A DNA stretch of 64,000 nt from Pristiophorus japonicus. Its lineage: Eukaryota. Positions 1-64,000 of this stretch are shown here, in pieces; position 1 is the first letter of the stretch; each line of letters opens with the position of its first letter. The DNA is taken from positions 67,580,001-67,644,000 of the forward strand of contig NC_091997.1 of the NCBI RefSeq assembly GCF_044704955.1, given 5' to 3'. The position numbers were made by a program, and so were the translations under genes. The notes below the pieces were generated by a model. The model was not told the origin of the DNA. It did not search any database and saw nothing but the letters and a program-made list of their open reading frames with translations.

Positions 1-372
1 TTTTCTTTCTTTAGGATTGTACCACATAGTTTATATTAACATGGCAATGAAAGACCAAAGCTGTACCCACCATTGAAAGCCGTGTTTGGCTCCAGGCTTC
101 CCCGCTGGTCGTGTTGTGGTGTTCCGGGCACGTTTGAATGCAACATTGCGCAGATCCCTTCCTCGAAGGGGTTAAGTCACCGGTAGCCTCGAGGTAGCCG
201 TGAATGGGGTTTGCAATCCTGTAAACATCACACGCAAAGCTCAAACCATCCCAGGAATTTTCTAAATTGAAAGGGGGGAGGATGTGAGGCAGCGAAAGAG
301 CTGTTTACAATTTTTGATGGCGCTGGGAAACGAGGCTGGCTGTTTTTTTGCTTGAAGTCTCGCTGAACACAG

Positions 373-1770
373 CCCTCGGGGGCAGTGCCCACCCACAGCC
401 CCAGCTCCTGTACCGGGGGCAGTGCCCGCCCACAGCCCCAGCTCCTGTACCGGGGTCTGTGCCCGCCCACAGCCCCAGCTCCTGTACCGGGGGCAGTGCC
501 CGCCCACAGCTCCTGTACCGAGGGCAGTGCCCACCCACAGCTCCTGTACCGAGGGATGTGCCCATTCACAGCTCCTGTACCGAGGGCACTGCCCGCCCAC
601 AGCTCCTGTACCGGGGGCACTGCCCGCCCACAGCTCCTGTACCGGGGGCAGTGCCCGCCCACAGCTCCTGTACCGGGGGCACTGCCCGCCCACAGCTCCT
701 GTACCGGGGGCACTGCCCGCCCACAGCTCCTGTACCGAGGGCACTGCCCGCCCACAGCTCCTGTACCGAGGGATGTGCCCATTCACAGCTCCTGTACCGA
801 GGGATGTGCCCACCCACAGCTCCTGTACCGGGGGCACTGCCCGCCCACAGCTCCTGTACCGGGGGCACTGCCCATTCACAGCTCCTGTACCGAGGGCACT
901 GCCCATTCACAGCTCCTGTACCGAGGGCACTGCCCACCCACAGCTCCTGTACCGAGGGATGTGCCCACCCACAGCTCCTGTACCGGGGGATGTGCCCATT
1001 CACAGCTCCTGTACCGAGGGATGTGCCCATTCACAGCTCCTGTACCGAGGGATGTGCCCATTCACAGCTCCTGTACCGAGGGCAGTGCCCGCCCACAGCT
1101 CCTGTACCGGGGGTAGTGCCCACCCACAGCTCCTGTACCGGGGGTAGTGCCCACCCACAGCTCCTGTACCGGGGGCAGTGCCCGCCCACAGCTCCTGTAC
1201 CGAGGGATGTGCCCACCCACAGCTCCTGTGCCGAGGAATGTGCCCATTCACAGCTCCTGTACCGAGGGCACTGCCCACCCACAGCTCCTGTACCGAGGAA
1301 TGTGCCCATTCACAGCTCCTGTACCGAGGGTACTGCCCACCCACAGCTCCTGTACCGAGGGCAGTGCCCGCCCACAGCTCCTGTACCGAGGGATGTGCCC
1401 ACCCACAGCTCCTGTACCGAGGAATGTGCCCACCCACAGTTCCTGTACCGAGGGTACTGCCCACCCACAGCTCCTGTACCGAGGGCGGTGCTCACCCACA
1501 GCTCCTGTACCGGGGGTAGTGCCCACCCACAGCTCCTGTACCGAGGAATGTGCCCACCCACAGTTCCTGTACCGAGGGTACTGCCCACCCACAGCTCCTG
1601 TACCGAGGGTACTGCCCACCCACAGCTCCTGTACCGAGGGCAGTGCCCACCCACAGCTCCTGTACCGAGGAATGTGCCCACCCACAGCTCCTGTACCGAG
1701 GGCGGTGCTCACCCACAGCTCCTGTACCGGGGGATGTGCCCACCCACAGCTCCTGCCTCCCACTGCACTG
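373..1770. repeat. 31-bp GC-rich minisatellite (about 44 units)
   Basis: Unit cacagctcctgtaccgagggcactgcccgcc with variable positions; the first three units are 37 bp. Confidence 0.95.
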
Positions 1771-1940
1771 CCCACCCACCCCCGCCCCTTACTATCATTA
1801 AATTGCAGGAATAGGTCAAGGCATTACGAGTTCAAATTGGTCAAAGAAGCATTTAGGACTGAATTTGGAATTCACACTGGAGTTCGACTCTTGGAATAGA
1901 TTCCCAGTTGGAGTGTTGGAAATGAAAATCCTGGAATCAT

Positions 1941-2985
1941 CTAACAACAACTACTTGTATTTATATAGCGCCTTTAACGTGGTGAAACGGCCCAAGGCGC
2001 TTCACAGTATGATATTAAAAAATTTGACACCGAGCCGCACAAGTAGAAATTACAGCAGATGACCAAAATCTTGGTCAAAGAGGGAGGTTTCAAGGAGCAT
2101 CTTGAAGGAGGAGAGAGAGGTGGAGAGGCGGAGAGGTTTAGGGAGGGAGTTCCAGAGCTTGGGGCTCAGGCAACAGAAGGCACGGCCATCGATGGTGGAG
2201 CGATTATAATCAGGGATGCTCAGGGGCAGAATTAGAGGAGAGCAGACATCTCGGGGGTTTGTGGGGCTGGAGGAGATTACAGAGATAGGGAGGGGCAAGG
2301 GCCATGGAGGGGTTTGTAAACAAGGATGAGAATTTTGAATCGAGGCGTTGCTTAACCGGTAGCCAGTGTAGGTCAGTGAGCACAGGGAGTGATGGGTGAG
2401 CGGGAGTCGGTGCGAGTTAGGACACGGGGCAGTGAGCACAGGGGGTGATGGGTGAGCGGGACTCGGTGCGAGTTAGGACACGGGGCAGTGAGCACAGGGG
2501 GTGATGGGTGAGCGGGACTCGGTGCGAGTTAGGACACGGGGCAGTGAGCACAGTGGGTGATGGGTGAGCGGGACTTGGTGCGAGTTAGGACACGGGGGCA
2601 GCGAACACAGCGGGTGATGGGTGAGCGGGTCTTGGTGCGAGTTAGGACACGGGGGCAGCTGAGTTTAGAATCACTTCTAGTTTATGTCTGGTAGAACGTG
2701 GGAGGCCAGCCAGGAGTGTGTTGGAATACTCAAGCCTAGGGGTAACCAAGGCATAGATGAGGGCTTCAGCAGCGGATGAGCTGAGGCAAGAGCAGAGACG
2801 GGCAATGTTACGGAGGTAGAAATAGGCGGTTTTGGTTATGCCGCGGGTATGTGGTCGGAAGCTCATTTCCGGGTCAAATATTGACACCGAGGTTGCGAAC
2901 ACTGGTTCAACCTCGGACAGGAGTTGGGGAGCGGGATGGAATCAGTGGCTGGGGAACGGAGTTTGTGACGGAGACCGAAAACTGG
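1941..2985 (-). mobile_element. L2-clade LINE 3' fragment with an internal 56-bp tandem array (2375-2660)
   Basis: Minus-strand peptides YFYLRNIARL...LEYSNTLLAGLP and GRAFCCLSPKLWNSLP; tail aaaggcgctatataaatacaag(ttg)n. Confidence 0.85.
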
Positions 2986-3344
2986 TCTGGTCAGTCCCTG
3001 AAGTCCTTGAGGGACTTAAAAGCGGCAATGCGATTTATTTTCGATGTTTACAGCTCGTTTCTTTGGCTTTGTTCAATGGGACTCCCTTTTTGTTTACTTT
3101 TATTTCTTGCGTGAAAATTTTCTCTGGAAAATTGCCGTAACGAATGTGGTGATGGCAGATTTCACCACGGTGCCCATTTTGGACGGAGCAGAGTCGGGAG
3201 GAGGGGCCAAACTGCTCACCACATGCTCACCGTTGTATCTTGTTGAGGCTTCACAGTACGAAACGATGAACAGGGTTCTCTGCAATTGCTTGCCGAGACT
3301 TTGAAAGAGACAGACTTTGGCACAAGTGCTTTTTAAAAAAAAAA

Positions 3345-3925
3345 CATCTTTCACGGCCACCGGACGTCCCAAAGCACTTTGCAGCCAATGAAGTACTTTT
3401 GGAGTGTAGTCACTGTTGTATTGTGGAAATGCCAATTTGCGCACAGCAAGCTCCCACACCCAGCAATGTGATAATGACCAGATAATGTGTTTTTTTTTGT
3501 TGTGATGATTGAGGGATAAATATTGGCCCCAGGACACCGGGGAGAACTCCTCGAAATAGTGCCATGGGATCTTTTACATCCATCTGAGAGAGCAGACAGG
3601 GCCTCGGTTTAACGTCTCATCCGAAAGACGGAACCTCCGACAGCGCGGCGCTCCCTCAGCACTGCCCCTCCGACAGTGCGGCGCTCCCTCAGCACTGCCC
3701 CTCCGACAGTGCGGCGCTCCCTCAGCACTGCCCCTCCGACAGTGCGGCGCTCCCTCAGCACCGCCCCTCCGACAGCGCGGCGCTCCCTCAGCACTGCCCC
3801 TCCGACAGCGCGGCGCTCCCTCAGCACTGCACTGGGAGTGTCAGCCTGGATCTTTGTGCCCCAGTCTCTGGAGCGGGATTGGAAGCCACAACCTTCTGAT
3901 TCGGAGAGAGTGCTACCCACTGTCC
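3345..3925 (-). mobile_element. tRNA-derived DeuSINE-like element, 6 x 33-bp units
   Basis: Degraded tRNA-like head, core gatgagacgttaaaccgagg...aaagatcccatggcact, L2-like tail. Confidence 0.85.
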
Positions 3926-4554
3926 CCAGATTCAAAACCCACAAGAACTCCTATTTGAGCAGTAAAGGGGGACTGTCTCTTTAAGACCAAGCCCCCAGTT
4001 GGACAAGTGCACAGAAAGTCCTGACTGTGGGAGGTCTGCGATTCAGTTGATGAGGGGAGACACACAAAAGGTGCATGTTAAACTGCTAACGCCGTGCTTC
4101 CCTTGTCCAAAGGAAACTGTTTTTCTCCCTGTGCTGTGTGAGCCGAGGGAGGGGGAGGGAAGGGATTGAGTAAAGCCCCACCACAGGACCTTGATGGGGC
4201 CACTCGCTGCCTGCCCTGAATGCTGGGCTTTGTGTCGGTGGCAAAACATTTTACAATCGTGCCATTGTTTGTTTGGGGAAAGCTGCGCATCCTATTTCAA
4301 TTATTTATGGAAGTGAATGTTTGATGTGGGCTGTCGTGCTTCCTCCTCGATGGCGAACAGGCCATGCCTTTGTTTGCAGGATGGCAGGGCCAGACCAGCT
4401 CCGACCAGTTTTACACTCCCATTGAGAAGGTTTTTGCTCCGAGATGTGACGTCACCAGAATGCAAGGGGATTTGAACGTTGCAGCGCTCTCTATTTAATC
4501 CCCTCTCTGCTCTTTGTGATTCCTCCCGCCCCGTCCACTTGAGATACCTTCAAG

Positions 4555-5270
4555 CAGCGCGGGCCACCTACCACCAGGGGCGCTACCCAGTGCCGAGCCT
4601 GCGGCCAACATCTCGCTGTAGGCAACTAGGCCCATACAGCCGTGCCTGGTCTCCAGTCGTCTTGGACCCCCTTGCCACTGGGCCAAGTCCTTGCTCAGCT
4701 GAGCTCGTATGCAACGGCCAACCCACGCTGCAAGAACTCACGCACAGGCATCTTCCACTTCGTTAACGTGAAGTTCGGGACCCTCATGGACAACCCCAAC
4801 AGCGACGGGCCGGAACGCCGCACCATCATAGTTGCTCGGGAACTTAGACACTTTGACATCGACATCACCGCCCTAAGCGAGACCCGGCGGGCAAGGGGAA
4901 GGCCAGCTCAAGGTACAAAGTGGAGGTTACACCACCTTCTGGAAAGGGAAACCAGAGGAAGAACGCCGCCTTCACGGAATCAGCTTCGCCATCAAAAACG
5001 AGCTGGTCTACCACCTCAAAGACTCCCCCCTGCGGGGTTAATGAACGCCTCATGACCCTTCGCCTTGCCCTGTCCCGGAACCAGTGCGCCACAGTCAACG
5101 GTGCATACACCCCAACACTCGATGCAACGGATGAGGCTAAAGAGGGTTTTTATACCAACTCCGAGACATCCCGCGTCCCCACGGGTGACAAATTGATCCT
5201 CCAGGGTCGGCAAAGAGACAGCCCTCTGAGGAGGCGTGATTGGCAGAGAGAGGGTAGGGAAATCCAACTC
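4555..5270 (+). mobile_element. RTE-clade LINE 5' part (UTR plus degraded AP endonuclease)
   Basis: Peptides TLMDNPNSDGPERRTIIVARELRHFDIDITALSETR and GVNERLMTLRLALSRNQCATV..AYTPTLDATDEAKEGFY, with frameshifts. Confidence 0.85.
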
Positions 5271-5814
5271 CCACCGGAGATATCTTTCAAGTGTCTGTAT
5301 CGCCCCCCCAGCCCGCTGCGTATCTGTTACCCAGCCACCCCCCTCCTGTCCTCCTCCTCTCCAAGGGGAGATTAAGAGTGGCAGCGGTCTGTTGGATCAG
5401 GGAGGCCACCACAACCAAGCCCAGTTCCTCTCTGTTTGCCAGCGTTCCACTTTGACTTTCCAGGAGGGACCTGGGCTGATTTCCTTTCCTCCTCCTGGCC
5501 GAGGGACTGAGGCACCAATCGCCACCCATGCTCCAGACTAAATCTTCAGCTCGATTACATCACTTTTCCTTTGCCGGAGTGTCTGCTGTACTGGCTGGGT
5601 GCGATACATGCATCCACAGTCCTGCATAGAGGTCCAGGTCTGAAGATTCGTCTCACAGAGATCTTGCTCGAGGAACCTCTTTTGGGGAGGGCGGGCAGAG
5701 GGGGGAATGGAATATACCAAAGCCAGCCTTGGATTGCATGCAAAGTATGTGATAGCTTAGCTCCGTACTATTGTCTATGGACTGTGGTTTCCAGCCCCAC
5801 TCCTGGACTTGAGC

Positions 5815-6528
5815 ACCGAGTCCCGTTCACCCATCACCCCCCGTGCCCCGTGTCCTAACTCGCACCAAGTCCCGTTCACCCATCACCCCCCGTGCCCCGT
5901 GTCCTAACTCGCACCAAGTCCCGCTCACCCATCACCCCCCGTGCCCCGTGTCCTAACTCGCACCAAGTCCCGCTCACCCATCACCCCCCGTGCCCCGTGT
6001 CCTAACTTGAACCAAGTCCCGCTCAGCCATCACCCCCCGTGCCCCGTGTCCTAACTCGCACCAAGTCCCGCTCACCCATCACCCACTGTGCTCGCTGACC
6101 CACATTGGCTCCCGGTCAAGCAATGCCTCGATTTCAAAATTCTCATCCTTGTTTTCAAATCCCTCCATGGCCCTCGCCCCTCCCTATCTCTGTAATCTCC
6201 TCCAGCCCCACAACCCCCTGAGGTGTCTGCGCTCCTCTAATTCTGCCCTCCTGAGCATCCCTGATTATAATCGCTCCACCATCGGTGGCCGTGCCTTCTG
6301 TTGCCTGGGCCCCAAGCTCTGGAACTCCCTCCCTAAACCTCTCCGCCTCTCTACCTCTCTTTCCTCCTTCAAGACGCTCCTTCAAACCTACCTCTTCGAC
6401 CAAGCATTTGGTCACCTGCCCTAATTTCTACTTATGTGGCTCAGTGTCTCGTTATCACACAACACTCCTGTGAACACTCCTTGGGACGTTTCCCTACGTT
6501 AAAGGCGCTATACAAGTTGTTGTTGTTA
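5815..6528 (+). mobile_element. L2-clade LINE 3' fragment with a 49-bp tandem array (5815-6090)
   Basis: APPYLCNLLQ...GGRAFCCLGPKLWNSLP...FKTLLQTYLF; tail ends in (ttg)n. Confidence 0.85.
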
Positions 6529-6949
6529 TTTTCCAGTGCAGGACTGAGGGGGTGCTGCATTGTCACCAGGGGATGTGTAGCCAAGCCCAAGCCCCTCATT
6601 TACCTTGCAGTTGTGGTCACTGGATAATAAAAACCGCAGCATCATCGAACCATTTGATTTGCCAAACCTGCTGGTGGCCAACCCCTTGGGCCTTGGCCCT
6701 TCACCTGGAAGTTGGCTGTATAAACACACAGCCCGTTGCTGCATTGTTGGAACGTGCAAAGTATGGCACAGATATTGCAAGTTTAAGCAAGTTTCTGGTC
6801 GAAACAAAAATGTTGCCAGCCTTGGTAGTGGACTTTACCTATTCCTCTGGCCGTGTCTGACCTTAAATACACAGCTGTAATCTCGCATTAAGCAGCGCAA
6901 CAGTAGTATGTAAAATAGCCACAGGTGCCCTTTCTCCTCTCGCTCTGTG

Positions 6950-8132
6950 AAGAAAGACTTGCATTTATATAACGCCTTTCACAACCACCGGGCGTCCCCA
7001 AAGCGCTTTACAGTCAAAGTAGTACTTCTTGAAGTGTTGTCATTGTTGGAATCACACAACGGTCACAGCACAGCAGGCCATTCGGCCCATCGAGCCCGTG
7101 CCGGCTCTCTGCAAGAGCACCTCAGCCAGTCCCACTCTCCCGCCCCTTCCCCGTAGCCCGGCAAATTACTTTCCTTCAGGAACTTATCCAACTCCCTTTT
7201 GAAAGCCACGATTGATATTCCTCCACCACCCTCTCGGGCAGATCCTAACCCCTCGCTGCGTAAAAACGTTTTGTCTTGCGTCGCCTTTGGTTCTTCTGCC
7301 CATTGCCTTAAATCTGTGCCCCCTGGTTCTCCCCCCGTCCGCCAATATCCAGACCACCTCATGATTTTGAAATGTAGTGCAGGAAACTCAGCAGCCAACC
7401 TGCGCACAGCAAGCTCCCATAAACAGCACTGTGATAATGGCCAGATAATCTGTTTTAGTGATGTCGATTTGAGGAATAAATATTGGCCCCAGGTCACCGG
7501 GGAGAACTCCCCTGCTCTTCTTCGCAATAGTGCTGTGGGATCTTTTGCATCCACCTGACAGAGCAGATGGGGCCTCGGTTTAACGTCTCATCTGAAAGAC
7601 GGCACCTCCGACAGTGCGGCGCTCCCTCAGTACTGCCCCTCCGACAGTGCGGCTCTCCCTCGGCGCTGCCCCTCCGACAGTGCGGCGCTCCCTCGGCGCT
7701 GCCCCTCCGACAGTGCGGCGCTCCCTCGGCGCTGCCCCTCCGACAGTGCGGCGCTCCCTCGGCACTGCCCCTCCGACAGTGCGGCGCTCCCTCGGCGCTG
7801 CCCCTCCGACAGTGCGGCGCTCCCTCGGCGCTGCCCCTCCGACAGTGCGGCGCTCCCTCGGCGCTGCCCCTCCGACAGTGCGGCGCTCCCTCGGCGCTGC
7901 CCCTCCGACAGTGCGGCGCTCCCTCGGCACTGCCCCTCCGACAGTGCGGCGCTCCCTCGGCACTGCCCCTCCGACAGTGCGGCGCTCCCTCGGCACTGCC
8001 CCTCCGACAGTGCGGCGCTCCCTCGGCACTGCACTGGGAGTGTCAGCCTAGATTTTTGTGCTCAAGTCTCTGGAGTGGGACTTGAGCCCACGACCTTCTG
8101 ACTCAGCGAGGAGAGTGCTGCCCACTGAGCCA
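6950..8132 (-). mobile_element. DeuSINE-like element with 13 x 33-bp units, interrupted by a CR1 3' fragment (about 7049-7370)
   Basis: SINE tail 6950-7048, body resumes about 7371; array 7605-8035; head near 8130. Confidence 0.85.
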
Positions 8133-9039
8133 ATGAAAAGGTCGGGGTTAGGTGGGTGGAATGGCTTGATGTTTGCGGTATATACTTTCTCTCATAGCAA
8201 AAGATGAATCAATCTCTCTCTCTGTGTCCCACAGACACCAATGAGATGAATGAGCCGTTAAATCTCTCCTGTTTACTGGTGTTGGTTGCGAGCCGAATGT
8301 TGGCCAGGACACTGGGAGAGCTTCCTGCTCCTCTTCAAACAGTGTCTTGGCTTGGACCATCTCACCTGAACTGCTAGAAGAGACAGACAGGGGCCTGGGC
8401 CCAAAGTCTGAGCCAAGGGACAGCGTGTTCATACTGCGCTGAAGTGTTTAGGTTAGGCTCCTGTGTGTTGGAGTGAGGCCCTCGACCTTCGACCCACGCC
8501 CTCTCACCTCCGAGGTGAATGTACCACTGACTGAGCTGACCCCACATTGTCCCACCCAGCCTCGCAGGCTGTGCTTCAGATAAACCTTCTCCTCCATCGC
8601 CATCTTAAAGTCTGCCGATAGTTTGTTAGTTTGAAAAAAAAACCGCTGCTCCCACCTCCGATTTCAGAGCGGTGATTTAGTGTTTTTGTGTGTGTGTGGG
8701 GGGGGGGATAATGTTAACGTTTGCAGAGACATGTTTAAGACGCTGGATAATTTGTTGGACCACCTCTTGAAAGCTGTTGGGATCCTGGGCTGCATGAATA
8801 GAGGCACAGAGTACAAAAACAAGGAAGTTGAGATGAACCTCTGATCAGAACCATCGGAACGCAGAGCGCGAAGACTCTCACAGCCCTGCCCGTTGCCTCT
8901 GGAGAGCTACGATTGCTTTGCCGCAAAGTTTTGAAATACAACATTGTATTAGCAGTGTATCAAACGTGCCAGTTTAAGTCAATAATTCGCCCGAGCTCTC
9001 GTTTCATTGCCAGAACCAAAAGTTTAAACTTTTTTGTGC

Positions 9040-9690
9040 ACCGTTCGGCCGGTTGAGTCCATGCCGGCTCTCTGCAGGCACACCTCAGCCAGTCCCACTC
9101 CCCGGCCCTCTCCCCGTAGCCCTGCACACTTTTTTTTTTCCCTTCAGGCACTTATCCAGCTCCCTTTTGAAAGCCACGATTGAGTCTGCCTCCACCGCCC
9201 TCTCGGGCAGCGCATTCCAGATCCTAACCACTCGCTGCGGTTTAAAAAAAAAAGAAGTTTTTCCTCGTGTCAACTTTGGCCAATCGCCTTAAATCTGTGT
9301 CCTCTGGTTCTCGACCCTTCCACCAATGGGAACAGTTTCTCTCTCTCTCTACTCTGTCCAGACCCCTCATGGTTTTGAACACCTCGATCAAATCTCCTCT
9401 CAACCTTCTCTGCTCCAAGGAGAACAACCCCAGCGTCTCCAGTCTCTCCCCGTCACTGAAGTCCCTCATCCCTGGAACCATTCTCGTAAATCTTTTCTGC
9501 GCCCTCTCGAAGGCCTTCACATCCTTCCTAAAGTGCATTGCCCAGAATTGGACACAATACTCCAGTTGAGACCGAACCGGTGTTTTATACAGATTCATCA
9601 CAACTTCCTTGTTTTTGTACTCTCTACCTCTATTCATGCAGCCCAGGATCCCGACAGCTTTTTTAGCTGCTTTTGCAACCTGCCCTGTTA
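9040..9690 (-). mobile_element. CR1-clade LINE 3' fragment (ORF2 C-terminus)
   Basis: LYKTPVRSQLEYCVQFW...LGLFSLEQRRLRGDLIEVFK...QRVVRIWNALP. Confidence 0.9.
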
Positions 9691-9704
9691 CCACAGTTTC
9701 AGTC

Positions 9705-10165
9705 GTAGTGCTCAAGCTCCGATGGCCGGGCCACATTGTCCGCATGCCCAATGCTAGACTCCCGAAGCTCAGCGCTCTCCTCCAAGCTCCGACATGCCAA
9801 GCGAGTCCCAGGCGGGCAGAGAAAACGGTTCCAGGACATCCTCAAAGCCTCCTTGGGGGGAAACAAAATGCAACATCCCCACTGACATCGCTGGCCCAAG
9901 GCCGCTCAAAATGGAAGGGGAAGCATCCGGGAAGGCGCTGAACACCTCGAGTCCCTTCGCCGGGAGCACGCGGAGGCCAAGCGCAAACAGCGGAAGGAGC
10001 GCACGGCAACCCAAGCCCCCCCACCCACCCGTCCCTCCAACCACCGTGTGCCCCAGAGACAGAGACTGCCTGTGACAGAGACTGTCGGTCCCACATTGGT
10101 CTCAGTCACCTGAGAACTGGTGTTAGTGTGGGAGCAAGTCATCCTCGACTCCGAGGGACTGCCTC
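9705..10165 (+). mobile_element. RTE-clade LINE 3' fragment
   Basis: LRWPGHIVRMPNARLPK; homologous to 59275-59772; ends gagggactgcct. Confidence 0.8.
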
Positions 10166-10919
10166 AGGAGAAGTCGTCGTGGAGTGCAGTTGGAAACTTC
10201 CTTATCTGTCTTTCATGCTGGCCACTCTGGAAATGAGTCTAGTGGCTCACAATCTAGCCGGAGCGGTGGTATCTGGCCTGAATCGCCCGAGGCAAGCTCC
10301 GTGGGGCAGAGCTGAGCGAACTGGAAGCTGACTATGACAACATTTACAATATTTATCGCTCCACCAACATCGCAAACAAAAACAGATTATCTGGTTGTTA
10401 TCACATTGCTTTTTGTGGGATCTTGCTGTGCGCAAATTGGCTGCCGTGTTTCCCACATTGCATCAGTGACTGCACCTCAAAAAGTACTTCACTGGCTGTA
10501 CAGCACTTTTGAGACATCTGGTGGTTGTGAAAGGCGCTATATAAATGCAAGTCTTTCTTTCTGTGCTGTGTGTGTTTCTAAGTTGGCATTGTAAGCTGTG
10601 GGTGAAGGTGCTCCCACAGTGCTGCTAGGGGAGGGATTGTGACCCAGCGACGATGAAGGAACAGCCGATATATTTCCAAGTCAGGACGGTGTGTGACTCG
10701 GAGGGAACGTGGAGGTGGTTCTCATGCACCTGCTGCCCTTGTCCTTCGAGGCAGTGGGGGTCGCGGGTTTGGGAGGTGCGGGTGGCTCTGGTGGTATTGG
10801 TTAAGCACGTAATGTTGACCTGGTCACTGAAAGCCCTCCCACTCTGAGCAACTCCATGGGGGCTCTAACGCTGATCTCATTCACCAGACCAGACATGGTC
10901 TTGGCCTAATGTATCACAG

Positions 10920-11665
10920 TGTCAGCCGGGGCTCAGTGGGCAGCACTCATGTCTCTGAGTCAGAAGGTTGTGGGTTCAAGTCCCACATCAGAGACTTGAG
11001 CAAAAAATCCAGGCTGACACTCCCAGGCAGTGCTGAGGGAGCACCGCACTGTCGGAGGGGCGGTGCTGAGGGAGCACCGCACTGTCGGAGGGGCGGTGCT
11101 GAGGGAGCGCCGCACTGTCGGAGGGGCGGTACTGAGGGAGTGCCGCACTGTCGGAGGGGCGGTGCTGAGGGAGCGCCGCACTGTCGGAGGGGCAGTGCTG
11201 AGGGAGCGCCGCACTGTTGGAGGGGCAGTACTGAGGGAGCGCTGCACTGTCGGAGGGGCGGTACTGAGGGAGTGCCGCACTGTCGGAGGGGCGGTGCTGA
11301 GGGAGCGCCGCACTGTCGGAGGAGCAGTGCTGAGGGAGTGCCGCACTGTCGGATGAGACGTTAATCCGAGGCCCCGTCTGCTCTCTCGGATGAATGTAAA
11401 AGATCCCACGGCCACGATTGGAAGAAGAGCAGGGGAGTTCTCCCCGGTGTCCTGGGGCCAATATTTATCCTTCAATCAACATCACTAAAACAGATTATCT
11501 GGTCATTATCACATTGCTGTGTGTGGGAGCTTGCTGTGCACAAATTGTCTGCTGCGTTTCCCACAATACAACAGTGACTACACTCCAAAAGTACTTCATT
11601 GGCTGTAAAGCGCTTTGGGACGTCCGGTGGTTGTGAAAGGCGCTATATAAATGCAAGTCTTTCTT
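10920..11665 (+). mobile_element. DeuSINE-like element, 10 x 33-bp units
   Basis: Box A ggctcagtgg, box B ggttcaagtcc, array 11027-11352, tail gaaaggcgctatataaatgcaagtctttcttt. Confidence 0.9.
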
Positions 11666-11829
11666 TTACACACTGGACAGCGTTTGGATGTTGGGCGAAG
11701 GCTTGTCTGCTCCCCCCCCCCCCCCCCCCCGGCCCCGGTCAAATAGCCAGCAGGCACTGGCTGAATGGGCTCGCAGTTGGCAAAGTGTTGCTTGGGTGAG
11801 ATCGGGGGGGCGGGAGGCGATTTCTTAAT

Positions 11830-12355
11830 GTTGTTCCCGGGATGTGGGCGTCGCTGGCAAGGCCGGCATTTATTGCCCATCCCTAATTGCCCCTTGAGAA
11901 GGTGGTGGTGAGCCGCCTTCTTGAACCGCTGCAGTCCGTGTGGTGAAGGTGCTCCCACAGTGCTGTTAGGGAGGGAGTTCCAGGATTGTGACCCAGCGAC
12001 GATGAAGGAACGGCCGATATATTCCCAAGTCGGGATGGTGTGTGACTGGGAGGGGAACGTGGAGGTGGTGGTGTTCCCTCGCGCCTGCTGCCCTTGTCCT
12101 TCTAGGTGGTAGAGGTCGCGGGTTTGGGAGGTGCTGCCGAAGAAGCCTTGGCGAGTTGCTGCAGTGCATCTTGTAGATGGTGCACACTGCAGCCACGGTG
12201 CGCCGGTGGTGGAGGGAGTGAGTGTTAAAGGTGGTGGGTAGCGTGTCGATCAAGCGGGCTGCTTTGTCCTGGATGGTGTCGAGCTTCTCGAGTGTTGTTG
12301 GAGCTGCACTCATCCAGGCAAGTGGAGAGTATTCCATCACACTCCTGACTTGTGC
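11830..12355 (-). mobile_element. CR1-superfamily (Zenon/Crack-like) LINE 3' fragment
   Basis: AQVRSVMEYSPLAWMSAAPTTLEKLDTIQDKAARLI...HSLHHRRTVAAVCTIYKMH; a shorter related piece lies at 10595-10780. The clade name is tentative. Confidence 0.75.
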
Positions 12356-12819
12356 CAGTGAGGGGCGAGGGAGTCGATGATATCGGGAGCGGAGGGGGGA
12401 AATTTCGGGAGAACAGGAGACCGCCTCCATTCTCCTGACGGATGCTACGAGGGGAGCTGTTTACACACTGCACGGCCTCTCTCCGTCAATCCTTCCCTGT
12501 CCTTTCGCTCTTGGATACAAATTGCAGAGTGTTATTTTTAGCACGGTGCTTCTGAAGATTGTTTCTCGAGAGGCTGCCAGGAATAGTACCCACATGACTC
12601 CGTCGAGCGAAAGCTTGACTCCTGGAATTTATTTCCTTGCCTCACAGTGAAAGGTGGCCTGAACGATTGAAGATTTTGCTGGGTTCCTGGGAGGGGAGAC
12701 AAGTGGGGTTCAGTCACACAGCTAGCCCCCCCCCCCCCAGCAATTGCTAAAAGTGATTTGGTTGAAGAAAATTAGTGTATTATTTCTGTGCATCTTGTCT
12801 GGACGTGCTGAGTCTTGCT

Positions 12820-13658
12820 TGGGTATGGTTAGATGGGCGTTCGGTGCCCGGGGTATGGTTAGACGGGCGTTCGGTGCCCGGGGTATGGTTAGACGGGCGT
12901 TCGGTGCCCGGGGTATGGTTAGACGGGCGTTCGGTGCCCGGGGTATGGTTAGATGGGCGTTCGGTGCCCGGAGTATGGTTAGACGGGCGTTCGGTGCCCG
13001 GGGTATGGTTAAATGGGCGTTCGGTGCCCGGGGTATGGTTAGATGGGCGTTCGGTGCCCGGGGTATGGTTAGATGGGCGTTCGGTGCCCGGGGTATGGTT
13101 AGATGGGCGTTCGGTGCCCGGAGTATGGTTAGACGGGCGTTCGGTGCCCGGGGTATGGTTAGATGGGCGTTCGGTGCCCGGAGTATGGTTAGACGGGCGT
13201 TCGGTGCCCGGGGTATGGTTAGATGGGCGTTCGGTGCCCGGAGTATGGTTAGACGGGCGTTCGGTGCCCGGGGTATGGTTAGATGGGCGTTCGGTGCCCG
13301 GGGTATGGTTAGATGGGCGTTCGGTGCCCGGGGTATGGTTAGACGGGCGTTCGGTGCCCGGGGTATGGTTAGACGGGCGTTCGGTGCCCGGAGTATGGTT
13401 AGATGGGCGTTCGGTGCCCGGAGTATGGTTAGATGGGCGTTCGGTGCCCGGGGTATGGTTAGATGGGCGTTCGGTGCCCGGGGTATGGTTAGATGGGCGT
13501 TCGGTGCCCGGGGTATGGTTAGACGGGCGTTCGGTGCCCGGGGTATGGTTAGACAGGCGTTCGGTGCCCGGGGTATGGTTAGACGGGCGTTCGGTGCCCG
13601 GGGTATAGTTAGACGGGCGCTCGGTGCCCGGGGTATAGTTAGCCGGGCGCTCGGTGCC
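12820..13658. repeat. 30-bp minisatellite (about 28 near-identical units)
   Basis: Unit gggtatggttagaYgggcgttcggtgcccg. Confidence 0.95.
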
Positions 13659-15019
13659 CTCCCCAGGTTTTCTGTCTCTCATGCGATGGTCGCTCGGGCT
13701 GCCCGAATGTCGGGGTCATCGTCTGATCCTGATCCTGATCTTGTTCGCAGAGATAACAGTTTGCAGCCGACTTGGCAGGACAGGAATTGCACCCCAGCAC
13801 ACATGTCTCCCCCTCTCCCCCTCTTCTCCCCCCCACCCCTCTCCAAAATTGCTCTGTTACATGGACAAACAACACTTAACTCATTCAGCTACCTCTGGAA
13901 AGACGCTTAAAAGTTAGAGAGTGTGTGTGTGTGTGTGTGTGTGTATGAGTATATATCGCTCTATTTATCTCTCTCTATCCCGAGCTCCTGCGGCCTCTGA
14001 TCCCTCAGCGGACTGACACCTCCCGAGAGTGAACTCACAATCGAGCAGTAATCCTGGGCTGGGATGCCAACCAATAGCGCTCCCGCCCCCGACTCTCCGT
14101 CTCTCTCTTTCTGCGCTCCCCCCCCCCCATAAACCCCTCCTCCCCTCCCGTCCCGCAATGTCCTGTAATCCAGTATCCCCAAGGCGCACATGCGGAAAGC
14201 CACAGATGCAAATATCTTGATTCCGCGTTTCACCGTTGTGTGTGTGCTTCTAATGTGAATTTCGATTCTGCGGCTTTTCCAAGCTGCAAATCCCAGTGGC
14301 TGAATGAGCTGATGATAGCCTCCAGATAAAAGCACACGTCAGCACCTGCGCTTCAACATAGTGAGAGACGTGTTTATCCGCAGGGTGCAATGTGGAACTC
14401 ATCACTGTCACTCCTGTCCAGTTGGAAGTGTGGAACGAAAGAGCAGGTACTGCCTTTGTGCCGGAAGCTTAATTTAAACATCGTGCCCCCCGTCTCGCTT
14501 GGGGTACAGTCCCACAGTCGCCCTCCTACCCCTTGCCCAAGGCGCAGACTCGGCGTGTCGGGGATATTCGGCTGTGGCGGGCGTCATAGCGGAGGTGGGC
14601 ATTCTCAACCGGGGGGGGGGGGGCGCTACAGTTGGGCCTCGAGTGCTGCCGGATTCTGGAGCGGTAAATTGGCTGGAAAGCACCGGTGAGTGGGCGGTGG
14701 GTCGGCGGTGATGCACCTCATGGCCAAATAGCGCGCGAGCACTCATCTGGCACAAAGGATCGTTTTTCCTGTGCGAGCTGGAGGCCTCGGGCGATTCGCA
14801 CGGTTGATAATTGTTCGCGTGTTTGTGCCTGAAGTCCGTCGCCATGGCTGATGCTCCCAGTGCAGTACCGACGGAGTGCCGCACTGTCGGGCGAGACGGC
14901 AAACCGAGGTTCTCCCCCTCGGGTGATCCCACCGCCACTACTCGAAGAGGGACAGGGGAGGTTTCCCCGGTGTCCTGCAGGCGACACTGTGTGGCTGGAA
15001 CCATTTGTTCCCTGGTTGC

Positions 15020-15595
15020 ATACACTGGGCATGTATTCCCTGGAGTTGAGAAGATTGAGGGCCGACTTAATCGAGGTGTTCAAGACAATTAAAGGGTCTG
15101 ACTGGGTAGACCGAGGGGAACTATTTCCTCTGGCGGGGGGGAGTCCAGAACAAGCGGGCATTACCCTAAAATTAGAGCAGGGGTAATGTCAAGAAGCACT
15201 TCTTCACACACACGGCAGTGGGAATCGGGAACGCTCTCCCCCAAAAAACTGCTGAGCCTGACCTCAACTCCACTTTCCCGCCCGATCCCCATATCCCTCG
15301 ATTCCCCTCGAGTCCAAAAATCTATCGATCTCAGCCTTGAATATACTCAGCGACTGAGCCTCCACAGCCCTCTGGGGCAGAGAATTCCAAAGATTCACCC
15401 CCCTCTGAGTGAAGAAATTCCTCCTCATCTCAGTCCTAAATGGCCGACCCTTTATCCTGAGACTGTGACCCCTGGCTCTAGACTCCCCAGCCCCGGGGGG
15501 AACATCCTCCCTGCATCTACCCTGTCAAGCCCTGTGAGAATTGTGTATGTTTCAATGAGATCACCTCTCATTCTCCTAAACTCTAGAGAGTATCT
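15020..15595. mobile_element. Two CR1 3' fragments in opposite orientation (+ 15020-15250, - 15255-15595)
   Basis: LGMYSLELRRLRADLIEVFK on +; reverse complement of the CR1 ORF2 end on -. Confidence 0.75.
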
Positions 15596-16094
15596 AATGC
15601 CATGGTCCTGACTTTTTAATTTGAAATAATACTTTGTGTTTACCTCGTCTATCTACCCTTTCATATTTTATCATAATATCATTTTGACAGCACCGAAGGT
15701 GGCGATTTCGGCCCATCGTGTCCACGCTGGTGAGGGTTACCCAGGACGACTGGAGACCTGCTCTGCTGCACAGACCTAGTGCGCACACATATCGCAGTGT
15801 GGGCTGGCCCGTGCTGGCACTGGAAGCTGCAGTGGTATGTCACTCCAGCTCTTGTACTTCCCGACCTGTGGAGGTGTTCACTCGCTGGCCCACGATTTAT
15901 TCCTCGATCAGCATAACAAAAACAGATTATCTGGGTCATTATCACATTGCTGTGTGTGGGAGCTTGCTGTGCGCAAATTGGCTGCTGCATTTCCCACATT
16001 ACAACAGTGACTACACTCCAAAAGTTCACTTCATTGGCTGTAAAGCATCCAGTGTTTGTGAAAGGCGCTATATAAATGCAAGTCTTCCTTTCCA

Positions 16095-16910
16095 CTCCTG
16101 ACTTTTTTTCCTTTTATCAGCTTGAGCCCTGCCTCCGTTGTCTCGCTCTCCCGAGGTAATATTCCCGATTTACCCCGTCCATGCTCACAACCATCCTGTG
16201 CGTCTCATCAGACCAAGATTCCCTTTCCGGGCCAGAGCGCCCGAGACTCCGGCCTTCCCTCCGAACTCGGGTTCCCCGTGACACATCAGAAATAGGAGCA
16301 GGAGTCGGCCATACGGCCCCTCGACCTGCTCCGCCATTTAATACGATCATGGCTGATCCGATCATGGACTCAGCTCCACTTCCCTGCCCGCTCCCCATTA
16401 CCTCTTACTGGTTAAGAAACTGTCTAATCTCTGTCTTAAATTTATTCAATGTCCCGGCTTCCACAGCTAGGTATCTCTTCCCCCACATTGTCGGGAGTGC
16501 GGGGACTGTGGTTTATGTGGGCAATGTAATGCCAGCCCTTTGTGCTGTAGTATAANNNNNNNNNNNNNNNNNNNNNNNNNNNNNNNNNNNNNNNNNNNNN
16601 NNNNNNNNNNNNNNNNNNNNNNNNNNNNNNNNNNNNNNNNNNNNNNNNNNNNNNNNNNNNNNNNNNNNNNNNNNNNNNNNNNNNNNNNNNNNNNNTCACA
16701 CTCTCTCTCCTCACTCTCTCTCTCTCCACACTCTCTCTCTTTCACTCTCTCTCTTTCACTCTCTCTCTCTTTCTCTCTCTCTCTCTTCTCTCTCCTCACT
16801 CACTCACTCTCTCCTCTCACCTCACTCACTCACTCACTCACTCACTCTCACCTCTCTCCATTAAAGGATGTGCAGGGAGAGAAACCACAAAGCGATGTTG
16901 GGACTGTGGG
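16095..16910. repeat. Unclassified dispersed repeat, copy 1 (interrupted by a CR1 tail 16285-16468, an N run and (TC)n)
   Basis: Colinear with 39115-39522 (tcccgaggtaatattcccgattta...gccagccctttgtgctgta...cattaaaggatgt). Confidence 0.8.
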
Positions 16911-17511
16911 CGCTAGCCCGCACACCCAGCGTCCCGATGTGTTCTGAGCTGCCATCAATCATTATGTCCGCGCATTTCGGTAGCCGCCTTTAAATAATTC
17001 CAGCAGTGTGTTGTGGGGGAGAGAGAGAAACCACTGTTGCGACAGCCCATGTGTGCGGTGTAAACAGATTTCCGTCTGTGTGTACGCCCCACCCTTAGCC
17101 GGCCAGTCTCAATATCACCAGCTCCTGGCCACTTTATACTGTGGCAGCTGTACAGTATATTGGGTGGCCCCTGTGTCTGGGATTTCAATGGATCGCTGAT
17201 GTTCACCATTGATGATCGGGCGGGAAACGTTTCCACTTTCAAATCTGAATTGTGTTGTTTAAAGAAACCACGCTCTTCCCCCGATCACGGAGGGCCGACG
17301 ACTGACTCTGCTTTGCACCCCTTGGGAAATGTCAAACCCTGAACAGACTTGGGCAAACCCAGCTATCGCAGACACCGTTCCCTGCCCCACTGCAGCACAT
17401 TACCGGCCAGGATGCCATCGTTGCAAATGCAGCAGAGAACGCCCCCAGACGCACTCTGCAAACTGGGACATGCTCAGCACTCTGTGTAATCGCGTTTCCA
17501 TCCCAACACAG

Positions 17512-18448
17512 GTGTCAACCGGGGCTCAGTGGGTAGTACCCTCGCCTCTGAGTCAGAAGGTTGTGGGTTCAAGTCCCACTCCAGGGACTGGAGCACATAA
17601 ATCTAGGCTGACATTCCCAGTGCAGTGCTGAGGGAGTGCCGCACTGTCGGAGGGGCATTACTGAGGGACTGCCTCACTGTCGGAGGGGCATTACTGAGGG
17701 ACTGCCTCACTGTCGGAGGGGCATTACTGAGGGAGTGCCACACTGTCGGAGGGGCAGTGTTGTCGGAGGGACAGTACTGAGGGAGCGCCACGCTGTCGGT
17801 GGGGCAGTGCTGAGGGAGTGCCGCACTGTCGGAGGGACAGTACTGAGGGAGCGCCGCACTGTCGGAGGGACAGTACTGAGGGAGCGCCACACTGTCGGAG
17901 GAGCAGTGCTGAGGGAGCCCCGCACTGTCGGTGGGGCAGTGCTGAGGGAGCGCCGTACTGTCGGAGAGGCAGTGCTGAGGGAGCGCTGCACTGTCGGAGG
18001 GGCATTACTGAGGGACTGCCTCACTGTCAGAGGGGCGGTACTGAGGGAGCACTGCACTGTCGGAGGGGCGTTACTGAGGGACTGCCTCACTGTCGGAGGG
18101 GCAGTGCTGAGGGAGTGTCGGAGGTGCCGTCTTTCAGATGAGACGTTAAACCGAGGCTCTATCTGCTCTCTCAGGTGGATGTAAAAGATCCCGTGTCACT
18201 ATTTTGAAGAAGAGCAGGGGAGTTCTACCCGGTGTCCTGGGGCCAATATTTATCCCTCAATCAACATCACTAAAAAAAAAACAGATTATCTGGGTCATTA
18301 TCTCATTGCTGTGTGTGGGAGCTTGCTGTGCGCAAATTGGCTGCTGCGTTTCCCACATTACAACAGTGACTACACTCCAAAAGTACTTAATTGGCTGTAA
18401 AGCGCTTTGGGACGTTTGGTGGTTGTGAAAGGAGCTATAGAAATGCAT
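17512..18448 (+). mobile_element. DeuSINE-like element, about 15 x 33-bp units (diverged)
   Basis: Head, array 17623-18125, core and tail all present. Confidence 0.88.
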
Positions 18449-19063
18449 GTGGCAGGTGCGGATGTTCCCTGTAACTTTCTTTTACCCTTTAACTGGCTGC
18501 CCGGCCCATTCAGCGAGTTCCACATTCTCAGCACTCTCTGGGTAAAGAAGTTTCTCCTGAATTCCCCCGTTGGGTTTATTAGTGACTGTCTGATATTGAT
18601 GGCCCCTAGTTTCGGTCTTCCCCACAAGTGGAAATATTCTGTAAACCACTCTTATCAAAACCTTTCATAATTTTAAAGAGCTCTCATTAGGTCACCCCTG
18701 AGCTAAAGAGACCCAGGCTGTTGCCTTTTCTATATCGGGTCTCGGTTCCCTTCGACCCCGGTGCCTGTCACCCCTAGGGAGGGGGCTCGAGTCCATGGGG
18801 GCCGGGCCCCAACAAGGAGCGACAGGGATGTGTGTGAGATGGGCCGGGAGGAAAATCGAGCTGGTGCTGGGAGGAGCAAGTGTGATAAAGCAGTGATTGA
18901 TTTAAATGTTCAGATTAACAAGCATCTGAACCGGGTTCAACCGCAACTGAAACAGTGCTTGAAGAAAGACTTGCGTTTATATAGTGCCTTACACGACCAC
19001 CGGACGTCCCAAAGCGCTTTTACATCAATTGGAGTACTTTTGGAGTGTAGTCACTGTTGTAAT

Positions 19064-19380
19064 AGAAACATAGAAAATAAGCGCAGGAGTAGGCCATTCG
19101 GCCCTTCGAGCCTGCACCGTCATTCAATATGATCATGGCTGATCATTCACCTCAGTACCTCTTTCCTGATTTCTCTCCATACCCCTTGATCCCTTTAGCC
19201 GTAAGGGCCATATCTAACTCCCTCTTGAATATATCCAATGAACTGGCCTCAACAACTCTCTGCGGCAGGGAATTCCACAGGTTATCAACTCTCTGAGTGA
19301 AGAAGTTTCTCCTCATCTTGGTCCTAAATGGCTTACCCCTTATCCCCTGTGTGACCCTGGTTCTGGACTTCCCCAACATC
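19064..19380 (-). mobile_element. CR1 3' end with terminal microsatellite tail
   Basis: FFTQRVDNLWNSLPQRVVEASSLDIFKRELD on -; tail (tttctatg)-like. Confidence 0.88.
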
Positions 19381-19823
19381 GGAGTGGGTGTGAGTGAGTG
19401 AGTGAGAGTAGGTGTGATTGAGTGAGTGGGAAAGCGAGTGAGTGAGAGTAGGTGTGATTGAGTGAGTGAGTGGGCGTGGGTGATTGGTTGGGTGAGAGTG
19501 AGTGAGTATAAAAGAGAGGGAGAGAGATGGAGATTAACCGGGGCAGGCGGGGACCCGGGATTGGTGGAGAGGGACGGAGAGCAGAAGGCCGAGATACTGA
19601 GAGACACAAACAGAGGGGCAGGGAGAGAGACGCAGAGTAACCGGGCGATGACGGGGCAGAGAGTTGTGGAACAGGATTAAAAGAGAGAATTGTGGAGAGA
19701 GAGATGCAGAAACTGAGCGTTGGAGATGTCGGGACAGACAAAGACCGAGAGACAGTGAGGCCGATGTGGAGGAAGAGCTGGAGGGGCCGAGAGATGAAGA
19801 AAGATGATGATACAGAGATGAAG

Positions 19824-20114
19824 ATGGCGGCGGTGTGGGCTCGGATTTCCCGCAGGAGTTTCAGTAGCTGTCGGCTGTGGCTGGTACGGAGGAGCACCGA
19901 GCGGCACGCACTGGGAAAATCCTGACCTTTGTTGTTGCTGTTCCTGGCGTAAGTGTCTGTATGTCACACCCAGGAGCAGGCAGAGTTTGTTCCTTATGAG
20001 CTCCTTCGTATCAGGAGCAAACCATTCCCTTGGGGTGATGGGAAGCGCAGTCTCTTCCACGATCCCCGTACTAATCCTCTGCCCACGGGCTACGAAGGTG
20101 TGGAGGAAGACTGA
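19824..20114 (+). pseudogene. COX6A1: Processed pseudogene of cytochrome c oxidase subunit 6A
   Basis: ATG at 19824 gives MAAVWARISRRSF; after a frameshift, [32 protein letters not shown]; after a second frameshift/deletion near 19970, [47 protein letters not shown] (stop 20112-20114). This matches the COX6A motifs [11 protein letters not shown] and [12 protein letters not shown]. No introns. AATAAA at 20242-20247. COX6A1 versus COX6A2 is uncertain. Confidence 0.92.
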
Positions 20115-21814
20115 AATGCTGGAGGAGAGAAGACTGGCTCTGAGTTGATGGACCAGTTATGTAAATGTGGTGTGTATTATTTCAAAAACAAAGGTAGAAG
20201 AATTGTGAAGCAAATGTTCACCTTTAATGAGGGAACACCATAATAAATACACAGGGAGATGCAACAATAACGTTGCAGGAAGGGATGGAAGGGATTAAGG
20301 TGTAGAGAGAGATTTAGAGAGAGAGAAATGTGGAGACAGAGACAGACAATATAAAGAAACGTGGAGATTTCAAGACAGATTTGCTGTTGTAATGTGGGAA
20401 ACGTGGCAGCCAATTTGCGCACAGCAAGCTCCCACACACAGCAATGTGATAATGACCAGATAATCTGTTTTAGTGATGTTGGTTAAGGGATAAATATTGG
20501 CCCAAGGACACCGGGGAGATCTCCCCTGCTCTTCTTCGAAATAGTGGCCAATGGGATCTTTTGCATCCACCTGAGAGAGCAGACAGGGCCTCAGTTTAAC
20601 GTCTCATCCGACAGTGCGGCGCTCCCTCAGCACTGCCCCTCCGACAGTGCGGCGCTCCCTCAGCACTGCCCCTCCGACAGTGCGGCGCTCCCTCAGCACT
20701 GCCCCTCCGACAGTGCGGCGCTCCCTCAGCACTGCCCCTCCGACAGTGCGGCGCTCCCTCAGCACTGCCCCTCCGACAGTGCGGCGCTCCCTCAGCACTG
20801 CCCCTCCGACAGTGCGGCGCTCCCTCAGCACTGCCCCTCCGACAGTGCGGCGCTCCCTCAGCACTGCCCCTCCGACAGTGCGGCGCTCCCTCAGCACTGC
20901 CCCTCCGACAGTGCGGCGCTCCCTCAGCACTGCCCCTCCGACAGTGCGGCGCTCCCTCAGCACTGCCCCTCCGACAGTGCGGCGCTCCCTCAGCACTGCA
21001 CTGGAGTGTCAGCCTGGACTTTATTTGTGTAAAAGTCTGGGAGTGGGACTTGAACCCAGGACTTTCTGACCCCGAGGCGAGGGTGCTGCCCACTGAGCCA
21101 AGACCAGGCCAGACACGGCCAGGGCCAAGCCCAAGTGCCCCCTCCGGCCATCTAGGGGGCGCACCATCCAACCTGGGACCTTCCGAATGTGGCCCATTGT
21201 GGGGGGGAGCCTGGATACTGCCTTTGATGTTTGAATGTTTTTGCTGTGAAGCTAATTAATGGTTGGAGGTAGAGGAGCGTAGTGGGGTGAGGAAGTTTAC
21301 AGTGAAACAGATGTCGTTTGGTTTTCATGTCATTTTCAGGCTGTCTGGGAGGAGGCAGTGAGCACCTTGAAACCCATCCAAGATCAACAAGGTTCCATTA
21401 CCAGGCCACCCATTTCATTAGGTGCCTATTACCCAGTCTGATCCCAAGGCTTGAAATGAAAGAACAAAGACTTTTTTTTCAAAAAAAAATTGTTTTTTAA
21501 GATTATAATGCAGCTTTTAATGAAAGCGAAGGGTAAAGCTGGTATTACACGCTGGGGAGTCGGAGTGAGGCTGTATCACTTGGGGCCTTTCTGAAGCCTG
21601 GCCAACAAGCCAAGGTTAACTCGTACTGCTCGTTCCACCGTGCAGGGAGTTCCCCCCCCACCAGGCCCACAGGCTGCCTTCAGTCGGTGCTTCATCTGAT
21701 CAGCCCGACCCGCGTGCACAGAGTCTGGCCGGGGTTGCGGTGGTGGGGGGCAGCTGTTGCGGTGGCCCTCGCTGCCAAGGCTTTGGGGAGAGATGGAATG
21801 GTTGAGGGTTCCCT

Positions 21815-22240
21815 GTCTGTCAGTGGGCAGCACTCTCTCTCTCTCTCTCTCTCGCCTGAGTCAGCAGGTTGTGGGTTGGAGTCCCACTCCAGAGACTTGA
21901 GCACAAAACTCCAGGCTGCCACTCCCAGTGCAGTGCTGAGGGAGTGCCGCACTGTCGGAGGGACTGTCTTTTGGAGACGTTAAACCGAGGCCCCGTCTGC
22001 TCTCTCTGATAGATCCCAGGGCACTATTTCAAAGAAGAGCAGGGGAGTTCTCCCCGGTGTCCTGGGCCCAGTATTTATCCCTCAATCAACATCACTAAAA
22101 CAGATAATCCGCTCATTATCACATTGCTGTGTGTGGGAGCTTGCTGTGCGCAAATTGGCTGCTGCGTTTCCCACATTACAACAGTGACTACACTCCAAAA
22201 GTACTTCATTGGCTGTAAAGCGCTTTGGGACGTCCGGTGG
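21815..22240 (+). mobile_element. DeuSINE-like element with a single 33-bp unit
   Basis: Unexpanded form: cccagtgcagtgctgagggagtgccgcactgtcggagggactgtcttt. Confidence 0.85.
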
Positions 22241-22544
22241 CCCCGGGCACATCCAAGTTAAACTAGCTCAAGTCCAGCCACCCGGCCAAAACTGGACCGA
22301 TCGACCGAGTGTGCTGGGTGACTGGACGTCTGGTGGAGCGGTAGTTCACGTGACTCCCATGCCTTGGGATGGGAGTCCAGTGGCACCAATGTTCCCCGCC
22401 ACTCCCAAATTTTATTTGAGGGGCCGTGGGACCCCTTATAGGGCTTTCCCTTTTCAAAACTCCGGGCGAGCATGGTTTTTGCATTTAAAGGCTGGATCAC
22501 CACCCACTTGGGTTCTCCAGAGCGTGTATGGCCGTACAGGGAAT

Positions 22545-23125
22545 ATAAGAAATAGGAGCAGGAGTCGGCCATTCGGCCCCTCGAGCCTGCTCCGCCATTC
22601 AATAAGATCATGGCTGATCTGATCATGGACTCAGCTCCACTTCCCCGCCCGCTCCCCATAACCCTTCACTCCCTTATCGCTCAAAAATCTATCTCCACCT
22701 TAAATATATTCAATGACCCAGCCTCCACAGCTCTCTGGGGCAGTGAATTCCACAGATTTACAACCCTCAGAGAAGAAATTCCTCCTCATCTTGGTTTTAA
22801 ATGGGCGACCCCTTATTTTGAGACTGTGCCCCCTAGTTCTAGATTCCCCCACGAGGGGGAAACATCCTCTCTGCATCTACCCTGTCGAGCCCCCTCAGAA
22901 TCTTATATATTTGAGTAAGATCGCCTCTCCTAGACTCCATTGAGTATAGGCCCAACCTGCTCCACCTTTTCTTCATAAGACAACCCCTTCATCCCAGGAG
23001 TCAACCTCGTGAACCAATGCCAAGTGTATCCCTCCTTAAATACGGAGACCAAAACTCCAGTAACTCCAGTACTCCAGGTGTGGCCTCACCAATACCCTGT
23101 ACAGTTGGAGCGGGACTTCCCTGCT
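22545..23125 (-). mobile_element. CR1 3' fragment
   Basis: Tail aagaaataggagcaggagtcggccattcggcccctcgag; same family as 35590-36113. Confidence 0.88.
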
Positions 23126-23585
23126 AGGAACATTAAGAAACAACCTGTAACTCGGTGACTGCAAGCGTTGCGTCAGACTCTAATCTATGCGAGCTCTGAC
23201 CTTGATGCAAACCAGGAGTGTGAACGGGTTCAAAGCAACGATAAAAAGCAGAACATGTTTACACACTGCTTGCCTTCATCTTTGGGCGGGAGCCGATATT
23301 CTCAGTTGCTGAGGGTCTTCTGCTTCTTGGAAGAGTTTAAACACTTGCCATTCCCTCAACATGGCACACACACGGTACCCAGTCCTTCTCTGGTCTCTCT
23401 CCTCACACAGAAAAACAAAGACATGCATTTCTATAGCGCCTTTCACAAGCACCAGATGGCTCAAAGCGCTTTACAGCCAATGAAGTACTTTTGAAGTGTA
23501 GCCACTGTTGTAATGACACGGACACAGCAGGCACGGGTGGGCTCGCTCTCTTTCTCTCTCTCGCACACACCCTCTCTCTCTCGCA

Positions 23586-24206
23586 NNNNNNNNNNNNNNN
23601 NNNNNNNNNNNNNNNNNNNNNNNNNNNNNNNNNNNNNNNNNNNNNNNNNNNNNNNNNNNNNNNNNNNNNNNNNNNNNNNNNNNNNNNNNNNNNNNNNNNN
23701 NNNNNNNNNNNNNNNNNNNNNNNNNNNNNNNNNNNNNNNNNNNNNNNNNNNNNNNNNNNNNNNNNNNNNNNNNNNNNNNNNNNNNNNNNNNNNNNNNNNN
23801 NNNNNNNNNNNNNNNNNNNNNNNNNNNNNNNNNNNNNNNNNNNNNNNNNNNNNNNNNNNNNNNNNNNNNNNNNNNNNNNNNNNNNNNNNNNNNNNNNNNN
23901 NNNNNNNNNNNNNNNNNNNNNNNNNNNNNNNNNNNNNNNNNNNNNNNNNNNNNNNNNNNNNNNNNNNNNNNNNNNNNNNNNNNNNNNNNNNNNNNNNNNN
24001 NNNNNNNGTGTGTGTCTCTTTCTCTCTNNNNNNNNNNNNNNNNNNNNNNNNNNNNNNNNNNNNNNNNNNNNNNNNNNNNNNNNNNNNNNNNNNNNNNNNN
24101 NNNNNNNNNNNNNNNNNNNNNNNNNNNNNNNNNNNNNNNNNNNNNNNNNNNNNNNNNNNNNNNNNNNNNNNNNNNNNNNNNNNNNNNNNNNNNNNNNNNN
24201 NNNNNN
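23586..24206. other. N runs (23586-24007, 24028-24206; also 16556-16695) within TC/CA simple repeats
   Basis: The Ns are flanked by (tc)n/(tg)n, so they are masked or unresolved microsatellite. Confidence 0.8.
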
Positions 24207-24351
24207 GCTCTCCCCGTGTCTCTCGCCCCCCCCCCCATCTCCGCCCGTGCGCCTCCTCGTTCATGCACACACATTGAAAAGCCTGATGCATAAGCAATCC
24301 ATTTCACCTCCATTCCACGGATGTGTGTGTAACAACTTTCCTTTAACAATC

Positions 24352-24780
24352 AGAACAACTTGTATTTATATAGCGCCTTTAACGTAGTAAGATGTCCCAA
24401 GGCGCTTCACAGGAGCGTTATCAAACCGAATATGACACCGAGCCATGCAAGGAGATATTTGGACAGGTTTGACAGCTTGGTCAAAGAGGTCGGTTTTAAG
24501 GAGCGTCTTAAAAAAGGAGAGAGGTGGAGAGGTTTAGGGAAGGAGTTCCAGAGCTTGGGGCCCAGGCAACAGAAGGCACGGCCACCGATGGTGGAGCGAT
24601 TATAATCAGGGATGCTCAGGAGGGCAGAATTAAAGGAGTGCAGACATCTCGGGGGTTGTGGGGCTGGAGGAGATTACAGAGATAGGGAGGGGGCGAGGGC
24701 CATGGAGGGATTTGAAAACAAGGATGAGAATTTTAAAATCGAGGCGTTGCTTAACCGGGAGCCAATGTAGGTCAGCGAGT
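24352..24780 (-). mobile_element. L2-clade LINE 3' fragment
   Basis: LADLHWLPVKQRLDFKILILVFKSLHG on -. Confidence 0.85.
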
Positions 24781-24964
24781 TGCATTTCTACAACTTTGGG
24801 ATGTCCTGGGGTGTGTAATATGTAAATCTTTGGCGTCTGGTTGGGTTGCCATGCCCACAGGGTAGAGCACACACTCCATTTCTGTGTTCACACACCAACA
24901 ATGCCCACTTGGGGTTGGTTAGGTTGAGGGGGTTCCTATGGAACAGAAAGCCCTCCAGCCCTTC

Positions 24965-25620
24965 TACATAAGAACAGAAGAAATAGGAGCAGGAGTCGGC
25001 CATTCGGCCCCTCGAGCCTGCTCCGCCATTCTATAAGATCATGGCTGATCTGACCTTGGCTCAACTCCACTTCCCTGCCCGCTCCCCATAACCCTTCGCT
25101 CCCTTATCGTTCAAAAATCTGTCTATCTCCACCTTAAATATATTCAATGACCCAGCCTCCACAGCTCTCTGGGGCAGAGAATTCCACAGTTTACAACCCT
25201 CTGAGAGAAGAAATTCCTCCTTATCTCCGTTTTAAACGGGCGGCCCCTTATTCTGAGACTATGCCCCTAGTTCTAGATTCCCCCCACGAGGGGAAACACC
25301 CTCTCTGCATCTACCCTGTCGAGCCCCCTCAGAATCTTATACGTTTCAATAACATCAACTCTGTTTTCTAAACTCCAATGCGTATAGGCCCAACCTGCTC
25401 AACCTTTCTTCATAAGACAACCTCCTCATCTCAGGAATCAACCGAGTGAACCTTCTCTGAACTGCCTCCAATGCAAGTATACCCCTCCTTAAATACGGAG
25501 ACCAAAACTGTACGCTGTACTCCAGGTGTGGCCTCACCAATACCCTGTACAGTTGTAGCAGGACTTCTCTGCTTTAATACTCTATCCCCCTTCCAATAAA
25601 GGCCAACATTCCATTTGTCC
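24965..25620 (-). mobile_element. CR1 3' fragment
   Basis: VRPHLEYSVQFWSPYLRRGILALEAVQRRFTRLIPEM. Confidence 0.9.
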
Positions 25621-25642
25621 TCCTTAAATAAGGAGACCCTCC

Positions 25643-26035
25643 TCATCATCATCATCATCAGACCCTCGGAATCGAGGAAGACTTGCTTCCACTCTTACTA
25701 TGAGTCCTTAGGTGGCTGAACAGTCCAATACGAGAGCCACAGTCCCTGTCACAGGTGGGACAGAGAGTCGTTGAGGGAAGGGGAGGGTGGGACTGGTTTG
25801 CCGCACGCTCCTTCCGTTGCCTGCGCTTGGTTTCTGCATGCTCTCGACGATGAGACTCGAGGTGCTCAGCGCCCTCCCGGATGCACTTCCTCCACTTAGG
25901 GCGGACTGGTCTTTGGCCAGGGACTCCCAGGTGTCGGTGGGGATGTTGCACTTTATCAGGGAGGCTTTGAGGGTGGTCCCTGTAACGTTTCCTCTGCCCA
26001 CCTTTGGCTCGTTTGCCGTGAAGGAGTTCCGAATA
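25643..26035 (-). mobile_element. RTE-clade LINE 3' end with C2H2-like motif and (ATG)n tail
   Basis: CPTCDRDCGSRIGLFSHLRTH; (cat)n at 25643-25660. Confidence 0.88.
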
Positions 26036-26559
26036 AGGAGACCCAATCTGTACAAGGGGGCTGTAAATCTGCACTCTGTCCGGTAGCCTGCTGTGGAGCT
26101 GTGAGCGTACACAGGGATGGGGCTGCAGAGATAGGGAGCTGCTGTGAGTGCAGGGGTGAGAGAGATTGAAGCCCTCCGCAGATAACGCTGCGTGTGAAAG
26201 GCCAGCCATTCTCCGCACACTGCCGAGCTGCACTGACTGCAGGGCCATTCACCGACACGCTGGTGGCTCCGGGGGTCAAGGGGTTACGTTTGTTTTTGTG
26301 TATGACAGCACAGCGCGCTTCGTAACAACACCCCCCCCTCCCCCCGGAGCGGAGGCGGGAAGTCTTTGCTCCGGGGAGTCTGTGTGAATGGGACATTAGC
26401 GGCTCAAATTAACTGCTTCGCGATGAAGTGGCTTTTGACGCCGAGCGTAGCAGTGAATAATTTATAGATGGTTCCGTACTTTGCCTGTTGAAAGGGAGTT
26501 TGTCTGTCGGCAGCACTGGAGGCTGTGTGCTCCCATGGCCATTCACTAACCTCGCTCCA

Positions 26560-27882
26560 GTGTCCGCCGGGGCTCACTGGGCAGCGCACTCGCCTCGGAG
26601 TCAGGAGGTCGTAGGGTCAAGTCCCACTTCAGCACGTAAAGCCAGGCTGACACTCCCAGTGCAGTGCTGAGGGAGTGCCGCACTGTCGGGGGGACAGTGC
26701 TGAGGGAGTGCCGCACTGTCGGAGGGGCAGTGCTGAGGGAGCGCCGCACTGTCGGAGGGGCAGTGCTGAGGGAGCGCCGCACTGTCGGAGGGGCGGTGCT
26801 GAGGGAGCGCCGCACTGTCGGAGGGGCAGTGCTGAGGGAGCGCCGCACTGTCGGAGGGGCGGTGCTGAGGGAGCGCCGCACTGTCGGAGGGGCGGTGCTG
26901 AGGGAGGGCCGCACTGTCGGAGGGGCAGTGCTGAGGGAGCGCCGCACTGTCGGAGGGGCGGTGCTGAGGGAGCGCCGCACTGTCGGAGGGGCGATGCTGA
27001 GGGAGTGCCGCACTGTCGGAGGGGCAGTGCTGAGGGAGCGCCGCACTGTCGGAGGGGCGGTGCTGAGGGAGTGCCGCACTGTCGGAGGTGCGGTGCTGAG
27101 GGAGCGCCGCACTGTCGGAGGGGCGGTGCTGAGGGAGGGCCGCACTGTCGGAGGGGCAGTGCTGAGGGAGCGCCGCACTGTCGGAGGGGCGGTGCTGAGG
27201 GAGCGCCGCACTGTCGGAGGGGCGGTGCTGAGGGAGCGCCGCACTGTCGGAGGGGCGGTGCTGAGGGAGCGCCGCACTGTAGGAGGGGCAGTACTGAGGG
27301 AGCGCCGCACTGTCGGAGGGTCGGTGCTGAGGGAGCGCCGCACTGTCGGAGGGGCGGTGCTGAGGGAGCGCCGCACTGTCGGAGGGGCGGTGCTGAGGGA
27401 GCGCCGCACTGTCGGAGGGGCAGTGCTGAGGGAGCGCGCACTGTCGGAGGGGCGGTGCTGAGGGAGCGCCGCACTGTCGGAGGGGCGGTGCTGAGGGAGC
27501 GGCGCACTGTCAGAAGGGCAGTACTGAGGGAGTGCCGCATTGTCGGAGGGGCAGTCTTTTGGATGAGATGTTAAACCGAGGCCCTGTCTGCTCTCTTAGG
27601 TGGGCGTAAAAGATCCCATAACCACTATTTTCAAAGAAGAGCAGGGGAGTGCTCCCTGGTGTCCCGGGGCCAATATTTATCCCCAACTAACATCACTAAA
27701 ACAGATTATCTGGTCATTATCGCATTGCTGTTTGTGGGAGCTTGCTGTGCAAAAATTGGCTGCTGCGTTTCCCACATTACAGCAGTGACTGCACTTCAAT
27801 AATACTTCATTGGCTGTAATGCGCTTTGAGATGTCCAGTGGTCGTGAAAGGCGCTATATAAATGCAAGTCAGTCTTTCTTTT
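26560..27882 (+). mobile_element. DeuSINE-like element, about 27 x 33-bp units (largest array)
   Basis: Array about 26660-27555 between an intact head and core/tail. Confidence 0.9.
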
Positions 27883-28339
27883 ACAGGTTGCCCTACACGT
27901 GAGACCCTCGGCTGAGGGTCGGTGAATGAGTAATTCCTTAATAGAGGGCGAGCGCGTGCTTGAGCTTGCATCATCCCAGCCCCTTCCCCCCAGTTTTCTG
28001 CGCCCGATGTTGAGCCCTATCGCCCGGGAAAGTCCAGGGTCTGGTGCGTTAGTTGACGGAGCTGGAATGCTGCACCGCCCTCCTTGGTCGCTCCCCCATT
28101 GCCCCCTGGGGCTGGGAAGCAAAACTCGGCCTTTGGCTCCGGCTCTTGTTTGCCCTCTAGTGACTGCCACTGGAAAGTGTGCACGTGTGTGAGGGAGTCG
28201 GATGTGGGCAGGTTCAGGATCGGAGGTGTGCGTGGTCAGAGAGTCAGCCCTCACTCGTGGCCAAGGCTTGCGCGGCAGAAATGGCCTCGAGCGAGAGAGA
28301 GAGAGACAGATGGTCATAGTGCAGAGCGAGAGAGAAAGA

Positions 28340-28945
28340 AAAGAAAGACTTGCATTTATATAGCGCCTTTCACGACCACCAGACGTCCCAAAGCGCTTTA
28401 CAGCCAATGAAGTACTTTTGGAGTGTGGTCACTGTTGTAATGTGGGAAACGCAGCAGCCAATTTGCGCACAGCAAGCTCCCACAAACAGCAATGTGATAA
28501 TGACCCGATAATCTGTTTTAGTGATGTTGATTGAGGGATAAATATTGGCCCCGGGACACCGGGGAGAACTCCCCTGCTCTTCTTCGAAATAGTGTCATGG
28601 GATCTTTTACATCCACCTGAGAGGGCAGACGGGGCCTCGGTTTAACATCTCATCCGAAAGACAGCACCTCCGTCTTCCTCAGTACTCCGTCTTCCACAGC
28701 GCTCCCTCAGTACTGCCCCTCCCGACAGTGCGGCGCTCCCTCAGCACTGCCCCTCCGATAGTGCGGCGCTCCCTCAGCACCGCCCCTCCGACAGTGCGGC
28801 GCTCCCTCAGCACTGCCCCTCCGACAGTGCGGCGCTCCCTCAGTACTGCACTGGGAGTGTCAGCTTAGATTTATGTGCTCAAGTCTCTGGAGTGGGACTT
28901 GAACCCACAACCTTCTGACAGAAGCGAGAGTGCTGCCCACTGACA
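28340..28945 (-). mobile_element. DeuSINE-like element, about 5 units
   Basis: Full head-to-tail copy on -. Confidence 0.88.
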
Positions 28946-29447
28946 GCAAATGTGGAATGACGGGGGGAGGGGGGGGGCAGAGGCAGAGAGGAGGGGGGTG
29001 TGGGGGCACAGGCAGTGGGGGGAGGGGCAGAGGCAGAGCCGGACAGACAGATAGACAGTGTGAGCCTGCCCCGGGCAAGGAGTGCCAATAGCACCAGGCA
29101 GCATCACCGTGCTGTGAGTGAGATGGTGCTGCCTCGGTTGGACACGGCGCCCCCTCCCCTCGAGGGACATTTTGTCTCCCTGCCGCGAGTTCCAATTAAC
29201 ATCACTGATGTCTTGCTTCTCAAAATCGATCACGGTTATTCCCTGGTTTTGAACACATTATCTTAATAAAATCTTTTTTAAAACTGCAGAATGCTGACTG
29301 ACTTGAAAATGCTCCTCGCCTTCGAGAGGGTGCACTCTGTAGGGTGGTGACTTTTAGCCAAGAATCCGGACACGAGGTGGGACAGGGAGAGAGCAGGGAT
29401 TGGGACTCGGGACTCTGGCCTCACCCCCTGGGGTTTGGAATAAAGGA

Positions 29448-29800
29448 AGCACTCAGAGGACAGCGCTGTCGGAGGTGCCATCTTGCGGATGAGACGTTAA
29501 ACCGAGGCCCCGTCTGCCCCCTCAGGTGGATGTAAAAGATCCCATGGCACTATTTCGAAGAAGAGCAGGGGAGTTCTCCCCGGTGTCCTGGGGCCAATAT
29601 TTATCCCTCGATCAACGTCACTAAAACAGATTATCTGGGTCTTTATCACATTGCTGTGTGTGGGAGCTTGCTGTGCGCAAGTTGGCTGCTGCATCTCCTA
29701 CCTTACAACAGTGACTACACTCCAAAAGTACTTCATTGGCTGTAAAGCACTTTGGGACGTCCGGTGGTTGTGAAAGGCGCTATATAAATGCAAGTCTTTT
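29448..29800 (+). mobile_element. 5'-truncated DeuSINE-like element
   Basis: Core and tail only. Confidence 0.85.
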
Positions 29801-30492
29801 AACATAAGAAATAGGAGCAGGAGTCGGCCATTCGGCCCCTCGAGCCTGCTCCGCCATTCAATAAGATCGCGGCTGATCTGATCATGGGCTCAGCTCCACT
29901 TCCCTGCCCGCTCCCCATAACCCTTCACTCCCTTATCATTCAAAAACTCTCTCCACCTTGAATATATTCAATGACCCAGCCTCCACAGCTCTCTGGGGCA
30001 GAGAATTCCACAGATTTACAACCCTCTGAGAAAAGATTCCTCCTCATCTCAGTCTTAAATGGGCGACCCCCTTATTCTGAGATTATGCCCCTAGTTCTAG
30101 ATTCCCCCACGAGGGGAAACATCCTCTCTGCATCTACCCTGTCGAGCCCCCTCAGAATCTTATACATTTCAATAAGATCACCTCTCATTCCTCTAAACTC
30201 CAATGAGTACCGGCCCAACCTACTCATTTAGAACGGAGATGAGGAGGAATTTCTTCTGAGGGTTGTAAATCTGTGGAATTCTCTGCCCCAGAGAGCTGTG
30301 GAGGCTGGGCCATTGAATATATTTAAGGAGTAGATAGGCAGATTTTTGAGCGATAAGGGAGTCGAGGGTTATGGGGAGCGGGGCGGGGAAGTGGAGCTGA
30401 GGCCAAGATCAGATCAGCCGTGATCTCATTGAATGGCAGGGCAGGCTCGAGGGGCCGAATGGCCGACTCCTGCTCCTATTCCTTATGTTCCT
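29801..30492. mobile_element. Two CR1 3' ends head-to-head (- 29801-30227, + 30226-30492)
   Basis: Both carry the same ORF2 end and tail in opposite orientation. Confidence 0.88.
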
Positions 30493-31099
30493 AAAAGAGG
30501 CTGTGGGATTCCTTCCCTCTCGCCGGTTCCCGTGCAAAGAGTGTCTCCGGCTCACTGCTCTTGGGATGTCTGAGGCGATGTGTCAGTGCTCTGTTCATTG
30601 ACCCGCTGTCGCCATTCTACTCCCATCGCTGTCAGCCATTGTCATTCATCATCCGCTGGAAGAAAGGGTCGATTCATGGCCCGGGAGCTGACGGGACGCC
30701 AGGCCTGTCACAGCTCAGTCTATCTTATTGCTTATTTTGCAGACACACCTCGAGCAAAGGAAAAATAGCTCTGACCACCGGCAGCCGTCTGTGGTCGCTT
30801 GTGATCCCTTGTTTGTCAGGGGCTGACTTTCCTTTCCGCCCCCACACCTGCCTCCCAGTCCCGTCCCAACCTCCGCTCCTCGCATTATCACATTGCTGTG
30901 TGTGGGAGCTTGCTGTGCGCAAACTGGCTGCTGCGTTTCCCACATTGCAACAGCGACTACACTCCAAAAGTACTTCATTGGCTGTAAAGTGCTTTGGGAT
31001 GTCCGGTGGTCATGAAAGGCGCTATAGAAATGCAAGTCTGCCTGTCATTCTTGCCCCCTCTAATATTACGATGTTCACTGTATGTCTGAACTTCCTATC

Positions 31100-31808
31100 A
31101 GTGTCGGCCGTGGCCGAGTGGGCAGCACTCTCTCTCTCGCCTCGGAGTCAGAAGGTCATGGGTTCAAGTCCCACTCCAGAGACTTGAGCACAAAAATCTA
31201 GACTGACACTCCCAGTGCTGTGCTGAGGGAGCACCGCACTGTCGGAGGGGCAGTGCTGAGGGAGTGCCGCACTGTCGGAGGGACAGTGCTGAGGGAGTGC
31301 CGCACTGTCGGAGGGGCAGTGCTGAGGGAGTGCCGCACTGTCGGAGGGGCAGTGCTGAGGGAGCCCCGCACTGTCGGAGGGGCAGTGCTGAGGGAGTGCT
31401 GCACTGTCGGAGGGGCAGTGCTGAGGGAGTGCTGCACTGTCGGAGGGGCAGTGCTGAGGGAGTGCTGCACTGTCAGAGGGGCGGTACTGAGGGGGCGCCG
31501 GAGGTGGCGTCTTTCGGATGAGACGTTAAACCGAGGCCCTGTCTGCTCTCTCAGGTGAATGTAAAAGATCCCATGGCACTATTTTGAAGAAGAGCAGGGG
31601 AGTTATCCCCGGTGTCCTGGGGCCAATATTTATCCCTAAATCACCTTTTTTAAAGAAAATCCAGATTATCTGGGTCGTTATCACATTGCTGTTTGTGGGA
31701 GTTTGCTGTGCGCAAATTGGCGTTTCCCTCATTACAACAGCGACTACACTTCGTTGGCCGCGAGGCATTTTGGGATGTCCTGGGGTGGCGAGAGGCTCGG
31801 TATAAACG
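31100..31808 (+). mobile_element. DeuSINE-like element, about 9 units
   Basis: Head, array 31217-31503, core, degraded tail. Confidence 0.88.
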
Positions 31809-31899
31809 CGAGCGTTGTTTAGCGGAGCGATCTCCAGCTGGTCGCCTCACTTGTAAGGTGGATCGTGTGGTTGGGAGTAATGCCCGGGACATGTGGGGA

Positions 31900-32335
31900 G
31901 TGACCAGATCGGTGGGGGCTTGGGGGGGGATCACTGGCTGACCAGATCGGTGGGGGCTGGCACTGGGTGACCGGGCTGGGTGGGGGCACTGGGTGACCAG
32001 ATCGGTGGGGGGCTGGGGGGGGCGGTCACTGGCTGACCAGATCGGTGGGGGCTGGGGGGGGGCACTGGGTGACCAGATCGGTGGGGGGGGGGGGGCACTG
32101 GGTGACCAGATCGGTGCGGGCTGGGGGGGTCACTGGCTGACCAGATCGCTTGGGGGGGGGGGGGGGCACTGGGTGACCAGATCGCTGGGGGGCTGGGTGG
32201 GGAGGGCACTGGGTGACCAGATCGATGGGGGGCTGGGGGGGCACTGGGTGACCAAATCGGTGGGGGCTGGGGGGGGGGAAGCACTGGGTGACCTGGTGGG
32301 GGCTGGTGGGGGGGGGACACTGGGTGACCGGATCG
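31900..32335. repeat. G-rich minisatellite, about 35-40 bp unit
   Basis: Unit tgaccagatcggt(g)nct(g)ncactggg with G runs of variable length. Confidence 0.9.
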
Positions 32336-33829
32336 GGGGAATGTCAGATTCCGATCAGCGCCCGCATCGAGCGACTCGAGCAAAAATCCCTAATTCTGAA
32401 GCAGATGGGTTTTTAAATGGGCAAGCCTTTTATTTGTTGAATTAGAAGTGGCAGTGTGATAGCTGGGCAGGGGGGGGGGGGTGGTCTGGGGTGCCTCTTG
32501 CCCCCTCCTCTCTGCGTCTGCCCTCCCCCATTGCCTCCCCTCAACAGAAAAGCTGGTAGTCTGCAGTGACCTGGATTTGTTTTCCCTTCCCAGTGGCTTC
32601 AATGTGCTCCAGTTTGGGATAACTATGGAGCTGTGTGTGAATTATTTGTGACAGGCGCGCTGTAAGATCCGGAGCGGATGTTGCAAGGGGCCTGGAACGG
32701 ACTGGTATCTTTCCTAATAAGCTTGTGTGTGTGTGTGTGCATTTTCTTTCTCTCTCTCTCTCTCTCTGCTTTTGAAAGAAAATCTATTAATCGCTTTCAC
32801 GTGCACAAAAACAATTTATCAAAGGTGCCTTTTCGACGGGAGGCCGTTTGTTGGGATTGAACGGGGAGCAGGGTGGGGGGAGTGTGAGAGGGCTGGAATT
32901 GGCGTTGGTACAGAAGGGAAATATTAGCAACGTCAGGCAAGATAGCCAGGCAGCCCCGTGCAAGGTAAGCTGAGGTCCTTGTTTGCGCATTTGTGAGAAG
33001 GGGTCTGGCCCCACGTGACTTTACTACACAAGGCAATAAACAAGTTGGTCCCGCAGCAGCCCAGTGCCCAGAGAGGCTTAGGGGCCTCCCGACGGGGAGG
33101 GGGAGAGAGAGAGAGAGGTAGAAAAACAGCTCCAGCATATTGCCTGCGCTTACCTACAAGCTCTTCACATGCTCGCCGCCAAAGCAAAGCGGCCCTTCAC
33201 CCCCAGACCGCCGTAGCCGGCAGTTAGCAGCGGAGATGCGCGCTGGAGGGCTGAGCGATTCTGTGCGGTTAATCCGGACTGCCTCGCTTGGACCCAGAAG
33301 CATCTCGCGCCTGGGTCAGTCTGCGAGCTCTTTTTTTTTTTTAAATTGCAAAGGAAAAATTTTTGCTCACAGATCAGGCAGAGAGCCGTCACTCGATGCG
33401 CCTGCCTTGTTTTAAGCTTAGGAAGGTGAGATTGAAACGTGGACGGGTTTGGGAAATGGTTTGAAGAGGCTGGAAAGGAAAGGTTTGTTTGTTTGGGAGG
33501 GGGTGGAGGGGAGTGGGAGGAGGGGGGGGTGGGGGCGCGGCGGGAGCGGAATTAAAAGCCAGCAGCAACAGAATCTGTGTGCAGAAGGTGACTCAAGTGA
33601 CTCAGCCTGCAAACATTTGGGGGCTGGGTGCGAGGCCCCTCGATGGAGGAGTGGTCTATTCGAAGGTGGGGGAAAACAATCTGGGCTCTTGCTACCTTGT
33701 GCAGAGGAGCCCACGCTGTATTGCCTTTCCCCCCCCCGGGTTAACCCCTCGTGTTAAAGGCAGCACGTTGTGCGGATTGAGGCGCTCTGTGCCTGAGGGT
33801 TCTCCTCACCGCAGGGAAGGTTGCAAGGA

Positions 33830-35430
33830 GATTTGATCGAGGTGTTTCAAAATCACGAAGGGGGGGGGGGGGCCTGGGCAGAGTAGATTAGAGAGCCAAA
33901 CTGTTCCCATTGGCGGAAGGGACGGGAACCAGAGGGACACAGATTTAAGGCGATTGGCAGAAGAACCAAAGGCAACGTGAGGATAAACGTTTTTACGCAG
34001 CGAGTGGTTAGGATCTGGGATGCGCTGCCTGAGAGGGTGGTGGAGGCAGACTCAATCGTGGCTTTCAAAAGGGAGTTGGATAAATACCTGAAGGGAAATA
34101 ATTTGCCGGGCTACGGGGAAAGGGCGGGAGAGTGGGACTGGCTGAGGTGCTCTTAGAGAGAGCCGGCACGGGCTCGATGGGCCGAATGGCAGCTTCCTGT
34201 GCTGTAACCGTTCTGTGATTTCCTTTCTCGCGGATTTTAATTCTGGTTTTGATGTAAAATTTAGCCCCGCTGTTCATTTCTATTTCCAGCGCCTTCGTGG
34301 TTTTGAAACACCTTTATCAAATCTCCTGTGAACCTCCTTTAGCTAAGCAACAAATGGAGTTAAGGACAGTCCAGTACAGGTTCACCCTCGGCGAACACCA
34401 AATTTTTTTCACTTTTTCTTTCAGTCCTGGGAACAAAATTAGATTTGCATTTAACGCCTTAACTACATCTCCCATTGTACTGCTTCACGTACACCGAATG
34501 GTTGTGAAAATGGTTTTGTGGGATACTGTGGTTATGAAGAGACTAGAGACTGGGGAATATTTCCTGTGGAGCTGGGACGGCTGAGGAGATTTCATGAGGT
34601 TTTTAAAATTCAGCAAGGTTTTGATAGTGAATAGGGAACTGTTTCCTCTGCAGTGGGTCAGTGGCGAGGGGGATATCACGTGAATATCGTCACTGAGACC
34701 GTGAGAGGGGAGGTCTGGAGAAATATCGTCACTGCAAGGCTTGTTGGCACATCAGAAAGCATTGCCGGGGGAGAGGGGTTGAGACAGATAGCACTGTGTA
34801 TCTTTTAAGGGAAAGTTCAGTAAATATTTGAAGCAAAAGAAGATACAGGGCTATGGGGTGAGAGTGGGGCAGTGGGATTAGTTTGGGGATTGATACAGGG
34901 CTATGGAGAGAGAGCGGGGCAGTGGGTTTAGTTTGGGGATTGATACAGGGCTATGGAGAGAGAGCAGGGCAGTGGGATTAGTTTGGGGATTGATACAGGG
35001 CTATGGAGAGAGAGCGGGGCAGTGGGATTGGTTTGTGATTGATATAGGGCTATGGGGAGAGAGTGGGGCAGTGGGATTAGCTTGGGATTGATACAGGGCT
35101 GTGGGGAGAGAGCGGGGCAGTGGGATTAGTTTGTGGATTGATACAGGACTATGGGGAGAGAAAGGGGCAGTGGGATTAGTTTGGGATTGATACAGGGCTG
35201 TGGGGAAAGAGCGGGGCAGTGGGATTAGTTTGGGATTGATACAGGGCTATGAGGAGAGAGTGGGGCAGGGGGGTTAGTTTGGGGATTGATACAGGGCTAT
35301 GGGGAAAGAGCGGGGCAGTGGGATTAGTTTGGGGATTGATACAGGGCTATGGGGAGAGAGCGGGGCAGTGGGATTAGTTTGGGGATTGCTCTAGCAAAGG
35401 GACAGCACATACATGATGGGCCGAAAGGCC
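33830..35430 (+). mobile_element. CR1 fragments (33830-34215; 34500-35430), the second with a 50-bp tandem array (34842-35388, about 11 units)
   Basis: ttttacgcagcgagtggttaggatctgg...; unit gatacagggctatggggagagagcggggcagtgggattagtttggggatt. Confidence 0.82.
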
Positions 35431-35589
35431 TCCTGAATATCTCTGGTAGGCAAAGGTGGAAGCCTCGGTGTTCACAGCAGGAGACCATGAACGATTGAAA
35501 TGGCTGTGAAGATTTGCTGCCATTATCCTGCAGGGAGCCACCACTGAGCGGACTGCAGTCATACTAGCATTGCCCACTTCTCACTGTGC

Positions 35590-36113
35590 ACAGGAACGAT
35601 ATACTTGCATTGGAGGCAGTTCAGAGAAGGTTCACACGGTTGATTCCCGAGATGAGGGGGTTGACTTATGAAGAAAGGTTGAGCAGGTTGGGTCTGTACT
35701 CATTGGAGTTTAGAAGAATGAGAGGTGATCTTACTGAAATGTATAAGATTCTGAGGGGGCTTGACAGGGTAGATGCAGAGAGGATGTTTCCCCTCGTGGG
35801 GAAATCTAGAACTAGGGGGCATAGTCTCAGAATAAGGGGTCGCCCATTTAAGACGGAGATGAGGAGGAATTTCTTCTCTCAGAGGGTCGTGAATCTGTGG
35901 AATTCTCTGCCCCAGAGAGCTGTGGAGGCTGGGTCATTGAATATATTTAAGGTGGAGATAGACAGATTTTTGAATGATAAGGCAGTCGAGCGTTATGGGG
36001 AGTGGGCAGGGAAGTGGAGTTGAGGCCAAGATCAGATCAGCCATTATCTTATTGAATGGCGGAGCAGGCTCAAGGGGCCGAATGGCCGACTCCTGCTCCT
36101 ATTATGTTATGTT
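35590..36113 (+). mobile_element. CR1 3' fragment, little diverged
   Basis: Open 145-aa ORF2 C-terminus DILALEAVQRRFTRLIP...FFSQRVVNLWNSLP...AGKWS* followed by the tail. Confidence 0.92.
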
Positions 36114-36341
36114 CTCTCTATGAAAGCACTTCCATCTCTACAATGGTAGCCTCTATGTGGACGTATCAAGCTGGTGATTGCTTCTCTGTATGCGAGGAAG
36201 TCATCAGTTAATGTTGTTTGGTTTCGCACTTGGAGTCAGCTGTGCAGTTACAGTAGGGGAGAGGGGAGGGGTGGCTTGTGTCTTTGTCCCGCTGCCTCAT
36301 CGTTTAATTCTCACCGGCCCGACTCCTCTCCCCGCCCTCCA

Positions 36342-36850
36342 GTGTCAGCCGTGGCTCAGTGGGCAGCACTCTCGCCTCTTGAGTCAGAAGGTTGTGGGTT
36401 CAAGTCCCACTCCAGGGACTTGAGCACAAAAATCTAGGCTGACACTATATTGCAGTGCTGAGGGAGTGCCGCACTGTCGGAGGATCAGTGCTGAGGGAGC
36501 GGCGCGCTGTCGGAGGGGCAATACTGAGGGAGCGCCGCACAGTCGGAGGGGCCGTCTTTCAGATGAGACATTAAACTGAGGCCCCGTCTGCCCCCTCAGG
36601 TGGATGTAAAAGATCCCATGGCACTATTTCGAAGAAGAGCAGGGGAGTTCTCCCCGGTGTCCTGGGGCCAATATTTATCCCTCAATCAACATCGCTAAAA
36701 CAGATTATCTGATCATTATCACATTGCTGTGTGGGAGCTTGCTGTGCACAAACTGGCTGCCGCGTTTCCCACATTACAACAGAGACTACACTCCAATAGT
36801 ACTTAATTGGCTCCGGTGATCGTGGAAGGCGCTATATAAATGCAAGTCCT
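36342..36850 (+). mobile_element. DeuSINE-like element, 3 units
   Basis: Clean head gtcagccgtggctcagtgggcagc...ggttcaagtccc. Confidence 0.9.
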
Positions 36851-37239
36851 TTATAAATTCTCCCCTCATGTTTTTCTTCCTCAGCATCTGTTGGAGGGCC
36901 CAGCGTTACAGAATGGTCGAACTTTGCATCACAGAATGTGCCTGTCGCTGGCTCGCTGAACGATCTCTCTGCAAAGCGCCCCGTGCCCCGCGCCCTTTCA
37001 CCATATCCTTTATATAAAAAAAATAAAACATTTCTTTGAAACATTTATCCACTTCCCTTTGAGATTCTGCCTCCAGCGCGCTCTCTGGTCAGACATTCCA
37101 GGCCCCCTCAGCCCTCTGAAATTTCACAAGGAATTCTCCAAGCTTTGCCCTTTGTGTGCTGATGTATTGATACCCTCGAGTTACCGATTCACTGCCCAGC
37201 CAAAATACTTTCTCCAGTTTGCCTCATCAAAGCCATTCA

Positions 37240-38800
37240 GCCTTGTTTACAAATCCCTCCATGGCCCTCGCCCTTCCCTATCTCTGTAATCCCCTCCAGC
37301 CCTACAACCCCCCCCCCCCCCCCCCCCCCGAGATGTCTGCGCTCCTCTAATTTTGCCCTCTTGAGCATCCCTGATTATAATCGCTCCACCATCGGTGGCC
37401 GTGCCTTCTGCTGCCTGGGCCCCAAGCTCTGGAACTCCCTCCCTAAACCTCTCAACCTCTCTATCTTGTTACTCCTTCAAGATGCTCCTTAAAACCTACC
37501 TCTTTGACCAAGCTTTTGGTCACCTGCCCTAATTTCTCCTTATGTGGCTCGGTGTTAAATTATTTGTCTTCCAACATTCATGTGAAGGGGCTTGGGACGC
37601 TTTACTACCAGAAATGCGAGGGTATACATATCAGGAAAGGATGAACAGGCTGGGTCTCTTTTCTCTTGAGGGAAAAAAAGAAGGCTTGAGGGGTGACCTA
37701 ATAGAGGTCTTTGAAACTATGAAAGGTTTTGATAGAGTAGGCACACAGAGAGAATGCTTCCACTTGTGGGGAAGAGCAGAACTAGAGGCCATCAATGCAA
37801 GATAGTCACCAAGAAATCCAATAGGGAATTCAGGAGCAACTTCTTTCCCCAGAGAATGGTGAGAATGTGGAACTCGCTGCCACAGGGAGTGGTTGAGGCG
37901 AATAGTATCGATGTATTTAAGGGGAGGCTGGACAAGCGTATGAGGGAGAAAGGAATAGAGGGTTATGCTGATAGAGTTAGATGAGGAAAGACGGGAGGAG
38001 GCTCGAGTGGGGCATAACCGCCGGCATGGACTGGTTGGGCCCAATGGCCCGATTCTGCGCTGTATATCCCAGGTAAAGCCTTTTAGATTATGTGGTTATA
38101 CGCTGCTATAGGTTCAGCCGCCTCAATAGTTCCCAGCCTTCCCCTTGGTGTTGAGCATCTTTTAGGTCGCACGTGTTTCATCGCCATCTCTGCACCGTGC
38201 AGCCGTTCCCAAAGATGAGCTCGTCGGAAGGCTCCTGGTTTTCCTGAAGGCTCTTGGGAATAAAGACAGAAAGGTGATGTGAGCAGTTCTGGGCACCACA
38301 GCGTCAGAGAGATATACTGGCCTGGGAGGGAGTGCAGCGTAGGTTTAGAGAATAATTCCCCAACTCTAAGGGTTAAGTTACGAGGAGAAATTACACAAAC
38401 TAGGATTGTACTCCCTGGAAATGAGAAGGTTAAGGGGCGATCTGATCGAAGATTTGAGGATATTAAGGGGAACAGATTGGGTAGAAACTATATCCGCTGG
38501 GTGGGGTTCTAGGACAAGAGGGCAGAGTCTAAAATGGAGATGAGGGGGTTGACTTATGAGGAAAGGTTGAGGAGGTTGGGCCTCTACTCATTGGAATTCA
38601 GAAGAATGAGAGGTGATCTTATCGAAGTGTATAAGGTTATGAGGGGGCTTGACAAGGTGGATGCAGAGAGGATGTTTCCACTGATGGGGGAGACTAGAAC
38701 TAGAGGGCATGATCTTAGAATAAGGGGCCGCCCATTTAAAACTGAGAGATGAGGAGGAATTTCTTCTGAGGGTTGTAAATCTGTGGAATTTGCTGCCTCA
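37240..38800 (+). mobile_element. Cluster of L2 (37240-37605) and CR1 (37605-38070, 38275-38800) fragments
   Basis: L2 GGRAF/LWNSLP segment followed by CR1 LRGDLIEVF and RMRGDLIEVYK segments. Confidence 0.8.
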
Positions 38801-38842
38801 GAGTTCTGGAAGCTGGGACCTCGTCCGCCTTCCATGTTTACC

Positions 38843-39099
38843 GCTCCGACAGTGCGGCGCTCCCTCAGCACTGCCCCTCCGACAGTGCGGCACTCCCTCA
38901 GCACTGCCCCTCCGACAGTGCGGCGCTCCCTCAGCACTGCCCCTCCGACAGTGCGGCGCTCCCTCAGTACTGTCCCTCCGACAGTGCGGCGCTCCCTCAG
39001 CACTGCCCCTCCGACAGTGCGGCGCTCCCTCAGCACTGCCCCTCCGACAGTGCGGCGCTCCCTCAGTACTGCCCCTCCGACAGTGCGGTGCTCCCTCAG
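38843..39099 (-). repeat. Orphan array of the 33-bp SINE unit (about 8 units) without SINE head or tail
   Basis: ctccgacagtgcggcgctccctcagcactgccc repeats flanked by non-SINE sequence. Confidence 0.85.
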
Positions 39100-39114
39100 A
39101 AATGCAATGTTCCT

Positions 39115-39522
39115 TTTCACGCCTGACTTTTTTCCTTTTATCAGCTCGAGCCCTGTCTCCCTTGTCCCTGTCTCCCTTGTCCCACTCTCCCGAGGTAATA
39201 TTCCCGATTTACGCCGTCCATGCTCACAACCACCCTGTGCATCTCAACAGACCAGGCTTCCCTTTCCGGGCCAGGGCGCCCGAGACTCCGGCCTTCCCTC
39301 CGAACTCGGGTTCCCCGTGACACCGGGGACCAGCCTGGTATCTCTCTCCCACACTGTCGGGAGTGTGGGACCTGTGGTTTATGTGGGCCGTGCAGTGCCA
39401 GCCCTTTGTGCTGTAATACAAGCCCACGCACACTCTCTCTCTCACACACACATTAAAGGATGTACAGGGAAGGAATAGTTTATAGCGGAAGATAAACCAC
39501 AGAACGATGACGGGACTGTGGG
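39115..39522. repeat. Unclassified dispersed repeat, copy 2 (uninterrupted)
   Basis: Colinear with 16095-16910. Confidence 0.8.
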
Positions 39523-39686
39523 TTTTTCCCACATTACAACAGCGACTGCACTTCAAAAAGTAATTCGTTGGCTGTAAAGCACTTTGGGACATCCGGTGTT
39601 TGTGAAAGGTACTATGTAAATACAAGATTTCTTTCTTTCTATTAAACTGGGAGAGATTTAGCACAGTTGTGTTCAATACCTGGCTA

Positions 39687-40410
39687 CAGCCGGGGCTCAG
39701 TGCGTATCACCCTCGCCTGAGTCAGAAGGTCGTGGGTTCAAGTCCCACTCCAGAGACTTGAGCACAAAAATCCAGGCTGACACTCCCAGTGCAGTGCTGA
39801 GGGAGCGCCGCACTGTCGGAGGGACAGTACTGAGGGAGCGCCGCACTGTCGGAGGGACAGTACTGAGGGAGCGCCGCACTGTCGGAGGACAGTGCTGAGG
39901 GAGTGCTGCACTGTCGGAGGGGCAGTGCTGAGGGAGCGCCGCACTGTCGGAGGGGCAGTACTGAGGGAGTGCCGCACTGTCGGAGGGACAGTACTGAGGG
40001 AGCGCTGCACTGTCGGAGGGGCAGTGCTGAGGGAGCGCCGCACTGTCGGAGGGGCAGTGCTGAGGGAGTGCTGCACTGTTGGAGGTGCCATCTTTCAGAC
40101 GAAACCTTAAACCGAGGCCCCGTCTGCTCGCTCAGGCGGATGTAAAAGATCCCACGGCCACTATTTCGAAGAAGAGCAGGGGAGTTCTCCCCGGTGTCCT
40201 GGGCCCAATCTTTATCCATCACCTAACGTCTAAAAACAGATTATCTGGTCATTATCACATTGCTGTTTGTGGGAGCTTGCTGTGTGCAAAATGGCTGCCG
40301 CGTTTCCCACATTACAACAGTGACCACACTCCAAAAAGTACCTCATTGGCTGCAAAGCGCTTTGGGACGTCCGGTAGTCGTGAAAGGCGCTATATAAATG
40401 CAAGTCTCTT
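39687..40410 (+). mobile_element. DeuSINE-like element, 9 units
   Basis: Full head-to-tail copy. Confidence 0.9.
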
Positions 40411-41024
40411 TCCTCGCCCCCATATTTCCTCTGTCTCTCTCTGCGGGGTGTGTGGGCCCTGCCAATGTTCCTAGTAAGCTGCGCTGAGGCCCATCGCTCC
40501 AGGGTTCCCCCACTGACGGCTTTTCAGTACAAAATCCGCACGTATTAATTTAGCATTGGGTGGGGGGGGGGGGGTTACCTTGGTTTCCATGTCTTTATCT
40601 CGCTGTCTTTTTATTTCTAATTTTTCATTCGACTTCTCTTTCCTCCAAATCGTTTATCTCTCTCTCCATTTTCGCCGTCTCTTTCTCTCTCTCGGTTTTT
40701 TGTTGTGCGGTGGAGGAGTTTCTGGCCGTTCGGGGTCAACGTGTGGAATTACAGCTTCAGAGGGGGTGTGTGCGATGGAATGCCATATTCCGCTGCTTCC
40801 ACTTTTGCAACTCCCAACTTGCCAGCCCGGCCCGCGGTGCGGAAAACTCCGTTCTTGGCCTCTCGCGCCTCAGCAGCAGGAATGAGGAATTGTTTCTCCT
40901 CGAGTCACGGGGTTGTGCTGCAAGAACAGAGTGATTGCCCTGACCCTGCTCAGTCTTAATGTCACAGAAACAAGACAATTTATGTGCAGGAAGCTTCGGG
41001 ACTTCCTCCCCCCCCCCCACAGCA

Positions 41025-42420
41025 ACAACACCAACTTGTATCTATATAGCGCCTTTAACGTAGTGAAGCGTCCCAAGGCGTTATACATTTAAAACCGAGC
41101 CACAGAAGTAGAAATTAGCGCAGGTGACCAAAAGTTTGGTCAAAGAGGTCGGCTTTAAGGAGCGTCTTAATGGACGAAAGAGAGGTGGAGAGTATTTATC
41201 CAACTCCCTTTTGAAAGCCACGATTGAGTCTGCCTCCACCACCGTGTCTAGCAGCGCATTCCAGATCCTAACCACTCGCTGCGGAAAAAATGTTTTCTCT
41301 CATGTCGCCTTTGGCTCTTCTGCCAATCGCCTTAAATCTGTGCCCTCTGGTTCCCGACCCTTCTGCCAGTTTCTCTCGATCTACTCTCTCCAGGCCCCTC
41401 GTGATTTTGAACACCTCCATCAAGCCTCCTCTCAACCTTCTCTGCTCCAAGGAGATCAACCCAGCTTCTCCAGTCTATCCACGTAACCGAAGTCCCTCGT
41501 CCCCGGAATCATTCTCCTAAACCTTCCCTGCCGTATCTCGGCCGTTAGTTTGTGCTGCGTTACCGATGAGTGATGCCAGTTCTTTTCCCCCACCCCCCCC
41601 CCCCCCGCTCTTAAACCAATAAGAGGCGACCTATTACCATCTCAATGAGAAGGTGTACAATCCCTATTACTGGTCTAAAGGAAAAGAGGGTCTTAAGTTG
41701 ATGTAATTGTGCCTTTTGGCTCGGATCGGAATGTGGTGACTTGACCACCTTCACACTGCGGGTGGTTTAGGGCGGACGTCTCTCGAGTCACACTGATCCT
41801 GCATCTGTACTGATCTTAGCTCGGCCAATTGACCACACGTGTCACTCAGTGAGGGACGGGAAATTGGGCCGGAGATCCTGCTCCTCATCAGCTTAGGGTG
41901 ACCTCTTCTGGAAGTGAACAGGAATGCCAGGTGAGGCAAGTATCATACTCCACTCTCCTCCTCTCCTGCAGTCAGGCAACCTGCCTATGCTCAGAACACA
42001 AGAAATAGGAGCAGGAGTCGGCTATTCGGCCCCTCGAGCCCGCTCCGCCATTCAATGAGATCATGGCTGATCTTCGACCTCAACTCCACTTTCCCGCCTG
42101 ATCCCCATATCCCTCGATTCCCCTCGAGTCCAAAAATCTAGCGATCTCAGCCTTGAATATACTCAATGACTGAGCCTCCACAGCCCTCTGGGGCAGAGAA
42201 TTCCAAAGATTCACCACCCTCTGAGTGAAGAAATTCCTCCTCATCTCAGTCCTAAATGGCCGACCCCTTATCGTGAGACTGTGACCCCTGGTTCTAGATT
42301 CCCAGCCCGGGGGACACACCCTCCCTGCATCTACCCTGTCAATCCCCCTCAGAACCTTGTATGTTTCTATGAGATCACCCCTCATTCTTCTCAGCTCCAG
42401 AGAGTACAGGCTCAGTCTAC
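41025..42420 (-). mobile_element. L2 tail (41025-41190) and CR1 fragments (41190-41520, 41995-42420)
   Basis: SLEQRRLRGGLMEVFK and MRGDLIETYKVLRG...WNSLPQRAVEA on -. Confidence 0.8.
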
Positions 42421-42884
42421 GCTGCTCGTGTGATTCCCGCCCTAAGTCTCTCCACCTCCCTTTCCCCCTCCTTTCAAGATGCTCCTTAAAAAACCTAAGT
42501 CTCTGACCAAGTTTTTGGCCACCTGTCCTAATGTTTCCCCCTTGTCAATGTTTCTTTGTCTGATTACACTTTGGGACGTGCACCAAGGATAGGAGAGAGA
42601 GCGCGAGTAACCATGAGAGATTTTAATGTACATTTGTCAGCGAGCAAACCCAGAACCTTCAGCTCACTTTACCGTAGACACTGGGAGGAGCACAACAAAG
42701 ATTTCATCCCTGGTGTAGTGAGGCAAGAGCATTCGTTTATACAGTCTCGCTCCTAACTTCAAGACATTTCCAAAATACTTCAAGGCTTATGAATAACTTT
42801 TGGAGTGTAGTCGCGGTTCTAATGTCGGTAAAGGTGGCGGTCAGCTTGCGCACAGCAAGCTCCCACAAACAGCAATCCGATGTA

Positions 42885-43478
42885 GTAACCAAGTCCCGCT
42901 CACCCATCACCCCCTGTGCTCGCTGCCCCGTGTCCTAACTCTCACCGAGTCCCGCTCACCCATCACCCCCTGTGCTCGCTGCCCCGTGTCCTAACTCGCA
43001 CCGAGTCCCGCTCACCCATCGCCCCCTGTGCTCGCTGACCTACATTGGCTCCCGGTTAAGCAACGCCTTGATTTCAAAATTCCCATCCTTGTTTACAAAT
43101 CCCTCCATGGCCCTCGCCCCTCCCTATCTCTGTAATCTCCTCCAGCCCCACAACCCCCGAGATATCTGCGCTCCTCTAATTCTGTTCCCTTGAGCATCCC
43201 TCATTATAATCGCTCCACCATCGGTGGCCGTGCCTTCTGTTGCCTGGGCCCCAAGCTCTGGAACTCCCTCCCTCAACCTCTCCGCCTCTCTACCTCTCTC
43301 TCCTCCTTTACGACGCTCCTTAAAACCGACCTCTGTGACCAATCTTTTGGTCACCTGACGTAATTTCCCCTTATGCGGCTCGATGTCAAATGTATCTGTT
43401 TTGTCTTAACACTGCTGTGAAGCACCTTGGGACGTTTTACTATGTTAAAGGCGCTATATAGATTCAAGTTGTTGTTGT
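42885..43478 (+). mobile_element. L2 3' fragment with a 56-bp unit repeated 2-3 times
   Basis: Same family and same expanded segment as 1941-2985. Confidence 0.85.
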
Positions 43479-44159
43479 AGAGTGGAAGAACAAAGGAGAC
43501 AGAGACTTGGGCTTCGAGCTTGCTGGGAGTTTGGGGTTTTGTTCTAGTGTATCTGATATCTCTGCTTTGGCCGATGCGCAGGGCGTTAGTTGGCCCCGAT
43601 GGACGACAAGGGCCAAAACCACAACATTTCAGTGTGATGGCATATCCCCCCTGAATTTGGCAAGGGCCGTGTTGAAACAGGAGTGGATTGTTCCTAGGGG
43701 AGAGAGATTCCTTGTTAGGAAATTCAATGAAGTGGGAGAGCTGCAATGCCTGTCATTCCTTCATCCAGCGACTCTGAATGTAAATAGATCATCTATAAAT
43801 ATATACAGTACTACAGTCTATCCCTCCCCCTTGTACACTTGATCGCCCATCAGTTTATACACTTATAAGGAATATATCTGCAAACTCTTCACTCCATTAT
43901 CACCACTCGGCAAGAGTACAGTTTGAAACAATAAATAATTTCTAGATTAGAAGCTGTGCTAATTTTTTGATAGCTCATCAGCAATAAAAGTCAACTTCAA
44001 GATCATTTTTCTTCTCGATAATGTATCGGACTATTCAGATTGCGCTGACTTAACTCTGCCCTTAAGTCACATTTAAAGGACTCCAGTGATTTTGATGTGG
44101 GTAGGCGAGGTGCCCAAGGGGTCTCCCCGCTGGCCTAACCTTCCCCCCCTCCCCCAACA

Positions 44160-44807
44160 ACAATTAAGAAAGCAAATGGTATGTTGGCCTTTATTACAGG
44201 AGTATTTGAGTATAAGGATAAACATGTCTTACTGCAATTATATAGAGCCCTGGTGAGACCACACCTGGCGAATTGTGTACAGTCTCGGTCTCCTTACCTA
44301 AGGAAGGATATACTCGCCATAGAGGGAGTGCAACGAAGGTTCACGAGACTGATTCCTGGGATGGGGGGATTGTCCTATGAGGAGAGATTGAGTAGACTAG
44401 GCCGATATTCTCTAGAGTTTAGAAGAATGAGAGGTGATCTCATTGAAACATACCAATTTCTTACAGGGCTTGACAGGGTAGATGCAGGGAGAATGTTTCC
44501 CCTAAAACCAGGGGTCACAGTCTCAGGATAAGGGGTCGGCCATTTAGGATTGAGATGAGGAGAAATTTCTTCACTCAGAGGGTGGTGAATCTTTGGAATT
44601 CTCTGCCCCAGAGGGCTGTGGAGGCTCAGTCGTTGATTATATTCAAGACAGAGATCGATAGATTTTTCGATATTAAGGGAATCGAGGGATATGGGGATAG
44701 TGCAGGAAAGTGGAGTTGAGGTCGAAGATCAGCCGTGATCTCACTGAATGGCGGAGCAGGCTTGAGGGGCCGAATGGCCGACTCCTGCTCCTAATTCTCA
44801 TGTTCTT
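44160..44807 (+). mobile_element. CR1 3' fragment
   Basis: MLAFITGVFEYKDKHVLLQLYRALVRPHL...RMRGDLIETY. Confidence 0.9.
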
Positions 44808-45099
44808 GCATCTTACCATCTGACCCACTCAATCTCAGTCCAAGCCACCTGAAGGCACAGAGATGCGCTATCTGCCAGAGATTCAACCTGGCTGCTTTTG
44901 GCCACCTGACTCCGATTGGTGCCACGACAGACCGGTGGTTCGATGTGCCGCCCGATGTGGCAGTGAGCCACCGCGGTCTCCAGCTTCACTCGAGCATTTG
45001 CAGAATGGACTATTTGGATGGTGTCTCGGCGGCTGTGGGCACGGAGGTGACCATCCTCCAGCACGAGGCCGCACCTTCAGGAGAGGCGGAGTAAGCAAG

Positions 45100-45908
45100 A
45101 AAGACTTGCATTTATATAGTGCCTTTTGCGACCTCCAGATGTCCCAAAGCACTTTACAGCCAATGAAGTACTTTTGGAGTGTAGTCACTGTTGTAATGTG
45201 GGAAACGCAGCAGCCAATTTGTGCACAGCAAGCTCCCACACACAGCAATGTGATAATGACCGGATAATCTGTTTGTGATATTGATTGAGGGATAAATATT
45301 GGCCCCAGGACACCGGGGAGAACTCCCCTGCTCTTCTTAAAAATAATGGCCTGGGATCTTTTCCGTCCACCTGAGAGCAGACAGGGCCTCGGTTTAACGT
45401 CTCATCTGAAAGAAGGCACCTCAGACAGTGCGGCGCTCCCTCAGCACTGCCCCTCCGACAGTGCGGCGCTCCCTCAGCACCGTCCCTCTGACAGTGCGGC
45501 GCTCCCTCAGCACTGCCCCTCCGACAGTGCGGCGCTCCCTCAGCACTGCCCCTCCGACAGTGCGGCGCTCCCTCAGCACTGCCCCTCCGACAGTGCGGCG
45601 CTCCCTCAGCACTGCCCCTCCGACAGTGCGGCGCTCCCTCAGCACTGCCCCTCCGACAGTGCGGCGCTCCCTCAGCACTGCCCCTCCGACAGTGCGGCGC
45701 TCCCTCAGCACTGCCCCTCCGACAGTGCGGCGCTCCCTCAGCACTGCCCCTCCGACAGTGCGGCGCTCTCTCAGCACTGCCCCTCCGACAGTGCGGCGCT
45801 CCCTCAGCACTGCACTGGGAATGTCGACCTAGATTTTTGTGCTCAAGCCCCTGAGTGGGACTCGAGCCCACAACCTTCTGACTCCGAGGCGCGGGTACTG
45901 CCCACTGA
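45100..45908 (-). mobile_element. DeuSINE-like element, 12 units
   Basis: Full copy, array 45420-45815. Confidence 0.9.
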
Positions 45909-46384
45909 TCGGATGGTCGGGGAGGGGACAACAGAAGCTCGGGGCCTCTCTCTTTTCCAAATCTCTCCCATCGCTGCAAATCAATGGGCAGGAACAATCA
46001 CAGTATATGATCGGGAGCCAAACCAAATTGTGGACTGTTCCTTCAAAGCAAGTACATTGGTGCCAATTGATGAACTGAATATCCGGACACTGAGGGACTG
46101 GACTGCAGAGCGACTCGGGTACGTACAATATCCCCCTCTGTCTGTTTTAAAAACAAAGTAGAATTTCTACAGCGCCTCTCAACCTCGGGACGTCCCAAAG
46201 CGCTTTACAGCTGGCACTTTTGAAGTCACTATTGCAATGTAGAACACCGTGTACACTTTCATTTTAACTTTTACGGTGAAACATTAAATTGTAATATTTT
46301 ACTGAGAGACCATATTAGGAATCGTTCTAAGTTGTGGCCGTCCGATTTGTTCCTTCAGTATAGCACTGAAAAGTCCAGCTAGAT

Positions 46385-46820
46385 TAGGTTGAGCAGTTGG
46401 GCCTGTACTCATTGGAGTTTAGAGGAATGAGAGGTGATCTTATTGAAACGTGTAAGATTCTGAGGGGGCTCGACAGGGTAGATGCAGAGAGGATGTTTCC
46501 CCTCGTGGGGGAATCTAGAACTAGGGGGCATAGTTTTAGAATAAGGGGTCGCCCATTTAAGACTGAGATGAGGAGGAATTTCTTCTCTCAGAGGGTCGTG
46601 AATTTTTGGAATTCTCTGCCCCAGAGAGCTGTGGAGGCTGGGTCATTGAATATATTTACGGTGGTGATAGACAGATTTTTGAGCGATAAGGAAGTCGAGG
46701 GTTATGGGGAGCGGGCGGGGAAGTGGAGCTGAGTCCATGATCGGATCAGCCATGATCTTATTGAATGGCGGAGCAGGCTTGAGGGGCCGAATGGCCGACT
46801 CCTGCTCCTAATTCTTATGT
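46385..46820 (+). mobile_element. CR1 3' fragment
   Basis: GLYSLEFRGMRGDLIETCK...AGKWS* plus tail. Confidence 0.9.
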
Positions 46821-46887
46821 AGGTGCCTGAGCCCTGGAGTGAAGCTTGAATGCACAACCTTCTGACTCCGACACCAAAGCACAATAC

Positions 46888-47210
46888 CGCGGATGTGGAA
46901 ATCTGAAATGAAGACAGAAAATGATGGAAATGCTCAGCGGGTCGGGCAGCATCTGTGGAGAGAGAAACCGAGTTAACGTTTCAGGTCGATGACCCTTCGT
47001 CAGAACTGGAAAAAGTTAGAGATGTAACAGGTTTTTAAGCAAGTGTGGGGGCAGGGAGAGGGGGTGGGGGGGAGGATAGAACAAAAGGGAGGGTCTGCGA
47101 TAGGGTGAGAGGCAGGAGAGATGAAATGACCAACGGGATGATGGCACCAGGCAAAGGAGATGGTAATGGGACAAAAGATAAGTCTAGATAGGGTGGGAAT
47201 GGAGATGGCA
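46888..47210 (-). mobile_element. Penelope-like element terminal (pLTR) fragment
   Basis: Homologous to 62405-62630 and, inverted, to 63160-63390; contains a hammerhead motif typical of Penelope-like termini. Confidence 0.7.
46968..47009 (-). ncRNA. Minimal type I hammerhead ribozyme motif
   Basis: Minus strand: ccAGTT-CTGACGA-agGGTC-atc-GACCt-GAAA-CGTT-AACTcgg. Both catalytic boxes are intact, with stem I AGTT/AACT, stem II GGTC/GACC and a palindromic (AACGTT) stem III region. Confidence 0.72.
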
Positions 47211-48206
47211 CTGTTGCACACTCTATCTTAATCCTCTTGACCTAGCTACCCTAGAATCACAGAACGGTTACAGCACGGAAGGAGGCCATTTGGCCTGTCG
47301 AGCCTGTGCCGGCTCTCTCCAGGAGCACCTCAGCCAGTCCCACTCCCCTGCCCTTTCCCCGTAGCCCGGCCATTTTTATTCCTTCAGGTACTTATCCAAT
47401 TCCCCTTTGAAAGCCACGGTTGAGTCTGCCTCCACCACCCTCTCAGGCAGCACATTCCAGATCCTAACCACTCGCTGCGTAAAGTGTTTTTCCTGACATC
47501 GCCTTTGGCCAATCGCCGTAAATCCATGTCCTCTGGTTCTCGATCCTTCCGCCAATGGCCTCTCTCCCACCTTCCAAAACCCACTCCAGTCCAAACATCT
47601 TGAGCCAGCTCACGGTTCCAGCTCCCTTCCCCTGGGGTCTGCTCTTCCTTGGGAAGAACGTTTGAACGCCTGCGCTCGGTCTGGGCGCACGTCCTCAACC
47701 GACCTCTTTACAAATCAGCGACGGACTGAACAAGGAGTGTGCGGGGTTGCTGTGGTGGCCTGGTTCACAGGGTCCGGATATTTTGTTGATCAAAATCCGT
47801 CAACTCTTAATCAGGTCTCAGTTATATACAAACCGTGTGTGTAATTCCCTCTGGGAAACGCTCCCTGTTACACACGTGATTCAGCTCACTGGGCTTGCTG
47901 TCAGGATTTATAGCGGGGAAATAAAATTCAATCAAATGATCCTGTGCGGAAACAATAGTTGTTAAAACGTATTCACTCTGGTCTCGACGCCAGAGGGCTA
48001 GAAGACAATATTTCTGTCGGGAGTTAGCAAGAGCCGGCAGCACGGTGATCCGGGAATACTCCCCAAGGGTATCATTGAAGCGTTCTAATATTGTCCAGTA
48101 TGTCGCTTGTGCCATAGGGACCGGAGAGTTTGATTGCCAACGTGTGTATGGAGTTCAGATACTGCAGCCGAGATCGCCACCATCATCGACAAGTTGTGTT
48201 TCACAA

Positions 48207-49095
48207 AGACTTGTGTTTATATAGCGCCTTTCACGGCCACCAGACGTCCCAAAGCGCTTTACAGCCAATGAAGTACTTTTGGAGTGCAGTCATTGTTGTA
48301 ATGTGGGAAACGCAGCAGCCAATCTGCGCACAGCAAGCTCCCACACACAGCAATGTGATAATGACCTGATAATCGTGTTTTTTTTTGTTACATTGATTGA
48401 GGGATAAATATTGGCCCCAGGACACCGGGGAGAACTCTCCTGCTCTTCTTCGAAATAGTGCCGTGGGATCTTTTACATCCACCTGAGAACAAACAGCCTC
48501 GGTTTAACGTCTCATTCAAAAGATGGCCCCTCCGACAGTGCGGCGCTCCCTCAGCACTGCCCCTCCGACAGTGCGGCGCTCCCTCAGCACTGCCCCTCCG
48601 ACAGTGCGGCGCTCCCTCAGCACTGCACTGGGAGTGGCAGCCTCGTTTTTTGTGTTCAAGTCCCTGGAGTGGGACTTGAACCCACAACCTTCTGACCCAG
48701 AGGCGAGAGTGCTACTCACTGAGCCACTGTAATGTACCTCAGCTTTAACCAACTTATAAACCTTCCGGATCGCACCTGGGACCTTTTGGCCTGGGTGCCT
48801 CATTAGCACTCCGTGTGGTGCATTGATCGGCTAGCCAAGAGGAAACATCTTGCATGGCAACTACAAACCTCTGGCGATAACTCCCCTGCTCTTCTTCGAA
48901 ATAGTGCTGTGGGATCTTTACGTCCACTTGAGAGCAGATGGGGCCTCGGTTTAATGTTTCCCCCCCGCATAAAGCAGTTGAATTTAAGTGGAGTTTCAGC
49001 TTGGATTTTTTATGTGCTCAAGTTCCTGAAGTGGGACTTGAACCCACAACCTTCTGACTCAGGCGAGAGTGCTGCCCACTGAGCCCCAGCTGACA
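48207..49095 (-). mobile_element. Two DeuSINE-like copies (48207-48728, 3 units; 48875-49095, internally deleted, no unit)
   Basis: Heads near 48725 and 49090. Confidence 0.82.
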
Positions 49096-49167
49096 CTTTA
49101 TATAGTGCCTTTAATGTAGAAAACTGATGCAAGGCCATTCAGCTACCATACCCTAACCACTGTCAAC

Positions 49168-50030
49168 ATAAATCCAGGCCGACACTCCCAGTGCAGTGCT
49201 GAGGGAGCACCGCGCTGTCGGAGAGGCAGTGCTGAGGGAGTGGCGCACTGTCGGAGAGGCAGTGCTGAGGGAGTGGCGCACTGTCGGAGAGGCAGTGCTG
49301 AGGGAGCGGCGCACTGTCGGAGAGGCAGTGCTGAGGGAGCGGCGCACTGTCGGAGGGGCAGTGCTGAGGGAGCGCCGCACTGTCGGAGGGGCAGTGCTGA
49401 GGGAGCGCCGCACTGTCGGAGGGGCAGTACTGAGGGAGCGCCGCACTGTCGGAGGGGCAGTACTGAGGGAGCGCCGCACTGTCGGAGGGGCAGTGCTGAG
49501 GGAGCGCCGCACTGTCGGTAGGGCAGTGCTGAGGGAGCGCCGCACTGTCGGAGGGGCAGTGCTGAGGGAGCGCCGCACTGTCGGAGGGGCAGTGCTGAGG
49601 GAGCGCCGCACTGTCGGAGGGGCAGTACTGAGGGAGTGCCGCACTGTCGGAGGGGCAGTTCTGAGGGAGCGCCGCACTGTCGGAGGGGCAGTGCTGAGGG
49701 AGCGCCGCACTGTCCAAGGTGCCGTCTTTCAGATAAGATGTTAAACCGAGGCCCTGTCTACTCCCTCAGGTGGATGTAAAAGATCGCATGGCACTATTTC
49801 GAAGAAGAGCAGGGGAGTTCTCCCCGGTGTCCTGGAGCCAATATTTACCCCTCAATCAACATAACATAAAAAAAACAGATTATCTGGTCATTATCACATT
49901 GCTGTGTGTGGGTGCTTGCTGTGCGCAAATTGGCTGCTGCGTTTCCCACATTACAACAGTGACTACACTCCAAAAGTACTTCATTGGCTGTAAAGCACTT
50001 TGGGACGTCCGGTGGTTGTGAAAGGCGCTA
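49168..50030 (+). mobile_element. DeuSINE-like element, 16 units; last bases of the tail displaced to 51027-51038
   Basis: Ends gaaaggcgcta at 50030; ataaatgcaagt resumes after the CR1 insertion. Confidence 0.88.
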
Positions 50031-51026
50031 TGGTGGTTAAGAAGGCATACAGAATGCTTGCCTTTCTTGGCCGAGGCATAGAATTTAAGAGCAGGGGGGG
50101 TTATGCTTAAATTATATAATACTTTGGTTAGGCCACAGCTGGAGTACAGCGTGCAGTTCTGGTTGCAGTATTATGGGAAGAACGTGATTGCACAAGAGAG
50201 GTTGCAGAGGAGATTTACTAGGATGCTGCCTGGAATGGAGAATCTTAGTTATGGGGACAGATTGGATAGGCTGGGTTTGTTCTCATTGGAACAGAGGACG
50301 TTGAGAGGAGACCTCATTGAGGTGGACAAACTATTGAGGTGCCTGGACAAAGTGGATCGTAAGGGTCTATTTCCATTGGTGGAAGGGGCTATTACGAGGG
50401 GGCATAGTTTTAAGGTTGTTGGTGGAAGGTTTAGAGGGGATTTGAAGGGGGGCTTCTTTACACAGAGGGTTGTGGGGATCTGGAACTCGCTGCCTGGAAG
50501 AGTGGTGGATGCAGAAACCCTCACCACTTTTAAGAGATGGTTGGATGGGCACTTAAAGTGCAGCAACCTGCAGGGTTACAGACCTAGAGCTGGTAATTGG
50601 GATTCGACTGAATTACCTTTTGTTGGACGGTGCAGATATAATGGTAAGTACTGCAGGGAATAGAATACGGCCAGGGTGATCTCCTGGACTAGTTTCGATC
50701 GCCTGGATGGGTCGGAGAGGAATTTTCCCAGATTTATTCTCCCTAAATTGGCCTGGGTTTTTATCTGGTTTTTGCCTCTCCCAGGAGATCACATGGCTCC
50801 GGTTGGGGTAGAGTGTAGAATGTTTCAGTATAAGGGGTGTCGGAGTTGTCTGGGGCGGACTGGTTGGGCTGGGTGCTCTTTGCCTTTCCGCCATTGTTCA
50901 TTGTTCACAGGTTTATATGTAACCTTCAGGGCAGCTGACCGAGGGCCGTGCGGCTCTTTGTCGGCCGGCGTGGACACGATGGGCCAAAATTACCTCCTTC
51001 TGCGCGGTAAATTTCTATGTTTCTAT
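50031..51026 (+). mobile_element. CR1 3' fragment with a long 3' UTR, inserted in the SINE tail
   Basis: 186-aa open ORF2 end MLKLYNTLVRPQLEYSVQFW...; ends tttctatgtttctat. Confidence 0.88.
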
Positions 51027-51549
51027 ATAAATGCAAGTGTTTTAGTGTCCCGTACGGTGGATGTGGGGGTAACGTGATCAGTCTTGTCTGTGATAGTCCT
51101 TACATTCGAACAGGCACCGTCTCTCCAGAATCACGCATCGTGGGACCACTTGGGCAAGTCTTGTCAACATTCGTGGAGCTGTGCTTCAGCAAGGAGATGA
51201 AGGCAAAATATCCAAGGCCGTAATATGTGCTGGGCATCGACTCTCCTGATTAATCAACTGCAGATTGCCCCTGCTTAACCAGTGCTGTAGTGTAGCGATG
51301 TTTGACGTACATACTGACATCTGTTCCCAACAAAACGATTGTCCAAGCACAACCCCAAACCTCACGTGAAAATGGAAACACATGTACTGCAGCCCATAAC
51401 CGATAGTGGGGAATATATCAGCGCTGTTATCTCATCTTGGTGTTCACATGCAGTTTGTCAAACCACTCACTTTCATGTGATTAGATTACTGGCTTGTAAT
51501 CTCTCCCAGGTATTCATTATATAACGTAGGCTGTATTTTTTGGGGGGGA

Positions 51550-52530
51550 AAAAAAGCATATGGGAATCGTTGGCTTTATTAATCAAGGCAGAGAGTACAA
51601 AAGCCAGGAGTTTATGCTCAATTTGTATAAAGCACGCGTTAGGCCTCGGCTGGAGTATTGTGTCCAAATCTGGGTACGGCACTTTAGGAAGGATGTCAAG
51701 GCCTTGAAGAGGGTGCAGAGGAGGCTTACTGGAATGGTCCCAGGGATGAGAAGCTTCAGTTATATGGAGAAGCTGGGGGTTGCTCTCCTTGGGGCAGTGA
51801 AGGGTATGTGGAGAGTTGGTGGAGGTGTTCGCAATCATGAAGCATTTTGATGAGAATAAATAAGGAGAAACGGTTTCCAGTGGCAGGAGATGCAAGGTGA
51901 TTGCCAATGAAGTGCGTTTGGAGTGGAGTCACTGTTGTAATGTGGGAAACGTTTTGTGCACAGCAAGCTCCCACACACAGCACTGTGATAATGACCAGAT
52001 AATCTGTTTTAGTGATGTTGATTGAGGGATAAATATTGGCCCAGGACACCGAGGATAACTCCCCTGCTCTTCTTCGAAATAGTGGCCGTGGGATCTTTTA
52101 CATCCACCTGAGGGAGCAGACAGGGCCTCGGTTTAACATCTCATCCGAAAGACGGCACCTCAGACAGTGCCGCACTCCCTCAGCACTGCCCCTCCGACAG
52201 TGCGGCGCTCCCTCAGCACTGCCCCTCCGACAGTGCGTCGCTCCCTCAGCATTGCCCCTCCGACAGTGCGCCTCTCCCTCAGCACTGCCCCTCCGACAGT
52301 GCGCCGCTCCCTCAGCACTGCCCCTCCGACAGTGCGGCGCTCCCCCAGCACTGTCCCTCCGACAGTGCGCCTCTCCCTCAGCACTGCCCCTCCGACAGTG
52401 CGGCGCTCCCTCAGCACTGCCCCTCCGACAGTGCGCTGCTCCCTCAGCACTGCCCCTCCGACAGTGCGGCACTCCCTCAGCACTGCACTAGGAGAGTCGG
52501 CCTGGATTTTTGAGTTCGAGTCTCTGGAGG
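51550..52530. mobile_element. CR1 fragment (+ 51550-51890) and DeuSINE-like element (- 51900-52530, 10 units)
   Basis: LYKARVRPRLEYCVQIW; array 52158-52488. Confidence 0.85.
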
Positions 52531-53034
52531 GTGATCAGGTTGAAGGCATTCTGTACTATTTAGAGAGCCCCTTGCAGCATCTTTAGACATCGCACGGCGC
52601 TAATAAAATGCCGATGTCTTCTTGGAAATGCTTCTCCCTGCCAGGGTTATGACTGGAAATCTGACTTTTGGCAAACGGATAAAGTAGAGTTCCAGTTATT
52701 GGCAAGGCAAACTGCTGTAACATTGCGAGAAATCCTCTAATAGTGTGGAAAGCTGCTAATGTTTATACATGCCTACGGGTGGCTGCAGCTTCAAGTTACA
52801 ACAACAACCTGCACTTGTATGGCAGCCTCAACACAGCAAAGCCTGCGGGCGGGGCGAGGGAGTGATGGACGCCGAGAGGTTAGAGCATTTTGCGATGGTG
52901 CTCAAAGGCTTTGGTTAATGAAGCGGGTTTTGAGGAAGTTTTTGAACGAAGGGAGGGGGATGAGGCAGAGTGGTTTAGGGAGGGAGGGAGTTCTAGAATT
53001 CAGGACAGCCCAGAGTGGACTGGGGGGGGGGGGG

Positions 53035-53785
53035 GGGATGTGGGCGTCGCTGGCCAGCCCGGCATTTATTGCCCATCCCTAATTGCCCCTTGAGAAGGTG
53101 GTGGTGAGCCGCCTTCTTGAACCGCTGCAGTCCGTGTGGTGAAGGTACTCCCACAGTGCTGTTAGGGAGGGAGGTCCAGGATTGTGACCCAGCGACGATG
53201 AAGGAACGGCCGATATATTCCCAAGTCGGGATGGTGCGTGACTGGGAGGGGAACGTGGAGGTGGTGGTGTTCCAATGCGCCTGCTGCCCTTGTCCTTCTA
53301 GGGGGTAGAGGTCGCGGGTTTGGGAGGTGCTGCCGAAGAAGCCTTGGCAAGTTGCTGCAGTGCATCTTGTAGATGGTGCACACTGCAGCCACGGTGCGCC
53401 GGTGGTGGAGGGAGTGAATGTTGAAGGTGGTGGGGAGCGTGGCCCATCGAGCGGGCTGCTTTGTCCTGGATGGTGTCGAGCTTCTCGAGTGTTGTTGGAG
53501 CTGCACTCATCCAGGCAAGTGGAGAGTATTCCATCACACTCCTGACTTGTGCCTTGTAGATGGTGGGAAGGCTTTGGAGAGTCAGGAGGTGAGACACTCG
53601 CCGCAGAATACCCAGCCTCTGACCCGCTCTTGTTGCCACAGTATTTATGTGGCTGGTCCAGTTAAGTTTCTGCTCAATGGTGACCCCAGGATGTTGGGGC
53701 GATGGTAATGCCATTGAATGTCAAGGGGCGGTGATTAAACGCTGCTTGTTAGAGTTAACCATTGCCTGACATTTGTGTGGCAAGT
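53035..53785 (-). mobile_element. CR1-superfamily (Zenon/Crack-like) LINE 3' fragment
   Basis: GVTIEQKLNWTSHINTVATRAGQRLGILRRVSHLL...IYKAQVRSVMEYSPLAW. Confidence 0.8.
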
Positions 53786-53786
53786 G

Positions 53787-54636
53787 AGGAACCGCCGCAC
53801 TGTCGGAGGGGCAGTGCTGAGGGAGTGCCGCACTGTCGGAGGGGCAGTGCTGAGGGAGCGCCGCACTGTCGGAGGGGCAGTGCTGAGGGAGCGCCGCACT
53901 GTCGGAGGGGCAGTGCTGAGGGAGTGCCGCACTGTCGGAGGGGCAGTGCTGAGGGAGCGCCGCACTGTCGGAGGGGCAGTGCTGAGGGAGCGCCGCACTG
54001 TCGGAGGGTCGGTGCTGAGGGAGCGCCGCACTGTCGGAGAGGCGGTGCTGAGGGAGCGCCGCACTGTCGGAGGGGCGGTGCTGAGGGAGCGCCGCACTGT
54101 CGGAGGGGCAGTGCTGAGGGAGCGCCGCCCTGTCGGAGGGGCAGTGCTGAGGGAGCGCCGCACTGTCGGAGGGGCGGTGCTGAGGGAGCGCCGCACTGTC
54201 GGAGAGGCGGTGCTGAGGGAGCGCCGCACTGTCGGAGAGGCGGTGCTGAGGGAGCGCCGCACTGTCGGAGGGGCAGTGCTGAGGGAGCGCCGCACTGTCG
54301 GAGGTGCCGTCTTTCGGATGAGATGTTAAACAAAGACCCATCTGCCCCCTCAGGTGGATGTAAAAGATCCCACGGCACTATTTCGAAGAAACGCAGGGGA
54401 GTTCTCCCCGGTGTGCTGGGGCCAATATTTATCCCTCAATCAACATAACAAAAAAAACAGATTATCCGGTCATTATCACATTGCTGTGTGTGGGAGCTTG
54501 CTGTGCGCAAATTGGCTGCCGTGTTTCCCACATTACAACAGTGACTACACTCCAAAAGTACTTCATTGGCTGTAAAGTGCTTTGAGATCGTCCGGTGGTC
54601 GTGAAAGGCGCTATATAAATGCAAGTCTTTCTTTCT
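53787..54636 (+). mobile_element. Headless DeuSINE-like element, about 16 units
   Basis: The array starts directly at the LINE junction; core and tail are intact. Confidence 0.88.
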
Positions 54637-55486
54637 GCATGTGGGCATGGACTGCTCCATTATCGGTACAGGAGGTTAAAGTTGAAAGAGCTGGGGATGG
54701 GGGCTAGGTCCTGGGTTGGTGGAGGTTGCGGAGAACAGGTGGGGCTGGGCCATTGAGCGATACGTCCCCATCACGTTATACGTGGTCTTGTCCAGGAAGT
54801 TGCGGGGAACCTGACTTGACCACATGATGCGCTGTGCGAAGCTGCAAGGCCCTGCCAGCCTCGTCAAACGAAATGTTAAAAGAGTTACAGGGGCCATCTG
54901 GCTTTGATTTTATTTCGCCAGCCTTAACGCCATCCAGCAAAGAGGTCTCGCTTGAAGATCCCTTTGAAACTGTCGCGAAGAAAGGATTGTAAATGGTCAC
55001 GTTGCCATTTTTTCCACTGCCGGCTTTTTGATCTAAAATTGGCTCCTTTTTTGCCCATTAGCGATACCACATAAAGCACCCGTTAACCATGTAGGGGAAC
55101 TGACCCCCTGAAAATATCGGCACCCTGCTGGAGACCCCAGGTCCCTGCTTCTGAGCGACCACGGGGTCAGTCCACGTCACTGGGTGTTCTCCCGTCTGCC
55201 TTGACGATGAAATATGGCATCAGAAGTAAGGTGCTGATGGGTTGAGATGTATAACTCTGATGATGGAGCAGTCCGGGACTTCCTGATGGGCTGCTGAAGT
55301 TGATGGGCGCCTGTGTGAAAGCCCATTCCATTCTGTCTGAATGTTGTATAATGGGAGTTTGTCGTTTTCAGCCAGAACCTCCCAAGGACTGCCCACATCA
55401 TTTTCAGTCCGTCAAACGTTAACTGTTCAGGTAATAAACCGGGGCCATGGGAGTGCAGTGGTTGTACATTACTGCAGTGACTACAG

Positions 55487-56230
55487 TGCTCAGGAGGGCA
55501 GAGTTAGAGGAGCGCAGACATCTCGGGGAGGGGTGGGTTGTGGGGCTGGAGGAGGTTACAGAAATAGGGAGGGGCGAGGGCCATGGGGGGATTTGAAAAC
55601 CAGGATGAGAATTTTGAAATCGAGGCATTGCTTAACCGGGAGCAAATGTAGGTCGGCGAGCACAGGGGGTGAGCGGGACTCGGTGCGAGTTAGGACACGG
55701 GGCAGCGAGCACAGGGGGTGATGGGTGAGCGAGACTTGGTGCGAGTTAGGACACGGGGCAGCGAGCACAGGGGATGATGGGTGAGCGGGACTCGGTGCGA
55801 GTTAGGACACGGGGCAGCGAGCACAGGGGGTGATGGGTGAGCGGGACTCGGTGCAAGTTAGGACACGGGGCAGCGAGCACAGGGGGTGATGGGTGAGCGG
55901 GACTCGGTGTAAGTTTGCACACGGGGCAGCGAGCACAGGGGGCGATGGGTGAGCAGGACTCGGTGCAAGTTAGGACAGGGGGTGATTGGTGAGCAGGACT
56001 CAGTGCAAGTTAGGACACGGGGCAGCGAGCACAGGGGGCGATGGGTGAGCGGGACTTGGTGCGAGTTAGGACACGGGGCAGCCGAGTTTTGGATCACCTC
56101 TAGTTCATGTAGGATAGAATGTGGGAGGCCGGCCAGGAGTGCGTTGGAGTAATCAAGTCTAGAGGTAACGAAGGCAATGATGAGGGCTTCAGCAGCAGAT
56201 GAGCTGAGGCAAGGGTGGAGACGGGCGATG
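55487..56230 (-). mobile_element. L2 fragment with a 56-bp array (55655-56085, about 8 units)
   Basis: VLADLHLLPVKQCLDFKILILVFK; unit gcgagcacagggggtgatgggtgagcgggactcggtgcgagttaggacacggggca. Confidence 0.85.
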
Positions 56231-57436
56231 TAGGAACAGGAGGAGGCAATTCAGCCCCTTGAGCCTGCTCTACCCTTCAAATGAGATCATGTCTGATCTA
56301 CACCTCAACTCCATTTACCCACCTTGATGGCTGCCTTGATGCCCTTCAGTGTATTCAAGACAGAGGTGGATCACTTTTTGGGAATTAAGGGCAGGAAGGT
56401 GGAGTTGAGGTCGAAGATCAGCCGAATGGCCGACTCCTGCTGCTAATTCTTATGTTCTTACCTGATACAGAAGAATCTGACCAATCCTCAGTCTTGAGAA
56501 CTCTCTCAGTGTGCACAGCCTTTGCGGGCGGAGTAAGTTCCAGATTCCCACTGCCCTTTGTGTGGGCAACCCACTGTGCGAGTTTTGGTCGCGAACAGCC
56601 CAACTCTCGGCCTTTGGGGTTGGGTGATGGGAACTATCTCCACTCTGACCTATCCCTCACGCCCTTCCCAAAGGCCTTTCCTCGCGCTGACAGCGCGTTG
56701 ATTTGCGAATGTTGCTTTAATCTTTCGGTGTGCCATCTGATGTGACCCCCTCATCACCGCAGGGTGCAGTAAGTGATGGGGAGCGGGAACTTGTCTCGTT
56801 ATTGCCCCCTCCCCCCGGTGAGTCCATTAGTGGGTGTCTGAATCCCCCAGAGCTTCTGCCTGGTAATGTACTCAGTAACTCTGGCTAAATTGCTTTGTTG
56901 ACCGCAATTGTTAAGTGTTAAATTAACACAGATGATTTATCGGTGAGCGCTCTGTTGTGCATATGATAAATGGATCCTTTTATTTTGTTAGTCGTTTATA
57001 GCTGATTACCGTTGCGAGGGGAGAAATGTAGTTGAAGACGATTAAATTAATTAGTGGGACTTGAATTCCTGGATGTAGAAACAAATTGGCGGTGTTTGAG
57101 AACAGAAGGCTGAGCTTCCCTTCGTACTTTAACCCGCTGTAATCGAACGCTATGGAGACTGAGGGCCAGATTTACTCTAGCCTGCCCTGCGCTGCACCAG
57201 CGGCAAAATGGGATGGTGCAATGTCCCTGTTCTCTGGTGATGATGTCCACAATCTCTGTGTATTGGCACTACCAGGACCGCAATTGCCCACCGCACGAAA
57301 TGGGGGGACACATCGAAACCGGGCCGCCCCCAGTGTACGGGACGACCCAACCATTGAAATTCAGGACTTTGGGGGGTGGGGGGGGGTTAGATCGGGGCGG
57401 AAGCAACTGACGCTGCAAGGCATCAGCGCCGTGCCA

Positions 57437-57893
57437 TAACAGGCTCGAGGGGCTGAATGGCCTCCTCCTGTTCCTGTGTAACAGGCTCGAGGGGCTGAAT
57501 GGCCTCCTCCTGTTCCTGTGTAACAGGCTCGAGGGGCTGAATGGGCTCCTCCTGTTCCTGTGTAACAGGCTCGAGGGTCTGAATGGCCTCCTCCTGTTCC
57601 TGTGTAACAGGCTCGAGGGTCTGAATGGGCCTCCTCCTGTTCCTAATGTAACAGGCTCGAGGGGCTGAATGGGCCTCCACCTGTTCTTGTGTAACAGGCT
57701 CGAGGGGCTGAATGGTCTCCTCCTGTTCCTGTGTAACAGGCTCGAGGGGCTGAATGGCCTCCTCCTGTTCCTAATGTAACAGGCTCGAGGGGCTGAATGG
57801 GCCTCCACCTGTTCCCGTGTAACAGGCTCGAGGGGCTGAATAGCCTCCTGTTCCCGTGTAACAGGCTCGAGGGGCTGAATAGCCTCCTGTTCC
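57437..57893 (+). repeat. About 42-bp minisatellite (about 11 units) derived from the CR1 3' terminus
   Basis: Unit taacaggctcgaggggctgaatggcctcctcctgttcctgtg versus the CR1 end caggctcgaggggccgaatggccgactcctgctcct. Confidence 0.88.
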
Positions 57894-58469
57894 TATATAT
57901 TCCCACTGAAGCAGATATTTGTGGAACAGTACCTTCTGTAAGCAGTCGGTTCATTCAGGGTTATAATGGGAGCCGGGGGGAGGGGGGAGGAGAAGGGAAT
58001 TATTTGTGAGAAAATAATTGCTTTTTTGGTGCAGAAATTGTGCCTCCAAGGCACTGGCCAGAAGCACAGACTAGTTCAGTTCTTTGTGCTTATACTCAAA
58101 CTTTGTAATGCAAGTGGTATGTTTTAATTAAAAGTCAGCTTGTAGGGCAGTGCAGGTGTGTGGGACAAGGTACATTGTGTACCTGAGCGTTGGACTCTGT
58201 TTTCTCGCTCCCTGCAATTATGTTTTCACTTAACTAAATTACATACTGAAGAACTGTACGTACTGTATAAAACGCACTGCAGGACAAACCTATTTTCAAC
58301 TTAAGTGCTGCTTTGGATTGACATAATAGGACATCTTCGAACTGCTTAAAGGGAAAAGAGAGCCCTTTTTTTTATTTCCCAAAACTTTTCTTTTGAAGGT
58401 TTCCAGCTGTGTCTCTGTTGCCGGGTCTGTTGGGCTCTGAAGGGTTTGCTGTTTGTGCAGCCAGCAGAA

Positions 58470-59180
58470 ACAACAACAGTTTGCATTTATATAGTGCCTT
58501 AGCGTAGTGAAACCTCCCAAGGCGCCTCACAGGAGCGTAATTGGACAAAACTTGACACCGAGCCACACGAGGAGAAGTTAGGGCGGAGAGGTAGTTTTTA
58601 AGCAGCGCCGTAAAGGAGAGAGGCACGGAGAGGTTTAGGGAGGGAGTTCCAGAGCTTGGGGCCCAGGCAACAGAAGGCACGGCCACCGATGGTGGAGCGA
58701 TTATAATCAGGGATGCTCAGGGGCAGAATTAGAGGAGCGCAGAGATCTCGGGGGTTTGTGAGACTGGAGGTGATTATAGAGATAGGGAGGGGCGAGGGCC
58801 ATGGAGGGAATTGTAAACAAGGATGAGAATTTTGAAATCGAGGCGTTGCTTAACCGGGAGCCAATGTAGGTCAGCGAGCACAGGGAGTGATGGGTGAGCG
58901 GGACTGGGTGTGATTCGGGACATGGGGCACAGGGAGTGATGGGTGAGCGGGACTGGGTGTGAGTCGGGACATGGGGCACGGGGTGATGGGTGAGCGGGAC
59001 TGGGTGCGAGTCGGGACATGGGGCACGGGGTGATGGGTGAGCGGGACTGGGTGCGAGTCGGGACACGGGGCACGGGGTGATGGGTGAGCGGGACTGGGTG
59101 CGAGTCGGGACACGGGGCAGCCCAGTTTTGGATGAGCGGAAGTTTAGAGAGGGTGCAAGGTATGCGGCCGGCTGGGAGAG
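58470..59180 (-). mobile_element. L2 3' fragment with a 49-bp array (58880-59118, 5 units)
   Basis: LPVLADLHWLPVKQRLDFKILILVY. Confidence 0.85.
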
Positions 59181-59274
59181 TCGAGTATGCAAGGACAAAA
59201 ATCACTGCAGGAAACCCGACGGTTGCAGTGACTCCGGCAAGTTCACTCGGGTGTTGCCCGCATGTAGTGCTAGG

Positions 59275-59772
59275 GGCACTGACCGCGCTCAACCAGACCA
59301 ACATCCCCAGCATTGAAGCACTGACCACACCGGGGCAGGGCCACACTGTCCGCATGCCAGACGCGAGACTCCCAAAGCAAGCGCTCCACTCGGGACTCCT
59401 TCACGGCAAACGAACCAAAGATGGGCAGAGGAAACGTTACAGGGACACCCTCAAAGCTTCCCTGATAAAGTGCAACATCGCCACCGACACCTGGGAGTCC
59501 CTGGCCAAAGACCGCCCTAAGTGGAGGAAGTGCATCCGGGAGGGCGCTGAGCACCTCGAGTCTCATCGCCGAGAGCATGCAGAAACCAAGCGCAGGCAGC
59601 GGAAGGAGCGTGCGGCAAACCTGTCCCACCCTCCCCTTCCCTCAACGACTATCTGTCCCACCTGTGACAGGGACTGTGGTTCTCATATTGGACTGTTCAG
59701 CCACCTGAGAACTCATGTTAAGAGTGGAAGCAAGTCTTCCTCGATTCTGAGGGACTGCCTATGATAATGATG
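59275..59772 (+). mobile_element. RTE-clade LINE 3' end
   Basis: GHTVRMPDARLPKQAL...GQRKRYRDTLKASL...CPTCDRDCGSHIGLFSHLRTH; tail atgataatgatga. Confidence 0.9.
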
Positions 59773-60227
59773 AGTGCTAGGGGATTGCAGAAAGTGGTGG
59801 TTGAATCGATTGCCCCCACTGGACATGTGTCACCACCTTTCAGCTGGGTCTTGCACGACAAGAACACATCTGACTGCAGCACACCGCTCCCATGTACACT
59901 GACGTCTGTAGTTGCGTACGGTCTCATCGTCATCTTTTATGCAGTGTAGGTGGGGCTTAACCGTAAAATCATGACCTTGAGCATCCCTGATTATGATCGC
60001 TCCACCATCGGTGGCCGTGCCTTCTGTTGCCTGGGCCCCAAGCTCCGGAACTCCCTCCCTAAACCTCTCCGCCTCTCTACCTCAACGCACCTTAAAACCC
60101 ACCTCTTTGACCAAGCTTTTGGCTGTCTGTCCAAATGTCTCCTTGCGTGGCTCCGTGTCCAATTTCGCTAACGCTCCTGTGAACTGCCCTGGGACATTAA
60201 AGGCGCTATATAAATGCAAGTTTCAGG

Positions 60228-60690
60228 TACAGTAGCACAGTGGTGATGTAACTGGACCAGCAATCCAGAGGCCTGATGTTCCGGAGACCCGTGTTCAAAT
60301 CCCATCACGGCAGCTGGGGAATAAATGTTGGCTTTGCCAGCGACACCCTGGACTAAAGATACGCAAAACTGCCGGATTGTCGTAAAAACCCAACTGGTTC
60401 GCTGATGACCCTTTAGGGAAGGAAATCTGCTGCCCTTACCCGGTCTGGCCGATATGTGACTCCAGACCCACAGCAATGTGGTTGACTCTTAACTGCCCCT
60501 CTGGAATGGCCCAGTGAGACACTCCGTTGTACCAAACCGCTCCACCAAAGTCATGCTGTGGGAGCACCTTCACCACACGGACTGCAGCGGTTCAAGAAGG
60601 CGGCTCACCACCACCTTCTCAAGGGGCAATTAGAGATGGGCAATAAATGCCGGCCTTGCCAGCGATGCCCACATCCTGTGAAGGAATAAA
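60228..60690 (+). mobile_element. Second tRNA-derived SINE family, with the 3' tail of the Zenon/Crack-like LINE
   Basis: Box A tagcacagtgg, box B gttcaaatccc; 60560-60690 is the reverse complement of about 11830-11960 and 53035-53160. Confidence 0.75.
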
Positions 60691-60714
60691 TTTTGTTAAA
60701 AATAGTTATTTATA

Positions 60715-61318
60715 AGAACATGAACAGGAACAGGAGTAGGCCATATGGCCCCTCGAGCCTGCTCCGCCATTTAATACGATCGTGGCTGATCCGATCATGG
60801 ACTCAGCTCCACTTCCCTGCCCGCTCTCCATAACCCCTTATTTCCTTCCTTGTCGGTTAAGAAACTGTCTGTCTTAAATTTATTCCCTTGTACACCTGGA
60901 TTTAAGTAATCAGGTTGAATACAGAAGACAGAGTCAACAAGGGTACCATGATCGGGCAACTGTGTCATGCGAGATTTCTGTTAATGATCCTGTATATGTG
61001 TTGAATTCCACAGCTCTCTGAGGCAGCGAATTCCACAGATTTACAACCCTCTGAAGAAATTTCTCCTCATTTCAGTTTTAAATGGGTGGCCCCTTATTCT
61101 AAGACCATGCCCCCTAGTTCTAGTCTCCCCCATCAGTGGAAACATCCTCTCTGCATCCACCTTGTCAAGCCCCCTCATAATCTTATACGTTTCGATAAGA
61201 TCACCTCTCATTCTTCTGAATTCCAACCTGCTCAACCTTTCCTCATAAGTCAACCCCCTCATCCCCGGAATCAACCGAGTGAACCTTCTCTGAACTGCCT
61301 CCAAAGCAAGTATATATG
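60715..61318 (-). mobile_element. CR1 3' fragment ending about 56 bp before the exon acceptor
   Basis: ILALEAVQRRFTRLIPGMRGLTYEERLSRL...FKTEMRRNFF. Confidence 0.85.
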
Positions 61319-61374
61319 CAGGAATATAAAAATGCAATCGTCTCATGTTTGTGTCTTTGTGTTTTGTTTTACAG

Positions 61375-61678
61375 TCTGCCCAAAAGCTTGCGGGAAGCAG
61401 GCTTGCAATGACAAGGAGGAGTGTTGCCACGACGAGTGCCTCGGAGGCTGTACTGCGCTGAACGATAACCGGGCCTGCGTGGCGTGTCGGAACTACTACC
61501 TCGAGGGCCAGTGCCTGTCCAAGTGCCCGCCGGGCACCTACAAGTACGACAGCTGGCGCTGCGTGACCAAGGAATTCTGTTCCAAGATCCCTGGCGAGAA
61601 TCCCAAGGACCAGTTTGCGCTCCATCAGGGGGAGTGTATTCCCAACTGCCCGTCGGGATATACCCGCAACGGCAGCAG
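61375..61678 (+). CDS. INSRR: Internal coding exon (exon 3 equivalent, cysteine-rich furin-like domain) of an insulin-receptor-family receptor tyrosine kinase; most like insulin receptor-related receptor, with IGF1R the alternative
   Basis: Encodes (V)CPKACGKQACNDKEECCHDECLGGCTALNDNRACVACRNYYLEGQCLSKCPPGTYKYDSWRCVTKEFCSKIPGENPKDQFALHQGECIPNCPSGYTRNGS. Pyrimidine-rich acceptor ...gttttgttttacag ends at 61374; donor AG|gttggt starts at 61679. Phase 1 to phase 2, as in exon 3 of this family. It lacks the INSR-specific extra Cys pair. LGGC, RACVACR, CPPGTY.Y.SWRCVT and HQG favour INSRR. The family call is near certain, the paralog call about 0.65. Confidence 0.93.
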
Positions 61679-61731
61679 GTTGGTGCAGCGCCTGCGGTGT
61701 CTCGTGCCGCGCGGGAAACAGCAGACGCTCG

Positions 61732-63390
61732 GCGGGTCGGGCAGCATCTGTGGAGAGAAAGAGAGAGAGAAACATAAGAACTAGGAGCAGGAGTAGGCCA
61801 TACAGCCCCTCGAGCCTGCTCCGCCATTTAATAAGATCATGGCTGATCCGATCATGGACTCAGCTCCACTTCCCTGCCCGACCCCTTATCGGTTAAGAAA
61901 CTGTCTATTTCTGTCTTAAATTTATTCAATGTCCCAGTTTCCACAGCTCTCCGAGGCAGCGGATTTCACAGATTTACAACCCTCAGGGAAGAAATTTCTC
62001 CTCATCTCAGTTTTAAATGGGCGGCCCCTTATTCTAAGATCATGCCCCCTAGTTCCCGTCTCCCCCATCAGTGGAAACATCCTCTCTGCATCCACCTTGT
62101 CAAGCGAGAGTGAACGTTTCAGGTCGAATCTTCATCAGAACTGGAAAAAGTTTAGCGACGTAACCAGTTTTTAAGCAAGTGTCGGGGTTTGAGGGGAAAT
62201 GTCTTCACCCAGAGGGTGGTGGGGGTCTGGAACTCACTGCCTGAAAGGGTGGTAGAGGCAGAAACCCTCACCGCATTTAAAATTACCTGGATGTGTACTT
62301 GAAGTGCCGTAACCCACAGGGCTACGGACCGAGAGCTGGAAAGTGGGATTAGGCTGGGTAGCTCTTGGTCGGCCAGCACGGACACGATGGGCCGAATGTA
62401 AATGTCGGCAGAGAAACTGAGTTAACGTTTCAGGTCGGTGACCCTTCATCCGGATTGGAAAAAGGTTAGAGAAGTAACAGGTTTTTAAGCAAGTGTAGGG
62501 GCAGGGAAAGGTTGGGGAGGGGAGGATAGAACAAAAGGGAAGGTCTGTGATTGGGTGGAAGGCAGGAGAGATTAGAGAGACTACGGGGATGATGATGTGA
62601 GGCGAAAGGAGATGGTAACGATACAAGTTAAGAACAGGCGATGGCAATGGGGTAAGTTAAAGAACAGGAGATGGTAATGGGACAAGTTAAGGAACAGGAA
62701 ATGGTATTGGGACAAGTTAAGGAACAGGAGGTGGTAATGGGACAAGTTAAGGAACAGGAAATGGTAATGGGACAAGTTAAGGAACAGGAGGTGGTAATGG
62801 GACAAGTTAAGGAACAGGAGATGGTAATGGGACAAGTTAAGGAACAGGAGGTGGTAATGGGACAAGTTAAGGAACAGGAGGTGGTAATGGGACAAGTTAA
62901 GGAACAGGAGGTGGTAATGGGACAAGTTAAGGAACAGGAGGTGGTAATGGGGCAACTTAAGGAACAGGAGGTGGTAATGGGACAAGTTAAGGAACAGGAG
63001 ATGGTAATGGGACAAGTTAAGGAACAGGCAATGGTAATGGGACAAAATATGTGATTGAAATGGCAGAATCCTAAAGCTGCCAGGTCAGGAAAAACAAATA
63101 GGGGCAGAGGTTAATGCCCGACATTGTTGAACTCGATGTTGAGTCTCTGCTGCCTCTCACCCGATCACAGACCTTCTCGTTTGTTATATCCTCCCCTGTC
63201 CCCTTTCCCTGCCCCGACACTTGCTCAAAAACCTGTTCCATCTGGAACTATTCTAGTTGTGACGAAGGGTCATCGACCTGAAAGGTTAACTCTGTTTCTC
63301 TCTCCCTCCACAGATGCTGCCTGACCCGCTGAGTATTTCCAGCACTATGTCTTAATTTCAGATTTCCAGCATCCGCAGTACTTTGCTTTT
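61732..63390. mobile_element. Nested Penelope-like pieces in inverted arrangement, interrupted by CR1 ends (61772-62104 -, 62188-62398 +) and containing a 30-bp array (62611-63045)
   Basis: Homology to 46888-47210; degenerate hammerhead boxes; unit atggtaatgggacaagttaaggaacaggag. Confidence 0.7.
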
Positions 63391-63534
63391 TGTATGAGTT
63401 TGTGCTGTTAGAATGTAAGAATTTGCTGAAGTTTTAAAATTAATCACCTCCCCTTTTGGCTTGTGCCTTGGGCCAAAAGTGCGTTGCATTTATCGAACGA
63501 TTCCTCTGGCTGTCAACTGGTGATGAAGATAGAA

Positions 63535-63975
63535 AGAACTTCTGTTTATACGGCACCTCCCAAAGCACTTCACATTCACAGTCAATATATTAATAGCCAT
63601 TAGTTATGTAGGTGAACGTAGCAGGTATTTTGTGCACAGAAAGAGCACTCCCGCAGCAGAATGAAGGGCCATTTAATCTGTTTTGGCCGCACTGACTGAG
63701 GGATGAATTGTTGGCTCAGACACGAGGAGAACGCTCCACTCTCCTTCGAAAATAAAAGCGACAATGGAATTTTTTTTTAAACATCCACCCGAGAAGGTAC
63801 ACGGCGCCGTGGTTTGACTCGTCTGAAAGACGGCACCTCCAGCACTGCGGCACTCCCTCGGTAGTGCACTGGGGCGTCGGCCTAGCTTAACGTGCTGAGT
63901 CCTGGAGTGTGCCTCGAACCCACAACCTTTCGACTCCGAGGTGGGCCTGCTACTCACTGAGCCACAGCTGACACC
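63535..63975 (-). mobile_element. Old, diverged DeuSINE-like element with a single unit
   Basis: Recognisable head (cactgagccacagctgacac), one unit at about 63835-63870, degraded core and tail. Confidence 0.75.
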
Positions 63976-64000
63976 TGTTGGGGTCAGCAGTCTCATAGGG

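Follow-up and report, generated by a model that had tools for sequence, protein, structure and literature searches.

In the portions of the published accounts used here, the closest described counterparts of the locus are LINE template-switch chimeras, in which a truncated LINE with an intact 3′ end is joined to a foreign 5′ part within one short duplication (PMC4476161, PMC2104539). U6 chimeras are described with L2 (platypus and lizard) and RTE LINEs besides U6–L1, and most of 40 platypus U6 cases have duplications of 1–9 bp; the same source holds one unresolved U6–CR1 copy, in turkey (PMC4476161). MINE and tripartite chimeras are reported from Magnaporthe (PMC2104539). In zebrafish, 40–50% of ZfL2-2 copies have extra 5′ nucleotides (PMC4245944, PMC2666801), which are ascribed to template jumps (PMC2666801), and a CR1 template switch has been proposed for PittSINE (PMC5729268). 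Opposite-strand L1 chimeras have been assigned to twin priming (PMC13174262). For cartilaginous fishes, a preprint counts, in the part consulted, 14,081 retrocopies and ties non-mammalian retrocopies, by correlation, to CR1 or Tx1 (10.64898/2026.06.26.734816). Our search of the open-access literature, mostly at the level of titles, returned no shark case of cargo carried by CR1.

The window, by which we mean the whole 64-kb stretch of DNA analysed, contains a 1,320-bp insert enclosed by an exact 10-bp duplication of CTGTTGTAAT (Table 1). This 10-mer recurs as a SINE motif, with 15 occurrences in the window on both strands, so the case for a duplication rests on collinearity and not on the word. 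When 19064–20393 is removed, the split SINE aligns free of gaps over the junction with the 15 other aligned SINE copies. Measured against the window consensus, 7 of 98 sites differ in the tail half and 9 of 211 in the body half (20394–20606), both in the range of other copies. The gapless junction and the family-typical divergence of both halves indicate that they are one SINE copy and that the duplication is real, as the sequence-only reading had proposed; that reading had named halves of different subfamily or age as the result that would speak against it. We take the host SINE to be of Deu type and SacSINE1-like. SacSINE1 is tabulated as a tRNA-headed DeuSINE of dogfish in the part of the source consulted (PMC3747384).

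Table 1 Features of the insert and its host SINE (positions in the window)
Feature	Position	Strand	Basis or remark
Host SINE, 3′ (tail) half	18962..19063	-	Consensus comparison in window
Target-site duplication, left copy	19054..19063	.	First minus-strand bases AT prolong CR1 tail unit
5′-truncated CR1-like LINE, 319 nt	19064..19382	-	ORF2 end, 3′ stem-loop, TTTCTATG-type tail
Degenerate (GAGT)n/GA stretch	19383..19550	.	Only low-depth contigs at 19484
GA-rich multi-copy repeat, left piece	19551..19821	.	High-depth contigs
Processed COX6A1-type pseudogene	19822..20247	+	Family joint, protein and Pfam matches
GA-rich multi-copy repeat, right piece	20248..20356	.	340-nt contig, one letter between it and 19821
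27 nt with no alignment to family contig; possible filler or indel	20357..20383	.	
Target-site duplication, right copy	20384..20393	.	Exact match to left copy
Host SINE, body and head	20384..21100	-	33-bp array, 11.9 units, at 20607-20999

Reads came from seven runs of one organism, four of which were mapped on 18860–20560 at 80% likeness. X1 and X3 are DNA runs from one sample and hence not independent; X5 and X6 were taken as RNA from their depth pattern, their kind not being recorded. The flank contig and the junction contig have matching depths in X3 (21.7 and 21.2), which fits a homozygous insert. Joints that skip 19064 to ~20400 are plentiful, but they come from other SINE copies and are indistinguishable from an empty allele; the unique left-flank contig ends at 19005.

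Read on the minus strand, the insert consists, as had been noted from the sequence, of non-CR1 sequence fused to a CR1 3′ end whose tail abuts the duplication. The terminal 319 nt (5′ limit ±~2 nt) are 70–77% identical to the 3′ ends of other CR1-like copies in the window, include a terminal stem-loop (z −2.3) and end in a TTTCTATG-type tail, after which the next letters, AT, are also the first letters of the target, an overlap of 2 nt. We presume this element to be CR1 from its tail and ORF2-end motifs; the ORF2-end part gave no Pfam match, and the RT domain is absent from the fragment. Against the read consensus it has at least 8 majority differences. One of the 17 CR1 tails examined in the window, that of the focal insert, has an exact direct repeat of at least 10 nt at offset 0. 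Another SINE copy is broken at the same base, here 7054, by a CR1 of a different family whose overlap, now decayed, is ~6 nt. The tail abutting its target with a 2-nt overlap, together with this second CR1 at the same base, argues that CR1 chose the target site.

At 6948–7590 of the window a SINE copy with a CR1 of another family, oriented as in the focal insert, suggests a CR1 target hotspot. Two CR1 3′ fragments lie head to head at 29801–30493 with their tails outward and their arms identical at 243 of 265 aligned sites; AAAAGA follows both tails, and the pair could stem from priming of two RNAs at a single break or from the nesting of one insertion in another. A 12-nt direct-repeat match at 29801 proved to be another SINE tail and was rejected as a CR1 duplication. 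At 57437–57888 a 42-bp tandem array of 10.7 units resembles the CR1 3′ stem-loop. The interval 4630–5372 holds broken reading frames, with no matching Pfam family, which we take to resemble the endonuclease region of an RTE-type LINE.

The foreign part of the insert includes a piece of a multi-copy repeat. Contigs over its left piece reach depths of 239–342 in X1 and 981 in X3, where single-copy contigs lie at 7–8 and 13–22. One 340-nt contig, which reaches a depth of 342.5 in X1 (single-copy contigs 7.3–8.4) and 981.3 in X3 (12.6–21.7), aligns to 19666–19821 and 20248–20356, skips the intervening 426 nt and has one letter between the two parts. This form, in which 19821 is joined to 20248, thus stands at 41–47 times single-copy depth in X1 and 45–78 times in X3, contig depth giving copy number only roughly. 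The flanks of the COX6A copy belong to a repeat family of roughly 40–80 near-identical copies, the common form of which is without COX6A. Similarity to the family covers 19551–19821 and 20248–20356; another 72 letters of the family contig fall outside the alignment. Between the window piece and the family form, 24 of 265 sites differ (12 of 156 in 19666–19821 and 12 of 109 in 20248–20356). X5 and X6 have next to zero cover across 19544–19771. Searches bearing on the identity of the repeat were negative: Rfam matched nowhere in the window, three frames yielded nothing past the Pfam cut-off, two frames matched no protein (none of 15 candidates for one, none of 26 for the other), and a single 24-mer had no metagenome match. 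A promoter had been considered on account of CCAAT- and TATA-like words at 19483–19515, and this was dropped because G replaces the T at 19484 in the greater part of the read depth. A single-copy relative of the repeat at 19582–19745 (X3 record 9; 15 mismatches in 164 nt, 123 letters unaligned) is read as another dispersed copy of the family.

Between the two repeat pieces lies a copy of the respiratory-chain gene COX6A with a PF02046 match (E 2.8e-8) on the plus strand, antisense to the CR1, in flanks that are 74–76% purine on that strand; the description of an antisense COX6A in flanks pyrimidine-rich on the minus strand was thus accurate. The copy extends from two letters before an ATG (19824) to the end of an AATAAA, with the stop at 20112–20114, and has deletions of 10 nt (19867/8) and 26 nt (19963/4) and ~17 gap letters in the last exon. 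For protein comparison its two breaks were filled with X. Among 95 protein matches, the top one is a 108-residue Pristiophorus japonicus COX6A (P0001), with which the copy groups (support 0.989; 85% identity) among COX6A1-type shark orthologues. Over 95 aligned codons, 11 of the 14 differences are private to the copy, in addition to the two frameshifts. Judged on these comparisons, it is a dead pseudogene from a sawshark-like lineage.

The copy is intronless and processed. A single-copy contig of 1,769 nt aligns with 20022–20183 only (8 mismatches, 17 gap letters) and carries unlike sequence beyond 20022, where the frame in the window is continuous. Because its alignment stops there, this contig fits the parent's last exon behind an intron, which we assume to lie at 20022 in the parent gene. 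X6 covers bins 19772 to 20227 in an mRNA-like manner and has zero cover in bin 20228–20284, so the mRNA origin of the last 20–45 nt of the COX6A part is putative.

That the repeat flanks are contiguous in a family form lacking COX6A argues that COX6A is a separate insertion. Unlike an L1-type processed pseudogene, which is recognized by a poly(A) and a duplication of its own, the copy has neither, and the family form has one letter in its place. The longest direct repeat flanking it is 6 nt and lies off the junctions; a duplication of ACAGAGATG-like words was rejected because the family joint puts the ends elsewhere. The lack of poly(A) and duplication points to insertion at the DNA level. The sequence-only reading had described the cargo as one layer, with COX6A embedded in non-mRNA flanks: the flanks are indeed foreign, but COX6A is an insertion of its own within the repeat. 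These same features, with one repeat on both sides, recall LTR-mediated retrocopies (PMC5131818), and an LTR-type repeat could have taken up a COX6A mRNA by a double template switch, with a piece of the product carried in later. We regard this as very improbable, because in all the Drosophila cases given in the consulted part of that source the retrocopy replaces part of the element and its flanks are discontinuous (PMC5131818), whereas the COX6A flanks join up in the family form with a single letter between them, and no feature marks the repeat as LTR-derived.

For the insert as a whole, we give about an even chance to a single CR1 event with a template jump onto the repeat and a separate insertion of COX6A in the repeat piece. 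A CR1 would have entered the SINE by target priming, leaving the 10-bp duplication, and would have copied 319 nt of its own 3′ end before probably jumping to a copy, RNA or DNA, of the unrelated GA-rich repeat, after which the 5′ end would have been joined. The template for the foreign 5′ part may have been DNA. COX6A would have been inserted separately into the repeat piece, probably by a DNA-level process of repair type or independent of endonuclease. Its orientation antisense to the CR1 argues against a jump in the same direction onto an mRNA, and a jump out and back to the same repeat base is unlikely, a separate insertion at a break being simpler. We infer the template jump, as well as the DNA-level origin and the timing of the COX6A insertion.

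One duplication encloses both the CR1 and the foreign DNA, which upholds the earlier proposal that a single CR1-primed event brought foreign sequence in. Because the foreign DNA stops exactly at the duplication, the CR1 and the repeat piece most likely arrived together. Were a plain CR1 instead to have come first, and the 1-kb piece to have been patched in at its 5′ junction by a later, unrelated break repair, that repair would have had to stop exactly at the duplication and spare it. The 27 nt at 20357–20383, which lie outside the family alignment, share a 9-mer with the adjacent SINE (3 of 2,000 shuffles) and so suggest repair synthesis, but the 9-mer may be chance, as GTGGAGA-related motifs recur in the repeat flank. 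We find such a later repair scarcely credible.

The junctions of COX6A and of cargo with SINE are not assembly errors, since contigs free of mismatches, with the depth of single copies, run across the left COX6A junction (19660–19948, X1) and the right COX6A and cargo/SINE junctions (20158–20410, X1 and X3). No piece among those listed bridges the CR1/cargo junction at 19382/19383, which leaves room for a donor or family in which repeat and CR1 were already joined. In such a 5′ transduction, transcription would have run on from a repeat copy into an old truncated CR1, and the CR1 tail would have allowed this read-through RNA to be copied; at the extreme, repeat and CR1 tail would together form a non-autonomous family of 40–80 copies. 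This is fully compatible with a stringently recognized 3′ end, and CR1 3′ fragments are dense enough (17 tails examined in 64 kb) for such donors to be common. Against it, no donor contig occurs among those listed, X1 depth at 19715–19771 is accounted for by the family and the window copy with no remainder, and high-depth contigs are absent at 19484, between the family piece and the CR1. We consider 5′ transduction unlikely, but a serious contender.

As the COX6A lies opposite to the CR1, the geometry is also that ascribed to L1 twin priming in the consulted parts of two sources (PMC13174262, PMC4476161). In this scenario, CR1 RNA would have been primed at one nick and a GA-strand repeat transcript bearing COX6A in the sense direction at the other, with the two cDNAs meeting at 19382/19383; this would make COX6A a pseudogene of the second generation. 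The 10-bp duplication lies at the lower edge of the 10–20 bp tied to inversion (PMC4245944), and COX6A (~5%, three deletions) has decayed no less far than the CR1 piece (2.5% or more). By contrast, the accounts consulted report no 5′ inversion for ZfL2-1 (PMC4245944) and only template-switch chimeras for L2 and RTE (PMC4476161), and twin priming requires a COX6A-bearing donor. None was seen among the X1 or X3 contigs listed, a test that may miss single copies; in X1, the depth left over at 19829–19885 corresponds to ~41 nt of a further single-copy contig, an amount that the parent's first exon could supply. Twin priming of two RNAs is, in our estimate, improbable. Distinctly unlikely is the proposition that CR1 twin-primed a second, non-CR1 RNA at the other nick, re-retroposing a pseudogene-bearing transcript from a homogenised repeat array, or that a GA-rich body with a CR1 tail forms a hitherto undescribed non-autonomous family without a tRNA head. 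If either were true, a stringent CR1 would gain a route for kilobase cargo in sharks, for which mammal-type L1 chimeras are the only model we found in the literature consulted.

A near-identical COX6A donor is argued against by window contigs that run unbroken through both COX6A junctions. The test is less sensitive to a diverged donor, given that ~72% of X3 entered it and that some records are lost to a filter. The single-copy relative of the repeat, X3 record 9, does not register in the depth of X1 at those positions, and X1 bin 19772–19828 holds ~8 units of depth that lack an explanation. Breaks in the window contigs imply 46 identical letters (19919–19964) in common with another sequence. 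They include a codon for Ile in P0001 that encodes Val in the COX6A copy, as it does in each of the 10 other orthologues; most simply, the parent gene of this animal has Val, though the other sequence may be a sibling copy. The copy may, as the sequence-only reading suggested, be of second generation, from a pseudogene elsewhere.

Compared with the published systems, in the portions consulted, the insert shares with LINE template-switch chimeras the features named at the outset (PMC4476161, PMC2104539), but unlike in U6 and MINE chimeras its foreign part is a genomic multi-copy repeat, corresponding to no known abundant RNA, with a nested pseudogene. As in ZfL2-2 and CR1-2_DR, extra sequence lies between the truncated LINE and the duplication, with 3′ microhomology (PMC4245944, PMC2666801). 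The extra sequence here is 0.6–1 kb from a distant repeat, whereas theirs is several nucleotides, largely derived from the flank (PMC4245944), a contrast that counts against the template jump. PittSINE resembles it in the proposed switch of CR1 reverse transcriptase to another RNA and in a duplication-flanked product (PMC5729268), but the focal insert lacks a tRNA head and any demonstrated amplification as a chimera. Antisense LINE-1/RNA chimeras likewise hold an mRNA-derived part opposite to the LINE inside one duplication (PMC13174262); in the focal insert, a repeat encloses the mRNA copy, and CR1 takes the place of L1. By analogy, we regard the chimera as a known kind of retrotransposition accident and not as a new mechanism.

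It had been argued that the stringency of CR1 for its own 3′ end made such cargo notable. This was overstated: the insert ends in a genuine CR1 tail, so that stringency is unbroken, and chimeras of the stringent L2 and RTE are published in the part of the source consulted (PMC4476161). The locus is a clean example of a shark CR1 insertion able to carry 0.6–1 kb of unrelated DNA, and a COX6A copy with neither poly(A) nor duplication is a useful data point on how retrocopies arise. As one dead locus, the insert is not likely to have a function; it would carry more weight if this class of chimera were common or the CR1/cargo junction multi-copy.

The events appear to be of similar age. The SINE diverges from its consensus by 5.2% (3.2–8.2), the COX6A copy from the parent's last exon by 4.9% (2.5–9.4), or ~5.3% by private amino-acid changes, and the CR1 by at least 2.5%, a lower bound that leaves 135 differences uncounted; the repeat flank is 9.1% (6.2–13.1) off the family form, which likely kept changing. 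Because these intervals overlap, COX6A is not placed before or after the CR1, and its entry into the repeat piece shortly ahead of the CR1 event seems to us about as likely as an entry soon afterwards. The three deletions of at least 10 nt are all confined to COX6A (rough P 0.03), which hints weakly that COX6A predates the CR1 event or has had a different history.

The host SINE family also has an internal 33-bp minisatellite of 3 to 27 units (for example at 20607–20999, 26664–27552 and 49193–49714). In the split copy, the units of this array show 100% matches, though the SINE itself is ~5% diverged.
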